From: a virus
Taxonomy: Duplodnaviria; Caudoviricetes
DNA length: 64,000 bases
IMG/VR virus record: IMGVR_UViG_3300020411_000002
Reading direction: 5' to 3' (one strand)
In this document: positions 1-64,000 of the stretch, piece by piece
Position numbering within the stretch: the first letter of the stretch is position 1
Layout of the letters: every line of letters begins with the position of its first letter
The notes under the pieces: generated by a model
Database searches by the model: none
What the model saw: only the letters and a program-made list of their open reading frames with translations
Told to the model about the DNA's origin: nothing
Translations under genes and position numbers: made by a program

Positions 1-16
1 TTTTTAATTGTTTAAG

Positions 17-37
17 TTTTTTTTTTTTTTTTTTTTT
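17..37. repeat. 21-nt poly(T) homopolymer at the window edge
   Basis: Run of T from 17 to 37; may be an assembly or end artefact. Confidence 0.8.
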
Positions 38-62
38 GCAATTCCAATCAAAGATTCAATTG

Positions 63-197
63 TATATATGGTCCGAACCGCTTTTCTAAAAGATCTTTAT
101 AATTGCTTAATCTTACATTGATAGAAAATCGGAAGATTTATAATTATGTATCAAGATACAATCTATATATCAACCGAACCGCTTTTCAAAAATCTTT
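63..197. repeat. Imperfect direct repeat pair with core CCGAACCGCTTTTC
   Basis: Core at 73-86 and 174-187 (period 101 nt); each is preceded by TATATAT and followed by an AAA..TCTTT tract. Confidence 0.75.
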
Positions 198-457
198 TCA
201 ATTAAAAAATTCAGGTTAAAAAATCGATCACATATAATTAGTGTATTAGTTTAGTTCAAAGAACTATTTACAGTTTTTCACTTTGCAGGCTTGTGAAAAT
301 CGAACAAAAAACAATCAATTTTTAACGACCTTCAACTTGTTCATTTTCGTGGATTTTCAATTTACTATAGTATATACGCTCTGTGCTTAGTCTATATATG
401 TATAGACAGCAAATTCACCTTTTAACCTAGAACTTTGAGGTGGTCGAAAATATTTTG

Positions 458-470
458 TAAGTCATTGATT
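458..470. promoter_or_regulatory. IHF-consensus site
   Basis: TAAGTCATTGATT matches YAANNNNTTGATW. Confidence 0.45.
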
Positions 471-661
471 TTTAAGAAAAGAAAGTTTTTTTAGTACATT
501 TTATGTACAGTGAAACTTTGAGGTTGTTTGAGGTTTGTAGAATTGCAGTTTTCTTGCGTAGAAATGAGAAAGGGCGCTAGAAAATGCGCCCTGTGTGGAA
601 ATCACGATTTTTGTTGAAAAATAGAAGTTCGAGGCAACTTCGAGGTTTTAGGCAACTTCGA

Positions 662-880
662 CTATTTCTCGTTTTCCAGTCGAACCTTTTCTGCAAGCTG
701 TTTTGAAATTCTGTCCATAACTGCTTTAACTTTTCCGCTATTTCCGCTCTCAATTGCGTCAGCTAACTGCTCACCATTGGTTTGGGACAGCATAGGCATA
801 ACCATTTTAAGCATCATGCTACGTTTGCTTGCTTTTTTACTGCGTTTACGTCTTGATACTGATGATAAGTCTATTTTCAT
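662..880 (-). CDS. Hypothetical protein, basic N-terminus
   Basis: 72 aa ORF overlapping the upstream ORF by 4 nt. Confidence 0.6.
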   Translation of the reverse strand: MKIDLSSVSRRKRSKKASKRSMMLKMVMPMLSQTNGEQLADAIESGNSGKVKAVMDRISKQLAEKVRLENEK

Positions 881-1335
881 TTGTTTTCTCCTAGATTAAC
901 TCTGTAGTATGTAGAACCTTCTTCTTGCTGTATTAGAATAGTAGCTCCCTGTAAGCCGTCTTCTTCCCAACGTACAACTGAATCAGTTATTAGAACAGGC
1001 ATGTGCTTAGAAATGCCATTTATCTTTAAATAGTGCGCTCTGTGTCTGCCTTCGTGCCCTACGCAAATAAACGTTGGATTGCCTGAAATGCTTTCAGTTC
1101 TATGTATTTTTAAATACGGAATGTCTGAAATACGGTTTCCGTCAGTTACGTACTTGTCTATAACTCTAAGCTTGTCTGTATACGGCTCTTTTAGGTTTTT
1201 AGCTATCTTCAAGAACAAGTCTACTTCCATGTACGTGAATGTAGTTCTTGACTTAAACGCATTGCCTTCTGCTATAGCTCTAGTAATTGCGCTTTGCTTA
1301 AATACTTTTAGCATGCCTTGTTTGTTTATAATCAT
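877..1335 (-). CDS. ParB/sulfiredoxin-like domain protein
   Basis: VGHEGRHRA resembles the ParB/Srx GxHR motif, followed by a MPVLI strand. Confidence 0.5.
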   Translation of the reverse strand: MIINKQGMLKVFKQSAITRAIAEGNAFKSRTTFTYMEVDLFLKIAKNLKEPYTDKLRVIDKYVTDGNRISDIPYLKIHRTESISGNPTFICVGHEGRHRAHYLKINGISKHMPVLITDSVVRWEEDGLQGATILIQQEEGSTYYRVNLGENK

Positions 1336-2510
1336 CTTACTTTCGTTCCTTTATAAATATTGCTTAGAGCTTCACTACCTTGCAGCACACGACAGGTTAG
1401 CTCCCACTGTATAATAGTTCTTTCGCTAGTGGTATTACGCGGTGCGTCAGTTACTTTCATAGTGTAGCTTCTACTCGGAATAACAAGCAAATCGCTATTT
1501 CGAATCATACCTATTTTAGCAGGTGCAATAGCTGTTAACTGACCTATGGTAGAACTACGCATGTAATCTAACGTTTCAGCTTCTTGTGATAGATTTATAT
1601 CAATCGGGTCTGCGTCCTGCTTAAAGAATACTGAAACGTGTGTAAACGATGTGCCTATAACGTATACATCTATTTGCTTTCCACGCGCATCGTTTAATGC
1701 TGCTTGTGTTAAACGACGGTTTCCATTTGGGTCTACGTACAAGAATGCATCTACGAATATATCTAAGTTATCGCGTACTGAATACTTTGCTTCTTTAAAA
1801 TACTTGGGCACGTTTATTCTAAAGTGACAATACGCATCGTCAGACAAAGCTTCTATCAATGCAGGCTTTTGGGAGAAATCTACGTTGTAACTTAATGAGT
1901 TTAGTATCTCGTAGTTTGTCAAAACATAATGCGTATGGTTAAGAACATTATACGCCGGTACTATTCCTCGACTATAGCAGATGCCGCAGTTAACTGTAGT
2001 TCCACCGAACAGCGTATCTTCAAACGCTTCTATGCTTTCACCGTCGTCTGCTTCTACTATATCATAGCCTGCATCGCCTGATGCTAGTATATCAGCGGCT
2101 TCGAATTCTTTTATTTGCTCTTCTTTAAGCGTGTTACTTCTATTCTTTCCTATCTGCGCTACAGCACTTTGACCGGGTTCTCCGAAAATATCATCGTCGT
2201 GATCGCCAGCCATTTCAAATGTAATACCATCGTTTTGTGAACCAAATGGTACTAAGTCTGGGTCTTCTCCCGGTCTATTTCCAGACTGATCTAGTTCGTC
2301 CATGATAGGAATCTTTTTACACGTACAAGGTCTGCCTGTATCACAACGTTTGAATATGACTGCATTCACGCTATCTACAGCTAGAGAGTTTTCTATCTGC
2401 TGATGGAAAGGAGCAATCGTTGCATCTAAACGTTTTTGTGCTAGCTCACTTGTAAAGTTTTTTGCTTGACGCCTTCTACCGCGCCTCGCATTTTTAAGCC
2501 AATTGGACAT
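1332..2510 (-). CDS. Hypothetical protein, possibly virion structural/neck-type
   Basis: 392 aa with RBS GGAG; Cys pairs CTC and CGIC; function is only a recollection of jumbo-phage families. Confidence 0.4.
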   Translation of the reverse strand: MSNWLKNARRGRRRQAKNFTSELAQKRLDATIAPFHQQIENSLAVDSVNAVIFKRCDTGRPCTCKKIPIMDELDQSGNRPGEDPDLVPFGSQNDGITFEMAGDHDDDIFGEPGQSAVAQIGKNRSNTLKEEQIKEFEAADILASGDAGYDIVEADDGESIEAFEDTLFGGTTVNCGICYSRGIVPAYNVLNHTHYVLTNYEILNSLSYNVDFSQKPALIEALSDDAYCHFRINVPKYFKEAKYSVRDNLDIFVDAFLYVDPNGNRRLTQAALNDARGKQIDVYVIGTSFTHVSVFFKQDADPIDINLSQEAETLDYMRSSTIGQLTAIAPAKIGMIRNSDLLVIPSRSYTMKVTDAPRNTTSERTIIQWELTCRVLQGSEALSNIYKGTKVR

Positions 2511-2577
2511 ACTATTCTCCTTTATTGCTATTAAATTAACAATCTACTAATTTAAAACAAAATAAAGAAAAACTATT

Positions 2578-3159
2578 ATGAAAACCTTCACAGTATTGAG
2601 TTGTGACCCAGGCACAAAGAATTTTGCTGCCGCCTTAGTTACAGGTACTCTGCATGATGATGGTCGTTTGAAGTTTAAAATTCACGGCACACATCTTATG
2701 CAAAGCACTGTATTAAAACTAACTGAAAGTATTGGATTTGCTTTACGTGGATTCACTGATGAAATAGAATCTCTTTTGAACGACCAAGGTCTTGTGCCTG
2801 ATGCTTTGTTTATGGAGAGATTCCAAAGTAGAGGAATGGGTGGAACTACCATAGAATGTATAAACTTTATGATAGGTAGTTTGGTAAGTAAGTACTACGA
2901 AGATACAGAGATTGCTTTGCTTACTGCCGCCACATGGAAGAACAGGGCTAATGCTAAGATAGACTTTAAAGGTAGTTATACCAAGTATGGTCTAAATAGA
3001 GTTGCCTCAAATAAAACCCCTCACGAACTAGATGCTGCAATGATTGGTATATATGCTTGCTATAAGCACTTTGAGCTTGAACCCTTCACTTGCTTTAGTC
3101 CAGAAAACTTTGATAGATTCATGGAATATTTTCAGACCGTACCAACCCTAAAAGTGTAA
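2578..3159 (+). CDS. ruvC: RuvC-like Holliday junction resolvase
   Basis: LSCDPGTKNFA N-terminal motif, FMERFQ, and C-terminal HELDAAMIG acidic triad. Confidence 0.75.
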   Translation: MKTFTVLSCDPGTKNFAAALVTGTLHDDGRLKFKIHGTHLMQSTVLKLTESIGFALRGFTDEIESLLNDQGLVPDALFMERFQSRGMGGTTIECINFMIGSLVSKYYEDTEIALLTAATWKNRANAKIDFKGSYTKYGLNRVASNKTPHELDAAMIGIYACYKHFELEPFTCFSPENFDRFMEYFQTVPTLKV

Positions 3160-3162
3160 ATA
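3155..3162 (+). promoter_or_regulatory. TGTAAATA phage promoter motif
   Basis: AAAAGTGTAAATAG, recurring before + strand genes. Confidence 0.55.
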
Positions 3163-3194
3163 GTACATGTATTTTAAATAGAAGGGTTTGCATT

Positions 3195-3908
3195 GTGAGA
3201 AGACGTAACAAATCATTAGTAACAAAGTCTACAGGGCTTAAAAAAGTAACTAGCGATTTTGATATAGCCGAACGTATTAAAAGTTCAGTTAATAACTGTC
3301 CTCTTGTTACGAAAGATGCAGACTACTCGTTTGATTACAGATTTATAGGTCGTTGCCCTATGTCTAGCTGTCAGTATAACAATCACGAAACTAAAAATGG
3401 TTGTATGATGCTAGATGTTAAGTTACCTAGTAAAGACCTAACTGACGCCGAAATCTTCTACTATAAAATACGCAAGAATCCAGACTTTAGTGAAAGCGAA
3501 AAACCAAAGCCTAGAACAGTTAACTTGTTACGAAAGAAGTATGCTAGTTCTATAAAGTCAAACATTGTATTTTTCTATTTCGTTGAATACGTATTAGATA
3601 ATTACACACCTGAAGATTCTGAGTTTGTTTATGTTAGGGGAATAAAGCTTTTAGATATAGTTCTAAACTCTTTTCCTTTCAATCAGACCGAAGTGCCTTT
3701 CTCAGAGTGGCAATTGCCTTTCTTGTTTGACGATTCTGTTTACAAGAAGTTTTGCAGTAGTGATAGCAACATGCTAATCAACTCGGCTGATATTAATTTA
3801 AACAGTGTACTCGGATTAACACCCGTGAAGTTTCATAAAGTTCATAAGGTTATCAAGAGCCTTTTAGACGCTAACGAAGCTCATAATATTATACAAAATT
3901 TTACCTAA
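3195..3908 (+). CDS. Hypothetical protein with Cys cluster
   Basis: 237 aa; CPMSSC...GC; Arg-rich N-terminus. Confidence 0.65.
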   Translation: MRRRNKSLVTKSTGLKKVTSDFDIAERIKSSVNNCPLVTKDADYSFDYRFIGRCPMSSCQYNNHETKNGCMMLDVKLPSKDLTDAEIFYYKIRKNPDFSESEKPKPRTVNLLRKKYASSIKSNIVFFYFVEYVLDNYTPEDSEFVYVRGIKLLDIVLNSFPFNQTEVPFSEWQLPFLFDDSVYKKFCSSDSNMLINSADINLNSVLGLTPVKFHKVHKVIKSLLDANEAHNIIQNFT

Positions 3909-3930
3909 CCGTCTTTAAAGGAGACTACCA

Positions 3931-4584
3931 ATGCGTGATGCAAAGACTTTAACCCTTCGTGGTTATCACGATAAGTACGGAGAGAACAAAGCTGCTGCTC
4001 TTTACGTGGTAAACACATCTGATGGTCGTATAGCTTTTACTTGTCGTGGTGAAGTATCTGGTACGACAAACGTTATCATTCCAATCTCTTTTGCGCCTAC
4101 TGACCTAACTGCGTATTCAGAGCGTGATAACGTACTGTCTAACCCGTCTTTCCGTAAGTTCCTAAATGCAGGTATGCTTGTTATTGTTGATAACGATGAT
4201 TTTGAAGATATGCTTGCTAATGACAAAGAGCTACGCGAAGAATATAACTCGGTTAACGAAGTTATAGAAACTAAGGCGCAAGATACGGTACAGATCGATC
4301 TTAATCGCGACAAGAAGCAAGAACAGCATGACGGTCAATTCGCCGATAATGAAGAAGCGTGTTCAAATAACCACTTAGCAAGTATCGTTCAAGAATGTCA
4401 GCTTCTTGACAACGATAATGACGGTAGCCGTCTACGCGGGTTAACAAAGTCTCTTACTAAGAAGATGAACACTTACAAGAAGCACGAGCTTGAAGAGTTT
4501 GTGAAGGTTTGTCCTAATCAGGAGCTACGCGAGTTAGCTATTACGCGTATTAATTACCTAGAACAAAAAGAATCTGAAAACTAA
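3931..4584 (+). CDS. Hypothetical protein
   Basis: 217 aa, RBS GGAG, terminator downstream. Confidence 0.75.
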   Translation: MRDAKTLTLRGYHDKYGENKAAALYVVNTSDGRIAFTCRGEVSGTTNVIIPISFAPTDLTAYSERDNVLSNPSFRKFLNAGMLVIVDNDDFEDMLANDKELREEYNSVNEVIETKAQDTVQIDLNRDKKQEQHDGQFADNEEACSNNHLASIVQECQLLDNDNDGSRLRGLTKSLTKKMNTYKKHELEEFVKVCPNQELRELAITRINYLEQKESEN

Positions 4585-4603
4585 TAAGTTAGTTTTTGGA
4601 TAC

Positions 4604-4632
4604 AAAAAAAGGGAGCGCTTGCTCCCTTTTTT
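4604..4632. terminator. Bidirectional rho-independent terminator
   Basis: A7-GGGAGC-GCTT-GCTCCC-T6 between convergent genes. Confidence 0.85.
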
Positions 4633-4650
4633 AATGTCTTCGATTTGTGT

Positions 4651-5703
4651 TTATTCAAACTCAGGTGCGAGTTTATACTTTAAGTCGTATTCAATTATAT
4701 CCATTAGTTCTTCAATTATTTCCTGATCGGCATTGTCGGGGTCTAACTTGATTAGCTTTCCATTCTTATCGAATTCAACTGGAAGTGGAAAGTTACTGAA
4801 CTTTATTTTGATTGGGCTTATTTCATTATGCAGATAAACAACTTCTTTTATTGTTCTTTTCATTGTCTTTCCACCTGTATCATTATCAGGCATTGTTATA
4901 ATATGCTTAACACCCATCTTAATTATAAAGCGTAACTTTTCTTTAGTGAACTGCTTAGCTCCAAGCACTGCTATCGCTGGAATGCCATTCATTAAAAGTC
5001 TTAATGCATCCCTAGCACCTTCAACGATTACAACATACTTTAGTTTGTACTTCTTGATAAGTTCTTTAGTATAGTTGTGAGGAAAGATACCATAGTCTTT
5101 TGCCCAGTCGCCTTCCATACCAAGATAGCTAGGTCTTCCTTTTACTTTGTTTATGTAAGCTTTCTGTCCACCGTAGAAACGCTTATCTATTTTATTAGGA
5201 AAGAAGCAGACTAACTCTTTTTGAGAACGATGCGGTTCAGATAGGTAATAGCCACCAACTTGTTTAATAAGCTTGCCGGGATATCCACGCCAGTCTATAT
5301 CTTCTGACCAAGGGAAGTAAGCAGGGTTCCCAATAGACTTCATTAGTACTTTTATATCGATAGTGCTTTCAACCATACCGAGCTTTCGTTTAAGTCTTTC
5401 AACTTTTTGGTTAGCTTCTTTAGTACTTTTTATTTTTCCATTAAGTGCAGATATCTTTTTAAGATTTAACTTTTCAGCCAGTTCGTTCCAGTGTCCTTTA
5501 GCACCACAACCAAAGCAATGAAAGAATCCTAATGGAATATCTAAACCGATGCCCATAAAGACACCTAAAGATGGATCTGTGTCTGAATGGAAAGGACATA
5601 CTATTTGTATTGCGTCTGCTGTTGCACCGCGAGGTCCCTCTACTTTATCTAGCTCTTCGAATATTATATCGTAGCTACTTCTTAGCTGGTCACTGTTACT
5701 CAT
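4651..5703 (-). CDS. DNA primase-like protein (CHC2 zinc finger + TOPRIM)
   Basis: CPFH...FHCFGCG zinc finger; VIVEGARDA and DND TOPRIM motifs. Confidence 0.8.
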   Translation of the reverse strand: MSNSDQLRSSYDIIFEELDKVEGPRGATADAIQIVCPFHSDTDPSLGVFMGIGLDIPLGFFHCFGCGAKGHWNELAEKLNLKKISALNGKIKSTKEANQKVERLKRKLGMVESTIDIKVLMKSIGNPAYFPWSEDIDWRGYPGKLIKQVGGYYLSEPHRSQKELVCFFPNKIDKRFYGGQKAYINKVKGRPSYLGMEGDWAKDYGIFPHNYTKELIKKYKLKYVVIVEGARDALRLLMNGIPAIAVLGAKQFTKEKLRFIIKMGVKHIITMPDNDTGGKTMKRTIKEVVYLHNEISPIKIKFSNFPLPVEFDKNGKLIKLDPDNADQEIIEELMDIIEYDLKYKLAPEFE

Positions 5704-5756
5704 AGAAATGATCTACTGTGTTTGTAATTTAATGTAAACAGTGAGTATTTACACAT

Positions 5757-6317
5757 TTGGAATTTATTGTGAAGTTATTTTTAAGCACCTCTTATCCTAA
5801 GTCTTTGTTCATATCAGAAGTAAACATGTTAGACAAGTATAACAGTACTAACAAAGGTCAGCTACGTCTTCTTATTACCAAGTTTAAAAGAACCACTTTA
5901 GGCAAAAGACTGGAACTGTTAGAGAAAAAGAAAAACCCAAAGAGTGCAATACTAATGAGTTTGCATTTTGATCTACAAGTTACTTCGCCTACAAATATAT
6001 CGGCTTTTGAAGCACACAAACATTTACGTGTAGAGCATCTTTTTGGGGACAAGAAAGAAAATATAGCTAGACTGATTTTATTTTTTGACAGTAACAAGAA
6101 ATCATTAAAGATTCACGCTTTAGGTTTTGATACTAAACTTATTGCAACCTTAAAGCCTCATAACTTGAAGTTTAATCCAGACGCTGTATCGCTAGAACTA
6201 TACGGCGTGTATCTTCTAAATCTATTCAGGGATATAGCGATACATTATTCAGTAATGGAATCAGACCCTAAGATTTTTGCTAAATTGAGTGAGAAGCATA
6301 ATGCAGCTAGAGAGTAA
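5757..6317 (+). CDS. Hypothetical protein (start may be ATG 5826)
   Basis: Long ORF in the operon. Confidence 0.65.
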   Translation: MEFIVKLFLSTSYPKSLFISEVNMLDKYNSTNKGQLRLLITKFKRTTLGKRLELLEKKKNPKSAILMSLHFDLQVTSPTNISAFEAHKHLRVEHLFGDKKENIARLILFFDSNKKSLKIHALGFDTKLIATLKPHNLKFNPDAVSLELYGVYLLNLFRDIAIHYSVMESDPKIFAKLSEKHNAARE

Positions 6318-6633
6318 GGTAACAGACCTCACTATATACCCAAAAGACTTTAAACGTCTTAGAACTGTTCTTAGCAATTTTCTTGATGAAGAGTTTTTAC
6401 TAGCTAACGAATTGAAGTTGTCTAACGGCATAGTTGCAGGTTACGTATTCAAAGAACGTATTGGTAAAATCCAGCGTGAGTTAGAAAAGTTTGAATCTGT
6501 TTACGGATTCTCAAATACCGAATACGAAACAAATAAGTATGATATACACGGTCTATCTATTACATACAATTACTTTGGTAAAGCGCAAGAACCGTTCATT
6601 ACTTTAATGATAGATGAAAAGTTCCAGTCATGA
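6289..6633 (+). CDS. Hypothetical protein (start may be ATG 6301)
   Basis: ORF coupled to its neighbours. Confidence 0.65.
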   Translation: MRSIMQLESKVTDLTIYPKDFKRLRTVLSNFLDEEFLLANELKLSNGIVAGYVFKERIGKIQRELEKFESVYGFSNTEYETNKYDIHGLSITYNYFGKAQEPFITLMIDEKFQS

Positions 6634-7745
6634 GAACTTTTGATACAATAGAGGCATACAAGCCTAAAACAGTTAATCCAAACCACCACTCGCCTGTAAG
6701 TGTTGCTGTTCGTGGAGCGTTAGACTCAGAATACTTTACTATGGGCGATAGAGTGCCCAAGCTTAGACCGAGCAGCTTTCCTAAATGTCCAGTGTTAGAT
6801 TGGATGGCCTTGTATAGATACAAGAAGCTAGGTAAGATAGAAGAGCGACATAGTTTTTCACAAGACTACTTTACAGGTGTTGGAACAGTGGTGCATGAAA
6901 TAATTCAGCACCATATTGGAAACACTAAACAGGTGTATGGTAATTGGAAGTGTATTAATCTTAAATGTAAGAAAGGGCAAGAAGCCTGTACTCTCCGTGA
7001 CGCTACTGGTAAAGTAGTACAAGAGGGAAAGATGACTTCTTTTCACACTACGGATAACTTGTGTCCTAGTTGCAAACGTCCAATGTTCTATGAAGAACTA
7101 GAGATTTCTGCAATGGGAAGTACCGGTCACGTTGATTGTGTTTTAGTTATACGTGATGGTAAATGGTGGGTAGTAGATTACAAGACTACTTTGAAAAGAA
7201 AAGTAGATTCAGGTGAGTTGCCCGAAAGCAAACACTTGTACCAACTTAGAGCTTACGCGTATATTCTAAAGTTTGAATACGACTTACCAATTCAAGGCTT
7301 TAGTTTAGTATATCTACCTAGAGATAACCCGTTTAAGTTCTTTGAATACTCGCACAGCTTTGATAACAAAGAAGAGTTTGCCGAAGCTAAGAAAGTTCTA
7401 ACTACTGAGAAGTTTAAGTGGGATGGAGCAGAACGAGCCAACAAAACAGGTAAGTATGAGTATGCAGTAGAACGCAAGCCTTGTAAGTGTACAGAAGACT
7501 ACTACGAAGTTATGGATTTCTATGACCCGTGCCCTCTTCTGGATATTTGTTTTAAGCGCAAAAAGCTTGATTCGTTCTTATACAAATGGAAACATCTACA
7601 TAAAGAAAAGGCTGTGCCTGTTGGAGTTAATCCGAAAGAGATTGTAGACGTTATTATGAATCGAGATTACGAAGACATAAGAAAGGAATATGGATCAAGT
7701 AATTCAAAACGCACTAGAAGAAAACGTAAATCTTCTATGGCATAG
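6630..7745 (+). CDS. PD-(D/E)XK exonuclease, Cas4/RecB-like
   Basis: LRPSSFPKCP; GTVVH; GHVD..VVDYKT; QLRAYA; C-terminal Cys cluster CKC..CPLLDIC. Confidence 0.75.
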   Translation: MRTFDTIEAYKPKTVNPNHHSPVSVAVRGALDSEYFTMGDRVPKLRPSSFPKCPVLDWMALYRYKKLGKIEERHSFSQDYFTGVGTVVHEIIQHHIGNTKQVYGNWKCINLKCKKGQEACTLRDATGKVVQEGKMTSFHTTDNLCPSCKRPMFYEELEISAMGSTGHVDCVLVIRDGKWWVVDYKTTLKRKVDSGELPESKHLYQLRAYAYILKFEYDLPIQGFSLVYLPRDNPFKFFEYSHSFDNKEEFAEAKKVLTTEKFKWDGAERANKTGKYEYAVERKPCKCTEDYYEVMDFYDPCPLLDICFKRKKLDSFLYKWKHLHKEKAVPVGVNPKEIVDVIMNRDYEDIRKEYGSSNSKRTRRKRKSSMA

Positions 7746-8184
7746 CAAACCAAAGCCGTTCCACACCGCGTTTCAAAAAGCATTGTCGTTTATATACATT
7801 CAAAGACATTCTATAAAAGACCGTGAACAGGAACAAGTAATAGCTGATACTTTTCTCATATTTCACAATATTGATTTTTACACTCAGCAAAAAGTATTTG
7901 ACCATTATAAAGTCAGACGCGCTGCCCCTTACGTATACTTGATTAAACGCAACCTTGCTACCTATATTGAAACTAGTTATCTTATTAACGAATTAGTTTG
8001 TGATATAGCAGAAGCCCGCGCATCTAGGCAAACAACTTTTGCTCATGCTGAAATGTTGCAGAATAAAATCGAAGTATTGTGTGAGCGTAAGATTCAATCA
8101 GTTTTAAGAATTCAAAAGTTAACCGATAAACTAGGCGTTTGTATAAAGCCTATAAGAGAGTACTTTAATGAAGATGCTTATTAG
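7690..8184 (+). CDS. Hypothetical protein
   Basis: 164 aa with RBS AGGA. Confidence 0.65.
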   Translation: MDQVIQNALEENVNLLWHSKPKPFHTAFQKALSFIYIQRHSIKDREQEQVIADTFLIFHNIDFYTQQKVFDHYKVRRAAPYVYLIKRNLATYIETSYLINELVCDIAEARASRQTTFAHAEMLQNKIEVLCERKIQSVLRIQKLTDKLGVCIKPIREYFNEDAY

Positions 8185-8530
8185 TCTAAGTGACACATGC
8201 GCGTTAGCGTACAACGCCCGCTCTAAGCAAATGTACAAGATTGGTGATATGTTGGGTGATTATGAAAACCCTGTCGACCCAGAAGTTCGTGATAACTTAG
8301 AGAAGCTTTTTGAAGTTCAAGATGATTTGTCTAAACTTGAAATAGAAGAAATGTTGAGAGAGAAGCGCAAAGAGCTTGAAGAGGAAAAAGAAAAGCGTAA
8401 GAAGAAAGTTAAAGGCAAAGATAAAGACGAAGGCGACTCTACAGAAGATGGTAAAGAAGACGGTGAAGAACCTGAAAGTTCGGAAGATACAGACTCTGAC
8501 GATCCAAATGCCCCTGTAGTTATGGAATAA
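8168..8530 (+). CDS. Hypothetical protein with charged/acidic tail
   Basis: 120 aa ORF. Confidence 0.65.
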   Translation: MKMLISLSDTCALAYNARSKQMYKIGDMLGDYENPVDPEVRDNLEKLFEVQDDLSKLEIEEMLREKRKELEEEKEKRKKKVKGKDKDEGDSTEDGKEDGEEPESSEDTDSDDPNAPVVME

Positions 8531-8548
8531 AGCTATAAAATCAAAAAC

Positions 8549-8556
8549 TGTAAATA
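8549..8556 (+). promoter_or_regulatory. TGTAAATA phage promoter motif ahead of the modification operon
   Basis: AAAAACTGTAAATAC about 45 nt before ATG 8599. Confidence 0.55.
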
Positions 8557-8598
8557 CCCAGTAGATAAAACTGGGTATTTTTATTTCTGAGGTAAATA

Positions 8599-9396
8599 AT
8601 GACTGCAAAAACTCGTACACGCACGGCTAAGAAACCCGTTCCTAGAAAAACTAGTAAAGCTCGTAGCGTAAGTCCAGACGATATTACAACTACAACTACG
8701 GCAGAAGAGCCTGCTCGTAAACGTAAATTCAAAGCAAAGAAAGTTCGTGTTAATTCACGCACTGCTAATCGCTCTGGTGATTGGAAGTTGAAAGACTTAA
8801 AAGGTGCTGAATATAATCCACGTATGATTACAGACAGACGCCTTGATAACATGGGTGATTCATACGAGCGCTTTGGTGACTTGTCTGGTATCGTATTTAA
8901 TAGACGTAGTGGTAAGCTGGTATCTGGACACCAACGCGTAGCTAACATCGAGAAGCGCGGCTATCCTACTGCTGTTAAAACTAATCCAACTAAAGACGAT
9001 CATGGTACAGTAGAAGAAGGCGTACTAGCTGTTAAGACAGACAAGGGCGTTATCCGTATTCCAATGCGTGTTGTTGATTGGGAAGACCAAAAAGCAGAAA
9101 TGGCAGCAAACGTTGCAGCCAACGCACACGGTGGTGAGTTCGATAAACAAAAGCTAAGCAAGCTAATGGCAGACTTAGAAGTTATCGAGGGTGGATTCGA
9201 AATTGGTTTAATTGGTTTAGATGAAGTTTCTATTCGCTCACTTCCAAAGTTGCCTGATCGTCCGTCTTCTAGTTCTGAGTCAAGCTCTGGTTCTAGCGGT
9301 TCAAGTAGTCGTCCTGACGGCTTTGATGCGTATGATGAAAGTTCTTTCGATGAACAGCTACAGCACTGCTGTCCTAAATGTGGATTTGAATTCTAA
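8599..9396 (+). CDS. ParB N-terminal domain protein with C-terminal zinc ribbon
   Basis: AEYNPRMI, LVSGHQRV, ANVAANAHGGEFD, terminal CPKCGFEF; the ParB type often found beside phage MTases. Confidence 0.8.
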   Translation: MTAKTRTRTAKKPVPRKTSKARSVSPDDITTTTTAEEPARKRKFKAKKVRVNSRTANRSGDWKLKDLKGAEYNPRMITDRRLDNMGDSYERFGDLSGIVFNRRSGKLVSGHQRVANIEKRGYPTAVKTNPTKDDHGTVEEGVLAVKTDKGVIRIPMRVVDWEDQKAEMAANVAANAHGGEFDKQKLSKLMADLEVIEGGFEIGLIGLDEVSIRSLPKLPDRPSSSSESSSGSSGSSSRPDGFDAYDESSFDEQLQHCCPKCGFEF

Positions 9397-10463
9397 TGAA
9401 GTTACCAGCCAAGTTACCTACTAAAATTCCTACTATTCGGGAAATAAATAAATCTAAGAAATATTTTTTAGGTATTTCTACTTTCTCTGGTGCTGGTGGT
9501 TCTTGTACTGGTCACAAAATGGCTGGTATCGACATTCAGTATGCAAACGAATTTATACCTGCTGCAAAAGAGGTTTATGAGATTAATCATAACTCTTTTT
9601 GTGACGGCTCTGACATTCGTACTGTTAAAGGAAAAGACATTCTTAAACACTTGGGAATTAAGAAAGGTCAACTTCCTTTCATGGACGGTTCGCCTCCATG
9701 TGCATCGTTCTCTACTTCTGGTAAACGTCAAGAAGATTGGGGACAAGAAAAGAAGTACAGTGATACTACTCAACGTACTGATGACCTGTTCTTTGAATAC
9801 GGAAGACTTGTTTCTGAAATTGAACCTTGGGTTTTCTTAGCTGAAAACGTATCTGGTTTAATCAAAGGTGCTGCTCGTGGATACTTCAAAGAGATTACTA
9901 CTTCATTAAAACAGTGCGGTCGTAAAGGTTATACTGTTCAGTGTTTTAGAATTAATGGAAGTTGGTTAGGTGTTCCTCAGAATCGTGAACGTATGATATT
10001 TATCGGCGTTCGTAATGACTTGGTAAAAGCTGCTGGTGTTAAACCTATCGCTCCTATGCCACTTGATAGACAAGTAGCTGTAAAAGAAGTACTTCCACAT
10101 ATTGCTTACATCAAAACTAAAGATGGTGATATGATAAAGTACGTTCCAGCCGATAGACCGTATCCAACTATTATGGCAAGCGATTACAACACTAGTCACA
10201 CTGCACTATTTAGTTCAGGTGGATTTGTAGAAGACAAGAAAGGCACTCAGCGTAAGATGACTGTAAAAGAACTCAAACGCATTTGTACTTTCCCTGACGA
10301 TTATGAAATCACTGGTAGCATTGCTCGTAAGTGGGAGAGACTAGGTCGAAGCGTACCTCCTCTAATGATGTATCACATTACACGTTCTGTAATTGATGGT
10401 ATATTAATTCCAATTGCAGAGCATAAGAAGTTAGATTATACCAAAGGACCTGTTCATGGATAA
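9396..10463 (+). CDS. C5-cytosine methyltransferase homolog, predicted cytosine carboxymethyltransferase
   Basis: Motif I FSGAGG, IV GSPPC, VI AENV, VIII PQNRER; motif X reads GRSVPP instead of GNSV. Confidence 0.9.
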   Translation: MKLPAKLPTKIPTIREINKSKKYFLGISTFSGAGGSCTGHKMAGIDIQYANEFIPAAKEVYEINHNSFCDGSDIRTVKGKDILKHLGIKKGQLPFMDGSPPCASFSTSGKRQEDWGQEKKYSDTTQRTDDLFFEYGRLVSEIEPWVFLAENVSGLIKGAARGYFKEITTSLKQCGRKGYTVQCFRINGSWLGVPQNRERMIFIGVRNDLVKAAGVKPIAPMPLDRQVAVKEVLPHIAYIKTKDGDMIKYVPADRPYPTIMASDYNTSHTALFSSGGFVEDKKGTQRKMTVKELKRICTFPDDYEITGSIARKWERLGRSVPPLMMYHITRSVIDGILIPIAEHKKLDYTKGPVHG

Positions 10464-11229
10464 AGACAACGTAGTTCCACCTGCTAAGTGGGAGTTCAAC
10501 GAAGAAGTAGCTAAATGTTTTGACGATATGTTACAACGGTCAATTCCAAGTTATGAGACAATGCGTTCTCTTACTTGGAACATCATGCATAACTACCATG
10601 TTAAGCAACAGAGCCATGTGCCTGACTTTAACCTGAATCACTTTAGAGGAAGATTCAAGCTTGGTAGCATTCTAGACTTAGGTGCTAGTCGTGGTGAAGC
10701 ACTAAGACCTTTTATTGAATCAGGTCACTATAGCTGTGATGCAATCGAAGTGTCTGAACCTATGCTAGATGTGCTTAAAGAACTGTACGGCGAGTCTGAC
10801 AATGTTAGAATTCACAACATAGATATGCGTAATCCTGAGTTTATTCAGCGCAATACTGATGGTATGCGAAAATCTTTTACCGGCATTCTTAGCATTCTAA
10901 CTATTCAGTTTACGCCTATCGAATATCGTATGGATATTCTACAGGAAATATATGACAGCTTATCAGAGGGCGGTATGTTTATCTTTGTAGAAAAAGTTCT
11001 TGGTAGCGGTGCGCAAATTAACCGTGTAATGGTCAACACTTACCACGACTCTAAGAATGGTAATGGATATAGTCAAGAAGATGTAGAACGTAAGCGCCTA
11101 TCTTTAGAGGGTGTTCTAGTTCCACAAACAGCTAGTGCTAACGAAGAAATGTTAAAGTTAGCAGGCTTCAAACATGTTGACTGTTTTTATAGACACTTAA
11201 ACTTTGCTGGATGGGTGTGTATTAAATGA
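10456..11229 (+). CDS. cmoA: Carboxy-S-adenosylmethionine synthase (CmoA-like)
   Basis: WEFNEEVA.CFDDMLQRSIPSY, LDLGASRG, LTIQF, FVEK, RKRLSLEGV, AGF...LNF follow E. coli CmoA motifs in order. Confidence 0.85.
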   Translation: MDKDNVVPPAKWEFNEEVAKCFDDMLQRSIPSYETMRSLTWNIMHNYHVKQQSHVPDFNLNHFRGRFKLGSILDLGASRGEALRPFIESGHYSCDAIEVSEPMLDVLKELYGESDNVRIHNIDMRNPEFIQRNTDGMRKSFTGILSILTIQFTPIEYRMDILQEIYDSLSEGGMFIFVEKVLGSGAQINRVMVNTYHDSKNGNGYSQEDVERKRLSLEGVLVPQTASANEEMLKLAGFKHVDCFYRHLNFAGWVCIK

Positions 11230-12203
11230 CTAGGAAACGCAAAGCAAGTAAAAGCAAAGACACCGTTATGGTAGACGGTGTTCCTCACGAAGACATTGAG
11301 GGTATGTTAGTTCCTGCGCACTGGAATGAAAACAACAAAAAGAATTGTCGTAAAGTTCGTTCTAGCGTAAAGAAAATGGCAAGCGCACCACCCGACTTAC
11401 GCCATGCTCTTATGGAATCACTATCTTTGTTTGAAGACGATTGCGGTGTTGCATGTTCTGGTGGACTAGATAGTCAAGCAATACTTTGGTCGCTCATTGA
11501 CTTAGGTAAAAAGCCCACTGTATTTAGTGTGTGCTTCGAACATCAGATTAGCTCTGACTTCTTATCTGCTAAACAAACTGCTGAATATTTTGGTCTAGAG
11601 TTTGTTCCAGTGTTCATACCTTATGACGCCGACAAGTACTACAAGTTCCTAAAGTATATAATTCATAAGCAAGGAATTACCAGTAAGCCTAGTATAGAAT
11701 GTTTGTATCCAATGATGCTTCTAATCAAAGAAGCAGAAAAGCGTTGCAGCTATTTAGCTTTTGGGCATGGTGGGGATATCTACTACAATCTAGCGCGTAA
11801 AGCAGAAATGTTTGGTAAAGATATTTTGTACGAATCTAGACTAGCTCAGTTTAGAGGTGGTGGAATTACTTACGGCCCTAAAGGTCAAGAAACTATTCTG
11901 ACTAGATATGCGTTGAAGAAAGGCATTTTTGCAATGTTCCCTTATCTGCTAGCTAACGTGTATGCTCAGTTCCAGACGATGACTACTTGGGAAGAAACCA
12001 ACAAACCTCAAAAGCGAATCGTCAGAGAAACATGGCCTCAACACTTAAAGCCATGTAAAGTTAAGAACCACTCAAACATGCAGTTAGGTGATGGGGACAT
12101 ATCTGGAAATCTCGGTAACTTGATTCTAGATAGTGAGTATAATGTAGGCAATTGGAAAAGCCAAGTTGGGGTCTACAATCACATTGCAAAACAAAAAGTG
12201 TAA
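11226..12203 (+). CDS. Asparagine synthetase-like ATP-dependent amide ligase lacking a glutaminase domain
   Basis: PP-loop ACSGGLDS; FGHGGDIYY (cf. SGEGADELFGGY); MFPYL; 325 aa with no Ntn Cys1. Confidence 0.75.
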   Translation: MTRKRKASKSKDTVMVDGVPHEDIEGMLVPAHWNENNKKNCRKVRSSVKKMASAPPDLRHALMESLSLFEDDCGVACSGGLDSQAILWSLIDLGKKPTVFSVCFEHQISSDFLSAKQTAEYFGLEFVPVFIPYDADKYYKFLKYIIHKQGITSKPSIECLYPMMLLIKEAEKRCSYLAFGHGGDIYYNLARKAEMFGKDILYESRLAQFRGGGITYGPKGQETILTRYALKKGIFAMFPYLLANVYAQFQTMTTWEETNKPQKRIVRETWPQHLKPCKVKNHSNMQLGDGDISGNLGNLILDSEYNVGNWKSQVGVYNHIAKQKV

Positions 12204-12206
12204 ATA
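12199..12206 (+). promoter_or_regulatory. TGTAAATA phage promoter motif
   Basis: AAAAAGTGTAAATAG overlapping the stop codon of the preceding gene. Confidence 0.55.
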
Positions 12207-12319
12207 GTAGTTCTGTAAATATTAATTTTATAGAGCAAGCGAGTTAGACAAAGTACCTGCTCGTTTTTAATATCATATCCCAAGAGAAGGGTTTTCTCTA
12301 ACCAACTAAGGAGATCATC

Positions 12320-12352
12320 ATGTTGATGAACAGTGGCGGCGCATTCCAATAA
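12320..12352 (+). CDS. Micro-ORF, peptide MLMNSGGAFQ (copy 1)
   Basis: AAGGAG RBS, 6-nt spacer, ATG, 10 codons, TAA. Confidence 0.6.
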   Translation: MLMNSGGAFQ

Positions 12353-12416
12353 GCGCGTAATCATTCGGGCCCTCGCTTAAAAGAGGTTTTTAACTTTCTT
12401 AACTAAGGAGATCATC

Positions 12417-12449
12417 ATGTTGATGAACAGTGGCGGCGCATTCCAATAA
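12417..12449 (+). CDS. Micro-ORF, peptide MLMNSGGAFQ (copy 2)
   Basis: Identical to copy 1, including the RBS. Confidence 0.6.
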   Translation: MLMNSGGAFQ

Positions 12450-12487
12450 GCGCGTAATCATTTGCACTATACGTAGTGTACTTTAAT

Positions 12488-12513
12488 AAAGGGGACTTCG
12501 TGTCCCCTTTTTT
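12488..12513 (+). terminator. Rho-independent terminator
   Basis: AAA-GGGGAC-TTCGT-GTCCCC-T6. Confidence 0.85.
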
Positions 12514-12571
12514 GCGTTCAATTGTCAAAACTGTAAAGAGACATATATCATTCTTAACTTAACTGGCAACT

Positions 12572-13111
12572 ATGAATCTGTTCAAAGTCTTACACGACCA
12601 AGTTAAAAAGAGTCTTCTTCAAGAGACTAAGCTTAGCGAGGACGAACGCCGTTTATTTCAATGGCAGTTCTTATCTAAAATAGGAAACGTTAACTATCTT
12701 GTTGGTAAAGGTGGTGCTAACACTATGTTCTATAGAGTTGGCGACGTAGGCGATCCTAGTTACTGCTATCCAGAAGAGATTCTTGCTATAATTAAGTCTT
12801 GGTCTAAATCCGAATACTCTGCTTATACTATCGATGTTGATGTGATGGGAACATGTGTAGCAGGACCGTTTGTTAAACTGGAAGAAGCAAAAGACTTTAT
12901 TCCAGATGATTCAAAACGCCCGCACTATATTATCGGTCATAAAACAGATGGTAGCTCAGAAAAAGTATTCATTCTGAAAAAATCGTTACAAGGTCTATCT
13001 TGGGTCAAGTATGATGCTGGACTTGAAACTGCTCCAACTAAGCGAGTACGTAAACGTAAACTCGTAAAGTCTACTTCTGCTAAGCCGAGAAGAACACGCA
13101 AGCATAGGTAA
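12572..13111 (+). CDS. Hypothetical protein with Arg/Lys-rich C-terminus
   Basis: 179 aa; preceded by CTGTAAAGA motif variant. Confidence 0.7.
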   Translation: MNLFKVLHDQVKKSLLQETKLSEDERRLFQWQFLSKIGNVNYLVGKGGANTMFYRVGDVGDPSYCYPEEILAIIKSWSKSEYSAYTIDVDVMGTCVAGPFVKLEEAKDFIPDDSKRPHYIIGHKTDGSSEKVFILKKSLQGLSWVKYDAGLETAPTKRVRKRKLVKSTSAKPRRTRKHR

Positions 13112-13116
13112 ATATT

Positions 13117-13698
13117 ATGGCTGCTCGTAAACCACGCAAATCAGGAATTGCCCGTTCTGGTACAACTGGAACTAAACGTTCTTCTACTCGATCTTCACGC
13201 TCTAAGAATTTCAGAGTATTACCCCTAGTAGAAAACGTAGTTGAACAACCGCCAGAGACGGACTTGTCTCGAAGAGGTTTGAGTCTTCGTAGACTTCTAA
13301 TGAATACACCACGTATTAGAAAAGAAGTAGGTCAGTACGAAGTTACAATTAAAAAGTTTAAGAAGCAGAAAACAAAGACAGGTCTAACTGCTCTTACTGC
13401 AATTGCAAACCACAAAGACCCGTTCATGCCTAACAAGACTGTTAAAGATCGTCCAGTTTATATTATTGGACTTGATTCACAAACTAAGCCTGTTACTAAA
13501 CAAAAGCGCGTGATGGTATCTTGTAATTGCGAAGACTTTGTTTTTCACGGTGCTGAATATGCGTGTGCATTACATGGTGCTGCTAGAATCATTTATGGTA
13601 ACGGCGAACCTGCTCACATGACTAATCCGCACAACGTTCCTTTTCTTTGTAAACATTTAGTTGGATTTTCTCACTACTGTTCTCAGAAAGGTTTATAG
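13117..13698 (+). CDS. SWIM zinc-finger protein
   Basis: VSCNCEDF...CKHL (CxC-xn-CxH). Confidence 0.75.
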   Translation: MAARKPRKSGIARSGTTGTKRSSTRSSRSKNFRVLPLVENVVEQPPETDLSRRGLSLRRLLMNTPRIRKEVGQYEVTIKKFKKQKTKTGLTALTAIANHKDPFMPNKTVKDRPVYIIGLDSQTKPVTKQKRVMVSCNCEDFVFHGAEYACALHGAARIIYGNGEPAHMTNPHNVPFLCKHLVGFSHYCSQKGL

Positions 13699-13700
13699 CT

Positions 13701-13949
13701 ATGGCTTGCTCTGGATGTAGTAGACGAAGACAATCTTTAATGGCTAGCCTAGATCAGGGTCTACGTGTTAGCCAAGAAGTTACTAATCGTATTAAACGCT
13801 TACTTCCTAGTAGTGATAAAAAGTACGACAATATTAAAATAACTGCTGAGGGCGTTATTAAGAAATGCTCTAAGTGTCAAAAAGAATCTGAGCCTGCTGC
13901 TAGTGCTGGTCAGATACCCACACTTTCTTGTGATGATTGTAAGGAATAA
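13701..13949 (+). CDS. Small Cys-rich protein
   Basis: CSGC, CSKC, CDDC. Confidence 0.6.
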   Translation: MACSGCSRRRQSLMASLDQGLRVSQEVTNRIKRLLPSSDKKYDNIKITAEGVIKKCSKCQKESEPAASAGQIPTLSCDDCKE

Positions 13950-13951
13950 AA

Positions 13952-14608
13952 ATGGCAAAAGAAAACCCAAGTCCAGCCCAAACAAATGTGCGTAATGTTC
14001 AATACGTAGTTAGCAATTTGCAATTCATTGTAGAGCAGTTGCGTGAAGATTTAGAAGAAGCTCGTGAGCAACGCTTGGGTGCTCGTGTCAGCCTTAAGCA
14101 TTCTAAAGCAAGTTTGGAACAACACCAAAACCGTATCAAAGAACTTGAAGAGCAACTGACTTCTCTTACAGCTAAGGTCGATCAGGCTCGTTCTCAAAAC
14201 GATATCTATTCACGCAGACTTGAAAGTCTTGTTTGGCATCTAAGTCAGGTTACAGGCAAAGAAGTAGACTCTGAGTACTTGAAAGAAGTCTATGAAATGT
14301 TTGAAGACAACAAGGCTGCAAAGAAGCGCAGAGAAAACCAAGAGTCTGTTCGTGAAGCAGTTCGTGAACAGCAAAACCGTGAAGCCGACATTCCAGATAC
14401 AGTAGCTGAGATAGATAACACTATCAAAGAAGTAGAAGAAGTCGTAGAAGTTTCTTTAGATGAAGAAATGCCTATGTCTACCGTTGACGAAGACGGAAAC
14501 GAAGAAGTTAAAGAAGAGAAGACTCTATCTTCTGATCCAGTCGGCAAACCTAACAAGCCTAGACGTATTAAAAACGCAATGAGTGGTAATACTCGCACTG
14601 GTAATTAA
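13952..14608 (+). CDS. Coiled-coil hypothetical protein
   Basis: Heptad-rich N-terminal half, acidic C-terminal half. Confidence 0.7.
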   Translation: MAKENPSPAQTNVRNVQYVVSNLQFIVEQLREDLEEAREQRLGARVSLKHSKASLEQHQNRIKELEEQLTSLTAKVDQARSQNDIYSRRLESLVWHLSQVTGKEVDSEYLKEVYEMFEDNKAAKKRRENQESVREAVREQQNREADIPDTVAEIDNTIKEVEEVVEVSLDEEMPMSTVDEDGNEEVKEEKTLSSDPVGKPNKPRRIKNAMSGNTRTGN

Positions 14609-14611
14609 AGC

Positions 14612-15670
14612 ATGGCTTTAGTTACTAATCCAGATGAAAACCTTTCTGGTGGACAAATCGAACAAATTCTGGATACCCTTCTATATGAGGTTTTACGCCC
14701 TCTTGTGTATCACAGTACTGTCTTCGATACTCAGATTGTGTATGCATTAAGTTTCATATCGAGAAACAAAAAGCGTAAAATCTCAACGTCAAACTCCCGT
14801 GAAGAAAGCATAGACTACCTATCTCGTGCCTTGATTACTGATGACTTGGATGAAAAGTTCGAGTATATTAAAAAGTCAAAGCTAGAGCGTTCTATGATAT
14901 ACGTATTTGCTACTAACATACTTAGGCACTATTACGATTCTTTCTTTACTTTGTATCAAAACTTTTTAGAGTCAGAGCCTGGAGATAGGCTTGTTCTTAA
15001 ACGAAGACTCAAAGTTATACAAGATAGTCTAGCGTGTCCTACGCGTAGTGACCTGTTTATCTTATTGAATGCAATGCATGATGCTACCAAGCAATATAAT
15101 ACATACGTAGAAAGTATTGTAGCTCAGTACATAAAGATATGCAGCAAGCAGGCTAGTTTCTTTGTTGATACAAATCCAAACAATAACTACGACAGAAAAG
15201 AAGTTAGGCAAAACTTTTTAAAGAACGTAGTAACTGCACTGAATAAATACAACAGTGAACACGGTGCTTTAACCTCGTACATAAAGTTTTGGTTTTTGAA
15301 TGCTCAAACTTGTAGCAACTCAGACCATGAGTACGGTATTGCATATCGTATACCACCACAGCATAAGAAAAAACTTGCTACTGGTGATACAGCTTCTGGA
15401 TTCGATATAAACTTTAGTGTCTCATTAGATGCAACTGTTACGGATGATGAAGGTGAAGAAGTTACTCTATACAACAAAGTAGAAAGTAACGAAACCGTAG
15501 ATTCCAGTCTTGAACATTCTAGATTCTCTGAACTACTTTGTACGCTTGCAAAGAATGTAGACCCTCATGGAATTGGAAGACTGACTCTCGGCATCGATGA
15601 ACACTTTTCAGATGCTGACCTAAATAAAATGAAAAAGCACATGATAAAGCAACATTTACTAAAAGTGTAA
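14612..15670 (+). CDS. Divergent sigma70-family transcription factor
   Basis: ALNKYNSEHGALTSYIKFWF resembles region 2.3-2.4; SVSLDATVTDDEGEEVTL resembles region 3.2. Confidence 0.55.
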   Translation: MALVTNPDENLSGGQIEQILDTLLYEVLRPLVYHSTVFDTQIVYALSFISRNKKRKISTSNSREESIDYLSRALITDDLDEKFEYIKKSKLERSMIYVFATNILRHYYDSFFTLYQNFLESEPGDRLVLKRRLKVIQDSLACPTRSDLFILLNAMHDATKQYNTYVESIVAQYIKICSKQASFFVDTNPNNNYDRKEVRQNFLKNVVTALNKYNSEHGALTSYIKFWFLNAQTCSNSDHEYGIAYRIPPQHKKKLATGDTASGFDINFSVSLDATVTDDEGEEVTLYNKVESNETVDSSLEHSRFSELLCTLAKNVDPHGIGRLTLGIDEHFSDADLNKMKKHMIKQHLLKV

Positions 15671-15704
15671 AGATCATCTGCAATAACTTAATGGAGAAAA
15701 TTTA

Positions 15705-16967
15705 ATGGCTCGTGGATTTGATAATATTAATCCAAACGCAAACAGTAGAGGAGACAAGCTTAAACCTGAAGAAATTTGGGACTTATTTAAGTTTACTGAC
15801 CAAAGTGGTTATGTCTCTGTTCGCTTTTTGCCAACCGATATCTTACCAGTTAAAACACACTGGATTAAAATCTTAGCAGGCAAAGATAAGAAAGAAATCA
15901 AGATTCCAAAAATTTGTATCAGCTTTGATCCAGATAACGAAGCAGTTGCATTAGATGGTACTGACTGTCCTTATTGCAATCTATCACAAGGTCAAGACGG
16001 TGCGTGTCAAACTTCTACTGCTTATTATGCAAACGTTATAGTGCGTGACTTGCAAGAAGATATGCCGCGTAAGCTGCCGCCACACACTAAGAGTGAAAAA
16101 GAAACTGGATACAAAGATATCAAGTCTCGCTCTTGGACTCCTGTTCGAGTTGTACGTTTACCAGCAGGTCTTGCGGGTAAGATTCAAGAAATGCGTGAGC
16201 GTAACAAAGACAAGAAAGGCAACATGTATCCTGTATCTCATGAAGAGTACGGAATTGACATTGCTATCAAGTTTGATGACAGTAAATCAGGTACGGACAA
16301 GTATCAAATCGATAAAGAAGAGCGCTCTCCTTTAGACGACGAAGAGTTAGACTATCTAACTTATGATTTAAGCGTTGAGTGTATTGATATGCTTGGTCGT
16401 GAAAGTCAGGAACAGGCTGACACCGAATTTAAACGTCTTGATATTGTCGGTGAAGATGAAATCGAAGATGATGAAGACGATGAAGAAGATGATTTACCTC
16501 GTCGTAGTAAGAAAGGCAGTAAAGGTCGTCGCCGTGCATCAGTAGATGACGAAGATGAAGAAGATGAAGAAGATGATGAAGAAGATGATCTTCCACGTAG
16601 TCGTAGAGGTAAAAAGTCTTCTAGCCGTCGCTCTCGCCGCAGTTCAATTGATGAAGACGATGACGAAGATGAAGACGAAGACGAAGACGAAGAAGAGTCT
16701 CGTAGCTCTCGCCGTAGTAAACGTTCTTCTTCACGATCTAGCCGTCGCAGCCGTCGCAGTGAGCCAGAAGATGACGAAGATGAAGACGAAGATGATGAAC
16801 CTCGTTCTAGACGTAGTAAACGTTCTTCGACCAAGACTTCTAGCAGTAGAAGACGACGCGCACCTGTAGACGAAGAAGAAGATGAAGATGATGAACCTCG
16901 TTCTCGCCGTTCTCGTACATCTTCTAAGACTCGTTCAAGCTCTCGTTCTCGTTCTCGTAGACGATAA
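15705..16967 (+). CDS. T4 gp32-like single-stranded DNA-binding protein with long D/E and R/S tail
   Basis: VRFLP, HWIK, CPYC, YYANVIVR motifs; directly upstream of RecA. Confidence 0.7.
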   Translation: MARGFDNINPNANSRGDKLKPEEIWDLFKFTDQSGYVSVRFLPTDILPVKTHWIKILAGKDKKEIKIPKICISFDPDNEAVALDGTDCPYCNLSQGQDGACQTSTAYYANVIVRDLQEDMPRKLPPHTKSEKETGYKDIKSRSWTPVRVVRLPAGLAGKIQEMRERNKDKKGNMYPVSHEEYGIDIAIKFDDSKSGTDKYQIDKEERSPLDDEELDYLTYDLSVECIDMLGRESQEQADTEFKRLDIVGEDEIEDDEDDEEDDLPRRSKKGSKGRRRASVDDEDEEDEEDDEEDDLPRSRRGKKSSSRRSRRSSIDEDDDEDEDEDEDEEESRSSRRSKRSSSRSSRRSRRSEPEDDEDEDEDDEPRSRRSKRSSTKTSSSRRRRAPVDEEEDEDDEPRSRRSRTSSKTRSSSRSRSRRR

Positions 16968-19843
16968 TGCCAGCACGAACTACAAAGGCGGCTGAGACTA
17001 CAACTCGCCGTCGCCGTCGTTCTACTAGCGTAGCAGCGACCGAGACAACAGGTGTGAGCAAGCCTAAATCTGCTCGTAGTACCAAGCAGGAAGTAGTAGA
17101 AAACAATAAAGAGTTTTTTGATATCGGTCAAATGCTTGATGAACTTCAAGATGAAACTGATAAGAAATACGGACTTGTAAGCTCAGTACTTGAACGCTCT
17201 AGTGACCGAATGAGTACAGGTATTTTATCTTTGGACTTGTTGCTATATGGTGGTATTCAGCCAGGCGGTTGGTATACTATTTACGGTCCTGAGCAAAGTG
17301 CAAAGTCTACTCTTGCTATGACTATTCTTGCACAAGCGTTACATGCACGAATGACTAAAGGTTCTAAGTTTGCTTGTGGTATCTTTGACTACGAAGGTTC
17401 TGTAGATGAAGAATACACTGGTAACATTATCAAGTCATTGGGCATTAAAGGTAATGCAGCGCAAATCTTTGGTGTACGTGATGATGACGGTGGTTGGGAA
17501 ATTCCTCCTCTTGCTCGTTATTACTCACACGATGTTGGTGATGACTTCTTTAAAGCTCTAGCCAAAATTCGCCGTGGACTTCCAGACAAACAAACGATTA
17601 ACGGCGAGCCGTGTTATCTATTTGAACACACGAAAGCTAACAAGTCTAAGTTTGCTGGAATGTACGATACCAAGTACTTGTCTCGTAACAACAAGATTAA
17701 AGTACCTGCACCAGACGGCTTCATGCAAGGTTTATACTTGTGTGACTCTTATCCAGCTATGTTACCAGATGGTCTTGATGACGATGACCGTAACAGTGGT
17801 ATGGCAGAGCAAGCTCGTATGTTCAGTGAGGGTATCAAAAAAGTTAAAGGCGGTATGCGTAAGAAAGCAATGACTGTAATTGGTATTAACCAGTTGCGTC
17901 TACGTCCAGCGACTATGTTTGGTAATCCTGAATACGAACCGTGTGGTGAAGCGTTGAAGTTTTTCTGCTTCCATCCTACAACAAACCTCTTTACTAAAGA
18001 TGGTCTTGTAACAGGACAGGAGTTTTACGATTCTGGAAGCATGTCTAAGATTCTAGGATCTAAAGGACTTGAGAAACCTACTATCTTTGATAGTACGGGC
18101 TACAGTCAGATTAGTTGTCTAACTACTGAACTTGGTAACTTTATCAAAGCTAAACCTGGACATAGAACACTCTCTATTCAAAATAGAGGCTGTATGCCTG
18201 AATGGACAAAGTTGTCCAGCTTTACAGGCACTGTAGATCGTTATGTTCCTGTTAAAGTAGGTAGTGATATTTGGTCAGATACTGATGCACTATTAGATTT
18301 TGAATCTTTTTCAAAGTATGATAATGATGTTTGTATATCCAGTGTTCCTGAATCAATGTCACCTAAGTTAGCGTATGTTCTAGGCTCTTTATGCGGCGAT
18401 GGTCATGTTCCAGGTACTGGTGTTATTCATTTTGTTACTCAAGACGAAGATACAATGGACTTCTTCTTAGAATGTTTCGAGGAATCGTTTTCATTATCAG
18501 GTCTTGAGTACAGACAGGTAGATAATAAGTTTGAATTCAGCTTATCTAGTCGTAGGATTTCTAACTTCTTAGGTTACTTAGGTTCTACAGGTACTTCCCG
18601 AACTAAGTCTGTTCCTTGGGCAGTCAGAACCTCTACTAAGAAGTCATGTTTGATGTTCTTACGAGGCTTGTTTGACTCAGACGGTAATGTAGGCCCTAAA
18701 GGTATAGGTCTTTCAACAACATCTAAATTGCTTTCCGAGCAAGTACACTTAATGTTGTTGAACTTGGGATGTATTGCTAGACTGAAACGTAAAGACCATG
18801 ATTACCATGAGCATAAAGAACTGAATGCGGTTTATAACATAAGCTGTAGTGGTTCAAATGCTGTACGTTTGTATGAATCCGTAGGTTTAACTTCCGCTCG
18901 AAAAGCAGAAGCCTTTGAATCTAAAAGTACTGGCGATCATACTCATAATGAAATGTATTCTCTTGATCTAATACCTTTTGATGTTTTACCTACTGGTAGA
19001 CAGAAGTTTCAAAAGCTTGAGGGTCTTTTGGCGGAATGCAAAGGAAGAGGAGCTTATTATCGCATTAGCCGCTTTACAGAGGATTGGTTTGATGAAGCAT
19101 TTGGTTTTGTTGAGACTTTACGTACCGAGCATGAACGTGAAAAGTATCAAAACTTTCTTATTACACTAAGTAAGTTTATAGACTACACTAGCGAAAATTC
19201 TTTGTTCTGGACAAAAGTTGTTTCTGTAGACCATAACCTAGAGCGTTCGATGACCTATGATGCTAACATGCCTAAAACACATTCAATTGTGACTAACGGT
19301 ATTGTTTCTCATAACTCCGATGTTCGAATCAAGTCTACTCCACGCAGCACAGGTCCTAGCGGTTTCGTTGTTAATAAAGGAATCGTTGAAGAGCCTAGCG
19401 TTACTGGAAGAGGAAAAGACACTTACCGCTTCTTGCGTTTAAAGACTACTAAGAACAAACTTGGTGGTATGCCACAGCAAGAATGTTGGGCACGTATCTG
19501 GATATCTGATGGTACTGGTACTGCTCGGGGTCTTGACCCAGCGTTTGATACGTTTGAGTATCTTTCACTTCTTGGAATGGTTAGCGGAAACAAAAACAAT
19601 TACAAGTTTAGTGAAGATTGCCCACTTCACGGTGCTAAGAAAATCGATTGGATTACATTTAAGAAACTAGTTCTTTGTTCTCCAAAAGAAGTCAAAGCAA
19701 TTTGTGAAGAGCAAGGTATTAAACCTGTTAAGATTCGCGATTGGTGTCAAAAGCGTTGCGCTAACGGAAGTCATCCTAAGTTGTTCAAAGAAATCTTGGT
19801 GTCTGCTGCTACAGGTGGTAAGAAGTCTGACGATGATGAATAA
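16967..19843 (+). CDS. recA: RecA/UvsX recombinase interrupted by an intein
   Basis: STGILSLDLLLYGG, YGPEQSAKST Walker A, DSYPAM, INQLR, GEALKFF|SDVR, KTTKNK. Confidence 0.9.
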   Translation: MPARTTKAAETTTRRRRRSTSVAATETTGVSKPKSARSTKQEVVENNKEFFDIGQMLDELQDETDKKYGLVSSVLERSSDRMSTGILSLDLLLYGGIQPGGWYTIYGPEQSAKSTLAMTILAQALHARMTKGSKFACGIFDYEGSVDEEYTGNIIKSLGIKGNAAQIFGVRDDDGGWEIPPLARYYSHDVGDDFFKALAKIRRGLPDKQTINGEPCYLFEHTKANKSKFAGMYDTKYLSRNNKIKVPAPDGFMQGLYLCDSYPAMLPDGLDDDDRNSGMAEQARMFSEGIKKVKGGMRKKAMTVIGINQLRLRPATMFGNPEYEPCGEALKFFCFHPTTNLFTKDGLVTGQEFYDSGSMSKILGSKGLEKPTIFDSTGYSQISCLTTELGNFIKAKPGHRTLSIQNRGCMPEWTKLSSFTGTVDRYVPVKVGSDIWSDTDALLDFESFSKYDNDVCISSVPESMSPKLAYVLGSLCGDGHVPGTGVIHFVTQDEDTMDFFLECFEESFSLSGLEYRQVDNKFEFSLSSRRISNFLGYLGSTGTSRTKSVPWAVRTSTKKSCLMFLRGLFDSDGNVGPKGIGLSTTSKLLSEQVHLMLLNLGCIARLKRKDHDYHEHKELNAVYNISCSGSNAVRLYESVGLTSARKAEAFESKSTGDHTHNEMYSLDLIPFDVLPTGRQKFQKLEGLLAECKGRGAYYRISRFTEDWFDEAFGFVETLRTEHEREKYQNFLITLSKFIDYTSENSLFWTKVVSVDHNLERSMTYDANMPKTHSIVTNGIVSHNSDVRIKSTPRSTGPSGFVVNKGIVEEPSVTGRGKDTYRFLRLKTTKNKLGGMPQQECWARIWISDGTGTARGLDPAFDTFEYLSLLGMVSGNKNNYKFSEDCPLHGAKKIDWITFKKLVLCSPKEVKAICEEQGIKPVKIRDWCQKRCANGSHPKLFKEILVSAATGGKKSDDDE
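17966..19315 (+). mobile_element. 450-aa LAGLIDADG homing-endonuclease intein in RecA
   Basis: Starts CFHP after ALKFF; ends NGIVSHN before Ser; LAGLIDADG blocks LGSLCGDG and LRGLFDSDG. Confidence 0.92.
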
Positions 19844-19851
19844 TCAAAAAG

Positions 19852-19859
19852 TGTAAATA
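19852..19859 (+). promoter_or_regulatory. TGTAAATA phage promoter motif ahead of the RNA island
   Basis: AAAAAGTGTAAATAG just after the RecA stop. Confidence 0.55.
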
Positions 19860-19864
19860 GTAAG

Positions 19865-19932
19865 TATGGCAGTAGTTCAGTTTTTATTTGCTCATTGCAG
19901 TTAAAATCTTTTCTACCTGAACTACTGCCGTA
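19865..19932 (+). other. 16-bp hairpin
   Basis: TATGGCAGTAGTTCAG (19865-19880) pairs with CTGAACTACTGCCGTA (19917-19932); one G-U pair on the + strand. Confidence 0.8.
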
Positions 19933-19941
19933 TTCTACAAT

Positions 19942-20169
19942 CAACATAGCGATACTTTCTTGAAAGTCTAAGATAACGACACACGTAACCTCATCTACGT
20001 TGAGTATCAAAGACTAGAAACTAGGAACGTGCTGAGGAGCAAGATAGAGGGGCTTCCAATATGCAGACCGAAAGTGAGCGGGGATTCTCACAATGACTTA
20101 TTGAACGCAAGCGATTTGATCACGTAAGCTATTAGATAGGTTGTTTTGTTAGAAAGTATCGCTATGTTG
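19942..20169 (+). ncRNA. Candidate structured RNA closed by a perfect 19-bp stem
   Basis: CAACATAGCGATACTTTCT (19942-19960) / AGAAAGTATCGCTATGTTG (20151-20169); internal hairpins. Confidence 0.5.
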
Positions 20170-20178
20170 TTTTTCAAT

Positions 20179-20313
20179 GCAGAGAATCACGGTAACAGAT
20201 TGGCTAGTCTAAATCCGTAGGTGTAATAACTAGTGTACATCAGGAATACAGGACATGTGTTGCATGAGCTGGCGCAAAGCCTGTGTTGGTTCGATTCCAA
20301 CTCTCTGCTCCCA
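20179..20313 (+). ncRNA. 135-nt tRNA-like RNA
   Basis: Acceptor GCAGAGA/TCTCTGC, T-arm GTTGG-TTCGATT-CCAAC, 3' CCA; enlarged interior with no clear anticodon arm. Confidence 0.6.
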
Positions 20314-20329
20314 ATTAAACGAGGTATGT

Positions 20330-20866
20330 ATGAACATGAACGTTAAGGATATAATAAATAGATATAAATCCGAAATAGATTCTCTTAATGAGCTTGTTGA
20401 ATCCTTACAATCTCATAATGGTTCACTACAAGAACAGATTCATAATATGGTAACTGAGTACGGCGATGTTTGGTATGACGGTTATTGTGCTGCACAGAAA
20501 AATCAGAAAGAGCTTAATGAAAACTTTGTTTCTGAAAAACGTGAAGCAGGTGAAGACTTCGAACTTCCACCGACAATAGATGAACTTTACTCTGAACAAG
20601 AAGTCAGAGAAATGAGTGAGAACGCCGAGTCTCTTTACGAAGCTAAATCTGTCGGTCGCAAGTTCGTTATGGAATCCAGCGGTTACTACGGTGAAGTTAA
20701 ATTGCCTGCTGCGATATTCAATGAACTTAATCCTGAATTTGTTTTAAGTAGGTCTACTGATACTACCAAGTTCATGTGCGCTAATCCAGAAGAAACAAAA
20801 TACTTGCAGAGCCTGGGTGTTAAAGTAGTTGAAGTTTGTGACTGGTACAAGTTAATAAAAGAATAA
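20330..20866 (+). CDS. Hypothetical protein (start moved from 20255 to ATG after GAGGT)
   Basis: The longer ORF would overlap the tRNA-like RNA; RBS GAGGT lies upstream of 20330. Confidence 0.7.
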   Translation: MNMNVKDIINRYKSEIDSLNELVESLQSHNGSLQEQIHNMVTEYGDVWYDGYCAAQKNQKELNENFVSEKREAGEDFELPPTIDELYSEQEVREMSENAESLYEAKSVGRKFVMESSGYYGEVKLPAAIFNELNPEFVLSRSTDTTKFMCANPEETKYLQSLGVKVVEVCDWYKLIKE

Positions 20867-20870
20867 ATAA

Positions 20871-20941
20871 GGAGACAGACGGTCAGCTAGAGGATTTCAA
20901 CCCTCGATTGCTGGTGGGTTCGAGTCCCCCTGTCTTCACCA
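20871..20941 (+). tRNA. Atypical tRNA, anticodon ambiguous (TTC/TCA), short D-arm
   Basis: Acceptor GGAGACA/TGTCTTC-A-CCA; T-loop TTCGAGT; anticodon stem GAGG/CCTC around ATTTCAAC. Confidence 0.65.
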
Positions 20942-20954
20942 ATTTAAGGAAAAA

Positions 20955-21116
20955 ATGATGCAACTCTTTATTACAATGATTTCTGTTTGTGCTTTTATAG
21001 GTTTATTACTTTTACTGCATATAATCTTTGTAGTACCTGCTATCAACCGCTTCCGTATGTGGAAACACAGTCCATCAAGGAAAAAAGAAAGTCATGCAAG
21101 ACATAACAAACTATAG
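20955..21116 (+). CDS. Small membrane protein (53 aa, not in ORF track)
   Basis: AAGGA RBS; MMQLFITMISVCAFIGLLLLLHIIFVVPA hydrophobic segment, then a basic tail. Confidence 0.55.
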   Translation: MMQLFITMISVCAFIGLLLLLHIIFVVPAINRFRMWKHSPSRKKESHARHNKL

Positions 21117-21444
21117 GCATGAGATTTACATTGCTCTTATCGATTGGGGTTACTCTTTAATTCTATTTAATGAGGATGCACCTAACATAGCTACTTTCTC
21201 TGGTGATACTGTTTCGTTTCCCGATATGGAAACTATATCTTTTGATTCACTTGATACGCTGCATGACCTTGTACGTGCCCGATGTAAAGATTTCCAAAGC
21301 AGATTAAGTACTGACTACTCTGGAACTTTCCATCGTTACTGTATGTTCTCTGAACCTGAATTGGTAGGGGAGCTATGGCAAATGAAGATTGCCTTTACTG
21401 AGATCCGAATTAACAATTTCGTTAATCGCCGTGTCTCTCTATAA
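21094..21444 (+). CDS. Hypothetical protein
   Basis: 116 aa ORF. Confidence 0.6.
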   Translation: MQDITNYRHEIYIALIDWGYSLILFNEDAPNIATFSGDTVSFPDMETISFDSLDTLHDLVRARCKDFQSRLSTDYSGTFHRYCMFSEPELVGELWQMKIAFTEIRINNFVNRRVSL

Positions 21445-21624
21445 AATATAATTTAAGATTATCCGAATTCAGAGTTATGCACACGCTCTGGGTATTGTAA
21501 TAAGTGTGCAACCACAGGAGCAAAGTTATGTTGAATAACTGAATGCGTTAGAGGTCCACCTGAATATCTGTTTATTGTTTTGTTTTATTTTCCGATTTAC
21601 AACTCACTATACAGGTAATCAGTT

Positions 21625-21960
21625 ATGTCTAAATTTCTTAAAGTTAAAATCAAATCACTTGCAGAAGAACAACGAATCATTAAACGTGAAGAGCAGCGTT
21701 ATCGGGGACCCAAATGGGGCGCTAATTGGACGCGTGTTGCCTTAATGATTCATCGCTTACATACCGTACGTCCCGAGATTAGGGCTAGTCACTTGGCATA
21801 CGGTTATCTTCGAGGAAAGCCACTTCACTGTATTGAATCTAGTGCCAGCCGTTCCCAACCCGATTGGCATCGAGTGTTCGCTATGGTAAAGAAGTACGGT
21901 ACTTTCCAGCAAGTTCAAGACTTTGAGCAATGGAAACAACCTCAATCCAAAGCCGCTTAA
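21625..21960 (+). CDS. Hypothetical phage protein
   Basis: 111 aa, RBS AGGT; KIKSLAEE...HLAYGYLRG. Confidence 0.75.
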   Translation: MSKFLKVKIKSLAEEQRIIKREEQRYRGPKWGANWTRVALMIHRLHTVRPEIRASHLAYGYLRGKPLHCIESSASRSQPDWHRVFAMVKKYGTFQQVQDFEQWKQPQSKAA

Positions 21961-21970
21961 CGTGGTAATC

Positions 21971-22700
21971 GTCCCCTAGTCTGACGTAGAGACAGGGGAC
22001 TCCCTTTTCGACAGAGTGATTTCTCCATTGTTAGCAAAGTGACATTGCTGTTCATTCTGTCTTTTCAGTGAGTGTAGTGCAAAGTCACCATGCTGGGTTT
22101 CCATGCCTGTTAGCCTAACATGTTGCACTATACTCCCCTTACACTGCAAGAGCTAACTGACGAAAAAGTCTATTGAGACTGTTCTTTACTAAGAAACTAA
22201 TAAAGTCACTAGCACCCAAGCGTTCTTTAACAATTTGAATCATATTTAGGTAGTCGACCTATGTTTGTATATCGCGACAAATGCTCGGAAGGCAGGTTGC
22301 TTACGTATTGAATTACGACAAACATTCTCGGCTATCTGATAACAACTGCAACATACTCCTCACTTAGCGGCCAAAGCCATTACATCTACTGCTAAGCGTT
22401 ATGCGGTTGTTAATATTCATGTAGATGTTGCGTACTCTTTCTGACATACGAATCGGATAGATACAAAGTAGGTTTAATTCGTATGCTCGGTGGCACTCCC
22501 GTTCTACTTATATTATTTACAAGACGAGTGCTTCTTGTGAAGAACATCTATCTGGAATTTTCAAGCTTTTATACAGATAGTGAATATAGCCGCTGCCGAA
22601 AACAAGGAGCGCCTATCGATGAAAAGCCAGAGTGTGCGGCAATTGGCGGTAAGTACAGAGTATTACTTACTGCTAGCCGCATGTTCGCCAACTAATTATT
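21971..22700 (+). ncRNA. Candidate large ornate ncRNA (~730 nt)
   Basis: More than 10 stems of 6-13 bp, G-U pairs consistently on the + strand, crossing stems; no credible CDS. Confidence 0.6.
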
Positions 22701-22715
22701 TGGAGATTTTCAATT

Positions 22716-22994
22716 ATGGGTCAAGGTTTTCTAGTTCCACAAGGTACTTTTGTAAACCACAAAGCTAACTACAAGAATACTGTTAAGTTTGTGAACGTAC
22801 CAATTAACTTTTCTGCTGTTATTATGACAATGGTTAAGTCAATGAGTAACCCAATGGAGGAACACCCTCACCACAAATACTCTATTGAATTTTACACTTC
22901 ATCAAACGACCACGCGGCTTCTTGGGTTTATGATGACGAAGATGCGCGTGACGCAGATTACGATAGACTTCTATCAACAACCTTCTTTGGTTAA
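22716..22994 (+). CDS. Hypothetical protein
   Basis: 92 aa with RBS GGAG. Confidence 0.7.
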   Translation: MGQGFLVPQGTFVNHKANYKNTVKFVNVPINFSAVIMTMVKSMSNPMEEHPHHKYSIEFYTSSNDHAASWVYDDEDARDADYDRLLSTTFFG

Positions 22995-23012
22995 ACCTTT
23001 GGAGCCTCCACA

Positions 23013-23348
23013 ATGTCTAAAACAGTAACCACGACTTCTAACTTTGTTAAAGCAGAGTTCAATGCCTCTACGTTAAATAAAAGAATCACTGACGTTATCG
23101 AGCAGATAAAAGAACTTGTTGAGCTAGCAAACAAATTCACAACCTATCCAATGCCTAGTCTGAATCACGAAACGCGACCGACTAAGTATATGGAATTAGC
23201 TGAATTGCTAAACTTTGTTTTGGAAGTTCGTCGTCAAGTCCGTTTTGACATTCAAGGCTACATAGAAGAGATTAACAAAATCCAAGAAGAAGCAGACAAG
23301 AAAATTAAAGGCTACGTCAAACCAACCGTAGCTCCTATTAATTCATAA
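23013..23348 (+). CDS. Hypothetical protein
   Basis: 111 aa with RBS GGAG. Confidence 0.7.
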   Translation: MSKTVTTTSNFVKAEFNASTLNKRITDVIEQIKELVELANKFTTYPMPSLNHETRPTKYMELAELLNFVLEVRRQVRFDIQGYIEEINKIQEEADKKIKGYVKPTVAPINS

Positions 23349-23354
23349 GTTTTT

Positions 23355-23745
23355 GGGAGCTGTCAGTCCCCAAGTTCTCTACTAAGCTCTCCATACCTCG
23401 GCGCTTTACGCCAGCGCTTCCCTAGGCTTATAGAGTCTGACAGCTTCCGTTTTATTTGAGTATATCGGAATGCATACCGTATTCCGATGTGCTTACTTGT
23501 ATCCCAAGCGCATTAGTATAATGTCATGCGTTACCCTTTTTTGCGTGATCATTGTATCCTCTGAAGGTTCTGCTTGTTCGTTTCATTCTTGCAGAATCAT
23601 TTTTATGCCCGCTGTTACGGTATGTTTCAGCGGGTTTTTTTCGTTCTGGTTGATAATTTTAGAGTAGAGTCTCCCTTGGACTTTTTGCCTGTGTGAGTAC
23701 ACTCTACTCTTTATCTATCTGGCTTTGGACGCAGGCTTTTTTATT
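23355..23745 (+). ncRNA. Candidate structured RNA / hairpin array
   Basis: Stems 23355-23366/23437-23448, 23462-23471/23481-23490, 23608-23614/23628-23634, 23661-23670/23701-23710. Confidence 0.5.
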
Positions 23746-23757
23746 TAGGAAACATAT

Positions 23758-24306
23758 ATGGAACTAGGACAGAAAATAAAGTCTACTACGCTTACATGGC
23801 CTGTAGTCTATAGAATGTTTTGCTTGCTCTATGCCGAGCGTGAGTACTTTAAGAAAGAAGCATTCAATATTGAAAATAGATACCTATCTATGATGCAGTT
23901 TAAAACTGGAATGCAGTTTGAGGATACTCCTATATTAGATAGAACATGGCTAGTAATGTCTACCCGAACAAAAGATATTCTTGATTTCTTGCGTAGGTTT
24001 AAAGTAGTCAAAGCCTACAAAGTCGTAAACGTTTACGAACAGTCTAAACGAAAAGGAACGCCGCTTGCTGTTAAAGATTTGTTCAACCTACGCATATTTC
24101 CTAGTGCGATACCTGACGTACTGGAAGCCGCTTTGTCTAGACAGTTTCCACAATCTAATTGGGACTTGATGCTAGAAGAGCAGTCACGAAACAACCTAAC
24201 GTTGTCTGTTTATAGAGATAACAACCCCATTCATTTTTTCCATCTAGACCAGAGAAACCGTGCTTGGACTAGATATGCGTATATGTCGAGGACTCTAAAT
24301 GCCTAA
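23758..24306 (+). CDS. Hypothetical protein
   Basis: 182 aa with RBS AGGA. Confidence 0.7.
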   Translation: MELGQKIKSTTLTWPVVYRMFCLLYAEREYFKKEAFNIENRYLSMMQFKTGMQFEDTPILDRTWLVMSTRTKDILDFLRRFKVVKAYKVVNVYEQSKRKGTPLAVKDLFNLRIFPSAIPDVLEAALSRQFPQSNWDLMLEEQSRNNLTLSVYRDNNPIHFFHLDQRNRAWTRYAYMSRTLNA

Positions 24307-24868
24307 GTACTCAGATGTTAAAGACACAAAAATAACCGTACAGTCGATTTATTCAATATTCCTCCGTACGTTAGAAGATGCCGACACGTTCAGAAAAAAT
24401 CCAAGAGTTAGTCAATACGATACCGTAGATGGTAGAGGAAGATCGCTTGATTCTGGGCGAGCTAGATACAGACGAAAGAAAGGGTGGGCATCTGATACCG
24501 TAGAACGCTATATGTCTAAAAACGAAGCGGCGTTTCTTTTGTTGTGTGATCAAGCCGAAGAAATTTCTAAAGTAATGTATAAGTACAAACTAGAATCGGC
24601 GAAAAAAGTTTACGCATTTGCAAAAGGAAAAGCGAAGAATCCAGACCTTGCGAAACGATCTTTTCTCAAAAATAGCTTAGCTCAATGTATCAGTGAATTC
24701 TCGGCGTTTATATTGAAAGCAAAAATAGGTCGATCTTTTACCGTACAATTCCAGAATGGAAGAGCTAACATAAAAGACGATATTTCGGGCGAGTTTAAGA
24801 TATTCGATTACAGTGCAATAGAAGATGCAAAAACACTTGTGGAAGTGGTAAAACAGACCTTTACATAG
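24299..24868 (+). CDS. Hypothetical protein
   Basis: 189 aa, RBS GAGG, terminator follows. Confidence 0.7.
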   Translation: MPKYSDVKDTKITVQSIYSIFLRTLEDADTFRKNPRVSQYDTVDGRGRSLDSGRARYRRKKGWASDTVERYMSKNEAAFLLLCDQAEEISKVMYKYKLESAKKVYAFAKGKAKNPDLAKRSFLKNSLAQCISEFSAFILKAKIGRSFTVQFQNGRANIKDDISGEFKIFDYSAIEDAKTLVEVVKQTFT

Positions 24869-24882
24869 TAGAACAACGCATG

Positions 24883-24905
24883 GGGAGCTAAATAGCTCCC
24901 TTTTT
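24883..24905 (+). terminator. Rho-independent terminator
   Basis: GGGAGCTA-AA-TAGCTCCC-T run. Confidence 0.8.
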
Positions 24906-25060
24906 TGTATCTGTATTATGTGCTTTGTTGAACAAAATAACGCTATACAGAGCGATACAGAGCGCCTTACATTGATAAATACAGCGCATAAATAGCTATA
25001 CTATATATAGGCAGTAAAAATAATTCGAAAATAGCTGGAAGTGAGCCAGGTCAGTGGTTC

Positions 25061-25144
25061 TGTAAGTTACTGATTTATATAGCTTTTTCAAATGGTATCG
25101 TTTTGTCCTAACTTAATAGTGCTGTAAGTGCTTGATTTATATAG
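25061..25144. promoter_or_regulatory. Pair of IHF-like sites in a 22-nt direct repeat
   Basis: TGTAAGTTACTGATTTATATAG (25061-25082) and TGTAAGTGCTTGATTTATATAG (25123-25144). Confidence 0.5.
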
Positions 25145-25173
25145 AAAAAGTGCTGCTAATTATTTTTTATCAC

Positions 25174-25215
25174 GGACAAAATTGTAGTAGAAAACCTCAT
25201 TGGATTTGCTATACT
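25174..25215 (+). promoter_or_regulatory. GGACAAAA-N28-TATACT promoter
   Basis: GGACAAAA 25174-25181; extended -10 TGCTATACT. Confidence 0.65.
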
Positions 25216-25314
25216 ACACCCAAGTTGAGCGCAACAACAAACGCACAACGAACTGAGCAAAAACCTGTTCAGTTTTTAACTTCTATTTACTTTTGTTATT
25301 TGAGGAAATCTATC

Positions 25315-25905
25315 ATGGCACTAACTATCGCTAACGTTAAAAAAATCTCTGCTTCTATCGCTGCTGCTGTTGCTTCTGTTGAAGAAGAGTTTGGTATCAC
25401 TATCGACCTTGGTACGCCGTCTGGTCGTGGTAACGAAAAAGAAGTTGTTATGACTATCGCTGAATCAGAAGAAGCTCCAAAGAAAACTTCGGGCAAAACT
25501 GGCGGCAAGTCTGGTGGCAAGAAAACAACTACTACCAAGCAACAAGCAACAAGTGAAGAAGATCGTCTTGTTGAACTTGGATTGATTCCAAACTTGATTG
25601 GCAAAGTTGTTACTTTGACCTCTCAGAAAACAGGCGACAAGCAAAAAGCGAAAATCGTTTCAACTAGTCGCTCTGCTCGTATGCCACTTAAAGCGATTCT
25701 TAAAGAGTCAGGCAAAGAGGTGAGCTTGCCGCTAAATGTTCTACCAAAAGCTGCTTTCTCAAAAGCTGCTCCAAAAGCTGCTCCAAAGTCAACTGGTAAA
25801 GCTGGTAGCAAAACTCCGGCGAATGGTGGTGCTAAAGCTCCACGTCGCGGTGGCAAGGTAACTCCAAAGGGTAAAGTTGCTCGTCGCAACTCTGCTAGCA
25901 AGTAA
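25315..25905 (+). CDS. Lys/Ala-rich histone-like protein with central small beta-barrel-like domain (start moved from 25132)
   Basis: GAGG RBS before ATG 25315; KAAPKAAPK tail. Confidence 0.7.
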   Translation: MALTIANVKKISASIAAAVASVEEEFGITIDLGTPSGRGNEKEVVMTIAESEEAPKKTSGKTGGKSGGKKTTTTKQQATSEEDRLVELGLIPNLIGKVVTLTSQKTGDKQKAKIVSTSRSARMPLKAILKESGKEVSLPLNVLPKAAFSKAAPKAAPKSTGKAGSKTPANGGAKAPRRGGKVTPKGKVARRNSASK

Positions 25906-26010
25906 TTAGCTACTCTCTTTGTTATGGGGGCAACTCGCCCCCTACATTTTCAAAAGCATTAACTTAGTGCTTTTCAGAATGTACTTAACACAACTCAGGA
26001 AATTTTTATT

Positions 26011-26364
26011 ATGACTAGCGGTCAATCTGTTACTTTCGTTCCAAGCTCTAACAAACAAACTCACTCAGTTGAAGTTGATCTTCTAATCGCTTTAAGTTCA
26101 TCAGGCGAAATTCTTGATCAGTCTGCTATCGATATTGATGCAGATGAATATAACACGACAACTATTCTTGCGGCGTATGATCTGTCTGTTGAAGTTCTAG
26201 AAGTGAACGGGCCAGCGGGTGGCAATCCATTTGTTCGCGTGTACGGCACCAAGAAAAATCTAAAGCGTTGGTTAATCAATTGCATGTGTTCTGACCTTTA
26301 CGGCGAAACTGATAATGAAATTCTCGAAAACAACTGCTTTGAGATTCAAAAAGTTAAAAGATAA
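26011..26364 (+). CDS. Hypothetical protein
   Basis: 117 aa with RBS AGGA. Confidence 0.7.
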   Translation: MTSGQSVTFVPSSNKQTHSVEVDLLIALSSSGEILDQSAIDIDADEYNTTTILAAYDLSVEVLEVNGPAGGNPFVRVYGTKKNLKRWLINCMCSDLYGETDNEILENNCFEIQKVKR

Positions 26365-26413
26365 TTCGCCGTATCTAATTCACCTTTACTTTCATTATTT
26401 GGGAAACCTATTT

Positions 26414-27070
26414 ATGTCACGTATCAGTCAAAAGCTAACTAAGCATTTAATCACTCTTCAAAACGAACGTATTCCGTTTTTGGTAGACGTTATTCTTCGC
26501 AAGTCTATCGATGCCAAAGGCCTGCCTAGACACTTCGAAAAGTCGGCAGATTTTTACAAAGGTCTACTGGCTGCCGCGTATGCTGAAATGGAAACATTCC
26601 TTTCAATGCATAACTTGTACAACGGGTATCGCTCTGCTACTGTTCGTGATGTTGAGATTCGCCTGTACACTCTTTCTTTTTCTTCGAATTTTGATCGCAA
26701 ATCTTTGGCGGAAATAAAAAGCTTGTGTTTGTATAAATATGTTTCTGCCGTAACTATCAAAGCTCAAAATGCTGGTATTGAATACAAACCTGAAGCAGGG
26801 GTAGATTACACTATCGACCAAATTGAAAATGTTGTGTCTACTACGGACAGACCGTACATTCGCGTTAAAAATAAGCACGGCGAATACGTCTATCTCAACA
26901 CAAAAACTAAAATTGTAAATTGTGCGATACTAGCAGGCGCGTACTTTAGCTTTGTTTGCTACACACCTGATAACGTTGCTGTTTACGATTTTGTTAACGC
27001 CTATAAATTTCAAAATCTAATTGTGCCTGGAAATGAGCAAGAAGACTTTTTCAAGCTAGTCCACTCTTAA
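26414..27070 (+). CDS. Hypothetical protein (start moved from 26315)
   Basis: ATG after GGGA avoids overlap with the upstream gene. Confidence 0.65.
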   Translation: MSRISQKLTKHLITLQNERIPFLVDVILRKSIDAKGLPRHFEKSADFYKGLLAAAYAEMETFLSMHNLYNGYRSATVRDVEIRLYTLSFSSNFDRKSLAEIKSLCLYKYVSAVTIKAQNAGIEYKPEAGVDYTIDQIENVVSTTDRPYIRVKNKHGEYVYLNTKTKIVNCAILAGAYFSFVCYTPDNVAVYDFVNAYKFQNLIVPGNEQEDFFKLVHS

Positions 27071-27123
27071 ACTAACGCGGCAGATTATGCCGCTTCTCTA
27101 AGTCCATTACGAGGAAACTATTT

Positions 27124-27561
27124 ATGGCGACTGTAAAACAAGCAAAAGCTAAACTTACCCGTTCTTCTAAAGATATTGATTCAATCAAGTCTCGCATTGC
27201 AGACCTTCAAAAAGAACTTGAAGAGCTAGGTGATAAACTAGAAGAAGCTGAATGGAAAAGACAGCAAGCGTATAAAAATCTTAAAGCTGTTCGCGCCGAG
27301 CAAGATCCAGAAGGAATAACTTTTGAAGTTCGCGGCACTAAGTCAGATGCATGCCGAATTGAATTCATGTCTGTTTCGTTTGAAACTTTTAGCGCTGCCT
27401 GTCGTGCAATCAATAAAAAAGAATTGCCGAGTAACATGAGTCCAAAAGAACTCTTAAAAATTCCAAACTCACCTAAAGCTGGACGCAAACAAAGTCTTGC
27501 ATCCTTTGAGAAAGGAGATTGGAGATTTTCGAGAATTGCAAGCAATTTCCTTAAAAAGTAA
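27124..27561 (+). CDS. Hypothetical protein with N-terminal coiled coil
   Basis: 145 aa with RBS GAGG. Confidence 0.7.
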   Translation: MATVKQAKAKLTRSSKDIDSIKSRIADLQKELEELGDKLEEAEWKRQQAYKNLKAVRAEQDPEGITFEVRGTKSDACRIEFMSVSFETFSAACRAINKKELPSNMSPKELLKIPNSPKAGRKQSLASFEKGDWRFSRIASNFLKK

Positions 27562-27598
27562 AAAGCGCGTTTCAAAATCTGCCTAAAAGGAAGCTATA

Positions 27599-28195
27599 AT
27601 GAAAATCATTCCAGAGTTCCATACTGATTGTTCAAACATGCCGTTTGTCAAGGTTATATCTAGCCTAACAGAAGAAGAAATTCAAGCTATAGATAGAGGG
27701 CGCATTTATCAGCACTTTAACATGGAGGGGCACAACCTGCTTTACAGTGATGTTTTAGGAATTGTCAAGTTCGGCATTTACTCATACACAGGTGGTACGG
27801 GCACTGATATGTTCCAAACTACTTGTGATGAAACTTTACGTGTTCGAATAGACGGTGAGATCTTAGCTATCAAATACAACCGCTATTCTAGTTCCAGACC
27901 TGACGTTGTTAACTTTGCGTATGACCTAGACTTTAGTGACAAATATATTTCTTTGTGTCGTGTGTATGTTACAAGTAAAAATGGAGGTTTGATCGAAGTT
28001 GGCTATTGTAGTGAAGCACTACTAAAGCAAGCTGTACAAGATTCACCTGTTGCTATTTTGAGGTGCCGTGATCGAGTTGGACGTATTCAGTTTTTGCCGA
28101 GCTTAGACAAAGAGCGCTTGAAATTCAGCGATGACTTAGACTGCTGGAAAACAAAAGAAGCTGAGTCTGAGTATACCGTATTAGAAGCCCTATAA
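27599..28195 (+). CDS. Hypothetical protein
   Basis: 198 aa with RBS AAGGA. Confidence 0.7.
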   Translation: MKIIPEFHTDCSNMPFVKVISSLTEEEIQAIDRGRIYQHFNMEGHNLLYSDVLGIVKFGIYSYTGGTGTDMFQTTCDETLRVRIDGEILAIKYNRYSSSRPDVVNFAYDLDFSDKYISLCRVYVTSKNGGLIEVGYCSEALLKQAVQDSPVAILRCRDRVGRIQFLPSLDKERLKFSDDLDCWKTKEAESEYTVLEAL

Positions 28196-28203
28196 CCGAG
28201 GTA

Positions 28204-28575
28204 TTGAACATGTTAAGTAAAATAAAATTCAACAAGCTTTTTCCAGGCTTAGACCAAGATCATTTTCCGTCTGACCAGATTCCTGATCTTCTTTCTGCTT
28301 TTGTAGAGAAGAATAAGAATCTTCCAATATCGTATGACGAGTTTTGGGGCGAACCTGTTATATCAATCGATGGATCAGTTGATCGCACGTTGGTAGTTCG
28401 CGGTGACTATTGCTACAAAAAAGAATGTTTCATATATCAAGGTGTAAGCGTTCTATACGCACCGAGAGAAGTCCTGATAACCGAATACTGCGCAAGCATT
28501 GAAGAAGCTTTTGAAAAGCTGTCTGAGATAGTTGCGAATGACGGTGGCTCTTCGGAAGAAGACATTTACGAGTAA
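28204..28575 (+). CDS. Hypothetical protein
   Basis: 123 aa ORF. Confidence 0.65.
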   Translation: MNMLSKIKFNKLFPGLDQDHFPSDQIPDLLSAFVEKNKNLPISYDEFWGEPVISIDGSVDRTLVVRGDYCYKKECFIYQGVSVLYAPREVLITEYCASIEEAFEKLSEIVANDGGSSEEDIYE

Positions 28576-28637
28576 GTTTTTTCTGAGGGTGGCAACTGCC
28601 GCCCTTTCTTTTAGGCAATTTATCTGAGGAGATTACT

Positions 28638-28997
28638 ATGCCTGCTGCAATTGAAGTTCAACACAAGAAATGGAATGATGTAACTGTATTACTTGACACG
28701 GGTGAATTTTCTTTCATCAGTGGCTACTATATGGGTTCTAAAACTTTGAATATTGCAATGCGCTGGAATGGAGAAGGCGACGACCCTGGCTATCCAAAGC
28801 TGTTCGGCAATCCAGTTTGGTTTAACTTACCTAAGTCTATGAACTTTTTCATATTACGTATGTTGAGTAGCTATGTGGAACTAAACACGCCTGAAAATCT
28901 AGGGTATAAAAACGTTCCTATGCTCAAATCAGACTACGATATGTATACGCTACGTATTAAAGAAGCTATTTTAACTACCTTAAATCAGGGAGATTAA
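28638..28997 (+). CDS. Hypothetical protein
   Basis: 119 aa with RBS GAGGAG. Confidence 0.7.
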   Translation: MPAAIEVQHKKWNDVTVLLDTGEFSFISGYYMGSKTLNIAMRWNGEGDDPGYPKLFGNPVWFNLPKSMNFFILRMLSSYVELNTPENLGYKNVPMLKSDYDMYTLRIKEAILTTLNQGD

Positions 28998-28998
28998 T

Positions 28999-29775
28999 AT
29001 GTGCAAGTGTACATTCAATGTGGCCTGGAAAGGCAAATGTGGTAAATCTGTTGTGTCTGATAATGATAGATGTAAAGAACATGCGTCAGTTAAATGTGGC
29101 GTATGTGGAAAGAAGGCATCTTATGGATGTGCGCAAACGTCAGGTCTGGTTTGCGGCTATCCTCTCTGTGATGATGAAGACTGTATGATTGAACATAGAT
29201 ATTCAATGCATTATTCGAGCGGTGCTTTTTCATCTTTGATTATTCCTATGGTCGTTGCCGATATGTCAATGCTCTACTCTAGTCTGGACGATACAAGCAA
29301 GATGGAGCTTGTATACAAATCGCTACAGAAAGGTTTAGACCGAGAGCTTGCTTTTTATTCTGAACATCTTCCTGTTCATTTTGAAAACCGACAATCTCAA
29401 TATAGGCAGTATCAGGCGTTTATTGACTTGATTAAATTATGCATAGAACACAAGGTTTTTCTACCTGACTTAAAACGCTATGAATATTATCTTAATGATG
29501 TTACTTTTGAAGGGCACACCTCAAAAATGTTTGTCGTTTGCGATACGCTAAAGTCTACTGCTTCGGTTTTATTTATGAGACCCGAACTAGCAAACGAGTA
29601 CCGTAATTTGCCTAGCGTTACTTTCGATACTTTAAGTTATGTTGGAAGTTTATGCTTTGAACAGTTTATAGAGGGAATGCCTTTCGAAGAAGCTTTTCCT
29701 ACAAGTTTGCAAGACTACAAACACCTACTCACTTACGGCACTTACGAAAACGAAATTAAGGAACAAAAATGCTAA
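28999..29775 (+). CDS. Hypothetical protein with N-terminal Cys/His zinc-binding domain
   Basis: About 9 Cys plus His residues in the first 70 aa. Confidence 0.7.
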   Translation: MCKCTFNVAWKGKCGKSVVSDNDRCKEHASVKCGVCGKKASYGCAQTSGLVCGYPLCDDEDCMIEHRYSMHYSSGAFSSLIIPMVVADMSMLYSSLDDTSKMELVYKSLQKGLDRELAFYSEHLPVHFENRQSQYRQYQAFIDLIKLCIEHKVFLPDLKRYEYYLNDVTFEGHTSKMFVVCDTLKSTASVLFMRPELANEYRNLPSVTFDTLSYVGSLCFEQFIEGMPFEEAFPTSLQDYKHLLTYGTYENEIKEQKC

Positions 29776-30080
29776 ATGTTGGATACACATATACACTCGC
29801 CAAAATTTACCAAGAAGACCTTACGGATATACCTAGTCTGTCTGTTATAGTCAATGGTGAAGACTGTCCGATACAGCAAAGTCACATGACTGTAAAAGAC
29901 TTTCTTGATAACCCAGATTGGGCGCAAAGTGAATGGGTATATCTTCTTACTACCAATGAAGAGATTCCTTGCTTTGTAGCACTGAACAGTGACAGAGTTT
30001 TAAATCTTGTAGATGTGTCTGAGTCTATTTACGGTGGTTACTGGGTTGTACCTAAATCGCATCCACGCGAAGAGTACTAA
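29769..30080 (+). CDS. Hypothetical protein
   Basis: 103 aa ORF. Confidence 0.65.
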   Translation: MLNVGYTYTLAKIYQEDLTDIPSLSVIVNGEDCPIQQSHMTVKDFLDNPDWAQSEWVYLLTTNEEIPCFVALNSDRVLNLVDVSESIYGGYWVVPKSHPREEY

Positions 30081-30089
30081 AATATAGCA

Positions 30090-30131
30090 GGACAAAATAC
30101 GTACAAAGTGCAAATGTAAATGTGTTATAAT
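30090..30131 (+). promoter_or_regulatory. GGACAAAA-N28-TATAAT promoter
   Basis: GGACAAAA 30090-30097; TGTTATAAT. Confidence 0.65.
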
Positions 30132-30193
30132 GTACGTGAGTTAATTATAAGAGTCGAGTATTTCGCTTGACTCTATTTATTGGAGAAATAAAA

Positions 30194-30541
30194 ATGGCAG
30201 GTCTATTAAACTCAACTATCAAGTCTACTGTTCTAGAAGATTTGATCGCGGTGGCAAAAGAAAACTCTTTATATCTGAAAATGGCAGTTTCAAATTTAAG
30301 AGCAGTTGCCAAACAAGACCCAGCTAAAGCCCAGTCTTTAGATGCAGATGTAATGAATCTAAAAGAAACCTTTGATACCCAATTGGATTCAATGTTTCAA
30401 ACTAAAGCGTATGTGTTGGTACTTAACAACGTTACAGTAGATCACTACGTAGAAAAATCAGAGTTTTTTGACAAGCAGGTGGAGATATTTAAGGGTCACA
30501 TTCAAAACCTTTACAATCGCATCATGCAAGAACTAGCTTAA
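30194..30541 (+). CDS. Hypothetical protein (start moved from 30167)
   Basis: GGAG RBS before ATG 30194. Confidence 0.7.
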   Translation: MAGLLNSTIKSTVLEDLIAVAKENSLYLKMAVSNLRAVAKQDPAKAQSLDADVMNLKETFDTQLDSMFQTKAYVLVLNNVTVDHYVEKSEFFDKQVEIFKGHIQNLYNRIMQELA

Positions 30542-30555
30542 TCAGGGGAATACAA

Positions 30556-33500
30556 ATGGATACAATTAAAAAATTACGCCGCACTTTAACAGGCACTACA
30601 GTTACAGAGTGGGCAGTTTTAGCAAGTGGTAACATTGACATTTACAGCACTATCGACCAATACACTACGCAAGGGAACAGACACCCTGTTCTTCTTAGGT
30701 CTGTAAAGCAAGAAGTTCAAAGCGGTACAGTTAACTTAGATGACGCAAACCGTAATGTTCTTGCGTTTAACATTTACTTAGACCCGAACTTTGTAACGTT
30801 TCTGAACGATCTAGGTGAAGAGTTCTTTAAGAGCTTTGTACTAAAGATGGAAGATTCTTTGAAGGCATTGCCTGCAATGTTTGCAAAGTTTTGTACTTGT
30901 AAGATTTATACTACAGTGTACGAAGAAGACCAACCTATCGATACTGATAAAGCATTTACTATTGAATTCGATGTAGGTGAAGACGGCGACTTTGATAAAC
31001 TAACTTCAATCTTTGGTGACTTCAATCTGTTGCGCTCTACGCGTATGCAAGATTCAGATGTTCAGCCTTACTCGACCACGTTTATGTCTTACTTCTTGGT
31101 GCTTTTCGAAAAAGAGTCTTGGGTGACTTTAGCCATGAAGAAAAACATTGAAGACAACTTTTTATCTAAGCGCTTCTGGTCTGCTGTTGTAGAAATGTAT
31201 TCTGGCGATTTGCGAGTACACGACTACAGAGAAGGTTTTACTATTAAAGACTACATGGGCAGAATCCTATCTAATGCTTTAACTATGATTGGTACTTTCT
31301 TCTATGTTAGTGCATCAGGTATACGTGAAGGTCTTAGACTGGAAGACTTAGAAAAGTTGCCGTCTATAAAGAGCGAATTCAAAGATATAAACGAAGAATC
31401 ATACGCGCCCACTGATGTGTTTAAAGAGCGCCATGCGTTTTGTCTAGAACTAATTGCGTACTTCCGCAAACATCTTAATGACCAAGAATGGTCTTTATTG
31501 AAATGTATATTTACTACACCGAATCTTGCCGAGTCTTTCATACAGAATGCGCGTGAGTTAGAGTTTATTGAAGCGCTTGAGTACGGCAGTATAGAGTACA
31601 ACGACCTGTACAAAGGTTTTCTTTCTTCTCTTGGGGATGACGCTGAGCCATTTGATAAAGCCTTTGATAAGACTCAAGCTCCCGAAACCGAACAACGCAC
31701 TCTTACACTTGAAGACGAAGACGAGATTCTTGTTCCGGTGAAAGAAGACTTAGAAGCGGCAGCGCTTGTTACAAAGCTGGAAGAGTTGAAACATCCTGAC
31801 TTGACGGATCGATTGATTGGAAAAATGACTTTTACCGAAATGCAAGAAGCTTATGAGAAGTACAAAGACTACGTTCCAAGCAAAGACCTTAAAGCTGTTT
31901 GTACTGACTTGCGAACTAAGCTTAAAGAAAATCCTCCTAAAGCAGGGTACAGCAAGTCAGTGCTAGAAACTCTAGCGCAAGATAGAATTTTAGGTCTTGC
32001 AGTGAACTACATTCCAAACTATGTTCCAAGTGAAATACTTCCAGACCTAACTAGCCCTGATGTGACTGGAATATTTAGCTCTTCTATAAAAGAGTTGTTC
32101 GAAGTAGCAGTATCTATGGGTATAACATCTTCTCTTGCACTGGATTCAAAAGCGGCGCAAATTGCTTTTATATGTGACTACGCCGAAGAGCATGAAGAGT
32201 TTGATTTAATAATTAAGCCTATGCTGTCACCTACGTATCTTACTAACAGTTATGCAAAAGTTAGATTTGACAACATATCAAGCACTTTGGTTTCTTTGTG
32301 TTCTGGTTATCTACCTATAAACCCAGACGCTGAGCGATATGATAGTATTCCACAAAGTAAAAAGCCGGGCTACTTAATAGGCTTTATAGTACAGCTTTAC
32401 TTACTGCGTATCTTGTTAAAGACTTTATTTAAAGAAGTTGAAGCTACATCAGGTCTATCCTTAGATGACTTTACGCTTAATGAACTTCATAAACTACTAT
32501 TTTGTATAGTAACTACGTTCAAAATATACAAAGGCGACCCTGATGACTTAGTGTGGACTTACGGTACTATGCTAGACAAGACACTTGAACATTTTTCAGT
32601 AGACGTGCCTTCGCAAATTGATGATGCTGCATTGCGATCTTTTTTGAAAGAGTCAGAATACTACTCGATTGAAGACATGGAGCAGGTGTTTGCTGATGAA
32701 GTATTTGAGCCTGATCTTGATTGTGTTATATATTACTTTAAGAGCAGACCTGATTGTGATTTTCACGGCTACTTGGATAAAGTTATTCCTAAGTGGACTG
32801 ACGAGAACCCACCGACTGACGAACAATATGCAGAGTTAGGCGGAATTACGGTGGTTCTTGATAATGAAGAGGCGTTTGAGGATTTAGATATGAACTTAGA
32901 GCGTGAAAGACTAATCACCTCTATATGCTATACGTTTGATTATATTCCTATTGCTGCTGTTAAGCATTTAGGGTTCACCCCTTTAAGAGAACTTTATCAC
33001 TATTCTACATCGGGGATGCGTACTTTAGATTTGGATTACATTCTAGTTTCAAGGCTTGAGTCTATTGGATATGAAAAAAATTATTTAATGGAAATGTCTC
33101 AACAGGAGCTTATAGAACTGTACATTGAGTATCTTAATAGTGAGGGTTCAGAAGTTCTTCCGAAAGACTTTAATATTAAGAAAGTTCGAAAGTTCATTCG
33201 CAAAAACTCGTTCATTGAAAAAGAGATTTTAGACAGACTAGAACCTCTTCCAATCTATGCTATGTTCGATACTTTGCAGAGTATTAAAAAGCTAGCGAAT
33301 AAGATCGCGAAGAAACCTAGAACCCAAAGCAAAGTTGTAGATAAGATTTTGGATTACTACGAGAAGAATATACAATCCGTTGACTCCTCAATATGTTCTT
33401 ACTTGATGCATTTGATGGTTGTTAAAAGTCGTCAAATGTCGGTTAATATAGATCAAGCTAACTTTGATAAGTGCAATGAAGTGAGCTTTGAAGATTTACA

Positions 33501-33873
33501 AAAACCGATAGAAGCTCTAAGTATAGATTATTGTACTACTTGGGTTCAGCCTGACGAGTTTGTTGATTTTGTTTTGGATATGCTGGATAGAATGGGTTAT
33601 GACTCTTTACCTAACGAAGATGAAGAAGCCGACGACGATGACGAACTTCTTACTTTCAGTCATGTTTGTGCTAAAGCCGATATTCCTCAGGACAGCTTTG
33701 ATTATAAGACTAATGAAAAGTTAAAGCGAAAGCTTGCAAAGTCTATTAGAAACTACATAGCATTCCTGCGCGATTCGAATCGTTTTATTTCAGATGTGGA
33801 GCTTGCGGAAGCTGACCTTAATAAATTCAGCAATGACGAATTATTAGAGTTCTTTGAGTTTGACCTAAGTTAA
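30556..33873 (+). CDS. Large acidic hypothetical protein (1105 aa)
   Basis: Uninterrupted ORF with RBS GGGG; degenerate helical repeats in the C-terminal two-thirds. Confidence 0.8.
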   Translation: MDTIKKLRRTLTGTTVTEWAVLASGNIDIYSTIDQYTTQGNRHPVLLRSVKQEVQSGTVNLDDANRNVLAFNIYLDPNFVTFLNDLGEEFFKSFVLKMEDSLKALPAMFAKFCTCKIYTTVYEEDQPIDTDKAFTIEFDVGEDGDFDKLTSIFGDFNLLRSTRMQDSDVQPYSTTFMSYFLVLFEKESWVTLAMKKNIEDNFLSKRFWSAVVEMYSGDLRVHDYREGFTIKDYMGRILSNALTMIGTFFYVSASGIREGLRLEDLEKLPSIKSEFKDINEESYAPTDVFKERHAFCLELIAYFRKHLNDQEWSLLKCIFTTPNLAESFIQNARELEFIEALEYGSIEYNDLYKGFLSSLGDDAEPFDKAFDKTQAPETEQRTLTLEDEDEILVPVKEDLEAAALVTKLEELKHPDLTDRLIGKMTFTEMQEAYEKYKDYVPSKDLKAVCTDLRTKLKENPPKAGYSKSVLETLAQDRILGLAVNYIPNYVPSEILPDLTSPDVTGIFSSSIKELFEVAVSMGITSSLALDSKAAQIAFICDYAEEHEEFDLIIKPMLSPTYLTNSYAKVRFDNISSTLVSLCSGYLPINPDAERYDSIPQSKKPGYLIGFIVQLYLLRILLKTLFKEVEATSGLSLDDFTLNELHKLLFCIVTTFKIYKGDPDDLVWTYGTMLDKTLEHFSVDVPSQIDDAALRSFLKESEYYSIEDMEQVFADEVFEPDLDCVIYYFKSRPDCDFHGYLDKVIPKWTDENPPTDEQYAELGGITVVLDNEEAFEDLDMNLERERLITSICYTFDYIPIAAVKHLGFTPLRELYHYSTSGMRTLDLDYILVSRLESIGYEKNYLMEMSQQELIELYIEYLNSEGSEVLPKDFNIKKVRKFIRKNSFIEKEILDRLEPLPIYAMFDTLQSIKKLANKIAKKPRTQSKVVDKILDYYEKNIQSVDSSICSYLMHLMVVKSRQMSVNIDQANFDKCNEVSFEDLQKPIEALSIDYCTTWVQPDEFVDFVLDMLDRMGYDSLPNEDEEADDDDELLTFSHVCAKADIPQDSFDYKTNEKLKRKLAKSIRNYIAFLRDSNRFISDVELAEADLNKFSNDELLEFFEFDLS

Positions 33874-33970
33874 GTTCCCCCTTGACCTGCTACCGTTTCT
33901 TTTTCGCAAGCTCTTTGTTTGCATCTTTGGTAGCAGGTCTTTTTACTAGATTCTATTATCGGAAATAAAA

Positions 33971-34396
33971 ATGAAAGACTTTGATTTAAAGAAATTAATT
34001 GTAGATAACCTTGACGACCTGCATGAGTCTGTTCGAACTTCTGTTATTACTATGGTTGACGCAAAATGCGACATTGGAAGTATTTTTAAATACGAATCCA
34101 AAGCGTATAGAGTGACCTCTTTTAATGACGGGCACCTTACAGCAACTACTTTGTCAGGTCAGCATACGATAAAATTAAATGAAGAAGAGGCTTTGTCGGT
34201 TTCACCTTCTTTATATCCAGAAAAACTTTATAAGACTCCGCTTTCCTCTGAATTCGTTAGAACTTACAAACAGCTTTTGCAGCATTCAGATAAAATGAAC
34301 AAGCTGGATGCTATGCAAAATAATATAGACATAGGAAAAAAGAGAACGGGTGAAGCTATAGAATACTTGGTTGAAAGAACTCAGGCAATACTTTAA
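33971..34396 (+). CDS. Hypothetical protein
   Basis: 141 aa ORF. Confidence 0.65.
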   Translation: MKDFDLKKLIVDNLDDLHESVRTSVITMVDAKCDIGSIFKYESKAYRVTSFNDGHLTATTLSGQHTIKLNEEEALSVSPSLYPEKLYKTPLSSEFVRTYKQLLQHSDKMNKLDAMQNNIDIGKKRTGEAIEYLVERTQAIL

Positions 34397-34458
34397 TACT
34401 TTTCTCTATTCCATAATAATGTAAACAGAATACATAAGTTATATAGCATGAGAATTGC

Positions 34459-34776
34459 ATGGAGAAAAAACCTGAAGTTAAAGTTCATAAGCAAAAGTCC
34501 GTTTTAAAGTTCCTACGAAGACGCTTTTGGATTTTTTGTATTGAACAAGGTGTATACGAGGTTGGACTCTCTTCTTTAACTTGGTCATGTTCTAAGATAA
34601 GTAAAGTAATCGAGTATGCCACAAAGAGCGAGTACACCAATCTAATAGTATTAGACACAAAGACAGGCAACTATTTATCTGTTGATGAAAATATGAAAGT
34701 GATTCAATTATCTCTTGCCGACATAATACGAAAGAATCAAAAAGAGTTTGAAGTACTTCATAAAAAGTTTAACTAG
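34459..34776 (+). CDS. Hypothetical protein
   Basis: 105 aa ORF. Confidence 0.6.
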   Translation: MEKKPEVKVHKQKSVLKFLRRRFWIFCIEQGVYEVGLSSLTWSCSKISKVIEYATKSEYTNLIVLDTKTGNYLSVDENMKVIQLSLADIIRKNQKEFEVLHKKFN

Positions 34777-34859
34777 TTTTACCCAATACGCACACTACTC
34801 TCGTGTCAGACCTCTCCCAAAGGTTAGCGTATTGGGTTTTTTACTTTGAGGAAGAAAAG

Positions 34860-35549
34860 ATGGTACTGTTAAAACTAAATGAACATGAGACTATCGGTGT
34901 TAAAAATGATTACCAGTTGCGTGAGTGCAGTTTTGCTATAGCAGGTATGAATTCGGTTCACTACGATATACACTATGTACCAGTCGTTAGAGGTACTAAA
35001 GTTGTTAAATCGCGAATCGCCTGTCCAGGTGAAGGGTGCAAGTATTGTGAAGTTCAAAAGCAAGTTAAAAACGAAAAGAAAGGAAAGTCCTTTGAAGAAA
35101 TTGCAAAGCTTTCTTTAGACACACGAGCTGTTACTCATACTTTGAATATGCATCTTGTTCAAGTGTTTCAAGATAACGACACCGAGCAGCCTTTTTACGC
35201 TGTTGCACATGTTCCAGTCTATCTTGCTGTAAGTTTGTTGAAAGAATTAGGTATTGACCGCTCTAGCTCTAAATACTACTTTCCTGCAAATTTAGGTGAA
35301 GAGTTGCGACATAATCTTTTTCATCTTGTTTATGAAGATATTAAGCCTATGCGTAGGTGCAGTCTGGGCTCAGTATCGCGAGACTTTACCGGTGTGGAAA
35401 TGGTTTCTTCCACTTGGTCTGACTCTTATAAAGAGTACGTGAAAAACCGTACTAGTGTCGAAGCAGTTGATATTATATTTGCAGAAGCGCAAGCTAAGTT
35501 AACTGAGCTAGCAGAGAAAGACCCAAAGTATAAAAGGTACATTGCATAA
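34860..35549 (+). CDS. Hypothetical protein with CxxxxCxxC (start moved from 34803)
   Basis: GAGGA RBS before ATG 34860; ACPGEGCKYC. Confidence 0.65.
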   Translation: MVLLKLNEHETIGVKNDYQLRECSFAIAGMNSVHYDIHYVPVVRGTKVVKSRIACPGEGCKYCEVQKQVKNEKKGKSFEEIAKLSLDTRAVTHTLNMHLVQVFQDNDTEQPFYAVAHVPVYLAVSLLKELGIDRSSSKYYFPANLGEELRHNLFHLVYEDIKPMRRCSLGSVSRDFTGVEMVSSTWSDSYKEYVKNRTSVEAVDIIFAEAQAKLTELAEKDPKYKRYIA

Positions 35550-35923
35550 TGGATATGTTTTATAGCTTTATCAATTCGCTTGCAGCTTTTATAGGGTTTG
35601 CCGTTCTATTTCTAGGTAGTGCCTACGTTGCGTACACTTTCTTGATAGAGTTTTTGATTCGTCACATTGTTATATCAATAACGTACTTTGTGTTTGTTGT
35701 TAAGATTGAAAACATTTACGGTAAAGGAACTGCTATACGCCCTGGGTTTATTAAGAAGTATCCAAAGACTTATTATGTTCGTGTATTTTTTATGAGAATG
35801 TTTTCAAAGAACAAACTGCGTAACTACTCTACTACCTTAGATTCCCCTTACGGAACTTTTAGTACGCATACGTTTATACCTAGATTTAAAATAAGAGGAA
35901 AATTCGTAGATGAAAAAGAATGA
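35549..35923 (+). CDS. Membrane protein
   Basis: Hydrophobic N-terminal segments. Confidence 0.65.
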   Translation: MDMFYSFINSLAAFIGFAVLFLGSAYVAYTFLIEFLIRHIVISITYFVFVVKIENIYGKGTAIRPGFIKKYPKTYYVRVFFMRMFSKNKLRNYSTTLDSPYGTFSTHTFIPRFKIRGKFVDEKE

Positions 35924-36545
35924 CCTACCACCTAATATAATAAATGCGATTAAAGCGATAGACAAGTACATCAGCTTAGACGAATTCAAGTACACTATTG
36001 AAAGCTTGAAAAAGGCATTGCAAAATCTTGAATCTACGATTTACGCTTTAGACAGTTACGTAAATAAAAAAGACTTTCAGTGGGCTGCAAGTAGAGAACA
36101 GTCCTTGAATCACGGCATCGATGCATACATTGAAGCTACTTCAAAGTTTGTATCTTTTAATTCGAAAGTCCCATACGAATTGGTTTATGAAGAACTAGAA
36201 AAACAAAAGCAACACGTTCTAGACTCTAAACCTATCTACGATATTATTCAGCACTTGATAGACTTGAAGAATATTCCGTCTACTGGATTATGTATTATTC
36301 CGCATAGAGCCTTTCGTTATCCTGTAAAAGATATATACCGTTTATGGGTAGCGTATCCAGAGTTCAAGTACGGTGATGTTCCAGAGCATAGGCGAAATGC
36401 TTTCTTGGAAGATAAAGGTCACGACTGGAATTTATCTGGAAAAGGAATATCGTATTCTGGCATCTTACGCAACTATGGTGAGGACTCTAGAGGCAATGGT
36501 AGAATACTCGTTGAATACAAAGTCGAAAGAAAGACGAAAAAGTGA
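35910..36545 (+). CDS. Hypothetical protein
   Basis: 211 aa with RBS GAGG. Confidence 0.7.
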   Translation: MKKNDLPPNIINAIKAIDKYISLDEFKYTIESLKKALQNLESTIYALDSYVNKKDFQWAASREQSLNHGIDAYIEATSKFVSFNSKVPYELVYEELEKQKQHVLDSKPIYDIIQHLIDLKNIPSTGLCIIPHRAFRYPVKDIYRLWVAYPEFKYGDVPEHRRNAFLEDKGHDWNLSGKGISYSGILRNYGEDSRGNGRILVEYKVERKTKK

Positions 36546-36557
36546 TTTGGGCAGGTT

Positions 36558-36689
36558 ATGAAGTTAGTAAACGTATTCGTTAATTGGTACTCGTTGCCTG
36601 TAGACCCAATGTGTTGGTACGATATAAGAACGTTTCTTGGTAAGTGTTTTGCTTGGTTTGTTCTTGCATTGATTAACTATTTTATCTAG
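36558..36689 (+). CDS. Small hydrophobic protein (43 aa, not in ORF track)
   Basis: Fills the gap between genes; MKLVNVFVNW...FAWFVLALINYFI. Confidence 0.4.
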   Translation: MKLVNVFVNWYSLPVDPMCWYDIRTFLGKCFAWFVLALINYFI

Positions 36690-36697
36690 GAGAAGCT

Positions 36698-37213
36698 ATG
36701 CCTCATAAAGTACATGGATCTGTAGAGTTTGAAAATCCTATGGGTCGTTACAAGAAAAGCTTGTGTCCAGACAACTGTGACCCATCTTATTTCAAAGACA
36801 GCATTGCGCGTCATGCAATAAGACAGGAATTAGAAAGCTGGCTACAGAACGGCTGTAACGGTTTCTTTCTTATCAAAGAAGAAGGCTATCCACACCAACT
36901 TCCGAACAGTCCTAATCGCTTAGGTTTGGATTGGTTATTCGTAGAGATTGATTTCTCTAATATGCGCGAGATAATGAAATTCGTCGGACTGACTAATAAG
37001 AAAGCTGATGAAGAAATGAATTTCTTTATAGGTGGAGATTCTTTTATCTTTACTGATGTGAACGGGAGCGATGTTGAGCTAGGTCCTGAAACTGATTGGA
37101 AGTCAGGTCAATGCTTTGTGATGAAGAACGAGCAAGGATGCTACATGCTTTCTTTGCAGATGTTCAAAAATATATTTGGGGACTATGATGGGACTAAGAA
37201 GACTACTGCGTGA
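36698..37213 (+). CDS. Hypothetical protein
   Basis: 171 aa with RBS GGAG. Confidence 0.7.
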   Translation: MPHKVHGSVEFENPMGRYKKSLCPDNCDPSYFKDSIARHAIRQELESWLQNGCNGFFLIKEEGYPHQLPNSPNRLGLDWLFVEIDFSNMREIMKFVGLTNKKADEEMNFFIGGDSFIFTDVNGSDVELGPETDWKSGQCFVMKNEQGCYMLSLQMFKNIFGDYDGTKKTTA

Positions 37214-37415
37214 AGAGCGTGAGTTAGAAGAAGATGCAGACCATTACAACTACCAGATAAATGATTGTGATGATGACTCACTGGAAACTCTTGAAAGCGC
37301 ACGAGAGGTTGACCGCAAGCTTCTCAAAGTAAGACAACGAATAGTTAATTCTATGAAAAGTAATCTGGAAAGGCGTGAAGACTGGTTACGTAAACACGCT
37401 AAGGAAACAAAATGA
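37176..37415 (+). CDS. Hypothetical coiled-coil protein
   Basis: 79 aa ORF. Confidence 0.55.
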   Translation: MGTMMGLRRLLREERELEEDADHYNYQINDCDDDSLETLESAREVDRKLLKVRQRIVNSMKSNLERREDWLRKHAKETK

Positions 37416-37648
37416 TTATATTCAAGTTGCCTTTTATTTTAATGTGTATGTTGCTTGCTCTGATTTATACGATATTCAAAATCGTAATAATAACTTTATT
37501 TGTATGCCTGTTCATTTGGTTTACGGAATCAGGTCCGAATAGCTCTAGAATATATGAAGACGTATCTTTTTCGAAAGACTACAATCGCATTAAAGACATT
37601 TTTAAATCTATGTACAATTGGATTAGAGAAGAGGTTAAATCAATATGA
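37412..37648 (+). CDS. Small membrane protein
   Basis: Long hydrophobic N-terminus. Confidence 0.65.
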   Translation: MIIFKLPFILMCMLLALIYTIFKIVIITLFVCLFIWFTESGPNSSRIYEDVSFSKDYNRIKDIFKSMYNWIREEVKSI

Positions 37649-38130
37649 AATTTGCTCAAGGAAATAAATGGTTAAACAACGGTAACGGGTATTCACAAGA
37701 CGAACTTCGTGAATTGATTGCCCAAAGCGAGAAAGCTGAGTGCAGTATGGATGAAGTTTTAGCAGGTGGTGACGAGGCTGCGTCCAAAGAAATTATTGCA
37801 TCTTTGCTAGATAGAATCGCTGAACTTGAAGCATCAGGTCCGAATAAGATTGAAACTGCTGATTACCACACTATTACTTGGACAATAGCTACAGACAAGA
37901 AAACTCCGCAAGCAGGTGAACAGGCAGTTAGTTTGCTAGTGACTGCTGTAGAAAACGCTTACGCCAAGTACTTCAAATCAAGCATGTTTGAAAAGCTCTT
38001 AAAGAAAGGTCGCTATTGCGGTGTAGTTAATACAATTCAGTTAGATTCTCCAACAATTGAAGACGGTGAGTTTAGAGGAATCTACGATAACTTGATTCTA
38101 TCTGATGTTAAGAACAGAGACATACTGTGA
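37645..38130 (+). CDS. Hypothetical protein
   Basis: 161 aa with RBS GAGG. Confidence 0.7.
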   Translation: MKFAQGNKWLNNGNGYSQDELRELIAQSEKAECSMDEVLAGGDEAASKEIIASLLDRIAELEASGPNKIETADYHTITWTIATDKKTPQAGEQAVSLLVTAVENAYAKYFKSSMFEKLLKKGRYCGVVNTIQLDSPTIEDGEFRGIYDNLILSDVKNRDIL

Positions 38131-38618
38131 TAGTGTGTGGTACAGGCCATCGACCTGAAAAGATCGGTGGCTATTCGTACTCCGCGTTTAGAAAGCTAGT
38201 TGACTTTGCTAAACCTCATTTAGAAAATCATGACCCTGACGAAGTTATAAGTGGAACAGCTTTGGGTTGGGATATGGTTTTACTTGTAGCTGCACTAGAA
38301 CTTGGATTGAACGTTCACGCTGCAATACCTTTTAATACATTTGGGAGTCAGTGGGGTCTAGAAACAAAGCGCTGGTGGAATGAACACATAGAGCAATGTA
38401 ATAATGTTACTATAGTTACTGATTTAGATGATGAACCTAAACGCTTTGAGGTTCTAAACGCTTTAAATACTCGTAATAAATTTATGGTAGATAGAAGCAA
38501 TAGAGTAATGGCATTATGGAACGGCACTAGCGGTGGTACTGCGAATACTGTACACTATGCAGAAAGCGTTAGAAAAACCGTAGACAACTACTGGTATTTT
38601 TGGGAAAGATATGGTTGA
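38127..38618 (+). CDS. SLOG-superfamily protein (YspA/DUF1273-like)
   Basis: GTGHRP, ISGTALGWD, AIPF, RNKFMVD, GTSGGTANTVHYA. Confidence 0.8.
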   Translation: MIVCGTGHRPEKIGGYSYSAFRKLVDFAKPHLENHDPDEVISGTALGWDMVLLVAALELGLNVHAAIPFNTFGSQWGLETKRWWNEHIEQCNNVTIVTDLDDEPKRFEVLNALNTRNKFMVDRSNRVMALWNGTSGGTANTVHYAESVRKTVDNYWYFWERYG

Positions 38619-39162
38619 ACAACTAGAGTTTACATTAGGTGAAAAGATTACTAGTGTTAATGGAAATAGATATCCGGCAGAGTCTATTTCTCCTTTTTCA
38701 TTCGTACAGAATCCGACTGGTAATAGACACTTCAAAAAGAACATGTTTGTTCTAGATAAAGTCCTTACCGACAGGTCATGTACTTTAACTGTGGCTTCAT
38801 CAGTTCCTTTGGATTTAGATTACTCGGAACACGAAAGACTTTATTCAATGTCCAGTCCTACTGAACCTACCGAACTGTCTATTGATGCTTACTTGTATTC
38901 TCAAGGGTGTAAGATACATAAAGTAGAACCCGTTATTGCTAAACCTGTACACACTGACTGTAAATGTTGTGGTCATCCATTCATAGAAGGTGAAGAGATA
39001 TTTAAGCTTTATATAATGTCGAATCCAGTAAATTCAAATTTTCGATTTATACGAAAGCCCGTTCAGCCTAGAGAAGTAAATATATCCATCCACCGCAATC
39101 CAAAGCAATGCAAATCTGGAATTGCATTTATACGAAAACTTATTAGGAGTCAAAATTTATGA
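38611..39162 (+). CDS. Hypothetical protein with Cys pairs
   Basis: 183 aa; CKCCG. Confidence 0.6.
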   Translation: MVEQLEFTLGEKITSVNGNRYPAESISPFSFVQNPTGNRHFKKNMFVLDKVLTDRSCTLTVASSVPLDLDYSEHERLYSMSSPTEPTELSIDAYLYSQGCKIHKVEPVIAKPVHTDCKCCGHPFIEGEEIFKLYIMSNPVNSNFRFIRKPVQPREVNISIHRNPKQCKSGIAFIRKLIRSQNL

Positions 39163-39791
39163 GACTAAACTACGAACAAGCAGTAGAAATAATCCACCCT
39201 AAGTACAAAGAGCCGTGGAGAGTTTATCACACTTGGGAACACATAGACGACGGTTTCACCCATATCGAAGAATTTGTAGACGGCGAAGTAGATGCAGATA
39301 TTTTCGATTCACTTAATCGCAACTTGAATCTTTTCAATCTAGCTTGGATGATGCATGACTGTGTTTATGTGCCTAAGAATCCGTACAATGAACTTGCTAG
39401 CGCAATGACTTTGCCTGTAGTTGCAAAGCATCTTGATTATTCTGTTGCAGATTGGGAACTAGACTTAGGTCACAAGCTTATCATGTGTACCAAAAACCAT
39501 TTGCCTAACGAAGACGGTTCTGAGGACTTACACCGTCTATCTAAGTTAATGTGCGATATAGATTTGGCAGGCTTCTCTACTCAGCACGAGAAGAACAAGC
39601 GCAATGTTTACGAAGAGTTTAAAGGTTTCTTGCAGTTGCCAGACTTTGACGAGCAGTGGCGAAAAGGTCAGACTGCTTTCTTACAAAGCCTATTAGACCG
39701 AAAGCGCATCTTTCACACTGAGTACTTCCATAGTATCCACGAAGAGAATGCCCGTAAAAATATTCAAAGCGAGATAGACAGCTACAAGTAA
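39159..39791 (+). CDS. HD-superfamily phosphohydrolase (COG4339-like)
   Basis: Y.EPWR.YHT.EH, AWMMHD.VY, NE..SA, TKNH, CDIDLA. Confidence 0.75.
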   Translation: MRLNYEQAVEIIHPKYKEPWRVYHTWEHIDDGFTHIEEFVDGEVDADIFDSLNRNLNLFNLAWMMHDCVYVPKNPYNELASAMTLPVVAKHLDYSVADWELDLGHKLIMCTKNHLPNEDGSEDLHRLSKLMCDIDLAGFSTQHEKNKRNVYEEFKGFLQLPDFDEQWRKGQTAFLQSLLDRKRIFHTEYFHSIHEENARKNIQSEIDSYK

Positions 39792-39800
39792 AATATAACG

Positions 39801-39842
39801 GGACAAAAGACAAAAGTTTCGTACTGTAAATTGTGCTATAAT
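39801..39842 (+). promoter_or_regulatory. GGACAAAA-N28-TATAAT promoter
   Basis: GGACAAAA 39801-39808; TGCTATAAT. Confidence 0.7.
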
Positions 39843-39870
39843 ATATTTTTAAATTTAAGGTTACATTATT

Positions 39871-40314
39871 ATGATATATCAAAAAGAAGAAATTAAGTTA
39901 GGTGATGACGGCAATACCGCTTTTGCAACTGTCGGTAAGATAAATGCATTGATTACAGTATCTGCCGCATTAAGCTATGAGGATATAGCGTGTATATTTA
40001 TGAATAGCTTCTTCCTTAGTAAATACTTAGATGGGCAGGTGGAAGATTTTTCCACTATAAACACAGAAAGAGCTATACGTGATATATGCCAAAGTGAAAA
40101 AACCCTGTTTGAGTTTATACAGGACAACCATGTAACTACCCATAGCGTAAACTCATGTATATCTAATTTTGACGTTGAAGATACTCTTAAATATCTTAAA
40201 GAAGATTACGCTATTTTAAATGATTCACAGAAGAATCAAATTGATAGGATATATAGGGATAGTGTGAAACATTTTTCCACGTATGGAAGTAAGTTTGTAT
40301 ATAATAAAAGTTGA
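39871..40314 (+). CDS. Hypothetical protein
   Basis: 147 aa ORF. Confidence 0.65.
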   Translation: MIYQKEEIKLGDDGNTAFATVGKINALITVSAALSYEDIACIFMNSFFLSKYLDGQVEDFSTINTERAIRDICQSEKTLFEFIQDNHVTTHSVNSCISNFDVEDTLKYLKEDYAILNDSQKNQIDRIYRDSVKHFSTYGSKFVYNKS

Positions 40315-40322
40315 GGTGTTCT

Positions 40323-40826
40323 ATGCCACGTAAAGTAACCAAGACTATGCGCGAAGCCCGTAAACGTGCGGCTCAACAAAAAGCAGAAAGGCGTAAGTAT
40401 AAAGAAGCTTGTGACCAAGTTGATTTTAAATGGGGTTCTTGCACAGGTCGAATAGGTGATTCGACTTTGGAACTACATAATGTACGTGCCGGTGTTAGAG
40501 TTCAAAGGAAAGTAGCTAAAGCTAGACCTACTAAATCTGATTATGATTCTGTTTTTCTCGATATTGATTTTGGTAGCTTCGAAGAGTCTATGCTAGAGTC
40601 TGAGCCGAAAAAGCCTAAGACTACGACTGGTAGATTTTCTAGCAAGGCATTCTCACGTTGCAACATTCCGAAGACCATGAGTGAAGAAGAGTACAAAGCG
40701 CGTGAAGCTGCGGCAGCGTTAGAAATAGAACGCAAGAAGTCTTGTATTGCACCAGCCTACAATAAAGGTGCGTATCAATACATCGCTAGTCCAGAAGCTG
40801 CGAAAGATGCAGGTAAAAAACAATGA
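40323..40826 (+). CDS. Basic hypothetical phage protein ending IAPAYNKGAYQYI
   Basis: GAGG RBS before ATG 40323; the C-terminal motif recalls a small protein common in myoviruses. Confidence 0.7.
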   Translation: MPRKVTKTMREARKRAAQQKAERRKYKEACDQVDFKWGSCTGRIGDSTLELHNVRAGVRVQRKVAKARPTKSDYDSVFLDIDFGSFEESMLESEPKKPKTTTGRFSSKAFSRCNIPKTMSEEEYKAREAAAALEIERKKSCIAPAYNKGAYQYIASPEAAKDAGKKQ

Positions 40827-41296
40827 ACTTGATTGGTAATAAATTTGATAAGTTTGATCTTTTATATAGCATAGGGTCTGCTTTTCTATATGTCTGTTCG
40901 ACCGTGTTTACTTTTAACGGCTTTCTTGATTACTTAAAAGAAAACGTTTCGTACCTGTCTGTGCCTATAATGTACTTGATTGCTATAGCTTTTACTATTG
41001 CTATAGTAATTCCGTTCTCATATTGGCTGATAAGAATGCATAAGTCGAATAGATCGAAATCTGCCAAGGCGTCAGAGAATTATTTTCTGATGATGGAAAA
41101 GCTTTGCTTCAATAAATGTCCGTGCTGTAGGACTGAACTGGAAGTAAACGCAATTGGTTGTGATATTCGATTGTTCTGCACCTCTTGTGATTTTACTATC
41201 ATTATGGTAGGGTCTGTGCCGTTATACGAATCGACTGGAAAGAAAATAGTTGGACGTAAAAGTCTGCCTCATTACTTAATGGATAACTCTAAATGA
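40823..41296 (+). CDS. Membrane protein with C-terminal zinc ribbon
   Basis: Two hydrophobic helices, then CPCC...CTSC. Confidence 0.7.
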   Translation: MNLIGNKFDKFDLLYSIGSAFLYVCSTVFTFNGFLDYLKENVSYLSVPIMYLIAIAFTIAIVIPFSYWLIRMHKSNRSKSAKASENYFLMMEKLCFNKCPCCRTELEVNAIGCDIRLFCTSCDFTIIMVGSVPLYESTGKKIVGRKSLPHYLMDNSK

Positions 41297-41757
41297 ATCA
41301 TGTAAACGCTCTTTATTCTAATGTGCAACAAGCTGAAAATCTTTTTGTTGATTACATTAAAAGCCTGAATACACCCGTCGCTTATTTGTTCTTTGAGAAT
41401 GAAGAGCAAATTATGCAGGCTAGAGACCTTCTTATTAGAAGACAGATTAAAATACTAGGTGTTTCTGTAGATAGTCTTTTTATTAAAGTGCGTTTGACTA
41501 TGGAAGACGAAGCTCCGTATCTTATTAGTCGAGCCAACGTCTATTCAGCATTAACATCACGCGTACCTCCTGTTGACCCAAACATAGAGAAGTGCTATTC
41601 AATCTGTAAATCTGCTGGATACAATATAAGAATACATAGACCTATAAGTTCTATGCCTATGAACGAAAAGCGCAAGTTACATACTGCTTGCTTAATGCGA
41701 ATTGCACACGCACCTATACTTAATCATGCTCAGTGCATAGAAACCTTTTCTTATTAA
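41293..41757 (+). CDS. Hypothetical protein, paralog of the next gene
   Basis: Aligns by eye with the N-terminal 155 aa of 41767..42570. Confidence 0.7.
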   Translation: MNHVNALYSNVQQAENLFVDYIKSLNTPVAYLFFENEEQIMQARDLLIRRQIKILGVSVDSLFIKVRLTMEDEAPYLISRANVYSALTSRVPPVDPNIEKCYSICKSAGYNIRIHRPISSMPMNEKRKLHTACLMRIAHAPILNHAQCIETFSY

Positions 41758-41766
41758 GGAATAATA

Positions 41767-42570
41767 ATGAAAACAATGGAAGCTATAATCTCAAACATGA
41801 GAAACGCCGAAGACTTGTTTATTACTTACTTAAACGAGCTAGGAAAAACAAACCGTTCTATTTATATGTTTTTCCGTAACGTACAAGAACTGTCCTACGC
41901 TGCCGAAAAAGTTGCAGCAATTAAGAGCGCTGAAATATTGGCTGCTAATTCTAATCAGTGTTACTTAGTAGTATCGCTGAATAAGGCGTTGCCTGAAAAC
42001 CACCAGCATAGCGTATACAGCTACCTTATTCAAAACGTAGAACAGACGAGCGATAACTTAAAGAAAGCTTTCGATGTATGCGACTCTAACGGTTTAGATA
42101 TTGATGTATTTAAGCCTATGAACCTTATGTCTGAAAGCATGAAGTTGGAAATAAAAGACGGGCTACTAAAGCGTATAGCGTATGGAAACTTATTAGACCT
42201 AGAGCAGTGTAAAGAACTGTTTGGACTGTCGGACGAAACCGACGAAACCGAAGACGAAGTTCCTGTGCGTGAAGTTCATATACACGAAGTATTACCAGTT
42301 ATTTCATCTTACGCTAAAAACGAAGCATTCAAAGCAGTAAAAGATTTGTCCGAGGAAGACCGAGCTAAGTTTATAGAAAAAGCTTTGAAGTATACCCAGC
42401 AAAGCTTTTTCTTGAAAAAACTTCCAGAGGGTTCAGACCTGCACTCTGTTATGTTTAGAGTCGGTGAAGAAGTTGGAGACTTCAATTCGTTTGATTCTAA
42501 AACAAAAGCACTCATACTTATATCGGAGTGTTCGGCTGCGTACTTGGTAAAACTTTACGACTGCATATAA
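41767..42570 (+). CDS. Hypothetical protein, paralog of the previous gene plus a C-terminal domain
   Basis: AEDLFITYL vs AENLFVDYI; KRIAY..LL.LEQC vs MRIAH..IL.HAQC. Confidence 0.7.
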   Translation: MKTMEAIISNMRNAEDLFITYLNELGKTNRSIYMFFRNVQELSYAAEKVAAIKSAEILAANSNQCYLVVSLNKALPENHQHSVYSYLIQNVEQTSDNLKKAFDVCDSNGLDIDVFKPMNLMSESMKLEIKDGLLKRIAYGNLLDLEQCKELFGLSDETDETEDEVPVREVHIHEVLPVISSYAKNEAFKAVKDLSEEDRAKFIEKALKYTQQSFFLKKLPEGSDLHSVMFRVGEEVGDFNSFDSKTKALILISECSAAYLVKLYDCI

Positions 42571-42580
42571 GGAGATTAAA

Positions 42581-42943
42581 GTGAAAGAAGTATCTGAATA
42601 TATTGTTTTGGGCACTGTGCATAAAAACACATTATGTATGACTCCTAAGAACATTCTTGTTGTTGCTAGAAACGTTGGTTACAAAGTAGATAGAGAGCGT
42701 AATCCTCAAAAATGGGCAGAGCAGTATATTGAAGGTGCTTCTTTCATGAACGTGTTGCCCGGAGTTTACGAATCTAAAAAGCTATGTATCCAATGGCGAC
42801 ACCAGCTACCATACAGCGTAGCGGAACAGTGCGACATTATTGTCGTTAATCATGACGGAGAGCAGGACTTTCCGGTTAACAAAATTAAAGTTCTGGAAGA
42901 ACTTGTTTCATGTGGATTGATATATGAAAGAGAAGTTACATAA
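42581..42943 (+). CDS. Hypothetical protein
   Basis: 120 aa with RBS GGAG. Confidence 0.65.
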   Translation: MKEVSEYIVLGTVHKNTLCMTPKNILVVARNVGYKVDRERNPQKWAEQYIEGASFMNVLPGVYESKKLCIQWRHQLPYSVAEQCDIIVVNHDGEQDFPVNKIKVLEELVSCGLIYEREVT

Positions 42944-43307
42944 TATTCAAAGTTCTTCTATACCTACAGAAGAAATGTTAAATCGGTTTTGGAAATTGTC
43001 TATTGAGCAAATTGCCGCAATCTTTGTGAACAATTTTCATGACATAGATCCAGAAGAAGATAGTGTATTCAACAAAGAAGGCTTTACGGCAGTAGTAACC
43101 AAACATCTAAGAAGTTACATGATGGATGCGGAGTACGTTGTTTGCTTTACGATTAGATCGCTTGATGAATCTAATGACCCGAATGCCGAAGCAAGTCTTA
43201 CGTTTGCACGACAGTTCTATAGAGCTTTGGACGTAGACGAAGATGACTTTGAAATAGGTTTTGACCTATGCGTTGAACACTTTACGATTGTTCTAGGAGG
43301 TAAATAA
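42924..43307 (+). CDS. Hypothetical protein
   Basis: 127 aa ORF. Confidence 0.6.
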   Translation: MKEKLHNIQSSSIPTEEMLNRFWKLSIEQIAAIFVNNFHDIDPEEDSVFNKEGFTAVVTKHLRSYMMDAEYVVCFTIRSLDESNDPNAEASLTFARQFYRALDVDEDDFEIGFDLCVEHFTIVLGGK

Positions 43308-43642
43308 TGCCTGCGTTTCAATGTTCCAAATGCGGTAGAGTAGATAATACAGCTACTGGACTTGGTAACATTCTTAGACGAACCAAAGACCTTTTCGATT
43401 GGTCTGATATAGAAGAACAGTATCACGGTAAACAGCTTTGTGCGGAACATGCACCTGCCCGTTATCGTGACGGTACTGCTACTGACTACGGAAAGTGGCA
43501 CAACACGTTTCCAATCATGTATCTACCAAAGAACATGTTTGAAGAAAAGAATTTCAACTTAGTACATAAAGAAACTGGTGAGCCGTACGGCGAATGGGTT
43601 AAACGTACTAGTTGGGACACCAGCAAAGAAGACAAACAATAA
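43307..43642 (+). CDS. Hypothetical phage protein with CxxC
   Basis: MPAFQCSKCG..DNTA; RBS GGAGG. Confidence 0.75.
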   Translation: MPAFQCSKCGRVDNTATGLGNILRRTKDLFDWSDIEEQYHGKQLCAEHAPARYRDGTATDYGKWHNTFPIMYLPKNMFEEKNFNLVHKETGEPYGEWVKRTSWDTSKEDKQ

Positions 43643-43661
43643 GTTCAAAAGGGAGCTTCAA

Positions 43662-44078
43662 ATGAAACAAATCACTGGCTTAGAAATAGCAACAATATTA
43701 CGTTCAATGTATAGTAGCGGCAAGAAGCCGCATCAAATAGCTTTCTTGCTTTTGCTTCATTACAAGAAAGACTTGTCTGTAGCTGAGTTTACGTACTTTA
43801 TGGGCGACCTGAAAAATTCGTCAGGAAAGCTACTAACTCGGTCTATGGTTTACTCTTATTTGTATGCTCTAGAAAAGCAGCACTACGTACAAAAAGAAAA
43901 GATGATTAGTGAAGAAGGTGCGTCATGTAACGTATACTCATTGACTCCAAAAGGGTATGGCTTAGTTCTTCCAATTATAGAACTAACAGACAACTGGGAT
44001 ACAGTGCGGTCTAGCTCTACTATTGTATCATTGTTTTCTACCGTGAACAGTACTGCATCGAGTAATACTACTCACTAA
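43662..44078 (+). CDS. Winged-helix (MarR/PadR-like) DNA-binding protein (start moved from 43578)
   Basis: SMVYSYLYALEKQHYV.K...NVYSLTPKG wing motif; GGAG RBS. Confidence 0.65.
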   Translation: MKQITGLEIATILRSMYSSGKKPHQIAFLLLLHYKKDLSVAEFTYFMGDLKNSSGKLLTRSMVYSYLYALEKQHYVQKEKMISEEGASCNVYSLTPKGYGLVLPIIELTDNWDTVRSSSTIVSLFSTVNSTASSNTTH

Positions 44079-44112
44079 TTTAAAAGGGTGAGAACATAAA
44101 GAGTATCACCCT

Positions 44113-44889
44113 ATGAAAAAACTATTACTTCTGTTAGTGCTATGTTTTAGCGCACAAGCAGACAGAAGCATTATTGTAAATGTTTCAGAGGACTTTGCAT
44201 TCCCCTTGGGACAAGAAGTATTTTCAGACCTCGTCAGCGAATTGTATGTAGATGTTCCAGTAACAGTGGAAGTTACATACTTGCCCGCTAGACGGGGTTT
44301 ATTGCTTTTAAATGCAGACGAAATCGAAGCTGATTTGTACAAGTCAAAGAATGTCTTAGAACCTTACTCAAATTTGCTAGTACTTGAAGAACCTTTAATG
44401 GAAATCAGAGTAGCTATATTTTGCTTAGAGCGTAGTAACTGCGTACTGAACAAAGATACTATTTATTTAGTTCCAAGAGGTTTAGAGTCGGCAATGCAGT
44501 ATTGCTTAGAGAGTTCTTTAACTTGCGCTTATGTGTCTAGCGACCATGCATTTAAGGCTCTTGAACAAAACAAAGGTGACGCACTCTTTATGGATATGGC
44601 AGGTGCTACTCGGTTCTTATGTGGTTATTCTTTTCCAAAGATTTATTATTTGGAAATGTCCGAACTAAGTACAGAAGTATATCATGTAGTATCTAAAAGT
44701 ATGGAAGAATATGTACCTATGCTCACTCAGTCTATTGTTACTGTCAATAGAACTGGATATGTAGAAAAATCTATAGGTGCTTTTTGGAATGAATTCTACG
44801 GTTGTACCTCCTCTATTCCAATTAATGTAAATAGTGAGTATCAGCAATTGTTGGAGAATCTAAATGGAACAGACGCGACAAAACGATGA
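44113..44889 (+). CDS. Periplasmic substrate-binding-protein-like (class II) with signal peptide
   Basis: MKKLLLLLVLCFSAQA signal; LPARRGLLLLN..EIEAD; AF..LEQNKGDAL. Confidence 0.65.
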   Translation: MKKLLLLLVLCFSAQADRSIIVNVSEDFAFPLGQEVFSDLVSELYVDVPVTVEVTYLPARRGLLLLNADEIEADLYKSKNVLEPYSNLLVLEEPLMEIRVAIFCLERSNCVLNKDTIYLVPRGLESAMQYCLESSLTCAYVSSDHAFKALEQNKGDALFMDMAGATRFLCGYSFPKIYYLEMSELSTEVYHVVSKSMEEYVPMLTQSIVTVNRTGYVEKSIGAFWNEFYGCTSSIPINVNSEYQQLLENLNGTDATKR

Positions 44890-45253
44890 GCTTTATTGGG
44901 CACTACCTAAAGGAAAAGAAAATACAGAAGATAATTGGATAGTTGTTCTGTTCGATGACGGCAAGTTTCGTAAGATTGGAACTACGCACTCGTATAAGGA
45001 ATCCGACTTTTCTATAGTAGGTTTCCAGACGTTACATAACTATACGCGTATGGCAAGACTGGTTTCAGAGCAACAAAAATTCCCTGTAAAACGCCCTGTA
45101 GATAAGGTTGAAAAGATTCTTAGTATACTGAGAACTCTTAAAGACGACTTCGAAGGCAATGGAAGTCTAACCGATTCTTATCGACAGAATGAAGTGCAAA
45201 AGATATACAGGCTAATGGATGCGCTAGACGATGGAAACAATAAGACTGGATAA
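44864..45253 (+). CDS. Hypothetical protein
   Basis: 129 aa ORF. Confidence 0.65.
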   Translation: MEQTRQNDELYWALPKGKENTEDNWIVVLFDDGKFRKIGTTHSYKESDFSIVGFQTLHNYTRMARLVSEQQKFPVKRPVDKVEKILSILRTLKDDFEGNGSLTDSYRQNEVQKIYRLMDALDDGNNKTG

Positions 45254-45872
45254 AGACTACCCTGTAGTAACGTTTTCTGATCTGTTAGATCAGCCCATAC
45301 TCTTTAAACTGAGAAGCAATGAAGTAATTACTTTTTCAGCTATTGGTTTTTGGAGAATTTATTCAATATCTAAAACAGGAGAACCTCTGTATCGATACGA
45401 GCTATTAAGAATAAAAGAGTCTGAATCTGAATTTGAACATGACAAGCTCCCAGAAGATGTAGAGTGCGGTAGTTTTCATATTTTGTTTATACGAGATATG
45501 AGAGATTGGGTCGACAAGATTTTAATAGTCGATGACATTATCTTAAAAGTTGTACAAGATATAATGGAAAGTATAAAGCCTGTAGAAGGTTACGAAGATT
45601 ATTTTTGCCTTCGTGTAGTGATAAATGATGAATTACCTATACATCACTCCTGCTCCATTTTAAGCTATAGCACTTCTGATAGATCTATTATCGAAAAAAT
45701 GGGACAACAAGGAACTTTAGATAGCAGATCTTCGTCTTTTATAATAAGGCACTTGGGTCGAAAGTGTAGTATTAAGCAGTACAAGAAGCTTATGAAGGAA
45801 CATTCTGCCGATGTTACTCTGCTAAGTCAAAGTTCAGGTTCTGGATCTAAGCTAAAATTATCCTATAACTGA
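45231..45872 (+). CDS. Hypothetical protein
   Basis: 213 aa ORF. Confidence 0.65.
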   Translation: METIRLDKDYPVVTFSDLLDQPILFKLRSNEVITFSAIGFWRIYSISKTGEPLYRYELLRIKESESEFEHDKLPEDVECGSFHILFIRDMRDWVDKILIVDDIILKVVQDIMESIKPVEGYEDYFCLRVVINDELPIHHSCSILSYSTSDRSIIEKMGQQGTLDSRSSSFIIRHLGRKCSIKQYKKLMKEHSADVTLLSQSSGSGSKLKLSYN

Positions 45873-45881
45873 GGAAAAGAA

Positions 45882-46448
45882 ATGTTATCCTTCTATCCGT
45901 TAATAACAAAGAACAGGGACTTGTTCTCTTATGAGATAAGGAAGAGCGTAGTAGAAGATCTTTCTATGGGTAAACGCCCAGGTGAGATTCTTGTGCTAAC
46001 TCATGACAATCGAATCAGTTTCTTGTTGGATGAACTTCGTAGAAACGTTACAGTATCGAATGAATCGGACTCGTTGCCTTTCAACCTGTTCGATTCATTC
46101 AGCCCTTTCCAATTAGATAGAAAAACTGTAAAGACACGAGCAGTAGTTAACACAAGCTATACAAGTACGATTGGTACGAATTTAAGTCGAACCGGATTTA
46201 GAACAGTTTATATGGTCATACCAAAAGCTTGGGAAGACTTTATAGGTTCTCTTTCCAGTGATCTTACATTCGACGATTTTTGTAAGTATCTAGCCCGAGT
46301 AAATGGGCAAAGCTTTTTGCAGTTCCTACATAATATCTCTAGACCAACATCTTTTGAATTTGAGTTAGAAATACACATAGTCTGCTCTAGTCGAAAGACT
46401 TACACGGCTCTAAAGAAATATTTAAGGAAGGCAAAAGCGGTAGAATAA
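45882..46448 (+). CDS. Hypothetical protein
   Basis: 188 aa with RBS GAGG. Confidence 0.65.
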   Translation: MLSFYPLITKNRDLFSYEIRKSVVEDLSMGKRPGEILVLTHDNRISFLLDELRRNVTVSNESDSLPFNLFDSFSPFQLDRKTVKTRAVVNTSYTSTIGTNLSRTGFRTVYMVIPKAWEDFIGSLSSDLTFDDFCKYLARVNGQSFLQFLHNISRPTSFEFELEIHIVCSSRKTYTALKKYLRKAKAVE

Positions 46449-46458
46449 TAGGAAAGAA

Positions 46459-47478
46459 ATGAACAAAATTGGATTCGCCTGTAAATTTGTTTATCCTGAC
46501 CGAAGTCTGCCTCTAAAGCAGATTAACGAAATTGAACGGCAGTACAATATGAAATCTACTACCGTTAAATGGTTACGCGATAATAAAAAGCAGGCACATG
46601 GAAAGCTAGAAGAGATTTGCCTCTACAACGCACAGTGTATACTTAACTTAGTCAGTATGGTAAGTAGCTGGCCTGTGTCGCTAAGAATGGTACGTATAGG
46701 GAGTGATGTACTCCCTGTATACACCCATGCTGAATTTCGTGACTTCTACAAGAAAGCTAAATTCATGGATAAAGTAGAGTCACTACTCAGTGAAGCTGGG
46801 CATATCGCCCGAACTAAAAACGTCAAGCTATCTATGCACCCCGGTCAGTTTTGCGTTCTTGCATCTGACAAACCCCACGTACTAACAAACTCTATAGAAG
46901 AATTTGAATATCATGTTGATTTAATTCGCATGATGGGCTTCGGAAAGTCTAAACTTGATTTTAAATGTAATGTACACTTGTCTGGTGCAGGTGGAGCGGA
47001 AACATTCAAGCAGACTTACAAGAAACTTTCAAATGAGGCTAGAAGGGTTATCACTCTAGAGAACGACGAATTCAGTTCAGACCTGAATGACTTGTTGCCT
47101 CTATCCAAACTCGTAGGAATTGTTTTAGACTTGCACCACTATTGGGTCTATAATGAAAAGTACATTGAGTCCAACGACCCGCGATTGAAAATAATCGAAG
47201 ACAGTTGGCAAGGTGTTACTCCTACCATCCACTACTCCTATAGCAGAGAAGATTACGTATCTGATGTATTCGGGCAGAGACCTGATATGCGTACACTTCT
47301 GTCCCATGGAACTCCCAAAACCAAACTACGCGCACATAGCGACTTCTATCCAAACGCTACAGTTAACCGTTATGTCCTTTCTTTTCTCAAACGCTTTGAT
47401 ATCATGTGTGAAGCAAAAGCTAAAAACCTAGCTAGCTGGCAATTGTACGCTCAGGCACAGCAGGTTAAGTACTTATAA
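46459..47478 (+). CDS. uvsE: UV-damage endonuclease UvsE/UvdE
   Basis: IGFACK, SMHPGQF.VLAS, EFEYH, LENDE, LDLHH, RAHSD, MCEAKAKNLA. Confidence 0.9.
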   Translation: MNKIGFACKFVYPDRSLPLKQINEIERQYNMKSTTVKWLRDNKKQAHGKLEEICLYNAQCILNLVSMVSSWPVSLRMVRIGSDVLPVYTHAEFRDFYKKAKFMDKVESLLSEAGHIARTKNVKLSMHPGQFCVLASDKPHVLTNSIEEFEYHVDLIRMMGFGKSKLDFKCNVHLSGAGGAETFKQTYKKLSNEARRVITLENDEFSSDLNDLLPLSKLVGIVLDLHHYWVYNEKYIESNDPRLKIIEDSWQGVTPTIHYSYSREDYVSDVFGQRPDMRTLLSHGTPKTKLRAHSDFYPNATVNRYVLSFLKRFDIMCEAKAKNLASWQLYAQAQQVKYL

Positions 47479-47492
47479 TTATTTTTTAGACG

Positions 47493-47535
47493 GGACAAAA
47501 CTGCTCTGTTTTTATAGCGCATATTGTAGTATAGT
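47493..47535 (+). promoter_or_regulatory. GGACAAAA-N29-TATAGT promoter
   Basis: GGACAAAA 47493-47500; TATAGT 47530-47535. Confidence 0.55.
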
Positions 47536-47637
47536 AGCACAACGCTGAGTTAAGCGTTAAAACGTGTGTTTTTGTATAAAAAACATACACCTAAATAAAA
47601 GTGTAAATAGTAATATATAAACTATGCATTTGGGGAA

Positions 47638-47872
47638 ATGATGAATCTTTTTGATCAACTTGATAAAGCATTCGAAAAGGAATTCAAACAGGTAGCTAAG
47701 AAAACTCCTAGCAAACCTGTAGACTGTAAAAGGAAAGAAAATGGTAATAAAAAGCAGCAACAAAAACTACAATAAAGCTAAGCGCGTTTTTATGGATATA
47801 CTATACAGTCCAGTCGGCGCTATTTTATTTGTGCTATTGATAGTGTTAGTATTAGCTCTATTTGGGGAATAA
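47638..47872 (+). CDS. Two overlapping small ORFs, 47638-47775 (45 aa, basic) and 47741-47872 (43 aa, C-terminal TM)
   Basis: Lie between TGTAAATA motifs at 47602 and 47876; weak RBS GGGG / AGGA. Confidence 0.4.
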
Positions 47873-47931
47873 AAGTGTAAATAACGGTTATGGGGACTTT
47901 TTAGTTCCCATAAATTGTTTCTATTCGATAT

Positions 47932-48321
47932 TTGGAACACCCTATGGAAAAGTTAAACGAACTATTAAATGGAATTCCTTATGACCTAATGCGTGTGTAT
48001 TATGCCAAGCGTATTGGTCGATATATAAAGAAAGCGCACAAATGCCCTAAGAACGAATCGCGTTTGTTTTTAAAGCGCGTAGTTAAGACGATAGACCTAG
48101 TGTATTCAATGCGCAAATATGATGAACGTGTGTTTTTAACCTATCGCGCCTTGATTCAAAAGACTTTTGGAACTTCTGCATTCTTGTTCTATGTGCAACA
48201 CTTAGATAGAGATAACTTTTCAAGCTTTTCTAGGCATTATTTTTTAAACCATTTAACGGTCGATGATGTGTACGCCGAGATCGATAGAAATATAACGGGA
48301 CAAAACTTACAAGAAACTTAA
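47932..48321 (+). CDS. Hypothetical protein
   Basis: 129 aa ORF. Confidence 0.6.
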   Translation: MEHPMEKLNELLNGIPYDLMRVYYAKRIGRYIKKAHKCPKNESRLFLKRVVKTIDLVYSMRKYDERVFLTYRALIQKTFGTSAFLFYVQHLDRDNFSSFSRHYFLNHLTVDDVYAEIDRNITGQNLQET

Positions 48322-48339
48322 ACTGTTCTTTGCTATACT
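48298..48339 (+). promoter_or_regulatory. GGACAAAA-N28-TATACT promoter
   Basis: GGACAAAA 48298-48305; TGCTATACT. Confidence 0.65.
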
Positions 48340-48377
48340 TTCATTACTGCACTAAACAGTAAACAAGAGGAAATACT

Positions 48378-48704
48378 ATGAATGACAAACAAATGCAAAA
48401 CGCATTCATGTCGGTTAGATTTGAAACCGCATGCCTTGATAAATCTTTGCAGAAATCTGGACGCTCACTTTCAGACGATAGCGTTTGGGAAGAAGTCTTT
48501 AAGTCTGCGGAAGAATGCGGCAAACTGTTCTATCAATTTGCTGGCGTGATTGTTGAGCCAAGCTTTGAGAACGAAGATGAAGAAGCTATGTCTGCGTATA
48601 GCGACTTTGTAGAGAACAATTCAAACTGGCCTAACTGGATTAGTTCTGTCCTAGATTCCAATTGGAAGAAAGTTGCAGAGCTTGTTAGAGAGAACGGTTA
48701 CTAG
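48378..48704 (+). CDS. Hypothetical protein
   Basis: 108 aa with RBS GAGG. Confidence 0.7.
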   Translation: MNDKQMQNAFMSVRFETACLDKSLQKSGRSLSDDSVWEEVFKSAEECGKLFYQFAGVIVEPSFENEDEEAMSAYSDFVENNSNWPNWISSVLDSNWKKVAELVRENGY

Positions 48705-48758
48705 GTTATAAGCTAGTGGGTTTTACGAAATCCACTGACGTATAACTTAACTATAGCG

Positions 48759-48800
48759 GGACAAAATGTTCAAAACATCACTGCTATATTTTGCTATACT
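48759..48800 (+). promoter_or_regulatory. GGACAAAA-N28-TATACT promoter
   Basis: GGACAAAA 48759-48766; TGCTATACT. Confidence 0.65.
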
Positions 48801-48863
48801 TGTAGACGCTGGAAACAGCACACTTTTGTATTTTATTTTTAATCTTTCGTAGGAAACAGATAT

Positions 48864-50678
48864 ATGTCTATTTTAACAGATGCAAGCATGGTAGGTAAAA
48901 CAGTTAAAGCGCTAAACGGCGACCGTTGTAAGATCGTTAAAGCGTTAAAAGACAACTACAAGCTTGATAACGGAAATCTAATTCGTGCAAAGCAAGTTAT
49001 GCAGAAAGGGCGTGGATTTGTTCAGACTGACCTTACAATGCGCGATCTTGAAGACTCAGGTGCTGGATACGTAACACTAAAAGATTCTGGTACATCGAAG
49101 ACACCAGCAAAAAAGCCTGCAAACAAACCGGCTTCGAGTGGAACAAAGCAATCCAAAAACTCGGCGAAATCCAAAGAAGAAAAAACTGAGACTCGCCGCA
49201 AGCGTAAGCCAAAGCAAGAATCTAAAGAAGAAAAAGCTTCTACTCCACGCCGTACTCAAAGTTCAAAAACTAAGACACCAGCTAAAACACCTGATAAGAC
49301 ACCAGCTAAAACTAAGTCTAAGATTGAGCGTGTAGCGCTTGAAGGCAACAGCAAGTCTACATTGGAAAAGCTGCGTAAATTTATTGATATCACCGTGAAC
49401 GAACATTTAGTTACGTATCACTCAAACATTAATGCCGTAACTACAGGCGTATTAGTCAACAAAGACTATGACCAGATCGAATTCCAAGTTCGAGTAGCTC
49501 TAGACGTTCCTAAACCTGAACATCACAACAACGAATATTACTTTGCAATTGCTAAAGAAATCGGCGCGAACCTTAAAACACCTAGCTCAAAAATTCAAGC
49601 TATGCTTGCTACTCGCTTAGATATTGACGAAGCGGATCTTGAAGAAGAGTTTGTATTGAGTGTCGGCGATATCTTGCTTGATGAAGAAGGCAATCACCTT
49701 ATCTTCTGTGGTATGACTAAACGCTCTGGTAAGAATCAAATTGTTCTTGTCGATGTTAAGAATGAACAAGCGCTTGAAGTTGACCTGAAGTTCTTTGATA
49801 CGCTTGATTGGACTAGCTCTACACTAACTGAAATGTTCGGTCCTAGCATTGAAGATGTTGACGTTGCCGATGATGACCTGACTGACGACTTCGATATTGA
49901 AGATGAACTTGTACCAATTGCAGAACTTGATTGGGAAAATACAGACCGCGAAACCTTGATTGATTTACTATCTCTGAGCTACTCTGACGAAGACATTATT
50001 GAGTTCTTGGAAAACAACGATGACATCGAAGTGACCAAAGAAGATCTTGAAGCGCCGATTAATGAGTTGATTGAAAATCTGGTTTCTATCATGAAAGATG
50101 AAGAAATCGATTTTGAAGAAGATGATGATCTTGAAGCCGCTCTTGAAGAAGGCGACGACCTTGAAGATGATGAACTTGAAGATGATGAACTTGAAGATGA
50201 TGAACTTGAAGACGACCTAGACGAAGAGCTTGAAGACGAAGAGCTTGAAGACGATCTAGACGACGACCTAGAAGACGGTGAAGAAGTTGAAGTAGAAGAG
50301 CTTGATGTTGATGATATGCTTGAAGAGCTTCTAGCAAGCAATGCAATTACGGCAGCGCAATCTCGTAAAATGTCTGATGAAAAAATCGTAAGCAAATACT
50401 ACGAAGTGTTCGGCGAAGACGAAGACGAAGACGAGCTTGAAGAAGAGGCGGAAGAGTTAACAGTGGATGAAATGGCAGATGCCTTACTTGATGCCGATGT
50501 TATCTCTGCAAAAGAACTTCGCAAAATGAGCGATGAAGATATTGCCGAAGCATACGCTGAAAACTTTGATGCCGAACTTGATGCCGAAGAAGAAATCGAA
50601 GACGAAGACGAAGACGAACTTTTGGATGATGAAGAGCTTCTAGACGAAGACGACCTAGAAGACGACCTAGAAGACTAA
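48864..50678 (+). CDS. Charge-segregated protein with Lys-rich N-terminal linker and Asp/Glu-rich C-half carrying helical repeats
   Basis: 604 aa; KTPAK repeats; EDDELEDD runs; two RKMSDE.I repeats. Confidence 0.8.
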   Translation: MSILTDASMVGKTVKALNGDRCKIVKALKDNYKLDNGNLIRAKQVMQKGRGFVQTDLTMRDLEDSGAGYVTLKDSGTSKTPAKKPANKPASSGTKQSKNSAKSKEEKTETRRKRKPKQESKEEKASTPRRTQSSKTKTPAKTPDKTPAKTKSKIERVALEGNSKSTLEKLRKFIDITVNEHLVTYHSNINAVTTGVLVNKDYDQIEFQVRVALDVPKPEHHNNEYYFAIAKEIGANLKTPSSKIQAMLATRLDIDEADLEEEFVLSVGDILLDEEGNHLIFCGMTKRSGKNQIVLVDVKNEQALEVDLKFFDTLDWTSSTLTEMFGPSIEDVDVADDDLTDDFDIEDELVPIAELDWENTDRETLIDLLSLSYSDEDIIEFLENNDDIEVTKEDLEAPINELIENLVSIMKDEEIDFEEDDDLEAALEEGDDLEDDELEDDELEDDELEDDLDEELEDEELEDDLDDDLEDGEEVEVEELDVDDMLEELLASNAITAAQSRKMSDEKIVSKYYEVFGEDEDEDELEEEAEELTVDEMADALLDADVISAKELRKMSDEDIAEAYAENFDAELDAEEEIEDEDEDELLDDEELLDEDDLEDDLED

Positions 50679-50696
50679 TCTCATTCGGAGGCACTA

Positions 50697-51080
50697 ATGG
50701 AAAATCTTGAATCGATGTTTCTCGGTGCTGTCTATAGTGCAATTATTAAATCTGCAATCTCTAGTAAAGACGGGTACATGACTGTGCCCGAACTTACTAG
50801 CTACATTAACATTCTGCCTAAACGCGGTGTGGAAATGGCAAAGATTGTAAATGCAACTTTGTTGAAGATATCTAAGTTTGAAGCAAAGCACGGTCGACCT
50901 ATGCTCACTGCTATTGTCTGCAAGCAAGACAAAAAGAACAATGATATCTTTCCTAGTGATTGGTTTTTTACTTGCGCTAAAGAAGCGGGTTACGATGTTC
51001 CAGAAAACGAGACAGAAAGACTGACGTTTTGGAAATCTCAATTCGATGAAGTTCACGAATATTGGAACCTAAAAATCTAA
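50697..51080 (+). CDS. Small wHTH-like protein
   Basis: YMTVPELT...RPMLTAIVC...PSDWFF pattern. Confidence 0.55.
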   Translation: MENLESMFLGAVYSAIIKSAISSKDGYMTVPELTSYINILPKRGVEMAKIVNATLLKISKFEAKHGRPMLTAIVCKQDKKNNDIFPSDWFFTCAKEAGYDVPENETERLTFWKSQFDEVHEYWNLKI

Positions 51081-51091
51081 CTGGAAATATT

Positions 51092-52441
51092 ATGTCTTAT
51101 ATAAGAATATTTGACGAAGTAGACCCAGATGGAATTCGCGCACTTGTACATGAGAAGTTAATTTTTCCAGCAGACCCAAAGTTAGACGGGTCTGCTTTAA
51201 CTGTAAAAATTCATGTGCCCGGTGAAGTGTATAAACATACTCAGGTGTTTGAGTTGCGAATATCCAAACACACGTTGAAAAGTCTAATTAAGCAAGCAAG
51301 CAGTGAGTACTCGCCTACGGTGTGTACAAAGATTGCAAGCTTGTATAGAGTTGGTTTAGGTCTGCCTCATTCAAAAGAATGTCATTTGCTATGGACGCAC
51401 TTAGCAGCAGGGTTTAGCCCAAAAGTGAACGGAAGAGTTTTTTCTTATTCTAATATGTTGCGTATACTTCGTGAGCATTGGAAACAGGTGAACTCTTCTA
51501 GTGTAGACCCGAACTGGTTTTATTTTAATACACAAACGGCGCACTATAAAGATTTGTTAGCTAGTACTTTTAGCACACTGAGTACGGAACGATTTATTCA
51601 AAAGAATCCTCCTTTCTCAGCGGCTCCAAGTCTGGATGGTTTAGAGTGTACGTTGGTATATCGCATTGATAAAGGTGCAAACAAAGCTCACCTGTATGCA
51701 GCATACTGTAAAGTGAACAATAAGTTTATGAACTTCACTGTTCAAGCTATGCAGTTTGTACGAAAGGAAATAGAATCAAACGTTCTAAGTTCATTCGGTC
51801 CGTACTTATTTGTTAGTGGTGTAGTGAGTATAAAGGCTCGTAACCTATCTAAACTTAGAAAGTATTGGGGAAAAGATTCTTCGGTCAAACAGCTTATACG
51901 TTGTTCTTTAGACCAAGACGTATTTTCACTTTCTGAAATGGATGGTGTTGATTTGCCTAGCTCTCACCCTAGCAGTGCGTTTGTTAAGAACTACAGATCG
52001 AAGTACAAGAAAGCAGTACGCTTCATTGTAGATAATAGTTCTAAGAAGCGACTCAGCCGCAATACGGTTATAATGCTAAGTAAAGCTACTAATCTGGTAG
52101 AGAAATACGAAGAGCATGAGCAGGTGGTTAACGAAGCAAAGGAAGAGAAACGTAAACTTCGTGAATACGATATCATCCCTAGCCTGTCCTTTGTTGCATA
52201 CGATATGTATAGCTACTGGAACGAAGAGTTAAAGCGGGTTTCAAATCCGCATGAGTCAGTACTAAAATTTCTTAGTACTATGTTTGAAACAATTACAACA
52301 ATAAAGCCGTTGTCTACACCTGAGCGTACTGCGCTAAAGTTGAGTAATAACACTCCACCCGGGTATACGAATAGCGGTGTGATGTACCGGTTAGCAGATG
52401 TATCAAGTACAAAAACTGTAAACTGGATTAAAGTTAAGTAA
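51092..52441 (+). CDS. Hypothetical protein (start moved from 51062)
   Basis: About 450 aa ORF. Confidence 0.7.
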   Translation: MSYIRIFDEVDPDGIRALVHEKLIFPADPKLDGSALTVKIHVPGEVYKHTQVFELRISKHTLKSLIKQASSEYSPTVCTKIASLYRVGLGLPHSKECHLLWTHLAAGFSPKVNGRVFSYSNMLRILREHWKQVNSSSVDPNWFYFNTQTAHYKDLLASTFSTLSTERFIQKNPPFSAAPSLDGLECTLVYRIDKGANKAHLYAAYCKVNNKFMNFTVQAMQFVRKEIESNVLSSFGPYLFVSGVVSIKARNLSKLRKYWGKDSSVKQLIRCSLDQDVFSLSEMDGVDLPSSHPSSAFVKNYRSKYKKAVRFIVDNSSKKRLSRNTVIMLSKATNLVEKYEEHEQVVNEAKEEKRKLREYDIIPSLSFVAYDMYSYWNEELKRVSNPHESVLKFLSTMFETITTIKPLSTPERTALKLSNNTPPGYTNSGVMYRLADVSSTKTVNWIKVK

Positions 52442-52457
52442 TAAAGAGGATTATACA

Positions 52458-53909
52458 ATGTCTAATGATCACGATCAAAATAAAGAAAACGTTTCTGCAA
52501 ATACTAATGTAGTAGAACATGATTCAACAAATTGGAAGCCTTCTGAAAAGAGCGCCGACGCGGAGCAAGTTACACAAGCAAATGTGGAAACTGTAAATAA
52601 TGAGCAGAACGAAAGTTCTAGTGAAATAACTCAACCTGATAATAAGGAAAACGAAGTGACGAATTCAAATGATCGTCAGCGTGCCGTAGCGATGGGTGCT
52701 AAGCTATCTCCCGAAGCTCGCGATGAAGCAATCGCTGAACAAAAAGAACGTAGTAACATTCCAGACCCTGTTACTACAGAGACTGCGAATGCAGACGTTG
52801 AAGTTGAGCTTACTACCGAAGACGCTGTTATGGGTATGGGCGTCGGTGTAGACGTTAGTGAAGCAATGGAGCTTGGTCAAGGCATTAGCAACACATTGCA
52901 AATCAACAAAGACTTGTTTGTTGATATGATGGACACCTACTCGCCGCGCATCGTAGTGCAGTTTATTGTTCCTGCTGGTAACATCGATACAGGTATTGAC
53001 TATCGTGAATTACATGAAGCCGAAGACGGTACTGAGTACAATCGAAACCTTACGATAGCTGTTCCAAAAGAAGGTAAGCCTGGCGGTCTGATGTACGATT
53101 CAGTTATGGAGCTTGTAACTAAAGCTTCTGAGTTCAATAATCTTGAATTCAATCTTGTGTCGGAATCTAACTTGATGGATTCTATGGGTCAGTTCGTAAT
53201 GCGTCGCTTTATCTCTGCACTAAGCGAAAACCCTTTCCCAATGGATGTAGAAGATATGCCGGAGCAACTTGGCTTTAACGCATTTACTTCTGCGGGTCTA
53301 CACCAAGACGACCCTGATACAATCGTAGTATCGCAACTTCTTCCGATACCGACATTAAACGGTGCAGCGAATAAAGCGGAACGTGCTGCAAAGCTTGTTC
53401 AGTACTTTGAACAACAAATCATGAATGCCGACTTAAATGTAGACGTTGAATTCGTTTATGTTGTCGATGCAGAAGAAGCTATCCTAGATAATGCCGCTAC
53501 TGAAATGGTACGCGCACTTACTACGGAACATGACTTCGAAACTGTGACTCTTGGCGATATCTTGAAGTATACAGAAGACAAGATGTTAGATGAAGACGAA
53601 CAATTATGGGACGACGAATACGAAGACTTCTACGAAGAAGAAAGACCTTACGACCCATCTGATGACGATGACGCCTTCGACCCGTCTGATGACGACGAAG
53701 ACGCTGATGAAGAATCTGATGATTTAGACGAAGAAAATGATGATTCTGATTCTGAACTTACTAATGTAGATGAAGACGAAGAAGAAAACTATTCTCTTCC
53801 TCTATCGATTTCACAAGATGCAACGCCTGAGTTGATGTTGGTAAGCACCCGCTTCTGCATCGAAAGCGCTGTAATCAATAACCCAATCTTTTTGGTGAAG
53901 AAGCTTTAA
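52458..53909 (+). CDS. Acidic hypothetical protein
   Basis: 483 aa, RBS GAGG, D/E-rich insert near the C-terminus. Confidence 0.8.
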   Translation: MSNDHDQNKENVSANTNVVEHDSTNWKPSEKSADAEQVTQANVETVNNEQNESSSEITQPDNKENEVTNSNDRQRAVAMGAKLSPEARDEAIAEQKERSNIPDPVTTETANADVEVELTTEDAVMGMGVGVDVSEAMELGQGISNTLQINKDLFVDMMDTYSPRIVVQFIVPAGNIDTGIDYRELHEAEDGTEYNRNLTIAVPKEGKPGGLMYDSVMELVTKASEFNNLEFNLVSESNLMDSMGQFVMRRFISALSENPFPMDVEDMPEQLGFNAFTSAGLHQDDPDTIVVSQLLPIPTLNGAANKAERAAKLVQYFEQQIMNADLNVDVEFVYVVDAEEAILDNAATEMVRALTTEHDFETVTLGDILKYTEDKMLDEDEQLWDDEYEDFYEEERPYDPSDDDDAFDPSDDDEDADEESDDLDEENDDSDSELTNVDEDEEENYSLPLSISQDATPELMLVSTRFCIESAVINNPIFLVKKL

Positions 53910-53937
53910 GCTTCTTCCTTTTTCTCGGAGTAAAGAA

Positions 53938-54468
53938 ATGAAACGTAATACTAAAACTACTGCTAAGAAAACTAAAGCCCCTGCCCGCGGTCGTAAGACT
54001 GGTACTGCTGTAGCTAAAGCTGGTCTTGTTCGTAACTCTCGTTTGCAGAAGCACGAAAGCCGTATCAACAACATGGGTACTGGTAAGCTTAGTGCTAAAC
54101 AGCTTTCATCTGTAGGTGCTTCGGTTGTTGTTCGCGCTAAAGACCAAGTTAGTCAAATGGTTGGTTTCTGCCTATCTGCTGATAACGACAAAGTTGTTAT
54201 TCGTACTAACAAGCGCCACGGTTCTTCTAAAGTAGTTATCAAAACAATCAAGCGTGAAGACATTGCGTATATGATTGGTGACGAAGGTTCTCACACTATG
54301 CTAGGTGTTATCAAAGAAGGCGAAGTGTTAGCGTTACCTAAGTGTACTGTTGAAATGAATGGTTCTATCGCTATCGTTACTGACTTGAAAACAGGTGACG
54401 TTATCGAAATTGACCAGTCTAATCCTAAGCTAGACGTTCAAATCGAATTTGACGAAGCTGCTGCATAA
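53938..54468 (+). CDS. Basic-tailed beta-barrel protein (possible Sm/Hfq-like fold)
   Basis: K/A/R-rich N-terminus; VVVR..MVGFCLSADNDKVVIR..IKREDIAYMI. Confidence 0.6.
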   Translation: MKRNTKTTAKKTKAPARGRKTGTAVAKAGLVRNSRLQKHESRINNMGTGKLSAKQLSSVGASVVVRAKDQVSQMVGFCLSADNDKVVIRTNKRHGSSKVVIKTIKREDIAYMIGDEGSHTMLGVIKEGEVLALPKCTVEMNGSIAIVTDLKTGDVIEIDQSNPKLDVQIEFDEAAA

Positions 54469-54488
54469 AAAGCTGCAAAAGCAAAAAC

Positions 54489-54496
54489 TGTAAATA
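54489..54496 (+). promoter_or_regulatory. TGTAAATA phage promoter motif
   Basis: AAAAACTGTAAATAG before 54557. Confidence 0.55.
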
Positions 54497-54556
54497 GTAC
54501 TCGTAAGCAATTACAATCCAACATTCAAAAACAAAACATCCTTTAAGGAAAAAGAA

Positions 54557-55513
54557 ATGCCAAGAAATGCAAAATCAAAAGCACCTGCAAAGCGTACTGC
54601 TAAGAAGACTAACGAAGCAATCGAGCTATTAAAGTCTTTATTAGTTGGTCTTTCAGAAGCGGCTAACGACGGTGACGCGGAATCTATTGAAATTCTTGAA
54701 GCCGCTGGTCTTTCAGTATCAGGTGAAGCCGTTGAAGATGACGAAGACGAAGAGCTTGAAGATGACGAAGACGAAGACGAACTTGAAGACGACGAAGACT
54801 TTGACCGTGATGAAATCATTGAAGCCTTAGCTGCCTTAAAGATTCGTGGCATTACCAAAGCCAAGTTAAACAAAGCTTCTGATGAAAAACTTCAAGAGCT
54901 TGCGGACAAGCACTTAGAAGACGAAGACGAAGAGCTTGAAGATGACGAAGACGAAGAGCTTGAAGACGAATTTGATCGTGAAGCAGTTATCGAAGAGCTT
55001 GCAGGTTTGCGTATTCGCGGTATCACAAAAGCTAAGCTGAATAAAGCTTCTGATGAAAAACTTCAAGATCTAGCCGATGAACACCTTGGTGAAATCGAAG
55101 ACGAAGAAGACGAAGAGCTTGAAGAAGACGAGGACGAAGTTCCAGATCTTGAAAGCATGGACGACAAAGAGCTAATCGCTCTTGCTAAGAAATTAAAACT
55201 TGGCAAAGGTCGCATGACTGCTGATAAGGCTTTTGACCTTCTTGACGAGCACTTCGCTGAAGGTGAAGAAGACGAAGAGCTTGAAGACGAAGAAGACGAA
55301 GAGCTTGAAGAAGACGAGGACGAAGCTCCAGATCTTGAAGAAATGAGCGAAAAAGAAGTTATCGCTCTAGCCAAGAAACTTGGATTGGTTAAAGGTCGCA
55401 AGGTCTCTTACGACGATGCATACGATGCGCTTGAAGAACACTTCGAAGGCGAAATCGATGAAGACGAAGACGAACTTGAAGACGAAGAAGACGATTGGGA
55501 AGACGATAATTAA
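54557..55513 (+). CDS. Highly acidic protein with two pairs of helix-extension-helix-like repeats
   Basis: IRGITKAKLNKASDEKLQ x2; PDLE.M..KE.IALAKKL.L x2; DEDEELE linkers. Confidence 0.8.
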   Translation: MPRNAKSKAPAKRTAKKTNEAIELLKSLLVGLSEAANDGDAESIEILEAAGLSVSGEAVEDDEDEELEDDEDEDELEDDEDFDRDEIIEALAALKIRGITKAKLNKASDEKLQELADKHLEDEDEELEDDEDEELEDEFDREAVIEELAGLRIRGITKAKLNKASDEKLQDLADEHLGEIEDEEDEELEEDEDEVPDLESMDDKELIALAKKLKLGKGRMTADKAFDLLDEHFAEGEEDEELEDEEDEELEEDEDEAPDLEEMSEKEVIALAKKLGLVKGRKVSYDDAYDALEEHFEGEIDEDEDELEDEEDDWEDDN

Positions 55514-55609
55514 TATCGCCGTTTAATCTCTAAATCCAAATAACTAACTTTTACTTTTAATTACAGGGGGCTGCCCGCCCCCTTACTCTTACAATAATGG
55601 AGAATAAAA

Positions 55610-56152
55610 ATGGCGAAAATGGTATCACTTAAAGCGACTGACTTTAAAGCTGCTGGAACTAAAGTAAGTCAAATTCAAAAATCAATGGAAGGTTTTGCCT
55701 CTATTTCTGCACAACTTGAAGCGCTAGCTGCTAAAGTTGAAAATCCTCGTCTTGCTAAATCAATCACTACTCAGCAAAACAAAATCAATAAAGGTATCGA
55801 GCGCGTTGAAGGTCTTATTGAAGTACTTGTTGAAAAGATGACTTCGGAAGATGCTCCTGTTCCTGCGGCTGCTAAAGCTCCTGCAAAAGCAAAAGCACCT
55901 GCTAAAGCTCCTGCAAAAGCAAAAGCTGCTGCTACTAAAGCTCCTGCTCGTGGTAAAGCTACTGCTAAAACTCCACGCGGTAAAGCTGCTGCTACCAAGA
56001 CTGCAACCAAAGCAAAAGCTCCTGCTCGTGGTAAAGCAAAAGCTGCTGCTACTAAAGCTCCTGCTCGTGGTAAAGCAAAAGCAACTAAAGCACCAGCCCG
56101 TGGTCGCCGTTCAAAAGCTGCTGCTGGCGACGAGTTCGATTTCGAAAGCTAA
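55610..56152 (+). CDS. Histone H1-like Lys/Ala-rich DNA-binding protein
   Basis: N-terminal coiled coil, then AKAPAKAK / ATKAPARGK repeats; GGAG RBS. Confidence 0.8.
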   Translation: MAKMVSLKATDFKAAGTKVSQIQKSMEGFASISAQLEALAAKVENPRLAKSITTQQNKINKGIERVEGLIEVLVEKMTSEDAPVPAAAKAPAKAKAPAKAPAKAKAAATKAPARGKATAKTPRGKAAATKTATKAKAPARGKAKAAATKAPARGKAKATKAPARGRRSKAAAGDEFDFES

Positions 56153-56240
56153 GTCTAGCGCTAGTTTTCTAGCTTAGATTTATATTGGGTCTGTAACATT
56201 AGAAGTGTTCAGACCCTTTACTCGTTTCATTGGGGTTTTT

Positions 56241-56774
56241 ATGCCAGCTTTTGTAGATGATATACAATTTGATAGGTGGTATGTTTCTGACCTAGTTCGC
56301 AAGGCAGAAAGTCTTACTTTTCTAACTGCTCAGTTAGAGTCTATGCGTTCACAAATAGAAAGTCATTTAGATGTTGTCGATGCCGAGCTTAGATTAGAGT
56401 ACTTCGAGATAAAAGAGGATGCTAGGTCAAAGTTTAATTCAGTTCAAGATATTGAAAATTGTGTCTTGGAATTGAGAAGAGCTAAGGCACGCCAGTCTAA
56501 ACTTACCAATCAAGAATATGTAAAGACATTAGAGTTAATCAAACTTCTATTGCGCTCCATTGCTAAGTACGTATACGATAACCTATCTAACGATGATAGA
56601 AAGACATTTGAACTCCGTTCATCAGACCCGTTCTTTGCTGACGTAGACGACAATGCTTTTTCAATGAGCAAACGCATTACAGAGGTTTTATCTAAGCAAA
56701 TATTAGAATATAAATCTGGTAAACAAAATGTCAGAATATCAAACAACCCAATACAAGGGTCTAAAGCTACTTGA
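56241..56774 (+). CDS. Hypothetical helical protein (start moved from 56205)
   Basis: GGGG RBS before ATG 56241. Confidence 0.65.
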   Translation: MPAFVDDIQFDRWYVSDLVRKAESLTFLTAQLESMRSQIESHLDVVDAELRLEYFEIKEDARSKFNSVQDIENCVLELRRAKARQSKLTNQEYVKTLELIKLLLRSIAKYVYDNLSNDDRKTFELRSSDPFFADVDDNAFSMSKRITEVLSKQILEYKSGKQNVRISNNPIQGSKAT

Positions 56775-57132
56775 TGATACTCTTAAAAAGCTTCGCAACG
56801 ATATCTACAGAATTATAGAACTTCCTAACGGTTACTACTTTTGCGGATACGTTGAATTTTCTTCACTATCTTCCGATATCCTAAATGTTGAAATCGCACT
56901 TCTGGATATGAACTTTTCAAAAGTGGAAAGTGTTGACTTGGTTAGCTTTAATAGAGTTGTAGCCGAAAGCTTTTTAAGAATAAGAGCAGACTATCAAGCT
57001 TGGATTCAAACCTATTTAAGCGGTGGTGAATCTAGCTTTAGACGCGACGAAGAAGCTGAAAAGCTTTTCTCCGATTTTATTAACAAGTCTGATACTGAAC
57101 TAGATTTAGATATCAGAGAATTTTCATTGTAG
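56728..57132 (+). CDS. Hypothetical protein
   Basis: 134 aa ORF. Confidence 0.6.
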   Translation: MSEYQTTQYKGLKLLDDTLKKLRNDIYRIIELPNGYYFCGYVEFSSLSSDILNVEIALLDMNFSKVESVDLVSFNRVVAESFLRIRADYQAWIQTYLSGGESSFRRDEEAEKLFSDFINKSDTELDLDIREFSL

Positions 57133-57141
57133 GGAACGCTA

Positions 57142-59187
57142 ATGGCAATTAGAAAAAGACGAACCAGCCCCGCGAAGACCCCTGCCAAGTCTCAATCGTA
57201 TGACGAAGATAGCATTAAGTTCCAAGAAGGTCTTAATGGTATTCGTGCCAATCCATCTATGTATTTAGGTGCGCTTGGTAATCCTATGGTATTCCGAATG
57301 GTAAAGGAAGCTGTAGATAACGTGTACGATGAATTTGCAGCAGGTCGTAACACAGGTGCTGAGATTATTGTTAATCCAAAAGACAACTCGTATATTATTG
57401 CTGACTACGCTCAAGGTATTCCAGTTGGATTAAAGCAGACCGAACACGAAGGCAAAGTTAGTGCAATGACTTTGATTCTTACCAAAGTTCATGCTGGTGG
57501 TAAGTTTGATGATACTGCATATAAAACATCTAGTGGTACTCACGGTGTTGGTATCGCAGCCGTTAACGCCGCATCTAGTGTTATGGAAGTTTGGACTAAG
57601 CGTGAAAAAGTTTGGTATGTGCAAACGTTCAAGAAAGGTGTTGCTGATGCCAAAGTTAAAAAGCTTGGTACACGAGCACCTGCCGCATTCAAGAACTTTG
57701 ACTTAGCAGAAAAAACTATCAGCAAGTATGGAACTATTGTTAGATTCATACCAGACCAAACCGTTGTGTCCGAAGACGCTGCTCGTGGTTCACGTAAAGT
57801 AGCAGAAGACAAGTTGACTGTAGCAAAGCTTGAACTTGGTACAGCCGGTAGCTGGTTACGCGACTTAGCAATGCTTAACCCAGGCTTCCACATTACTTAC
57901 ACTTGCGTTGGTAAAGGTTCTAAGAAGTTTGTGAACACTAAAGGTCTAGACTGGTTAGTGTTGAACAGAATCAAAGAAGCAGAAGCACAAGCTGTATCCC
58001 GTAAACCTTTCATGTACGAAGATGAAGACCTGTCTTGTGCTATCACTTGGACTGACCAAGCAGACGATCATTTATTTACTTCGTATGTTAACAGTTCACC
58101 TACAGTAGAACATGGTACTCACGTTGAAGGTTTCCGTTCTGCTCTACAAAAAGCTATCAAGCCGCATCTTACTGATCGTGACAAGAAAGCAAAGTTCACT
58201 GTTCATGATTTGATGATAGGTGCTTGCGGTGTGTTGAACTTTAAAATGAACTCTGCTCAGTATAGTTCACAGGTTAAAGATAAGCTAGTATCAAAAGTTG
58301 CTAAAGACGTTGAAACAAAGCTTGAAGAATCTTTATTCGAATGGTTCAAAGATAATCCGCGTATTGCAAAGAACATTATCAAGAAAGCTACTACTGCTAA
58401 CAATGCCCGCGAATCTCTAAAGAAAGTCATGAAGTCTATGACAGAAGTTCGTAAGAAGTCTCGCGGTGTTTTGCCTGAGAACTTAACAGAAGCACCAAAC
58501 GTTAAACCTGACCAACGTGAAATATACATCGTTGAGGGGGACTCTGCTGGTGGTACTGCAAAGAATGCTAGAAACTCTAATCAAGAGATATTGAAAATGT
58601 CTGGTAAGCCTGCCAACGCCCTCAATATATCTTTGGATAAGCTGTTAAACTCGCAAGCAGTACTAAACATTATTATTTCGTTAGGTATTGACCCAGGCTC
58701 TCTAGACATACAAGCTGACAGTCCTAAGTTTAGCTCTGATAAGTTACGTTGCCAACGTGTTTACTTGCTCTCTGACCCAGATCCAGACGGTGCTCACATT
58801 AACGTATTGCTTTTGTGTTTCTTTTTCCGCTTGCTACCAGACTTTATAAAAGAAGGTCGATTGTATTGCGTAGAAGGTAAACTTTACTCTGCTCTATACA
58901 AAGGAAAGCTTTATTCTGGTGACACGTTTGATGAATGTTATAGCTCGATGCCACAAACAGAAGAAGCTAAGAAAGCAATAACACGTATCAAAGGATGGGG
59001 AGAAGTTAACCCAGATATGCTTGACCCAATCGCTTTCGATCCAGATACAAGACTGGTACGTCAAATATCTTGGAACGATGACCCTGCAAAAATTGCTTAC
59101 TTCCGAAACATTGCTGCCGAGTCTGCGGCTGAGAAGCGTAAACTTCTTGGACTTAAAGAATCGCGTCCAGCTTTAGAAGAAGCTTAG
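57142..59187 (+). CDS. gyrB: Type IIA topoisomerase B subunit (GyrB/ParE-like)
   Basis: EAVDNVYDE, HAGGKFD, SSGTHGVG GHKL motifs; IVEGDSAGG; SDPDPDGAHI; IKGWGE. Confidence 0.92.
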   Translation: MAIRKRRTSPAKTPAKSQSYDEDSIKFQEGLNGIRANPSMYLGALGNPMVFRMVKEAVDNVYDEFAAGRNTGAEIIVNPKDNSYIIADYAQGIPVGLKQTEHEGKVSAMTLILTKVHAGGKFDDTAYKTSSGTHGVGIAAVNAASSVMEVWTKREKVWYVQTFKKGVADAKVKKLGTRAPAAFKNFDLAEKTISKYGTIVRFIPDQTVVSEDAARGSRKVAEDKLTVAKLELGTAGSWLRDLAMLNPGFHITYTCVGKGSKKFVNTKGLDWLVLNRIKEAEAQAVSRKPFMYEDEDLSCAITWTDQADDHLFTSYVNSSPTVEHGTHVEGFRSALQKAIKPHLTDRDKKAKFTVHDLMIGACGVLNFKMNSAQYSSQVKDKLVSKVAKDVETKLEESLFEWFKDNPRIAKNIIKKATTANNARESLKKVMKSMTEVRKKSRGVLPENLTEAPNVKPDQREIYIVEGDSAGGTAKNARNSNQEILKMSGKPANALNISLDKLLNSQAVLNIIISLGIDPGSLDIQADSPKFSSDKLRCQRVYLLSDPDPDGAHINVLLLCFFFRLLPDFIKEGRLYCVEGKLYSALYKGKLYSGDTFDECYSSMPQTEEAKKAITRIKGWGEVNPDMLDPIAFDPDTRLVRQISWNDDPAKIAYFRNIAAESAAEKRKLLGLKESRPALEEA

Positions 59188-59195
59188 GAGTTACT

Positions 59196-59663
59196 ATGGA
59201 TAGTGTAAACCCTGTTGAAGTTTTTATGATAGTAGATATTGTGTTTACTTCGCTTTATGATGATTCTACTAGCGGAATGTATAACATGAATATTTCTAAA
59301 CCTACTTGGGTTAGTGCTACGTTACATCAGATGAACGACGAACTTGTATTTCCAACGTTTGCACTATCTGTAATTTGTCCTTTCGTTATAGGCAAAGATG
59401 GAACAATCTATAAATGTTCATACAATAAAGATATTGAAGGAGTTGAATACTTTGGATATGAAATGGAATTTGTTGAAGGAATATGCTTGAATACAAATGA
59501 CGGTCTTTGGGACTGGAAAGAAAAAACAAGCAAGAGAGCTGTTATAGGTACTATTAAAAGAGTCTACGGTAGTATAGCCAAATTCAGACAGCAAATTGAA
59601 AAATACCCCTATGACAATTCTCTTTTAAAATCCATTATAACAGGAGCAGAGTTGGAACTATGA
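59196..59663 (+). CDS. Hypothetical protein
   Basis: 155 aa with RBS GGAG. Confidence 0.7.
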   Translation: MDSVNPVEVFMIVDIVFTSLYDDSTSGMYNMNISKPTWVSATLHQMNDELVFPTFALSVICPFVIGKDGTIYKCSYNKDIEGVEYFGYEMEFVEGICLNTNDGLWDWKEKTSKRAVIGTIKRVYGSIAKFRQQIEKYPYDNSLLKSIITGAELEL

Positions 59664-60196
59664 GCACACACGAGATTTCGAAAACAGAATTTGATAGTAA
59701 AGTTATTTTGTATCTAGATCCTGGGTCTCGTCCTATCAATCAGGAGTACACGCAACGCTGGTTTAGCTTGCCTGCTTTTGTAGATGAAGACTCCAAGCAG
59801 ATAATAGTGCCTGGGTCTATCTCTACTTTGTATCGTGCGCGTATAGTTATAACTGACGATAGAACAGTCCGCAAGTTCGGCAAAGCTCTTAATCTTAATG
59901 GAAAGAAGTTGCTACCTCCCACTTACGATGATCTTATTTCAAAGTGTGTTCACGTAGAGGAAGGCTTCAACGAGTTTGTTAATACTGAGAACTGGATCAA
60001 AACAAGTTCTTTTAAATCGTATTCTCACTATCAGAAGTTTTGGCAAGAGGGCGAACCTTTTACAATTCCGAATCCTGAATATATTGACTTGTACAAACTG
60101 TTTAGAGATATAAGCGTTAAAGCTTGTCCGTCATTGCACGGCAATCCGAGTGGTGAAAGTACCGACACTAATCACGTAGTATGTAGCGATTGCTAA
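59660..60196 (+). CDS. Hypothetical protein
   Basis: 178 aa coupled ORF. Confidence 0.7.
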   Translation: MSTHEISKTEFDSKVILYLDPGSRPINQEYTQRWFSLPAFVDEDSKQIIVPGSISTLYRARIVITDDRTVRKFGKALNLNGKKLLPPTYDDLISKCVHVEEGFNEFVNTENWIKTSSFKSYSHYQKFWQEGEPFTIPNPEYIDLYKLFRDISVKACPSLHGNPSGESTDTNHVVCSDC

Positions 60197-60198
60197 AC

Positions 60199-60206
60199 TG
60201 TAAATA
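60199..60206 (+). promoter_or_regulatory. TGTAAATA phage promoter motif
   Basis: AAACTGTAAATAA before 60238. Confidence 0.5.
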
Positions 60207-60237
60207 AGAACTAACTTTATACTTAAAGGTTTTTCCA

Positions 60238-61818
60238 ATGAGAAGAAGAAAGTCTGCTACCGAGGCAGAAAGCCCACCAGCAAGAAGAACGAGAAAGAGA
60301 AGAAGCTTATCTGCTTTACGCGATAAGACAAAAACTGGTACTCGCAGAAAAGCACCTAGTACGGCAACGCCCTCAGAAGACTCTGTATCTATAGATTCTT
60401 TTGCAGCCGCATCATTAAAACAATATGGTAGCTACGTTGTAGAAGAAAGGTCTATCACTGATTTTCGTGATGGACTAAAGCCCGTTCACCGTTACATTTT
60501 ATGGGCTATGAAGAACCTTGGTTTGAACTCCAAGTCTAAATATAAAAAGTCTGCTCGTACTATTGGTGACGTTCTTGGTAAGTACCACCCTCACGGCGAC
60601 CAAGCTGCTTACGGTGCAATGGCAACTCTAGTTAACTACAAGCTATCTCCACAATTGGTAGATGGACAAGGTAACTGGGGTACTCCTGTTGATAACCAAG
60701 CTGCTATGCGTTATACAGAAGCACGACTTAGCGCAATGAGTGATATCTTTCTATTGGATAAAGGTTATCTTAAAACTGTTCCAATGGTAGACAACTTTGA
60801 TAACTCAGAGAAAGTACCTCTATACCTACCAGCGACCTTACCAATGCTTCTTGTTCTTGGTAGCTCTGGTATAGGCTTTGGTGTTAAGTCTGACAGTCCT
60901 CCGTTTAACATAGATGGAGTATACGAACTTGTTCTGCTTGGATTGAAAGCGTTCAGAGCCAACAAGAAGCTGGGTCCTAATAATTGTGCTAAGCATTTAC
61001 GTATAGATTATTCTTACGGTGGTGTTCAAGTTAGTGAAGACGAAGACGTTGCTAATCTTATCAAGTACGGTAAAGGAAGTATCAAGTTTGCACCAGAAGT
61101 AAATGCAGACTGGAAGAACAAACTGATTGAGATTAAGTCCTTCTCTCCAGGCTTTAGAAGTTCTAATGTTATTCAGAAGAAGCTTGCTAAGTTTGCAGAA
61201 ATGGATGCAGTGTCTAAAGCTGGCGACGATTCAAACGAGAAGAATCCTAAGTCAGGACCTCTTGGTGCTTACTTCTACATAAAACCTGCTCGTGGACTTT
61301 CAGAAGAAAAGTTCTTTGACTTGGCAGAGCAAGTATTCAAAGAGTTGGTATCTAGCGAGTCTTATGATTTAGGCTTTACGGTTCGTAGAGCAGATGACTC
61401 CAACATGTTTGTTAAGTCTAGCTTTGTAACATTCTTCAATAACTGGATCAAGTATCGTGTACAGTTAGAGATTGATTACCTACAAGCCTTAATAGATGAA
61501 TGCTTAACTCAGATAGAAAGAACTGAACTTCTTATCTTTGGTGTAGATAACAGACAAGTAATCATCAAGTCACTAGATAGTAAGGACCCAGATAAGTTCC
61601 TTATTACTAAGCTGAAAATTTCTGCTGAAAAAGCAAAGGCTATACTAGACCTTCAAGTTCGTAAACTTGCTAAGTTAGAAAAGCCAGCACTGCTTCAAAA
61701 GATTAAAGAGTTAAAGGCAGAGATTAGACAGTACAAGCAAGACCAAGAAGATCCAACGCCTAGAATTGCTGCTAAGACAAAAGAGCAATTCAAAGCCTAC
61801 AAGTCCCGTGTTAAATAA
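60238..61818 (+). CDS. gyrA: Type IIA topoisomerase A subunit (GyrA/ParC-like) without C-terminal pinwheel
   Basis: DFRDGLKPVHR, KSARTIGDVLGKYHPHGD, AAMRYTEARL (catalytic Tyr); 526 aa. Confidence 0.92.
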   Translation: MRRRKSATEAESPPARRTRKRRSLSALRDKTKTGTRRKAPSTATPSEDSVSIDSFAAASLKQYGSYVVEERSITDFRDGLKPVHRYILWAMKNLGLNSKSKYKKSARTIGDVLGKYHPHGDQAAYGAMATLVNYKLSPQLVDGQGNWGTPVDNQAAMRYTEARLSAMSDIFLLDKGYLKTVPMVDNFDNSEKVPLYLPATLPMLLVLGSSGIGFGVKSDSPPFNIDGVYELVLLGLKAFRANKKLGPNNCAKHLRIDYSYGGVQVSEDEDVANLIKYGKGSIKFAPEVNADWKNKLIEIKSFSPGFRSSNVIQKKLAKFAEMDAVSKAGDDSNEKNPKSGPLGAYFYIKPARGLSEEKFFDLAEQVFKELVSSESYDLGFTVRRADDSNMFVKSSFVTFFNNWIKYRVQLEIDYLQALIDECLTQIERTELLIFGVDNRQVIIKSLDSKDPDKFLITKLKISAEKAKAILDLQVRKLAKLEKPALLQKIKELKAEIRQYKQDQEDPTPRIAAKTKEQFKAYKSRVK

Positions 61819-61827
61819 AATATAGCG

Positions 61828-61868
61828 GGACAAAACACATTGAGTTCAATATTAATGTGTGATATAAT
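61828..61868 (+). promoter_or_regulatory. GGACAAAA-N27-TATAAT promoter
   Basis: GGACAAAA 61828-61835; TGATATAAT. Confidence 0.65.
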
Positions 61869-61987
61869 GTTGCAAAGTGTGGTATCTGAAAATCATAATT
61901 TAGAACTATGCTTTTGCAACATCGTACCTTTAAGGTACTTGGGAAATATCCCATTCAAGCTTCGCGCTTTCCAAAGGATAAAATAAT

Positions 61988-63394
61988 ATGACAAAGCAAA
62001 TCGAACTACTCTCGGCGTTAGAGCAGGTCTCTAATCATGTTTTAGATTTTCAGTCTAAACTGAGGGCAGAAAAGTCTCCACTTCGTAAACGCTCCAATGT
62101 GCTTAAAGCACTTGAAAACCTATCAACCGAAGTTACTGTAACTATCGATGTTTCTAAGTCGGTAAAGAACAAGCCACGTTCACTTACAAAACAACTTCGC
62201 TCAGTCTTGCATTGTATAGACGCTATACATCACGGTATACTTGAAAAAGAACTATCGTTTAATGAAGCTCGTACTATGTCAGGGTTGACCCTCTTAACAC
62301 GTATCCAACGTGTGATCGAATCTTCCCAAACTCTATCAAAAACCAGTGCGTTAGAAGCTAAAGCTCGGTCTAACATCCGTGAGCGTATCTACGCTATGGA
62401 CGAATTAGCTAGTCAGGCATCTGACCAGAAAAACCAAGAAAGTGCTTTCGTTGAAGCATTGAAGAAAGTTACAACTGAAAACGATTCTGATGATATGAAG
62501 GATATGCTTCGGTCAGAAATGGAATCTCTTCAAGAAAACGATGTGGAAACACTAGAGTTAACAAGCCAAAAGGTTCTAGCTTACAAAAAGCACGAACAAA
62601 AACTTCTTACCAAAAGTAGTGCAGACTACAAACGAATGGTTGAGACAGGAACAAGCTTGCCTACAGTTTGCCCTGTATTCGTTTCATTTTCAAAAGGTAG
62701 ACTACGAGAATCCGATGTTCTTAACCAACTCGGTTTTAAGTTTACTAACATATCCACCCGCAGTAGTAACGTTGCTGACGTAGCTTTGATTATAGAAGAC
62801 CAAGTTATTTTGCAGTTTAGCAAAAAGGCAGCACAGGTGTTCTTTGAAAACAAAGTTAAAGCAATGTCTAAAGAGATTACTTCCAGCGATATATCTAAAC
62901 AACTTAAACAAAAGCGTAAGTCTTTGAAGACAACCGTATCTAAGATAGAAAAGTATACAGCAACTTCTTCAAAGATTAATAAAAAGACACAAGCGTTAAT
63001 CGCTGAAAGATTATCAGAATTAACCGCTACAGCCGAAAGCTTAGAGCGAGACATTGAAAAGCTAGAAGCGCAGATAAAGCACAAACGTCACAAGATAACT
63101 TTATTAAAGCGTGAGCTATTCAGAACATCAAACCTTAAAACACAGGAGGGAAAGAAAAGAAAGCTTTTAAACGAGAAAGCTTATGATCAGTATATCGGGT
63201 ATATACTTGGGGAGTTTCATAACAAAGGACACAGCTATTCTCTATTAAGTAGCAAGTATGAAAACCATCCTAGCATATCAGACGTACTGATAGCTTGGTT
63301 AGTACCTAGTGAAGTAGCAGACGTTGTAAGATCTCTATATGGCGATCAGAATATCGTTACTAGCTGGGGTCTTCCTTGGAAAGTACATGTCTAA
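61988..63394 (+). CDS. Hypothetical coiled-coil protein
   Basis: 468 aa with RBS AAGGA. Confidence 0.75.
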   Translation: MTKQIELLSALEQVSNHVLDFQSKLRAEKSPLRKRSNVLKALENLSTEVTVTIDVSKSVKNKPRSLTKQLRSVLHCIDAIHHGILEKELSFNEARTMSGLTLLTRIQRVIESSQTLSKTSALEAKARSNIRERIYAMDELASQASDQKNQESAFVEALKKVTTENDSDDMKDMLRSEMESLQENDVETLELTSQKVLAYKKHEQKLLTKSSADYKRMVETGTSLPTVCPVFVSFSKGRLRESDVLNQLGFKFTNISTRSSNVADVALIIEDQVILQFSKKAAQVFFENKVKAMSKEITSSDISKQLKQKRKSLKTTVSKIEKYTATSSKINKKTQALIAERLSELTATAESLERDIEKLEAQIKHKRHKITLLKRELFRTSNLKTQEGKKRKLLNEKAYDQYIGYILGEFHNKGHSYSLLSSKYENHPSISDVLIAWLVPSEVADVVRSLYGDQNIVTSWGLPWKVHV

Positions 63395-63980
63395 CACCGC
63401 AAAGACGGTTGTAAACAAGTTACCGCCCGAAACAGATGGTGACTTCACTAAATGTTGTATATGTCATCAATGGACTCGAAACATCCATTGGCATCATACT
63501 ACACCTCAAGCCCTTGGTGGAAAAGATAGCTTGCAGATTCCTATTGACGGAGACTGTCACACAACACTTCACGCAAAAGCAGATGCAGCAGCTTCGTTTT
63601 TGCGAGGAAATAGGAATGAGCCACCAGGCAGATATTGGGACAGTTGGGAATCAGAACAAAGAGCCCAACCATATCTAGAGATATTAGTTAGTGCGTTACT
63701 TAATCCGCCTATATCGGATGGGGAAAAGCGAATTAAGTTGGCGAATCCAGAGGTAGATCTACCGACTCGTGAGTTGTTAGATCGTTTAAAGAAAGATTTG
63801 CCGGGCGTTACTAATATGTCACAAGTTATCGATTATTGCATACATTATACATTAAAAACTAAAGGATACAGCAATGAAGAACTTAATCAACGTACAACTG
63901 CCAGTAAGAGAAATCACGAAGGGATACCTAACGTGTGGGGAATGCGTAGGACTAAACGTAGAAAATCTGATTGGCGGTGA
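63387..63980 (+). CDS. HNH endonuclease-domain protein (start moved from 63339)
   Basis: CCICH..HWHH..P..LGGKD...DCHTTLH. Confidence 0.75.
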   Translation: MSNTAKTVVNKLPPETDGDFTKCCICHQWTRNIHWHHTTPQALGGKDSLQIPIDGDCHTTLHAKADAAASFLRGNRNEPPGRYWDSWESEQRAQPYLEILVSALLNPPISDGEKRIKLANPEVDLPTRELLDRLKKDLPGVTNMSQVIDYCIHYTLKTKGYSNEELNQRTTASKRNHEGIPNVWGMRRTKRRKSDWR

Positions 63981-64000
63981 CGTTAGTAGTTGCTCAGAAG
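63874..64000 (+). CDS. Partial ORF running off the window
   Basis: AAGGA RBS; MKNLINVQLP...LTCGECVG; open to the window end. Confidence 0.5.
   Translation, partial: MKNLINVQLPVREITKGYLTCGECVGLNVENLIGGDVSSCSE

Follow-up and report, generated by a model that had tools for sequence, protein, structure and literature searches.

What would a phage do with a carboxy-SAM (Cx-SAM) synthase encoded between a DNA cytosine methyltransferase homologue and an asparagine-synthetase-like ligase? The question is raised by an operon in a 64,000-nucleotide stretch of viral DNA (IMG/VR record IMGVR_UViG_3300020411_000002; hereafter the window), which belongs to a marine jumbo phage with the NCTB/PaBG/Erwinia-jumbo backbone. 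A preliminary description of this DNA placed four coupled genes at 8599-12203; the ORFs sit exactly there, neighbours overlap by 1, 8 and 4 nt in gene order, and no plus-strand terminator was found inside the four-gene operon (Table 1). Very likely, the operon is a jumbo-phage form of the CmoA-CmoX-CmoY system already published for DNA hypermodification.

Table 1. Features of the modification operon and its flanks, in window coordinates
Feature	Coordinates	Strand	Remarks
TGTAAATA motif	8549..8556	+	candidate phage-specific promoter element; 43 nt before first ATG
Terminator-like hairpin and T-run	8552..8580	+	11-bp stem, then TTATTTCT; closes upstream unit, overlaps TGTAAATA
ParB/Srx-like DNA-binding protein	8599..9396	+	265 aa; K/R-rich N-terminal tail, C-terminal CPKC motif
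CmoX-type DNA cytosine C5-carboxymethyltransferase (predicted)	9396..10463	+	355 aa; catalytic Cys102; motif-X Asn replaced by Arg318
CmoA-type carboxy-SAM synthase (predicted)	10456..11229	+	257 aa
CmoY-like ATP-dependent amide ligase (predicted)	11226..12203	+	325 aa; AsnB synthetase domain only; PP-loop SGGLDS 78-83
Two more TGTAAATA motifs	12199..12221	+	first overlaps ligase stop codon
Two exact 62-nt repeats	12304-12365 and 12401-12462	+	each: AAGGAG, 6-nt spacer, 10-codon ORF
10-codon ORF MLMNSGGAFQ, two copies	12320-12352 and 12417-12449	+	inside 62-nt repeats
Strong intrinsic-terminator-like hairpin	12488..12510	+	9-bp stem, 5 GC pairs, then T-run; closes micro-ORF unit
Fifth conserved gene, phrog_23597	12572..13111	+	K/R-rich C-terminal tail; jumbo-phage version of cluster

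The reference system is that of Synechococcus phage S-B43, for which it was demonstrated in December 2025 that CmoA forms Cx-SAM, CmoX uses it to make 5-carboxymethylcytosine, and CmoY converts this base to a glycine amide (Yang et al., Nat Commun 2025, PMC12783734). This is the cyanophage report to which the preliminary description correctly alluded, and the pathway that it proposed, from Cx-SAM through 5-carboxymethylcytosine to amidation, is biochemically proven for the S-B43 homologues; the window proteins appear to carry the corresponding sequence features. Both phages cluster members of these three enzyme families, with SPPC and the Cx-SAM-binding Arg in the methyltransferase homologue and no glutaminase domain in the ligase. 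Conversely, the S-B43 genes are ordered CmoA-CmoY-CmoX without ParB and reside in a T4-like cyanophage rather than a marine jumbo phage, the proteins are only 34-40% (CmoX), ~28% (CmoA) and 28-29% (ligase) identical, the ligases fall in different clades, and the micro-ORF unit and fifth gene are extra in the window. ParB-domain neighbours of CmoX were already present in the published survey (5,615 CmoX homologues, 1,660 ParBc neighbours; PMC12783734). Of the novelty first suspected for this locus, the ParB partner and the host range have already been published, whereas the final adduct stands, because the ligase lies outside the glycine-ligase clade. The window cluster is another copy of a known system, in which any new chemistry would lie in the attached amine.

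Closer relatives occur in other jumbo phages: methyltransferase, CmoA and AsnB-like genes co-occur in Pseudomonas phage PaBG, in a complete 262-kb IMG/VR phage (IMGVR_UViG_3300028829_003504; L050/G001) and in further relatives. The 262-kb phage is the closest overall (ParB 53%, CmoX 60-61%, CmoA 57-59%, fifth gene 44% identical) and has the same gene order in the same backbone slot, ahead of the genes for sigma factor, SSB and RecA, but its ligase (35% identical) is immediately preceded by a DUF1611 gene and there is no micro-ORF. PaBG (PaBG_00176-00180, KF147891) encodes the same five families on one strand, in the order ParB-like, C5-MTase, CmoA, hypothetical and asparagine-synthase, with identities of 46-48% (ParB-like), 53% (CmoX), 42% (CmoA) and 36% (fifth gene). 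It differs in that the fifth gene lies between CmoA and the ligase, and its ligase belongs to another clade (29% identical) and has no micro-ORF behind it. No biochemistry of the PaBG cluster was found in the literature searched. The module is missing from the otherwise syntenic sister phage NCTB, where a TGT/DpdA-like gene occupies the slot.

Assignment of the second gene comes from family matches and diagnostic residues read from its sequence. The ORF matches PF00145 (3.2e-46), and its best solved relative is SpCmoX (8YF3, 5e-53), followed by HaeIII (2.7e-22). The SPPC motif at residues 99-102 aligns with S95-C98 of SpCmoX, and R318 in LGRSVPP aligns with R350 of SpCmoX (VGRMVPP) and with IGNAVP of HaeIII, the position of HhaI N304. 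The window protein also has the conserved Glu of the ENV motif and the Arg of motif VIII, which contact cytosine (E150-N-V at 150-152 and Q195-N-R197-E-R199), invariant with SpCmoX and PaBG. By sequence, the protein fits the published definition of CmoX: SPPC, an Arg for the motif-X Asn, and closer kinship to SpCmoX than to SAM-dependent C5-MTases. SpCmoX, which bears the motif-X Arg, accepts Cx-SAM only (PMC12783734). A basic residue at this position likewise allows Cx-SAM use in M.MpeI N374K (as cited in PMC12783734), although there it is an engineered Lys in a CG-specific enzyme and here a natural Arg.

The third gene product aligns over its full length with its best PDB matches, E. coli CmoA (4GEK) and YecO (1IM8). 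It matches TIGR00740 at 1.2e-34 with 120.1 bits, below the NCBIfam curated cut-off of 193.3; the proven SpCmoA reaches 115.6. Arg214, which the preliminary description had equated with the E. coli Arg needed for Cx-SAM formation, does align with that residue (4GEK chain residue 213, native Arg199). In E. coli CmoA, Arg199 forms a salt bridge with the Cx-SAM carboxylate (PMC3663124); SpCmoA has Glu in this column and Lys beside it. Compared with the list of SAM-binding residues of E. coli CmoA in the same paper (PMC3663124), Tyr33 corresponds to Tyr39 and D-L-G-A-S is found at Asp62-x-Gly64-x-Ser66, while E. coli Asn90 and Asn132 are replaced by Val and Ile, respectively.

CmoA is classically a tRNA modification enzyme, and the PF00145 and TIGR00675 matches of its neighbour are generic for C5-MTases, so the two genes could in principle be an orphan 5-methylcytosine methyltransferase and a CmoA serving tRNA cmo5U during infection, among functionally unrelated neighbours. 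We consider this extremely improbable. The motif-X Arg of the methyltransferase homologue lies beside the transferred group, and SpCmoX with such an Arg does not take SAM; translational coupling joins the genes, which are found together in both jumbo phages and cyanophages; and ARAGORN finds no tRNA genes in the window. In keeping with the earlier claim that CmoB is absent, a scan of larger ORFs in the window detected none, and TIGR00452 (CmoB) has no match in the complete genomes of PaBG and the 262-kb phage. What the locus shares with the E. coli CmoA/CmoB pathway is the presumed CmoA chemistry and Arg199; the acceptor enzyme here is a DNA C5-MTase homologue.

Family membership, diagnostic residues, coupled reading frames and shared gene order are read from sequence or fold; for the catalysis we propose the following steps. 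CmoA would convert SAM and prephenate to Cx-SAM. CmoX would then flip out its target cytosine, with Cys102 attacking C6, and place a carboxymethyl group on C5 while Arg318 holds the carboxylate of the cofactor, giving 5-carboxymethylcytosine in phage DNA after replication. The PP-loop ligase would adenylate this carboxylate with ATP, and an amine would displace AMP to leave an amide-linked base. The ParB-like protein, and probably also the fifth gene product, would act as DNA-binding accessories. Most likely, the modified base shields the phage genome from host restriction.

The two putative accessories are conserved with the cluster. Designation of the first gene product as a ParB N-domain protein, made in the preliminary description, holds in part: it matches phrog_620 (8.7e-27, PHROGs), and a profile of six homologues gives weak but consistent matches to Spo0J (6SDK) and ParB (4UMK) at E 0.003-0.004, but Pfam does not recognize it (no match to PF02195, ParBc, even at E <= 1). 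Its NPR and SGHQR, corresponding to the xPR and GxxR boxes, align with QPR and AGERR of solved ParB N-domains, and the ParB-like genes at the same position in PaBG and the 262-kb phage are 46-53% identical. The fifth gene is conserved and accompanies the cluster in jumbo phages. It is a homologue of PaBG_00179 (2e-26), is 44% identical to the gene adjoining the ligase in the 262-kb phage, and belongs to a family whose 53 phage records all come from genera whose records also hold CmoA; a fold search with its model (pLDDT 83) gave no convincing match.

The promoter posited ahead of the operon is a candidate element. The TGTAAATA motif upstream of the first gene is enriched in the window, with 14 copies against 4.8 expected (none of 100 shuffles reaches 14) and an extended consensus of AAAA[GC]TGTAAATAGTA. 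Its sites lie mostly just past gene ends, and the copy before the operon overlaps a terminator-like hairpin.

The window ligase departs from that of S-B43. It matches PF00733 (1.2e-7) and phrog_26038 (7.6e-62), and TIGR01536 only at profile positions 218-365, without a glutaminase domain. Its AlphaFold model (pLDDT 88.8) is most similar by Foldseek to AsnB, human ASNS, beta-lactam synthetase and carbapenam synthetase (E 1e-9 to 1e-7). In the ligase tree it occupies a long branch within a 99%-supported clade separate from SpCmoY, and its tblastn match to the S-B05 ligase (7e-15) is far from the 1e-56 threshold that defines membership in the SpCmoY cluster (PMC12783734).

It may nonetheless be an ordinary SpCmoY orthologue that attaches glycine after the same CmoA-CmoX step, giving 5-glycylcarboxymethylcytosine. 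No amine other than glycine has been demonstrated for the ligase family (PMC12783734), and all clades have a common catalytic core, comprising the PP-loop, K154, E158-C159, D184, R205, P261-Q262-K263, H282 and Q286. We regard this outcome as rather unlikely: besides the separate position of its clade, the window ligase has Ser, Thr, Ser, Trp and Ser in place of five basic residues that are invariant in the SpCmoY clade (K60, R96, K97, R251 and R253, respectively), and the S-B43 study itself foresees other amines in other ligase clusters (PMC12783734). The amine is probably held otherwise than SpCmoY holds glycine.

A candidate source of another amine lies directly behind the ligase, in the duplicated 10-codon micro-ORF. 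These micro-ORFs have the strongest Shine-Dalgarno sites of the window and account for two of its three plus-strand AAGGAG-N4-8-ATG sites; near-identical marine contigs carry a single-copy S5T variant. In six lineages of the ligase clade, but in none of the other two clades, the ligase gene is succeeded by a micro-ORF that has a strong ribosome-binding site, and in clade members without a micro-ORF a DUF1611 or PLP enzyme gene abuts the ligase instead. Erwinia phages Y3 and Yoloswag and related contigs, whose ligases (37% identical) belong to the same 99%-supported clade, have an AAGGAG-type small ORF right after the ligase. Their peptides are 35-49 aa long with Asp-Pro-Ala repeats and are followed by a prolyl-hydroxylase-type oxygenase, whereas the 10-aa window peptide lacks proline and is encoded twice, and no homologue of that oxygenase was found in the window. 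Pro-rich micro-ORF peptides always occur with such an oxygenase and Pro-free peptides never do. We infer that the micro-ORF is linked to the ligase.

One reading of this linkage is that the amine on 5-carboxymethylcytosine derives from the micro-ORF peptide, whether joined whole, in part or as a product made on it as a scaffold. If true, it would mean peptide-derived DNA hypermodification in this CmoY-like clade. We judge it distinctly unlikely: the stoichiometry is demanding (~45 GpC per kb, assuming GC specificity), the peptides of different lineages are dissimilar to one another, and the micro-ORF could alternatively serve the downstream gene as a leader peptide or regulator.

The same linkage could instead mean that ligase and micro-ORF form a peptide-modifying (RiPP-like) or peptide-amidating unit, with the DNA modification stopping at 5-carboxymethylcytosine. 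AsnB-like enzymes, to which the fold matches belong, adenylate many carboxylates, and the strong-RBS micro-ORFs behind the ligase in six clade lineages accord with such a unit. Furthermore, the record of Salmonella phage Sen-NF contains a same-clade ligase with an oxygenase in the absence of CmoA and CmoX, which suggests that the ligase clade might use a substrate other than 5-carboxymethylcytosine DNA. The Sen-NF record, at 108 kb, is unusually annotated and possibly incomplete. This possibility also appears very unlikely, given that the window peptide offers no Asp or Glu side chain for adenylation, that CmoA shares its last 4 nt with the start of the ligase gene within the operon that also contains CmoX, and that linkage between ligase, CmoX and CmoA is seen in the window, the 262-kb phage, L093, L009/L010 and PaBG.

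Operon genes were also present in metatranscriptome assemblies. In a natural variant from a metatranscriptome run, the listed differences fell at third codon positions in 13 of 15 cases for ParB, 10 of 12 for CmoX and 7 of 10 for the ligase, an excess that points to purifying selection on these three reading frames.

The four ORFs of the operon lie exactly where the preliminary description placed them, all on the plus strand and in the translationally coupled arrangement it had proposed (see the feature table), and no terminator-like site was found on the plus strand within the four-gene block. The natural-variant differences listed fall mainly at third codon positions in all three readable operon genes, a pattern that points to purifying selection maintaining these genes.

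The product of gene 2 matches PF00145 (3.2e-46), and its best solved relative is SpCmoX of Synechococcus phage S-B43 (8YF3, 5e-53), followed by HaeIII (2.7e-22) and HhaI (about 1e-15). It carries the motifs SPPC (99-102), ENV (150-152) and QNRER. Its Arg318 lies within LGRSVPP, at a place where ordinary methyltransferases have G-N-[AS]-V (GNAVP in HaeIII) and SpCmoX has GRMVPP. In S-B43, CmoA makes carboxy-SAM (Cx-SAM); CmoX, which accepts Cx-SAM as its sole cofactor, places 5-carboxymethylcytosine at GC sites; CmoY adds glycine in an ATP-dependent ligation; and virion DNA carries the glycine amide (Yang et al., Nat Commun 2025, PMC12783734). Arg350 of the S-B43 CmoX contacts the carboxylate, and the R350N mutant is inactive (PMC12783734).

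Gene 3 aligns over its full length with E. coli CmoA (4GEK) and YecO (1IM8). As had been claimed, its Arg214 falls on the native Arg199 in the alignment to 4GEK, the residue that forms a salt bridge with the carboxylate of Cx-SAM (PMC3663124); Tyr39 and the D-x-G-x-S SAM motif are also kept. The TIGR00740 score of 120.1 bits lies below the curated cut-off of 193.3; the biochemically proven SpCmoA scores only 115.6, so the low score need not count against function. SpCmoA has Glu in the Arg199 column, flanked by Lys, and the CmoA homologue of relative L089 (2429-3142, beside a 51%-identical ligase) has Ala there, with Lys one residue on; phage CmoA proteins thus have no strict need of Arg199.

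Gene 4 has a PP-loop, SGGLDS, at residues 78-83. Its match is confined to the synthetase half of asparagine synthetase, and no glutaminase domain was detected in it. The AlphaFold model (pLDDT 88.8) matches AsnB, human ASNS, beta-lactam synthetase and carbapenam synthetase (E 1e-9 to 1e-7); PDB sequence searches with the ligase gave no match. Gene 1 is not recognized as ParB by Pfam, but matches phrog_620 (8.7e-27), and a profile of six homologues matches Spo0J/ParB N-terminal domains (E 0.003), with NPR and SGHQR aligning with the ParB boxes. A plasmid-partition role for this protein was rejected, there being no ParA and the context being a DNA-modification operon. A restriction-modification pair was likewise rejected for want of a nuclease partner; PADLOC returned generic methyltransferase matches only and no restriction partner.

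The published survey recognized CmoX by SPPC plus R350 and counted 5,615 CmoX proteins, 4,257 CmoA proteins, 2,251 ligases and 1,660 ParB-domain neighbours (PMC12783734). Every sequence feature used in that survey is present in the window, so the pathway proposed from the sequence (Cx-SAM, then 5-carboxymethylcytosine, then an amide) appears to be right, though already published. The CmoA-CmoX-CmoY system, its ParB-domain neighbours and its wide distribution have been known since December 2025; what is new here is the marine jumbo-phage setting and an uncharacterised clade of ligases. Judged from sequence, the best-supported reading is that the operon quite likely encodes the published pathway, with an amine that may or may not differ from glycine. 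That gene 2 is instead an ordinary 5mC methylase accompanied by a tRNA-directed CmoA is very unlikely: Arg318 is present, and CmoB is absent from the scanned ORFs of the window and from the complete genomes of Pseudomonas phage PaBG and of the 262-kb IMG/VR phage L050 (IMGVR_UViG_3300028829_003504).

Features of the operon and its surroundings in the window
Feature	Coordinates	Strand	Remarks
Gene 1, ParB-like	8599-9396	+	ORF
Gene 2, C5-MTase homologue	9396-10463	+	overlaps gene 1 by 1 nt
Gene 3, CmoA homologue	10456-11229	+	overlaps gene 2 by 8 nt
Gene 4, ligase	11226-12203	+	overlaps gene 3 by 4 nt
Terminator-like hairpin upstream of the block	8552-8580		
Two TGTAAATA motifs	within 12199-12513	+	ahead of the repeats
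Two exact 62-nt repeats	12304-12365 and 12401-12462	+	each AAGGAG, 6-nt spacer, ATG, ten codons (MLMNSGGAFQ)
Strong terminator-like hairpin closing the micro-ORF unit	12488-12510	+	
Fifth gene	12572-13111	+	phrog_23597
Recurrent AAAA[GC]TGTAAATAGTA motif	272, 3155, 5753, 8549, 12199, 12214, 19852, 47602, 47876, 54489, 60199		

The ligase is the divergent part of the cluster, being 35% identical to that of L050 as against 57-61% for CmoX and CmoA. In a tree of 50 ligases it belongs to a clade (99% SH-aLRT) with L050, Erwinia phages Y3 and Yoloswag, Salmonella phage Sen-NF and two IMG/VR contigs, separate from both the PaBG and the SpCmoY clades; its exact place inside the clade is uncertain because its branch is long (1.11). 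Besides a 99% copy, word-index protein searches with the ligase found a single relative, at 51%; a close-relative search in IMG/VR returned nothing, and an alignment-based search succeeded. The catalytic core is common to the window and the SpCmoY clade. Five basic residues that are invariant across 30 SpCmoY-clade sequences (K60, R96, K97, R251 and R253) correspond in the window to Ser114, Thr152, Ser153, Trp310 and Ser312, a comparison in which clade-specific conservation stands in for the published glycine-pocket residues. These substitutions are suggestive, though not proof, of an amine other than glycine, and attachment of glycine itself appears unlikely. The published survey noted ligase clusters whose pocket residues differ and which therefore probably use other amines (PMC12783734); a ligase clade with an uncharacterised amine donor is precisely the question which that work left. 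Were the adduct new, it would widen the chemistry of natural DNA bases and provide a new ligase for DNA functionalisation.

The genes beside the ligase vary among relatives. A DUF1611 gene abuts it directly upstream in two lineages (L050, 4905-5981; L093/L094, 4238-5293 in L093), a PLP-dependent (PALP) enzyme gene occupies this position in one (L096, 5130-5996), and Y3-like phages have a 2OG oxygenase gene after the ligase. This pattern is consistent with a variable slot providing the donor, with the DUF1611 proteins and the PLP-dependent enzyme as candidate suppliers of alternative amine donors. No homologue of the Y3/Sen-NF 2OG oxygenase or of PaBG_00181 was found in the window.

The 369-nt spacer 3' of the ligase holds a self-contained unit (12199-12513) with two copies of a ten-codon micro-ORF, which account for two of the three AAGGAG-N4-8-ATG sites on the plus strand of the window. 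Where marine contigs carry a 99% identical ligase, there is a single copy, with Ser5 changed to Thr. In L089, the only other close ligase (51%), the gene is followed by TAAGGAG, 7 nt, ATG and a seven-codon ORF (MQDRTGF), and the ligases of Y3, Yoloswag and relatives L009/L010 are followed by an Asp-Pro-Ala repeat ORF of 35-49 codons with similar ribosome-binding sites, after which a prolyl-hydroxylase-type oxygenase comes next. The proline-rich peptides are accompanied by an oxygenase, whereas the two proline-free ones (window type and L089) are not. In the PaBG and SpCmoY clades there is no micro-ORF and the next gene abuts the ligase. A search of JGI metagenome contigs with the 19-nt ribosome-binding-site and start pattern yielded 33 genes, all of them unrelated, and did not find the micro-ORF.

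Assembled depth in one metatranscriptome was 23-35 over the repeat and 4-6 over the genes, and two other RNA runs had no such excess; in a DNA run the depth of 137 over the repeat, against 78, was attributed to repeat collapse. Together these are a weak hint that the unit is expressed. Compared with shuffled sequences, the RNA fold of 12222-12520 has only slightly greater stability (z -2.1), with no obvious attenuator. A predicted complex of the ligase with the 10-aa peptide scored 0.01 in a run made without controls, and is evidence neither way.

The peptide might serve as a substrate or as a donor scaffold, or might just be a leader for the gene that follows. Recurrence of a micro-ORF after the ligases of this clade, including a proline-free ten-codon form without a hydroxylase, sharpens the hypothesis of a peptide-derived adduct, yet we consider it distinctly improbable that the DNA adduct derives from this peptide. 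A minority reading has the ligase acting on a peptide instead of on DNA; its main support is the Sen-NF record, which has the ligase without CmoA and CmoX, but the ligase is translationally coupled to the other genes in the window and is linked to CmoX and CmoA in most relatives.

The fifth gene is homologous to PaBG_00179, which lies between CmoA and the ligase in the PaBG cluster (ParB-like, C5-MTase, CmoA, hypothetical gene, ligase), and to the gene adjoining the ligase in L050. It occurs in 53 GenBank phage records (Erwinia 48, PaBG 2, Dickeya 2, Yersinia 1), with equal counts in CmoA searches for Erwinia, Dickeya and Yersinia, and is absent from Phage NCTB and from six Dickeya phages with the shared sigma factor and no CmoA. 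This co-occurrence with CmoA is suggestive only, the phages being related to one another. Its structural model is confident (pLDDT 83) but has no convincing match: Foldseek TM-scores against PDB and AFDB were below 0.4, the best VIA-align Z-scores (6.7 for YkuJ, 6.1 for Pur-alpha) are within the noise range, and ESM Atlas and PDB sequence searches returned nothing.

Megablast with the operon found no match among 50,697 phage records, and no near-identical phage was found in GenBank. The backbone genes share 55-83% identity with their counterparts in Phage NCTB (LT598654; 258 kb, surface water), with which the window shares the order primase, PD-(D/E)XK nuclease, variable slot, sigma factor, SSB and RecA. 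NCTB lacks CmoA and CmoX throughout its genome. In the slot of the Cmo cluster (9565-11160) it encodes a 531-aa protein with a TGT (queuine tRNA-ribosyltransferase) domain (PF01702, 1.5e-8). The DpdA enzymes, which insert 7-deazaguanines into DNA, belong to the TGT family, and the NCTB protein is a candidate DpdA-like modification enzyme. Its presence in this slot suggests that DNA-modification modules are swapped at one locus of a shared backbone. In L050, slot and gene order are identical to the window's (ParB 53%, CmoX 60-61%, CmoA 57-59% and fifth gene 44% identical).

Marine metagenome contigs carry near-identical ligase genes, and the stretch is present in at least 15 DNA runs of marine or estuarine origin and in five metatranscriptome runs. 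With this copy the system is located in a marine jumbo phage that is abundant. A literature search on CmoX and carboxy-SAM in the modification of phage DNA turned up nothing later about jumbo-phage ligases. One non-metagenome DNA run (X10), with contigs of up to 234.7 kb, covers 91% of the stretch at about 78x, so that there may be a culture of the phage or of a host that carries it.

The operon is preceded by TGTAAATA at 8549-8556, a motif over-represented in the window (14 copies, 4.8 expected). The longer consensus is intergenic, mostly just past gene ends and often with a hairpin directly after, and differs by one base from the T4 late-promoter sequence TATAAATA. The phage has a sigma factor of its own (14612-15670), for which the motif is a candidate promoter; it could also be a combined terminator-promoter cassette.

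GGCC occurs 13 times in the window, where base composition predicts about 90; CCNGG occurs 31 times, and the GC dinucleotide is slightly enriched (ratio 1.19); the HaeIII-type site is thus strongly avoided despite the putative GC-directed cytosine modification. K/R-rich tails that homologues lack or have at the other end occur at the N-termini of the ParB-like protein (8599-8780; C-terminal in PaBG), the ligase (11226-11290) and ORF 13117 (13117-13215), and at the C-terminus of the fifth gene product (13040-13111); they could be non-specific DNA-binding or packaging tails. ARAGORN found no tRNA in the window, and Rfam no family at gathering thresholds. The RecA/UvsX-like recombinase (16967-19843) is interrupted by some 450 aa that contain LAGLIDADG and intein-splicing domains, and its 503-aa NCTB homologue aligns only to 17054-17965 and 19316-19840. 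A UvdE-type UV endonuclease (46459-47478; PF03851, 2e-40) and a two-subunit type II topoisomerase (57142-59187 and 60238-61818) are ordinary jumbo-phage DNA-metabolism genes.

Follow-up and report, generated by a model that had tools for sequence, protein, structure and literature searches.

The open reading frame at positions 9396–10463 (plus strand, 355 aa) of the window, that is, of the whole 64,000-nucleotide stretch of viral DNA analysed here, is best read as a CmoX-type DNA cytosine C5-carboxymethyltransferase, a prediction to which we attach a probability of roughly 0.88. Its source is most likely a marine jumbo phage, about 244 kb in size, that is both uncultured and widespread. Ordinary C5-methyltransferases carry an asparagine at motif X, beside the methyl group. 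In the window enzyme, motif X reads LGRSVPP (positions 10341–10361, plus strand), and the conserved asparagine is replaced by an arginine, Arg318, encoded by a CGA codon at positions 10347–10349 within the local peptide ...ERLGRSVPPLMM.... A previous sequence-only reading of this DNA had taken the substitution, lying beside a cmoA gene, as the mark of an enzyme using carboxy-SAM (Cx-SAM). Its coordinates, residue number and reading of the motif were all correct, and the carboxy-SAM interpretation is supported, having been demonstrated experimentally for SpCmoX, a homologue of about 40% identity. The present analysis shows which residues the enzyme carries and how they align, what fold it adopts, which genes surround it and how enzymes of this type co-occur with CmoA.

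The CmoX open reading frame matches the C-5 cytosine DNA methylase family (Pfam PF00145, E = 3.2e-46) as well as TIGR00675 (E = 1.3e-39), and its best match among PDB sequences is 8YF3 (E = 5e-53). With 40 homologues as input, AlphaFold2 gave a model of mean pLDDT 91.1, and the top Foldseek match of this model in the PDB was likewise 8YF3 (E = 8e-28, TM 0.72/0.76), followed by M.HaeIII and M.HhaI, with DNMT1 joining them among the next-best matches. As the sequence-only reading had stated, the catalytic motifs IV (SPPC), VI (ENV) and VIII (QNRER) are intact in the alignments. All three lie on the plus strand: S99-P100-P101-C102 followed by A103 for motif IV (9690–9704, with SPPC at 9690–9701), E150-N151-V152 for motif VI (9843–9851) and Q195-N-R197-E-R199 for motif VIII (9978–9992). 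The four residues of SPPC are invariant in 121/121 aligned sequences, as are E150 and N151 in the same alignment, while V152 is invariant in alignments of 40 and 44 sequences, and the glutamine and both arginines of motif VIII are invariant across the homologue alignment. The catalytic cysteine, C102, corresponds to C98 of SpCmoX and to C81 of M.HhaI.

The best-matching structure, 8YF3, is that of SpCmoX from Synechococcus phage S-B43 (Yang et al., Nat Commun 2025;17:281, PMC12783734). In this phage, CmoA converts SAM and prephenate into carboxy-SAM, SpCmoX transfers the carboxymethyl group onto the C5 of cytosine in GC sites, which yields 5-carboxymethylcytosine (5cxmC), and CmoY, an asparagine-synthetase-like ligase, joins glycine to the 5cxmC carboxyl (PMC12783734). 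The wildtype SpCmoX accepts Cx-SAM only and not SAM, and in its structure Arg350 touches the carboxymethyl/carboxylate of the cofactor (PMC12783734). Both 5cxmC and 5gcxmC were detected in vitro, in E. coli and in phage DNA; the S-B43 phage DNA holds the glycine amide, the modification protects from HhaI, and host CmoA can provide the cofactor to CmoX (PMC12783734). The same study reported 5,615 homologues carrying SPPC and the R350 residue, whose contigs also contained 4,257 CmoA, 2,251 ligase and 1,660 ParB-domain genes (PMC12783734).

SpCmoX and the window enzyme share 40.5% global identity, a common fold, SPPC and the motif X arginine. In the global pairwise alignment, residues S95-P96-P97-C98 of SpCmoX correspond one to one to S99-P100-P101-C102, Arg350 corresponds to Arg318, and F25, E47, F48 and D69 correspond to F30, E52, F53 and D73, all of them identical. 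Every cofactor or catalytic residue named for SpCmoX is identical in the window enzyme, which displays the sequence and structural features that define CmoX membership, namely a C5-methyltransferase fold with motifs I, IV, VI, VIII and X, the SPPC tetrad, an arginine equivalent to R350, the four further Cx-SAM contacts and a neighbouring CmoA homologue as the predicted Cx-SAM source.

The position of Arg318 at the motif X asparagine, as previously proposed, was recovered by several alignments. HMMER pairwise comparisons with PDB sequences placed it opposite Asn304 of M.HhaI ("FGNSV"; the residue number was counted off the alignment) and opposite the motif X asparagine of M.HaeIII ("GNAVP"), and both HMMER and global pairwise alignments placed it opposite Arg350 of SpCmoX (8YF3_A, "VGRMVPPLMM"). 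A MAFFT alignment of 12 phage enzymes left this column unchanged: asparagine is found in the enzymes of Burkholderia phage PL2b and Thermus phage P23-45 (gp14), in a phi3T-type enzyme and in SPbeta MtbP, and arginine in the window enzyme and those of PaBG, S-B43, S-CRM01, TurkishDelight and Mcat8. When the window enzyme was aligned with the 120 best of 5,410 homologues, position 318 was an arginine in 118 of the 121 sequences (the other three being two Asn and one Met), and the equivalent position was an asparagine in all 80 of 80 members of a canonical phage C5-methyltransferase family. An identical CmoX protein is encoded by 69 public contigs, which derive from Tara, JGI, ENA, Logan and NCBI and reach up to 244,121 nt in length. 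A sequencing error or a strain-specific, one-off mutation as the origin of Arg318 is ruled out by these 69 identical copies and by the arginine kept in 118/121 sequences.

The sequence-only reading had also pointed to an engineered N374K change in M.MpeI at this position, which the literature bears out (PMC12015181; discussion of PMC12783734); the authors of the SpCmoX study themselves write that the arginine "strikingly mirrors" the engineered M.MpeI N374K (PMC12783734). M.MpeI (4DKJ) was absent from the phmmer matches of the full protein and of its C-terminal 67 aa at E <= 10, and it appeared as a distant Foldseek match at rank 42. The equivalence of Arg318 and M.MpeI N374 rests on these two publications (PMC12015181 and PMC12783734) together with the alignment to HhaI N304.

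The gene neighbourhood of the enzyme forms a compact four-gene cassette on the plus strand. Its first gene (8599–9396) encodes a ParB-like protein of 265 aa with a ParB N-terminal domain (phrog_620, 'ParB-like partition protein', E = 8.7e-27), which gave no Pfam or NCBIfam match at E <= 0.01 and is 48% identical to the ParB-like protein found at the same position in Pseudomonas phage PaBG. Downstream of CmoX lies a predicted CmoA-type carboxy-SAM synthase of 257 aa (10456–11229; TIGR00740 CmoA, E = 1.2e-34). Although this protein scores below the equivalog cut-offs (120.1 versus 193.3 bits for TIGR00740 and 80.7 versus 285 for PRK15451), CmoA remains by far its best family, and it matches the PDB CmoA structures 4GEK and 1IM8 at E about 5e-22 (4e-22 for 4GEK). 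SpCmoA, which is proven to be active, is likewise divergent from it (29% identity). Within the ungapped C-terminal block, its R214 (11095–11097) stands opposite residue 213 of the 4GEK chain, which is the native E. coli Arg199; in E. coli CmoA, this arginine pairs with the Cx-SAM carboxylate in a salt bridge and is missing from ordinary SAM methyltransferases (PMC3663124).

The last gene of the cassette (11226–12203) encodes a predicted CmoY-like ATP-dependent amide ligase of 325 aa (PF00733, E = 1.2e-7; phrog_26038, E = 7.6e-62). The PF00733 match, an asparagine-synthetase C-terminal domain, covers residues 72–184 and includes a PP-loop, SGGLDS, at residues 78–83 (11457–11474), and no match to an N-terminal glutaminase domain was found. 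A tblastn comparison shows this ligase to be homologous to SpCmoY (E = 2e-18), and a separate alignment gives about 31% identity between the two over residues 71–288; the window ligase is longer by some 70 aa at its N-terminus and by a C-terminal segment, and its closest relatives are those of Erwinia phage Y3 and Salmonella phage Sen-NF (37% identity). The four cassette genes overlap, by 1 nt between the ParB-like gene and CmoX, by 8 nt between CmoX and CmoA and by 4 nt (ATGA) between CmoA and CmoY, and they are surrounded by typical phage genes, whose products include a UvsX-like recombinase, a gp32-like SSB, a sigma factor and a PD-(D/E)XK nuclease.

The association of the motif X residue with CmoA was analysed at viral-contig loci of three enzyme families, over up to 6 kb on either side, using four divergent CmoA proteins (window, PaBG, S-B43 and TurkishDelight) as tblastn queries at E < 1e-5. 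A CmoA-like gene was detected within 6 kb at 90 of 96 Arg-type loci, at none of 80 Met-type loci (Flavobacterium phage Fpv11 family, GMSVPP) and at none of 80 Asn-type loci (Thermus P23-45 gp14 family, GNAVPP); the latter family was used in place of the Asn-type methyltransferase of a Burkholderia phage, a control query that matched no viral contigs. Fisher's exact test for the Arg-type loci versus the 160 controls gives p = 5e-61, a value that overstates the evidence because the rows are related to one another; the counts are not phylogenetically independent and amount to three families and about four independent losses. The sequence-only reading had suggested that methyltransferases with G[RK]SV might co-occur with CmoA across phages, and this holds for arginine (90/96 versus 0/160); lysine was seen at the motif X position in no natural sequence, the 127 aligned Arg-clade sequences included.

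In a maximum-likelihood tree of 155 sequences, the SPPC enzymes all fall into one clade (100% SH-aLRT). Within the Arg crown clade, the arginine was lost at least three times: in P0050 (Asn), in the sister pair P0081 (Asn) and P0041 (Met), and in L006 (Leu). No CmoA was found near these four genes on their 5–8 kb contigs; some of the non-Arg contigs are short (5–6 kb), so that a more distant CmoA is possible there. The alanine at the motif X position of a further locus (L082) is a local tblastn misalignment and no real variant, and another locus (L103) is truncated. In Erwinia jumbo phages, CmoA and CmoY lie about 20 kb away from CmoX, and no phage CmoA is detectable alongside the Arg-type enzyme of Moraxella phage Mcat8, a situation that fits the supply of the cofactor by host CmoA (PMC12783734). 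An adjacent CmoA is hence usual, and not obligatory, for Arg-type enzymes.

The motif X arginine is accompanied by a second change in the pocket. Residue A103 stands where the canonical PCQ has a glutamine (Gln82 of M.HhaI), and all 127 of 127 Arg-type sequences combine Ser99 with a residue other than glutamine at position 103, compared to Gly/Gln (Gly-Pro-Pro-Cys-Gln or similar) in the canonical controls. In P0050, an Asn-type revertant, the motif IV glutamine has been regained as well. In M.HhaI, the pocket that receives the transferable group is lined by Gln82 and Asn304, both of which have been engineered for bulkier cofactors (PMC3526304). The natural pocket departs from the canonical one at two or more conserved residues, with the motif IV glutamine changed to Ala, Ser or Lys in addition to the change of the motif X asparagine to Arg.

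These data also bear on whether the window enzyme could be an ordinary SAM-dependent 5mC methyltransferase that tolerates an odd motif X, with CmoA acting separately, either on host tRNA (cmo5U) or in SAM depletion. Such an enzyme would be expected to keep all C5-methyltransferase catalytic motifs, as is the case here, and a positively charged motif X residue is by itself compatible with methylation, as the M.MpeI N374K and M.MedI N377K variants keep some or all of their activity with SAM (PMC12015181). We nevertheless regard this explanation as very improbable: the natural homologue SpCmoX accepts Cx-SAM only (PMC12783734), the glutamine needed in HhaI for efficient methyl transfer (Gln82) is replaced by Ala103 (PMC3526304), and the near-invariance of the arginine, its association with CmoA relative to the 160 controls and the overlap of the cassette genes all count against it as well.

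The carboxymethyltransferase reading does not imply that Arg318 acts as a simple selectivity switch, as the sequence-only reading had put it. The arginine is needed for Cx-SAM use; the R350N variant of SpCmoX is, however, inactive with both SAM and Cx-SAM (PMC12783734), and a reversible one-residue toggle is therefore not in place. By analogy to SpCmoX R350N, it is very unlikely that an R318N variant of the window enzyme would keep carboxymethylation, and such a variant would not be expected to yield a methyltransferase either.

Taken together, these results suggest a model in which the downstream CmoA would form carboxy-SAM from SAM and prephenate, and CmoX would hold this cofactor through a predicted pairing between the guanidinium group of Arg318 and the cofactor carboxylate. 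Cys102 would then attack the C6 of a flipped-out cytosine and the carboxymethyl group would be moved to C5, giving 5-carboxymethylcytosine in the phage DNA. In a subsequent step, CmoY would adenylate the carboxyl of 5-carboxymethylcytosine and couple an amine to it (glycine in phage S-B43), and the modified DNA would probably withstand host restriction enzymes. Cofactor specificity, the contact between arginine and carboxylate, the product and the protection from HhaI have been shown only for the S-B43 homologue (PMC12783734), and we infer that the same chemistry would operate in the window phage.

With regard to the substrate, SpCmoX could not be aligned to the target-recognition region of the window enzyme (about residues 218–256, located between motifs VIII and IX), and the overall identity is about 40%, so that sequence specificity may differ between the two. 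A stronger departure would be a carboxy-SAM enzyme whose substrate is not double-stranded phage DNA (but, for example, RNA, single-stranded DNA or, in a toxin-like manner, host DNA) or that works in another sequence context, with a physiological outcome unlike that in S-B43. The unaligned recognition region would allow for this, as would the fact that a target sequence (GC) has been determined for SpCmoX only and that the ParB-like partner is without a known role (PMC12783734). On the other hand, the enzyme resembles DNA enzymes in its fold and in every DNA C5-methyltransferase motif (HaeIII, HhaI and DNMT1 being the next-best matches), the CmoY partner works on 5cxmC in DNA in S-B43 (PMC12783734), and the cassette is embedded among phage replication and recombination genes (PD-(D/E)XK nuclease, SSB and UvsX-like recombinase), making such a departure highly unlikely.

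Within the reading as a DNA cytosine carboxymethyltransferase, we raise only tentatively the possibility that the end product may be an undescribed cytosine adduct, in which CmoY would use an amine other than glycine, and that the CmoX target may differ from GC. The limited identity of CmoY to SpCmoY (about 31%), its extra termini and its assignment to a different PHROG-level group (phrog_26038) make another amine possible.

Judging from the sequence, the published signature (SPPC combined with the motif X arginine) appears to correctly flag DNA modification that depends on carboxy-SAM, here in a marine jumbo phage that is widespread and uncultured, and the co-occurrence and phylogenetic analyses serve as an independent check on the published bioinformatics. 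For annotation purposes, DNA cytosine carboxymethyltransferase should be preferred over "DNA cytosine methylase" for enzymes of this type, and carboxy-SAM synthase over "tRNA methyltransferase" for their neighbours. With respect to enzyme engineering, nature has used arginine and not lysine and has additionally dropped the motif IV glutamine, which may explain why single-residue variants are weak or bifunctional. The idea linking carboxy-SAM to the motif X arginine is already published (PMC12783734) and the mechanism at the switch residue is already established for the homologue; novelty is possible only in the final adduct and the target motif.

Among the known systems, S-B43 is the one for which the pathway chemistry has been demonstrated (PMC12783734). 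Both S-B43 and the window combine CmoX with CmoA and an asparagine-synthetase-like ligase devoid of a glutaminase domain. The gene order differs, being CmoA-CmoY-CmoX in S-B43 and ParB-like-CmoX-CmoA-CmoY in the window; the S-B43 locus is without a ParB-like gene, and the window ParB-like protein gave no tblastn match in S-B43. Further differences are found in the phages themselves, S-B43 being a T4-like cyanophage and the window deriving from a PaBG-like marine jumbo phage, in the CmoX recognition regions, which remain unaligned, and in the low conservation of CmoY.

The closest cultured relative is the Pseudomonas jumbo phage PaBG (KF147891, PaBG_00176-00180). A near-identical genome was not present in the phage collection, where a megablast of 24 kb matched nothing but 71 nt of Phage NCTB. 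PaBG shares the gene order of the window, with a ParB-like protein, CmoX (annotated as DNA cytosine methylase), CmoA and the ligase (asparagine synthase), and its motif X reads GRSVPP; identities to the window amount to 52.9% for CmoX, 41.8% for CmoA and 48% for the ParB-like protein. In contrast to the window, PaBG has an additional ORF of 150 aa between CmoA and the ligase, and its ligase is only 29% identical. No characterisation of the PaBG enzymes or of the DNA modification of this phage was found.

Engineered enzymes provide a third point of comparison. M.HhaI, a SAM-dependent GCGC methyltransferase, has been converted into a Q82A/Y254S/N304A variant to admit larger transferable groups (PMC3526304), in which the two conserved pocket residues engineered, Gln82 and Asn304, are exactly those that differ naturally in the window enzyme (Ala103 and Arg318); this variant, however, has an alanine and not an arginine at the motif X position and takes synthetic propargylic cofactors, not carboxy-SAM. 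M.MpeI N374K and M.MedI N377K are CpG methyltransferases engineered to accept carboxy-SAM and to generate 5-carboxymethylcytosine; they are weak carboxymethyltransferases, and the lysine of M.MpeI N374K is described as salt-bridged to the cofactor carboxylate (PMC12015181). These variants combine a lysine with retained SAM activity and a CG target, whereas the natural SpCmoX combines an arginine with exclusive use of Cx-SAM and a GC target. Common to the engineered M.MpeI and M.MedI variants and to the window CmoX is a positively charged residue at the position of the motif X asparagine.

Nested within the Arg-type CmoX clade, which carries Arg at the motif X Asn position of C5-methyltransferases, four homologues have another residue at this site, namely Asn in P0081 (locus L083, 1308-2327) and P0050 (L086, 938-2779), Leu in the L006 variant (L006, 1012-1968) and Met in P0041. 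CmoA, the carboxy-SAM synthase, was not found on the 5-8 kb contigs of these four variants, and the motif IV Gln is regained in P0050. By appearance, these homologues have reverted towards using SAM, and they would serve well as natural controls for the pocket residues.

Met (GMSVPP) also replaces the motif X Asn across a large family of C5-methyltransferase homologues encoded by phages, including those of Flavobacterium phage Fpv11 (L109, 3923-4990), phage tooticki6-1 (L111, 2920-4047) and loci L114-L193. Using tblastn, 442 relatives of this family were confirmed in viral contigs, and the motif X residue was read in the best 80 of these 442 and in the two named phage records. The CmoX-like SPPC motif is retained in the Met-type family and the motif IV Gln is absent; no CmoA gene was encountered within 6 kb of the Met-type loci (0/80). 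In the tree, the family forms a long branch placed beside or inside the Arg-type clade.

An Arg-type CmoX homologue (GRMVAP) is encoded by Moraxella phage Mcat8 (L107, 3986-5056), a small, 40.7-kb phage of Moraxella catarrhalis. Phage CmoA was not detected within this locus, and the tally by organism contained no Moraxella records among the phage CmoA hits. The Mcat8 enzyme presumably relies on host CmoA for carboxy-SAM.

In Erwinia jumbo phages, the CmoX homologue (hits H6-H9; for example KY448244.1, 26405-28477, and MW366843.1, 30061-32130) was recovered as a two-piece match over about 2.07 kb, with CmoA and the amide ligase CmoY located about 20 kb away. The break adjoins the SPPC motif of the catalytic site, at about query residue 101/102, and the corresponding PHROG profile comprises 715 positions. 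An intein, or an insertion of another kind, within the CmoX gene would fit this arrangement.

Elsewhere in the window, a gp32-like SSB (phrog_15004; 15705-16967) is followed by a 958-aa protein (16967-19843), whose N-terminal part is a UvsX-like recombinase and whose C-terminal region matches endonuclease families, apparently an unusual fusion.

Finally, the cassette of Streptomyces phage TurkishDelight (L106, 2323-7351) includes two ParB-like genes and an Arg-type CmoX, together with a CmoA-like methyltransferase and a full-length ligase of 466 aa with a glutamine-amidotransferase domain. For the sub-type to which this cassette belongs, a simple amide, 5-carbamoylmethylcytosine, is the predicted product (Yang et al., PMC12783734).

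Follow-up and report, generated by a model that had tools for sequence, protein, structure and literature searches.

A divergent CmoY-type ligase from a marine phage lineage as a candidate for decorating carboxymethylcytosine in DNA

Which amine does a phage enzyme attach, and to which carboxylate, when it carries the adenylating half of asparagine synthetase and no glutaminase domain with which to draw ammonia from glutamine? A gene of this kind lies at the end of a short operon in the viral DNA analyzed here (64,000 nucleotides in all, hereafter the window). A first-pass annotation of the same DNA had expected its product to amidate carboxymethylated DNA with an external amine and had declared the amine donor unknown. 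Both halves of the question, the DNA substrate and the amine, can be approached through the conserved motifs of the ligase, its operon partners and its place in a family that has one characterized member.

That member comes from Synechococcus phage S-B43, as part of its CmoA/CmoX/CmoY system (Yang et al., Nat Commun 2025 (17:281), December 2025, PMC12783734). The S-B43 CmoA makes carboxy-SAM; SpCmoX, a C5-methyltransferase homologue with an SPPC motif and with Arg350 replacing the usual Asn, writes 5-carboxymethylcytosine (5cxmC) at GC sites; and SpCmoY, which is homologous to asparagine synthetase but lacks the amidase domain, couples glycine to 5cxmC in DNA in an ATP-dependent reaction (PMC12783734). 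The product, 5-glycylcarboxymethylcytosine, was demonstrated in native phage DNA as well as in E. coli and in vitro, and ParBc proteins were reported in many CmoX contigs (PMC12783734). Glycine-specific CmoY enzymes make up the largest SSN cluster, and the residues of their glycine-carboxylate pocket are given in Supplementary Fig. 8; several other clusters of ligases differ in their pocket residues and have amines yet to be named, probably other than glycine, and a second large cluster is predicted to take glutamine-derived ammonia (PMC12783734). The description of the amine donor as unknown therefore does not hold for the prototype, which takes glycine (PMC12783734); it stands only for the divergent branch to which the window ligase belongs.

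Judged by sequence, the window ligase is a distant CmoY relative and part of this published system. Like SpCmoY (UniProt A0A514ABJ0), it is an AsnB synthetase domain only, with the PP-loop and the catalytic Lys, and has a CmoA and a CmoX as encoded partners, the latter with SPPC and the equivalent of Arg350. By tblastn the two ligases share 28.6% identity over 67% of the query (E 7e-15), and both fall into one connected family of 458 clusters retrieved by an HMM scan of 1.84 billion representatives. The differences are also clear: the window ligase carries about 55 additional, conserved residues at its N-terminus, sits in a separate clade and shows rare residues where SpCmoY keeps the consensus, and the gene order CmoA-CmoY-CmoX of S-B43 contrasts with ParB-CmoX-CmoA-CmoY in the window (Table 1).

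Table 1. Position and basis of assignment of the ligase operon and of the downstream micro-ORF unit in the window.
Feature	Position	Strand	Basis
ParB-like gene (ParBc-type), first operon gene	8599-9396	+	phrog_620, E 8.7e-27
CmoX-type DNA cytosine C5-carboxymethyltransferase (predicted)	9396-10463	+	PF00145, E 3e-46
CmoX catalytic GSPPC, Cys102	9699-9701	+	aligns with SpCmoX SPPC
CmoX motif X GRSVPP, Arg318 (Asn-to-Arg switch)	10347-10349	+	equivalent to SpCmoX Arg350
CmoA-type carboxy-SAM synthase (predicted)	10456-11229	+	TIGR00740, E 1.2e-34 (score under the NCBIfam curated cut-off)
CmoY-type ATP-dependent amide ligase (predicted), AsnB synthetase domain only, 325 aa	11226-12203	+	homology, Pfam, AF2 model
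Ligase PP-loop SGGLDS, ATP pyrophosphatase motif, residues 78-83	11457-11474	+	ligase translation
Ligase G180-H181-G182-G183-D184 = AsnB G347-E348-G349-S350-D351	11763-11777	+	profile alignment, 1ct9 and 1jgt
Ligase Lys263 = AsnB Lys449 = beta-LS Lys443	12012-12014	+	profile alignment
Micro-ORF unit: two TGTAAATA motifs (12199, 12214), repeats, strong terminator (12488-12510)	12199-12513	+	
Two exact 62-nt repeats	12304-12365, 12401-12462	+	
10-codon ORFs MLMNSGGAFQ, one per repeat, each with a strong RBS (AAGGAG), ATG to TAA	12320-12352, 12417-12449	+	

The assignment to the asparagine-synthetase fold is consistent across methods. PF00733 (Asn_synthase; residues 72-184, E 1.2e-7) is the sole Pfam match of the ligase, and no GATase family was found in it by Pfam. 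An AF2 model built on 139 homologues has a mean pLDDT of 90.5, and its best Foldseek matches (E 5e-9 to 5e-7) are the C-terminal synthetase domains of human ASNS and E. coli AsnB (1ct9), along with beta-lactam synthetase (beta-LS) and carbapenam synthetase; the family profile aligns to AsnB residues 208-442 with E 1.9e-14 and to beta-LS (1jgt) with E 4.8e-12. The first-pass annotation had noted the SGGLDS PP-loop and later synthetase motifs, and the PP-loop, the GxGxD motif and the catalytic Lys are all intact: S78, G80, D82 and S83 are almost invariant among the 139 homologues, in which Lys263 is the sole invariant residue. When the GxGxD segment is compared with AsnB S346-G347-E348-G349-S350-D351, the register is offset by one, G180 pairing with G347, and His181 falls at the general-base site held by Glu348 in AsnB and Tyr348 in beta-LS.

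The missing glutaminase is borne out as well. Residues 1-57 form a basic tail, a small three-stranded beta-hairpin and a helix, which is not an Ntn glutaminase; the protein begins MTRKRK, with Thr rather than Cys at residue 2. An identity as glutamine-dependent AsnB was rejected on these grounds: no N-terminal Ntn glutaminase, no Cys2. The extension (nt 11226-11396; basic tail and hairpin EDIEGMLVPAHWNENNKK) is missing in SpCmoY and in most family members and strongly conserved in the metagenomic protein P0003. Between the window ligase and that of a sister strain (L007), 48 codon differences are synonymous and 5 non-synonymous, which points to purifying selection on a working gene and indicates that the N-terminal extension belongs to it.

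Compared with its better-known relatives, the window ligase has the C-terminal-domain fold and the adenylation motifs of E. coli AsnB and human ASNS; unlike them, it has no ammonia tunnel, its carboxyl substrate would, by analogy, be a DNA base, and the residues with which AsnB binds Asp are replaced (R324 by Glu158, D384 by Gln221 and E348 by His181 in the profile alignment). Beta-LS, carbapenam synthetase and lasso cyclases are, as the window ligase appears to be, AsnB-derived adenylating enzymes that use an amine other than ammonia. These enzymes keep the N-terminal domain and form the amide within a single substrate molecule. The analogy to truncated folds drawn in the first pass is thus loose, and no partner genes of beta-LS, carbapenam synthetase or lasso cyclase are present at the window locus.

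The operon supplies the DNA context. Its genes run ParB-CmoX-CmoA-ligase with overlapping start and stop codons, the ATG of the ligase, the last gene, overlapping the stop of the CmoA-like gene (ATGA); the ParB-like gene is preceded at short distance by a TGTAAATA motif (8549) and by a bidirectional terminator (8552-8580). The window CmoX and SpCmoX share 35% identity (E 3e-61), and their SPPC motifs and Arg residues align; the window CmoA is 28% identical to SpCmoA (E 5e-21). The operon was detected in marine metatranscriptome assemblies from three studies, where RNA-library contigs show only that it is present; their gaps and differing depths say nothing about expression level. Among the neighbor genes, neither CmoB nor a lasso B-protein nor an RRE was recognized by Pfam, PHROG or NCBIfam.

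A glutaminase-less AsnB-type ligase encoded beside CmoA and an Arg-substituted C5-methyltransferase should amidate carboxymethylcytosine with an external amine. By homology and context, CmoA would make carboxy-SAM from SAM and prephenate, and CmoX, through Cys102 and Arg318, would move the carboxymethyl group onto cytosine C5 in double-stranded phage DNA. The ligase would bind ATP at the PP-loop and adenylate the carboxylate of 5-carboxymethylcytosine, a step that Lys263 is expected to stabilize, and the external amine would attack the acyl-adenylate to give the amide, AMP and PPi. The hypermodified cytosine would most likely protect phage DNA from host nucleases. The core of the first-pass deduction, DNA amidation, is right in view of this operon context, and such amidation was demonstrated experimentally for SpCmoY (PMC12783734).

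Further evidence for a DNA substrate comes from the family at large. Four proteins among the best 150 of the 458 clusters (P0017, P0019, P0086 and P0094; all metagenomic, 608-701 aa) are fusions of an N-terminal C5 DNA methylase with a C-terminal ligase, which ties the ligase to the DNA product of the methyltransferase independently of gene order. On balance, the window ligase probably acts on 5cxmC-containing DNA as a CmoY-type amide ligase; speaking against this reading are the low identity (28%) to the only characterized member, which belongs to a different, well-supported clade, and the score of CmoA below its curated cut-off. As a separate observation, P0057 (385 aa) and P0138 (413 aa) carry, after the ligase domain, a weak match to the uracil-DNA-glycosylase superfamily (E 1.6e-4 to 6.4e-4, under the Pfam cut-off), and this part may be a base-flipping or DNA-binding module.

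In a FastTree phylogeny of 147 family members, the window ligase pairs with P0003 (52% identity, support 99). The pair lies within a clade of 10 rows (support 92) that includes Erwinia jumbo phage Y3 and Salmonella phage Sen-NF, and the SpCmoY clade (15 rows, support 96) is separate. In a proxy similarity network at score 56, the window ligase joins the largest component via Y3 (score 56.1) and SpCmoY is a singleton, which reflects the sparse sampling of the network. The nearest isolate proteins are annotated as ‘asparagine synthase’ in Erwinia jumbo phages Y3 and Yoloswag and in Salmonella phage Sen-NF and are 37% identical to the window ligase; Y3 also encodes an annotated CmoA (48% identity to that of the window) and a CmoX homologue (47%).

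Closer relatives of the operon are few. A megablast search of the phage collection with the operon gave no match, four scans of the viral contig collection (P0001, A2, P0003 and P0004) recovered no relatives, and the sole return of the metagenome scan was L007, a marine metagenome contig of 242.5 kb whose ligase has 98% amino-acid identity. The Y3 and Sen-NF loci differ from that of the window in what follows the ligase, which is directly succeeded in both by a 2OG-Fe(II) oxygenase (PF13640, E 2e-15; Y3 L003 7131-7769, Sen-NF L002 6874-7521); this suggests further oxidation of the adduct in those phages. No such oxygenase was found in the window by tblastn, and the two ORFs 3' of the window ligase are unrelated to it. 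Two peculiarities of the isolates may be recorded. In the Sen-NF record (L002, 108.5 kb), the ligase and oxygenase are present, but no homologue of CmoA or of CmoX could be detected; either part of the genome is missing from this record, or the ligase in that phage serves another carboxylated base. In Y3, the CmoX homologue (L004/L005, record 30415-32511) is a single 742-aa reading frame in which the methyltransferase halves (query residues 9-107 and 102-345) are split by an insert of about 350 residues.

What sets the window ligase apart within the family is a group of rare residues. A census of conserved motif positions over 147 rows places Pro at position 155 (found in 5 rows; family consensus Thr/Ala), His at 181 (19 rows; Leu, with Ile in SpCmoY), Asn at 188 (3 rows; Gly), Phe at 196 (3 rows; His), Gly at 290 (3 rows; Ser) and Asp at 291 (2 rows; Gly). 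All six are common to the window ligase and P0003, in which GDGD replaces GDSG; the ligases of Y3, Yoloswag and Sen-NF, by contrast, do not have the GDGD substitution and show Leu where the window ligase has His181. Going by their AsnB and beta-LS counterparts, positions 181-188 would flank the adenylate and the incoming nucleophile, and positions 155, 196, 290 and 291 are tentatively placed near the active site. The amine pocket of the window ligase may thus differ from that of SpCmoY. Conserved features persist alongside: Arg210, Gln221 and Asp289, which are family-specific and present in most homologues, are kept in the window ligase, as is Lys263, and Arg210 is conserved in 125 of the 147 rows and in SpCmoY.

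These observations bear on the amine, which a ligase without a glutaminase domain would take from the cell pool. The leading candidate is a small alpha-amino acid, glycine included, at roughly even odds. Glycine by itself, the amine of SpCmoY, is a tentative assignment and somewhat doubtful for the window ligase. The lineage of the window, L007 and P0003 has a seemingly remodeled active-site signature and may attach something other than glycine; that it makes a new non-glycine adduct of any kind is nearly, if not quite, an even prospect.

The same enzyme acting on the same DNA substrate could instead take a polyamine, ethanolamine or some other organic amine outside the alpha-amino acids, and the adduct would then be a cytosine modification not yet described. 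The rare residues that the window ligase shares with P0003 (His181, Asn188, Phe196 and Gly290-Asp291) lie in motifs around the adenylate site of AsnB and beta-LS, the added Asp in the LGDxxI loop might suit a cationic amine, and precedent exists in the published clusters with distinct pocket residues and amines yet to be named (PMC12783734). This reading is nevertheless unlikely: Arg210, a candidate carboxylate binder, is retained, the pocket placement of the rare positions comes from homology, and Pfam recognized no amine-biosynthesis or glutaminase gene among some 40 ORFs of the window.

Use of free ammonia, which would yield 5-carbamoylmethylcytosine, is rather improbable. AsnB-type synthetase domains take NH3 directly, and His181 occupies the AsnB Glu348 general-base position, which adjoins the point where ammonia arrives; the second large published cluster is also predicted to use ammonia, derived from glutamine (PMC12783734). 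The ammonia-type relatives, however, keep a glutaminase domain, and the only long homologue of this kind recovered is a remote one (E 1.7e-6). No separate glutaminase gene turned up in the window, and the sole characterized member without the domain takes glycine.

A third possibility, that the decapeptide MLMNSGGAFQ supplies the amine from its N-terminus, which would produce peptide-decorated cytosines in the phage DNA, arises from the cassette that begins right at the stop codon of the ligase, no terminator intervening. In L007 both micro-ORF copies are present and differ from those of the window by AAC AGT to AAT TCT, synonymous in each, and the flanks diverge; the decapeptide thus seems to be selected. 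RNA-library contigs of 127 nt over the repeats reach a depth of 30-106, against 2.7-5 for operon contigs from the same marine run (X4), a contrast that amounts to a weak hint because contigs cannot rank expression. The RNA fold of the micro-ORF unit is no more stable than that of shuffled sequences (z = -1.6). The micro-ORF pair is likely to encode a real, highly expressed peptide or leader. As a ligase substrate, however, the decapeptide is very improbable. Position is its only link to the ligase, the unit has promoter-like motifs and a terminator of its own, and it could equally well be a leader peptide or some small protein with no connection to the ligase. The decapeptide was not found near the ligases of Y3, Sen-NF and S-B43, and its back-translated sequence was not found in the viral contig collection.

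The composition of the decapeptide points the same way. Asp, Glu and Lys are all missing from it, which rules it out as a lasso-type substrate; only its N-terminal amine could react, and this would start formylated. An identity of the ligase as a lasso-peptide cyclase was rejected, given the lack of an acidic residue in the adjacent peptide and of a recognizable B-protein or RRE among the neighbors. That the ligase leaves DNA alone and amidates a peptide, a tRNA base or some small metabolite, in the manner of beta-LS or lasso cyclases, is highly improbable, for while the fold family contains such enzymes (Foldseek) and the product of classical CmoA feeds tRNA modification, the operon includes a DNA C5-methyltransferase with the Cx-SAM Arg switch, CmoX-ligase fusion proteins exist, and the neighborhood offers neither CmoB nor lasso partners nor a peptide with the Asp or Glu that a lasso ring requires.

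The surrounding DNA is that of a giant marine phage not in culture. The window consists of a long series of genes on one strand, most of them with no match in Pfam or PHROG. Products that were recognized include a sigma factor, SSB, a UvsX-like recombinase and topoisomerase II subunits. Relatives of the window among isolated phages are remote and detectable at the protein level only. The octamer TGTAAATA occurs at 14 sites against 4.8 expected, a count reached in 0 of 100 shuffles; the sites, which include 8549, 12199, 12214, 19852, 47602, 54489 and 60199, often lie just upstream of + strand gene blocks, and the octamer is a candidate phage promoter element. The UvsX-like ORF (16967-19843, 958 aa) matches a recombinase at residues 40-334 and an endonuclease-like domain at residues 465-634 and may contain an intein or be fused to a homing endonuclease.

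The preferred reading, a CmoY-type ligase acting on 5cxmC in DNA, places the window gene in a recently described phage route in which a carboxyl handle is put on cytosine and then decorated, and for which one ligase, specific for glycine, has been characterized. The pathway and the amine of its prototype were already known, and the window ligase leaves the known mechanism unchanged; what is new is a divergent member, which adds a well-defined branch found in marine and enterobacterial jumbo phages. Its rare motif residues, together with the natural CmoX-ligase fusions, make this branch a reasonable candidate when new cytosine adducts are sought.

Follow-up and report, generated by a model that had tools for sequence, protein, structure and literature searches.

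A tandem pair of probable ten-codon genes in a discrete transcription unit within a phage 5-carboxymethylcytosine hypermodification module

Directly downstream of the gene for an AsnS-like ligase, the genome of a giant marine phage (~243.7 kb) contains two exact 62-nt repeats, each presenting what looks like a complete gene of ten codons. Are these repeats working genes for a small peptide and, if so, is the peptide part of the DNA-modification module in which they lie? Both questions are addressed here for the window, i.e., the 64-kb stretch of that genome that was analysed and over which copies of the ORF pattern were searched. The features involved are listed below by position in the window.

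8599-9396, + strand: ParB-like (ParBc) gene, first of the module (phrog_620, E = 8.7e-27)
9396-10463, + strand: CmoX-type C5 cytosine (carboxy)methyltransferase (PF00145, E = 3e-46)
10456-11229, + strand: CmoA-like carboxy-SAM synthase (phrog_4752, E = 7.7e-65; PF13649)
11226-12203, + strand: CmoY-like AsnS-type ATP-dependent amide ligase without a glutaminase domain (PF00733; PP-loop SGGLDS at residues 78-83)
12199-12206 (overlapping the CmoY stop codon) and 12214-12221, + strand: two TGTAAATA promoter-like motifs, from motif enrichment
12237-12266, + strand: leader stem-loop followed by a U-run, the likely RNA 5' end (folds of the window and of relative L013)
12283-12299, + strand: small hairpin AGAGAA/TTCTCT upstream of copy 1 (MFE and centroid folds; identical in L013)
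12304-12365, + strand: repeat copy 1, with SD at 12308-12313 and ORF at 12320-12352 (MLMNSGGAFQ and TAA)
12366-12400, + strand: unique 35-nt spacer with a weak CCTC/GAGG stem (bridging unitig in DNA run X6)
12401-12462, + strand: repeat copy 2, with SD at 12405-12410 and ORF at 12417-12449 (MLMNSGGAFQ and TAA)
12463-12481, + strand: 7-bp hairpin TGCACTA/TAGTGTA (folds; 100% conserved in L013)
12488-12513, + strand: intrinsic terminator of the unit, with 9 pairs (5 GC) and then a T-run
12522-12559, + strand: putative separate promoter-like region that would serve the next gene, p23597 (sigma-70-like TTGTCA-18-TATCAT, and CTGTAAAGA)
12572-13111, + strand: p23597 (phrog_23597), conserved fifth gene of the module (homologs at module loci)

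The unit (12199-12513) lies inside a ParB-CmoX-CmoA-CmoY-p23597 module, which is the published 5-carboxymethylcytosine hypermodification system. The product of 9396-10463 has the SPPC motif at residues 99-102 and GRSV at residues 317-320, with Arg 318, which correspond to the SPPC motif and the carboxymethyl-binding Arg given for these C5 methyltransferases in PMC12783734, where ParBc genes are also recorded in CmoX neighbourhoods. A CmoA-type carboxy-SAM synthase and an AsnS-like AMP-forming ligase share this neighbourhood, and CmoY homologs adjoin CmoA or CmoX in many phages. In phage Y3, the gene at the equivalent position, directly upstream of CmoY, is annotated as a carboxy-S-adenosyl-L-methionine synthase (a positional match). 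Homologs of p23597 were found in every module locus searched that extends past CmoY, and in PaBG the gene is placed between CmoA and CmoY; its AF2 model (pLDDT 80.7, confident) presented no significant fold match in the PDB or in the AFDB clusters. According to the same paper, CmoY joins an amine to 5-carboxymethylcytosine (5cxmC), this amine being glycine in phage S-B43, and other ligase clusters have amines yet to be identified.

The anatomy of the repeats agrees with what a first-pass annotation of the sequence had described. The repeat search of the window yielded two 62-nt copies that are 100% identical, with a period of 97, and each copy reads AAGGAG, a 6-nt spacer, ATG, ten codons and TAA. 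Allowing up to 3 mismatches, the 33-nt ORF pattern matches these two copies only in the 64-kb window, where 0 matches are expected. The mini-cistrons have an SD/anti-SD duplex energy of -9.1 kcal/mol, among the top four in comparison with 84 crude gene calls (mean of -4.5), and TAAGGAG has only 4 occurrences in the window. The same annotation had placed a promoter motif at 12199 and a strong terminator at the other end of the unit, and both were borne out: TGTAAATA occurs 14 times in the window versus 4.8 expected, a count reached in 0 of 100 shuffles, its copies lying mostly within aaaa[gc]TGTAAATAgta upstream of genes, and the terminator has the nine pairs and T-run listed above. Regarding the hairpins that had been proposed, those at 12283-12299 and 12463-12481 are present in the folds, whereas CCTC/GAGG in the spacer is a weak 4-bp stem only.

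The 3' hairpin and terminator fold with z = -3.6, the whole unit with z = -1.7, and the leader with z = -0.9. In L013, a 242.5-kb relative, a U.G pair of the leader stem-loop is changed to U-A; this stem-loop is included in an RNA contig from library X18 (12235-12333). The 109 nt of 12463-12571 are fully identical between the window and L013, against a divergence of ~10-14% at third codon positions in the flanking genes. Comparing 11200-13200 against 50,697 phage records with blastn produced no match, the exact ORF pattern was not found in IMG/VR, and a related-locus search of IMG/VR (query P0002) returned no relatives. Only chance-level matches were obtained with Rfam 15 over 11000-13500 at E up to 10, the best one overlapping the unit being SraG on the minus strand (12486-12614, i.e., the terminator and downstream sequence only), which scored 19 bits where the family's gathering score is 50 (E = 2.8). 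ARAGORN reported no tRNA or tmRNA. An antisense 61-aa ORF (12364-12179), called as a gene by a pipeline in contig L044, was considered spurious because every minus frame of L013 is interrupted by stops.

The duplication does not stem from an assembly error. In the independent DNA run X6, depth rises from 17.8 in the flanks to 45 on the 62-nt unitig, and a spacer unitig joins copy 1 to copy 2. L013 also presents two copies, as do L005, L038, L044, L045 and L047. Four contigs (L003, L004, L046 and L048) have one copy, which suggests copy number varies between one and two among natural populations, assembly collapse being possible for these contigs, and suggests two copies are not essential. In L013, both copies bear the same 4 changes relative to the window, which indicates that the copies evolve in concert. 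Strain X15 is nucleotide-identical to the window over 12448-12594; identity is claimed for this segment only, because 4 of the 26 differences in its left contig have no location, the 22 located ones all being in the CmoY gene.

Marine metatranscriptome assemblies contain the unit but hardly anything, or nothing at all, of the genes on either side. Contigs from RNA library X18 are confined to 12235-12461 and begin at 12235; neither the CmoY gene nor 12462-12943 has any. RNA runs X17-X20 contain 0.71-0.94 of the unit's words versus only 0.22-0.30 of the wider 551-nt stretch, and in ten metatranscriptome runs from four studies the share of the unit's words is 0.41 or more. All of this RNA evidence consists of assembled contigs, which give no strand, true ends or reliable level and leave 12463-12513 uncovered; it may point to high abundance of the unit's transcript, which would be expected to begin at about 12228-12235 and to end near 12513. 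The enriched promoter motif, the strong terminator and the confinement of the X18 contigs support the earlier proposal of a self-contained transcription unit, and it is very probable that the unit is a real and discrete one.

Whether homologous cassettes track with the ligase had been set as a check in the first-pass annotation, and tiny ORFs were indeed found in relatives, within one CmoY subclade. This subclade appears to keep a promoter, a strong SD, a tiny ORF and a terminator 3' of CmoY. The TGTAAATA motif, or a nearly identical one, is found at or just past the CmoY stop in L013, Y3, Yoloswag, L057, L031, L011 and L006. All CmoYs with a small ORF belong to a single 12-row clade (support 99/97), and an equally tight clustering was obtained in 0 of 500 label shuffles. 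In the L031 family, whose CmoY is 36% identical, two tandem 88-nt repeats each carry an SD, MSIGGEGY and a hairpin, with a terminator after them; peptide variants in this family are MSNGDGY, MSIGGEGF and MTGGEGF, and in L031 the unit sits between CmoY and CmoA. L006 (CmoY 51-53% identical) has MQDRTGF at the same place. The mini-cistrons comprise 10 codons in the window and 7-8 in L031, L040, L041 and L006. In Y3, Yoloswag, L011/L012 and L057, the slot is occupied by SD-led multi-unit Pro-acid ORFs, with promoter and terminator, the L057 one comprising two identical in-frame 36-nt units. Hence, depending on the lineage, the slot contains Gly-aromatic mini-cistrons, MQDRTGF, or DPA or EPE repeats. 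No tiny ORF follows CmoY in its close relatives Sen-NF, L014/L065 and L030, nor in any of the distant CmoYs examined. In the 8.8 kb of Sen-NF that were covered, the oxygenase gene comes immediately after CmoY. An 18-mer starting at the SD, TAAGGAGAACATCATGTT, is common to L013 and L011; it was rejected as proof of homology and read as a generic strong RBS, because the same 18-mer precedes 8 unrelated genes in IMG/VR. No published description of the mini-cistron unit was found in the literature searched, and the mini-cistron version of the slot is new.

Is the peptide what selection keeps? Relative to the window, L013 presents AAC>AAT, which is synonymous, and AGT>TCT, which replaces Ser by Ser through two base changes; in this switch of Ser codon family (AGT/ACT/TCT), the intermediate ACT (Thr) is present in other strains. 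Within the two mini-cistron types (type A of the window and type B of L031), both indels are of 3 nt and in frame, and six of seven replacements are synonymous or conservative. Substitutions in the L031 family are S/T, Y/F and E/D, plus one I>N. The in-frame indels, the synonymous or conservative replacements and the Ser codon switch argue for selection acting on the peptide, and a peptide core resembling [S/T]-G-G-x-[F/Y] may be proposed. Peptides of differing types share only a loose motif, and the Pro-acid types look unrelated in sequence. The small ORFs of L011 and L012 are 100% nucleotide-identical while their CmoYs differ at 78 of 867 nt, which fits nucleotide-level constraint or recombination equally as well as peptide selection. 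As judged from these comparisons, the mini-cistrons are probably translated and their peptide is probably under selection.

Other explanations must be weighed against this. A recent neutral tandem duplication of intergenic sequence with a chance RBS-like string and no function would agree with the single-copy contigs, yet it is extremely improbable: the same two-copy design is present where CmoY is only 36% identical, changes are concerted across copies, RNA assemblies hold the unit, and the 109 nt at the 3' side are fully conserved against the third-position divergence of the flanking genes. The two identical modules could also constitute a non-coding small RNA, e.g., one that acts as a sponge and binds ribosomes or an RNA-binding protein, or one that regulates by antisense pairing; SD, ATG and stop would then be incidental. 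A discrete short unit found in RNA assemblies without its flanks is what such an RNA would produce, as are repeated modules with hairpins between them, and types A and B have the strings TTAACTAAG, GGCGGCG and AAGCGC in common. Nevertheless, the RNA-only function that had been listed in the first pass is disfavoured, because no Rfam family matches, the fold z-scores of unit and leader are weak, and shared strings are lost while frame and residue classes persist (GGCGGCG and AAGCGC are missing from alleles b2 and b4 and from type C, yet ORF, SD and residue classes are retained). In addition, the start-codon hairpin is one pair short in L013 and absent in L011, whereas SD, ATG, open frame and stop are present in every tiny-ORF lineage. 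A small RNA is thus very unlikely.

It is also distinctly unlikely that the unit is a cis-acting translated element, in which ribosome loading matters and peptide identity does not, and which would act through RNA stabilisation, through enforced termination as an insulator between CmoXAY and the next operon, or through tuned read-through into p23597. The strong SD, the very short ORFs and the terminator directly 3' fit such an element, ribosomes have been shown to induce termination and to stabilise the message at mccA (PMC4231749), and nucleotide conservation is above synonymous-site level both in L011 versus L012 and in the 109 nt shared with L013. However, conservative replacements (S/T, Y/F, E/D), the Ser codon switch, in-frame indels and a recurring G-rich aromatic C-terminal core speak for the peptide; no antiterminator alternative to the terminator stem, i.e., no segment complementary to its 5' arm, was seen by eye in sequence or folds; the next gene has promoter-like sites of its own; and the RNA contigs do not extend downstream. 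With regard to a classical leader-peptide attenuator, no antiterminator pairing was seen by eye and the RNA contigs stop before the terminator region, although contigs cannot show read-through. A further alternative, which we consider unlikely, accepts a real and highly expressed micropeptide and separates it from DNA modification: it could, for instance, target a host defence or translation factor, as the inhibitor peptide proposed in the first pass would, or serve host takeover, and the slot after CmoY would be a conserved operon boundary that gathers small, fast-evolving "moron"-like genes. The radical change of slot content among lineages is a pattern typical of arms-race genes, and the unit is transcriptionally independent, since it has its own promoter and terminator. 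Against this, the tiny ORF tracks one CmoY subclade, the unit is placed between CmoY and CmoA in L031 and between CmoY and p23597 in the window, and recurrent multi-copy dosage designs suit a consumed substrate better than a catalytic inhibitor.

The preferred reading, tentative and falling just short of probable, is that the two repeats are dosage-amplified working micropeptide genes of the module, in an mccA-like arrangement; that the unit is functionally tied to the module in some way is somewhat favoured. The unit runs from the TGTAAATA promoter through a ~90-nt leader, two SD-led mini-cistrons and a hairpin to the intrinsic terminator. As the comparison of relatives suggests, each of the two cistrons would be translated to give MLMNSGGAFQ, and keeping two identical copies in tandem would raise the dose. 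The short, stable and strongly translated message would then provide, as with mccA, a large molar excess of small peptide for the neighbouring enzymes. The high-dose peptide output suggested in the first pass is plausible, and the synonymous or conservative changes, in-frame indels and recurring multi-copy designs add support to it. The peptide may feed or steer the DNA-modification pathway, because tiny peptide genes in more than one copy also occupy this position in distant relatives. Speculatively, the peptide or a piece of it would be the amine partner that the glutaminase-less CmoY joins to 5cxmC or, alternatively, a cofactor or regulator of the 5cxmC pathway.

Among the roles proposed in the first pass, the most attractive, if speculative, is that the adjacent ligase uses the peptide as substrate or amine donor, because this ligase is homologous to CmoY, its amine is yet to be identified, and the tiny ORF tracks one CmoY subclade. 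In its specific form, i.e., the mini-cistron peptide, whole or trimmed from the conserved Ser/Thr, being the amine ligated to 5cxmC by this subclade, the proposal is unlikely to be correct. Tandem genes would provide the stoichiometric supply in types A and B, and multi-unit ORFs would do so in types D and E. Full decoration of GC sites by a 6-10-mer would add roughly 8-15% to the DNA mass, as computed; T4 DNA glucosylation adds, as a rough estimate, a similar share. Co-folding CmoY with the 10-mer gave a score of 0.01, which speaks neither for nor against this role, a chain of <30 aa lying outside the calibration of the tool. An amine donor would need a free N-terminus; type A retains Met-Leu.

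If the proposal is true, the bases of the phage DNA would be hypermodified with peptides synthesised on ribosomes. When the CmoA-CmoX-CmoY pathway was described in 2025 (PMC12783734), the amines of most phage ligases were left open, and the peptide is a concrete candidate. Should the peptide have no role as a substrate, these would still be genes of 7-10 codons under visible purifying selection, widespread in ocean metagenomes and missed by gene callers, and the unit would illustrate how concerted tandem duplication raises peptide dose.

Among known systems, multi-core RiPPs and lasso peptides resemble the locus in that repeated peptide units adjoin an AsnS-fold ATP-dependent amide-forming enzyme. 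However, the window has no leader-plus-core precursor, the 10-aa MLMNSGGAFQ has no Asp/Glu acceptor and so no ring-forming residue at core positions 7-9, and neither a B-type protease (leader peptidase) nor another peptidase domain was detected among the scanned neighbours. CmoY has ~290-325 aa, whereas lasso cyclases have ~600 aa. The "RiPP-like" label of the first-pass annotation could not be upheld for lasso peptides, given the missing Asp/Glu, or for microcin C, given the missing C-terminal Asn and MccB. The lambda bar minigene likewise presents SD-led ORFs of few codons on a phage transcript, but bar and other toxic minigenes act via translation, by peptidyl-tRNA drop-off and tRNA sequestration (PMC2490762), comprise 2-8 codons and are indifferent to peptide sequence, whereas the present ORFs have 7-10 codons with conserved residue classes.

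The pathway of Synechococcus phage S-B43 (PMC12783734) is matched by the ParBc, CmoX (SPPC and Arg), CmoA and AsnS-like ligase genes of the window, all in one operon. There, SpCmoY uses free glycine and the product is 5-glycylcarboxymethylcytosine, whereas the window's CmoY belongs to a distant subclade that has the tiny-ORF unit and, as an additional conserved gene, p23597; no mention of small ORFs was found in the parts of that description that were searched. Erwinia phages Y3 and Yoloswag and their relatives, whose CmoYs are sister to those of the L031 mini-cistron type, share the slot, the promoter motif at the CmoY stop, the strong SD, the terminator and internal tandem units. Their peptides, however, have 34-49 aa, are acidic, Pro-rich and fused in one ORF, and are followed by a PF13640 prolyl-hydroxylase-type oxygenase, whereas the window has two separate 10-codon cistrons, a Gly-aromatic peptide and no oxygenase homolog within its 64 kb. 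The Pro-acid ORF of Y3 is annotated as a hypothetical protein only (Y3_019).

A close architectural parallel is mccA, the 7-codon precursor gene of microcin C, which is among the shortest known genes and in which peptide length is conserved and sequence is not (PMC4231749, PMC6495379). Its short, very abundant, ribosome-stabilised message ends at a terminator and supplies substrate in excess over an ATP-dependent adenylating enzyme (PMC4231749). In mccA, the partner MccB (ThiF/E1-like) adenylates the C-terminal Asn of the peptide, whereas CmoY is AsnS-like with a DNA-borne carboxylate as known substrate, the mini-cistron peptides have Q, F or Y as their last residue, a scan of the neighbours revealed no ThiF-like domain, and the gene is tandemly duplicated in a phage setting with no export or immunity genes. 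The present unit shares with mccA the SD-led very short ORF, the intrinsic terminator directly 3' and the short transcript, its abundance being read from contigs only, and would be a rare natural addition to the very few functional genes known to be this short, of which mccA is the classic example.

The unit at 12199-12513 is built around two 62-nt repeats, at 12304-12365 and 12401-12462, which the repeat search shows to be 100% identical and 97 nt apart from start to start. Each copy presents AAGGAG, a 6-nt spacer, an ATG, ten codons (MLMNSGGAFQ) and a TAA, as described in the first-pass annotation. The 33-nt ORF string matches at these two repeats only, with up to three mismatches allowed, versus 0 expected in 64 kb. 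SD use is general in the window, with a mean anti-SD duplex energy of -4.5 kcal/mol for genes versus -1.9 at random positions; the mini-cistron SD reaches -9.1 kcal/mol, in the top four against 84 crude gene calls, and two of the four TAAGGAG occurrences in the window are in the unit. The proposed promoter motif at 12199, TGTAAATA, and the strong terminator at 12488-12513 were also borne out: the former occurs 14 times in the window versus 4.8 expected (0 of 100 shuffles reach 14), usually as aaaa[gc]TGTAAATAgta upstream of genes, and the 3' hairpin plus terminator folds with z = -3.6. The copy at 12199 shares bases with the upstream gene's stop codon, and a second copy lies at 12214. The extended motif is strongly enriched and promoter-like (e.g., sites 3155, 8549, 12199, 19852, 47602 and 54489), and is common to the window phage and the Erwinia phages Y3 and Yoloswag. 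An antisense ORF of 61 aa (12364-12179, minus strand), called as a gene by a public pipeline in contig L044, overlaps the promoter, leader and copy 1; it is probably spurious, being interrupted in all minus frames of L013, a 242.5-kb contig from a related strain.

The duplication is real. In X6, an independent marine DNA run, the 62-nt unitig has a depth of 45 versus 17.8 for its flanks, and one unitig runs from copy 1 through the unique spacer into copy 2. Two copies are also found in near-identical contigs of other assemblies (L038, L044, L045, L047 and L005) and in L013, whose CmoY gene differs from that of the window at 56 nt, 46 of them in third codon positions (94.3% nucleotide identity). 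Four contigs (L003, L004, L046 and L048) hold a single copy, which suggests that either one or two copies occur in nature, assembly collapse being the alternative cause.

The stretch is present in many marine metagenomes and metatranscriptomes. RNA evidence was drawn from assembled contigs only, in which position is informative, rather than strand, true ends or levels. In RNA run X18, contigs cover 12235-12333 and 12304-12430 and include a minor variant with Thr, while none lie on the CmoY gene (11700-12234) or on 12462-12943, the next one running from 12944. DNA contamination would have covered the flanks too. A search with the unit alone recovered at least 0.41 of its words in ten metatranscriptome runs from four studies, and in X17-X20 0.71-0.94 of the unit is present versus 0.22-0.30 of a wider 551-nt stretch. 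The left contig edge at 12235 fits a start right after the second TGTAAATA. This discrete appearance, with flanks mostly absent, agrees with the self-contained transcription unit originally claimed.

The genes around the unit, and homologs of the gene following it in related loci, are as follows.

8599-9396, ParB-like gene, upstream of the unit
9396-10463, C5-methyltransferase homolog, with SPPC motif and Arg in GRSV
10456-11229, CmoA-like enzyme, upstream of the unit
11226-12203, AsnS-like PP-loop ligase, glutaminase-less, upstream of the unit
12572-13111, p23597 (phrog_23597), the gene after the unit
14612-15670, phage sigma-like gene (phrog_17569)
L014:3894-4334, p23597 homolog
L030:3382-3834, p23597 homolog
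L031:4523-4972, p23597 homolog
L033:4073-4516, p23597 homolog
L017:2512-2964, p23597 homolog

The upstream genes are the CmoX-CmoA-CmoY system of Yang et al. 2025 (PMC12783734); our analysis agrees with the first-pass reading of this operon, including the Arg in GRSV and the lack of a glutaminase domain in the ligase. According to the paper, CmoX makes 5-carboxymethylcytosine, onto which CmoY then ligates an amine, which is glycine in phage S-B43; its authors consider that other ligase clusters probably use unidentified amines (PMC12783734). Homologs of p23597 (~147-179 aa) are present in all searched module loci reaching past CmoY, and in PaBG the homolog stands between CmoA and CmoY. This recurrence places the mini-cistron unit within the module rather than on its margin. 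The p23597 protein looks like an unrecognised fifth component; its AF2 model is confident (pLDDT 80.7), yet presents no fold match in PDB or AFDB, and the window's protein has a long basic tail at its C-terminus. Elsewhere, the window's UvsX/RecA-like recombinase (16967-19843) contains an intein bearing a LAGLIDADG endonuclease, and the CmoX homolog of contig L057 (112-1425) itself has intein and LAGLIDADG matches.

Mini-cistrons were divided into type A (the window phage and its strains), type B (L031 and relatives) and type C (L006). In type A, the L013 ORF differs from the window's by AAC>AAT, which is synonymous, and by AGT>TCT, a Ser-to-Ser change via two base changes; other strains hold ACT (Thr), a natural intermediate. 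The same four changes are in both L013 copies, hence the copies evolve in concert. In type B, the L031 CmoY is just 36% identical to the window's, and the order is CmoY, TGTAAACA at the stop codon, two tandem repeats (88 nt, 99% identical, period 109), terminator and CmoA; in each repeat a strong SD leads MSIGGEGY, and a hairpin is also present. L040 encodes MSNGDGY twice, and L041 and L042 encode MSIGGEGF and MTGGEGF; both indels are of 3 nt, replacements are S/T, Y/F, E/D and one I>N, and hairpin stems are conserved while loops vary. Type C has a CmoY 51-53% identical and a single SD-led MQDRTGF. Types A-C conserve a residue pattern in which S/T precedes G(G) and an aromatic residue stands close to the C-terminus. 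In L006, the mini-ORF is followed by ~230 nt of strongly folded RNA (4892-5125), with a perfect palindromic hairpin and a long terminator at its end; the window has no counterpart of this RNA.

Types D and E (Y3, Yoloswag, L011/L012 and L057) present the promoter motif, a strong SD, an ORF and a terminator ahead of a PF13640 oxygenase. Their ORFs have 34-49 aa in repeated units, in each of which DPA or EPE repeats come after an aromatic residue, and the freely varying codon choice of the DPA repeats supports coding. In L057 (a 241.7-kb IMG/VR contig; ORF at 3462-3566), aaaacTGTAAATA is followed by MKNYEPE, MTSKFDEPEEPE twice (identical 36-nt in-frame units) and VVA, then by the terminator and oxygenase. 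In sequence, these ORFs may be non-homologous to those of types A-C. The PF13640 (prolyl-hydroxylase-type) oxygenase accompanies the Pro-acid repeat ORFs (L007, L010, L011, L012 and L057) and is absent where Gly-aromatic mini-cistrons occupy the slot (window, L031 and L006); in Sen-NF it directly follows CmoY, and the 8.8 kb examined show no small ORF. Other relatives without the tiny ORF have a different enzyme adjoining CmoY, namely a weakly glycosyltransferase-like protein of 418 aa (L030:1258-2514) or a DUF1611 protein (L033-L035; L033:1449-2504), which may be other routes to elaborate the modification or supply the amine.

On the CmoY tree, all nine rows bearing a tiny ORF fall inside one 12-row clade (support 99/97), and 0 of 500 label shuffles are equally clustered; types A and C are sisters, and B groups with D. 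The ORF tracks this ligase subclade. Some close relatives (Sen-NF, L014/L065 and L030) are without it. Distant CmoY loci (PaBG, SNUABM_5, S-B05, a Staphylococcus phage, L032, L033 and L037) have neither gap nor tiny ORF after the ligase.

Taken together, these features point to a micropeptide that is translated and for which dosage is important, since a dedicated promoter, a top-rank SD, an ORF of 7-10 codons or multiple units and an immediate terminator recur, multi-copy designs arise by different routes, and residue classes are conserved. At the level of sequence comparison, the allele series argues for selection on the peptide. Nucleotide-level conservation is also high: the small ORFs of L011 and L012 show no difference, against 78 of 867 nt in their CmoY genes, and 12463-12571 is identical between the window and L013 (109/109 nt). 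Given this conservation, an RNA or cis-acting component may also be in play. The idea that the peptide is the amine ligated by CmoY is attractive, as CmoY has no glutaminase domain and the ORF follows the ligase subclade, but it is rather unlikely. Peptide-decorated DNA is compatible with a mass estimate that assumes for the window phage the same GC specificity as SpCmoX: with 10,871 GC sites per 243.7 kb, modification of both strands would add 22.6 MDa (10-mer) or 12.6 MDa (6-mer) to 150.6 MDa of DNA.

New in this analysis are the mini-cistron form and the finding that it recurs in a second lineage, together with the RNA evidence and an allele series indicating selection on the peptide. Among described systems, the nearest in design is mccA, whose message is short, abundant and ribosome-stabilised and ends at an intrinsic terminator, so that the peptide substrate outnumbers the enzyme that adenylates it (PMC4231749); its peptides are conserved in length, not in sequence (PMC6495379). 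The peptide has no C-terminal Asn and the unit no MccB, so it does not belong to the microcin C family; nor does it qualify as a lasso or classical RiPP, and the RiPP-like label in one of the initial hypotheses does not hold in the formal sense. We therefore claim that the unit works like mccA, not that it is a member of that family.
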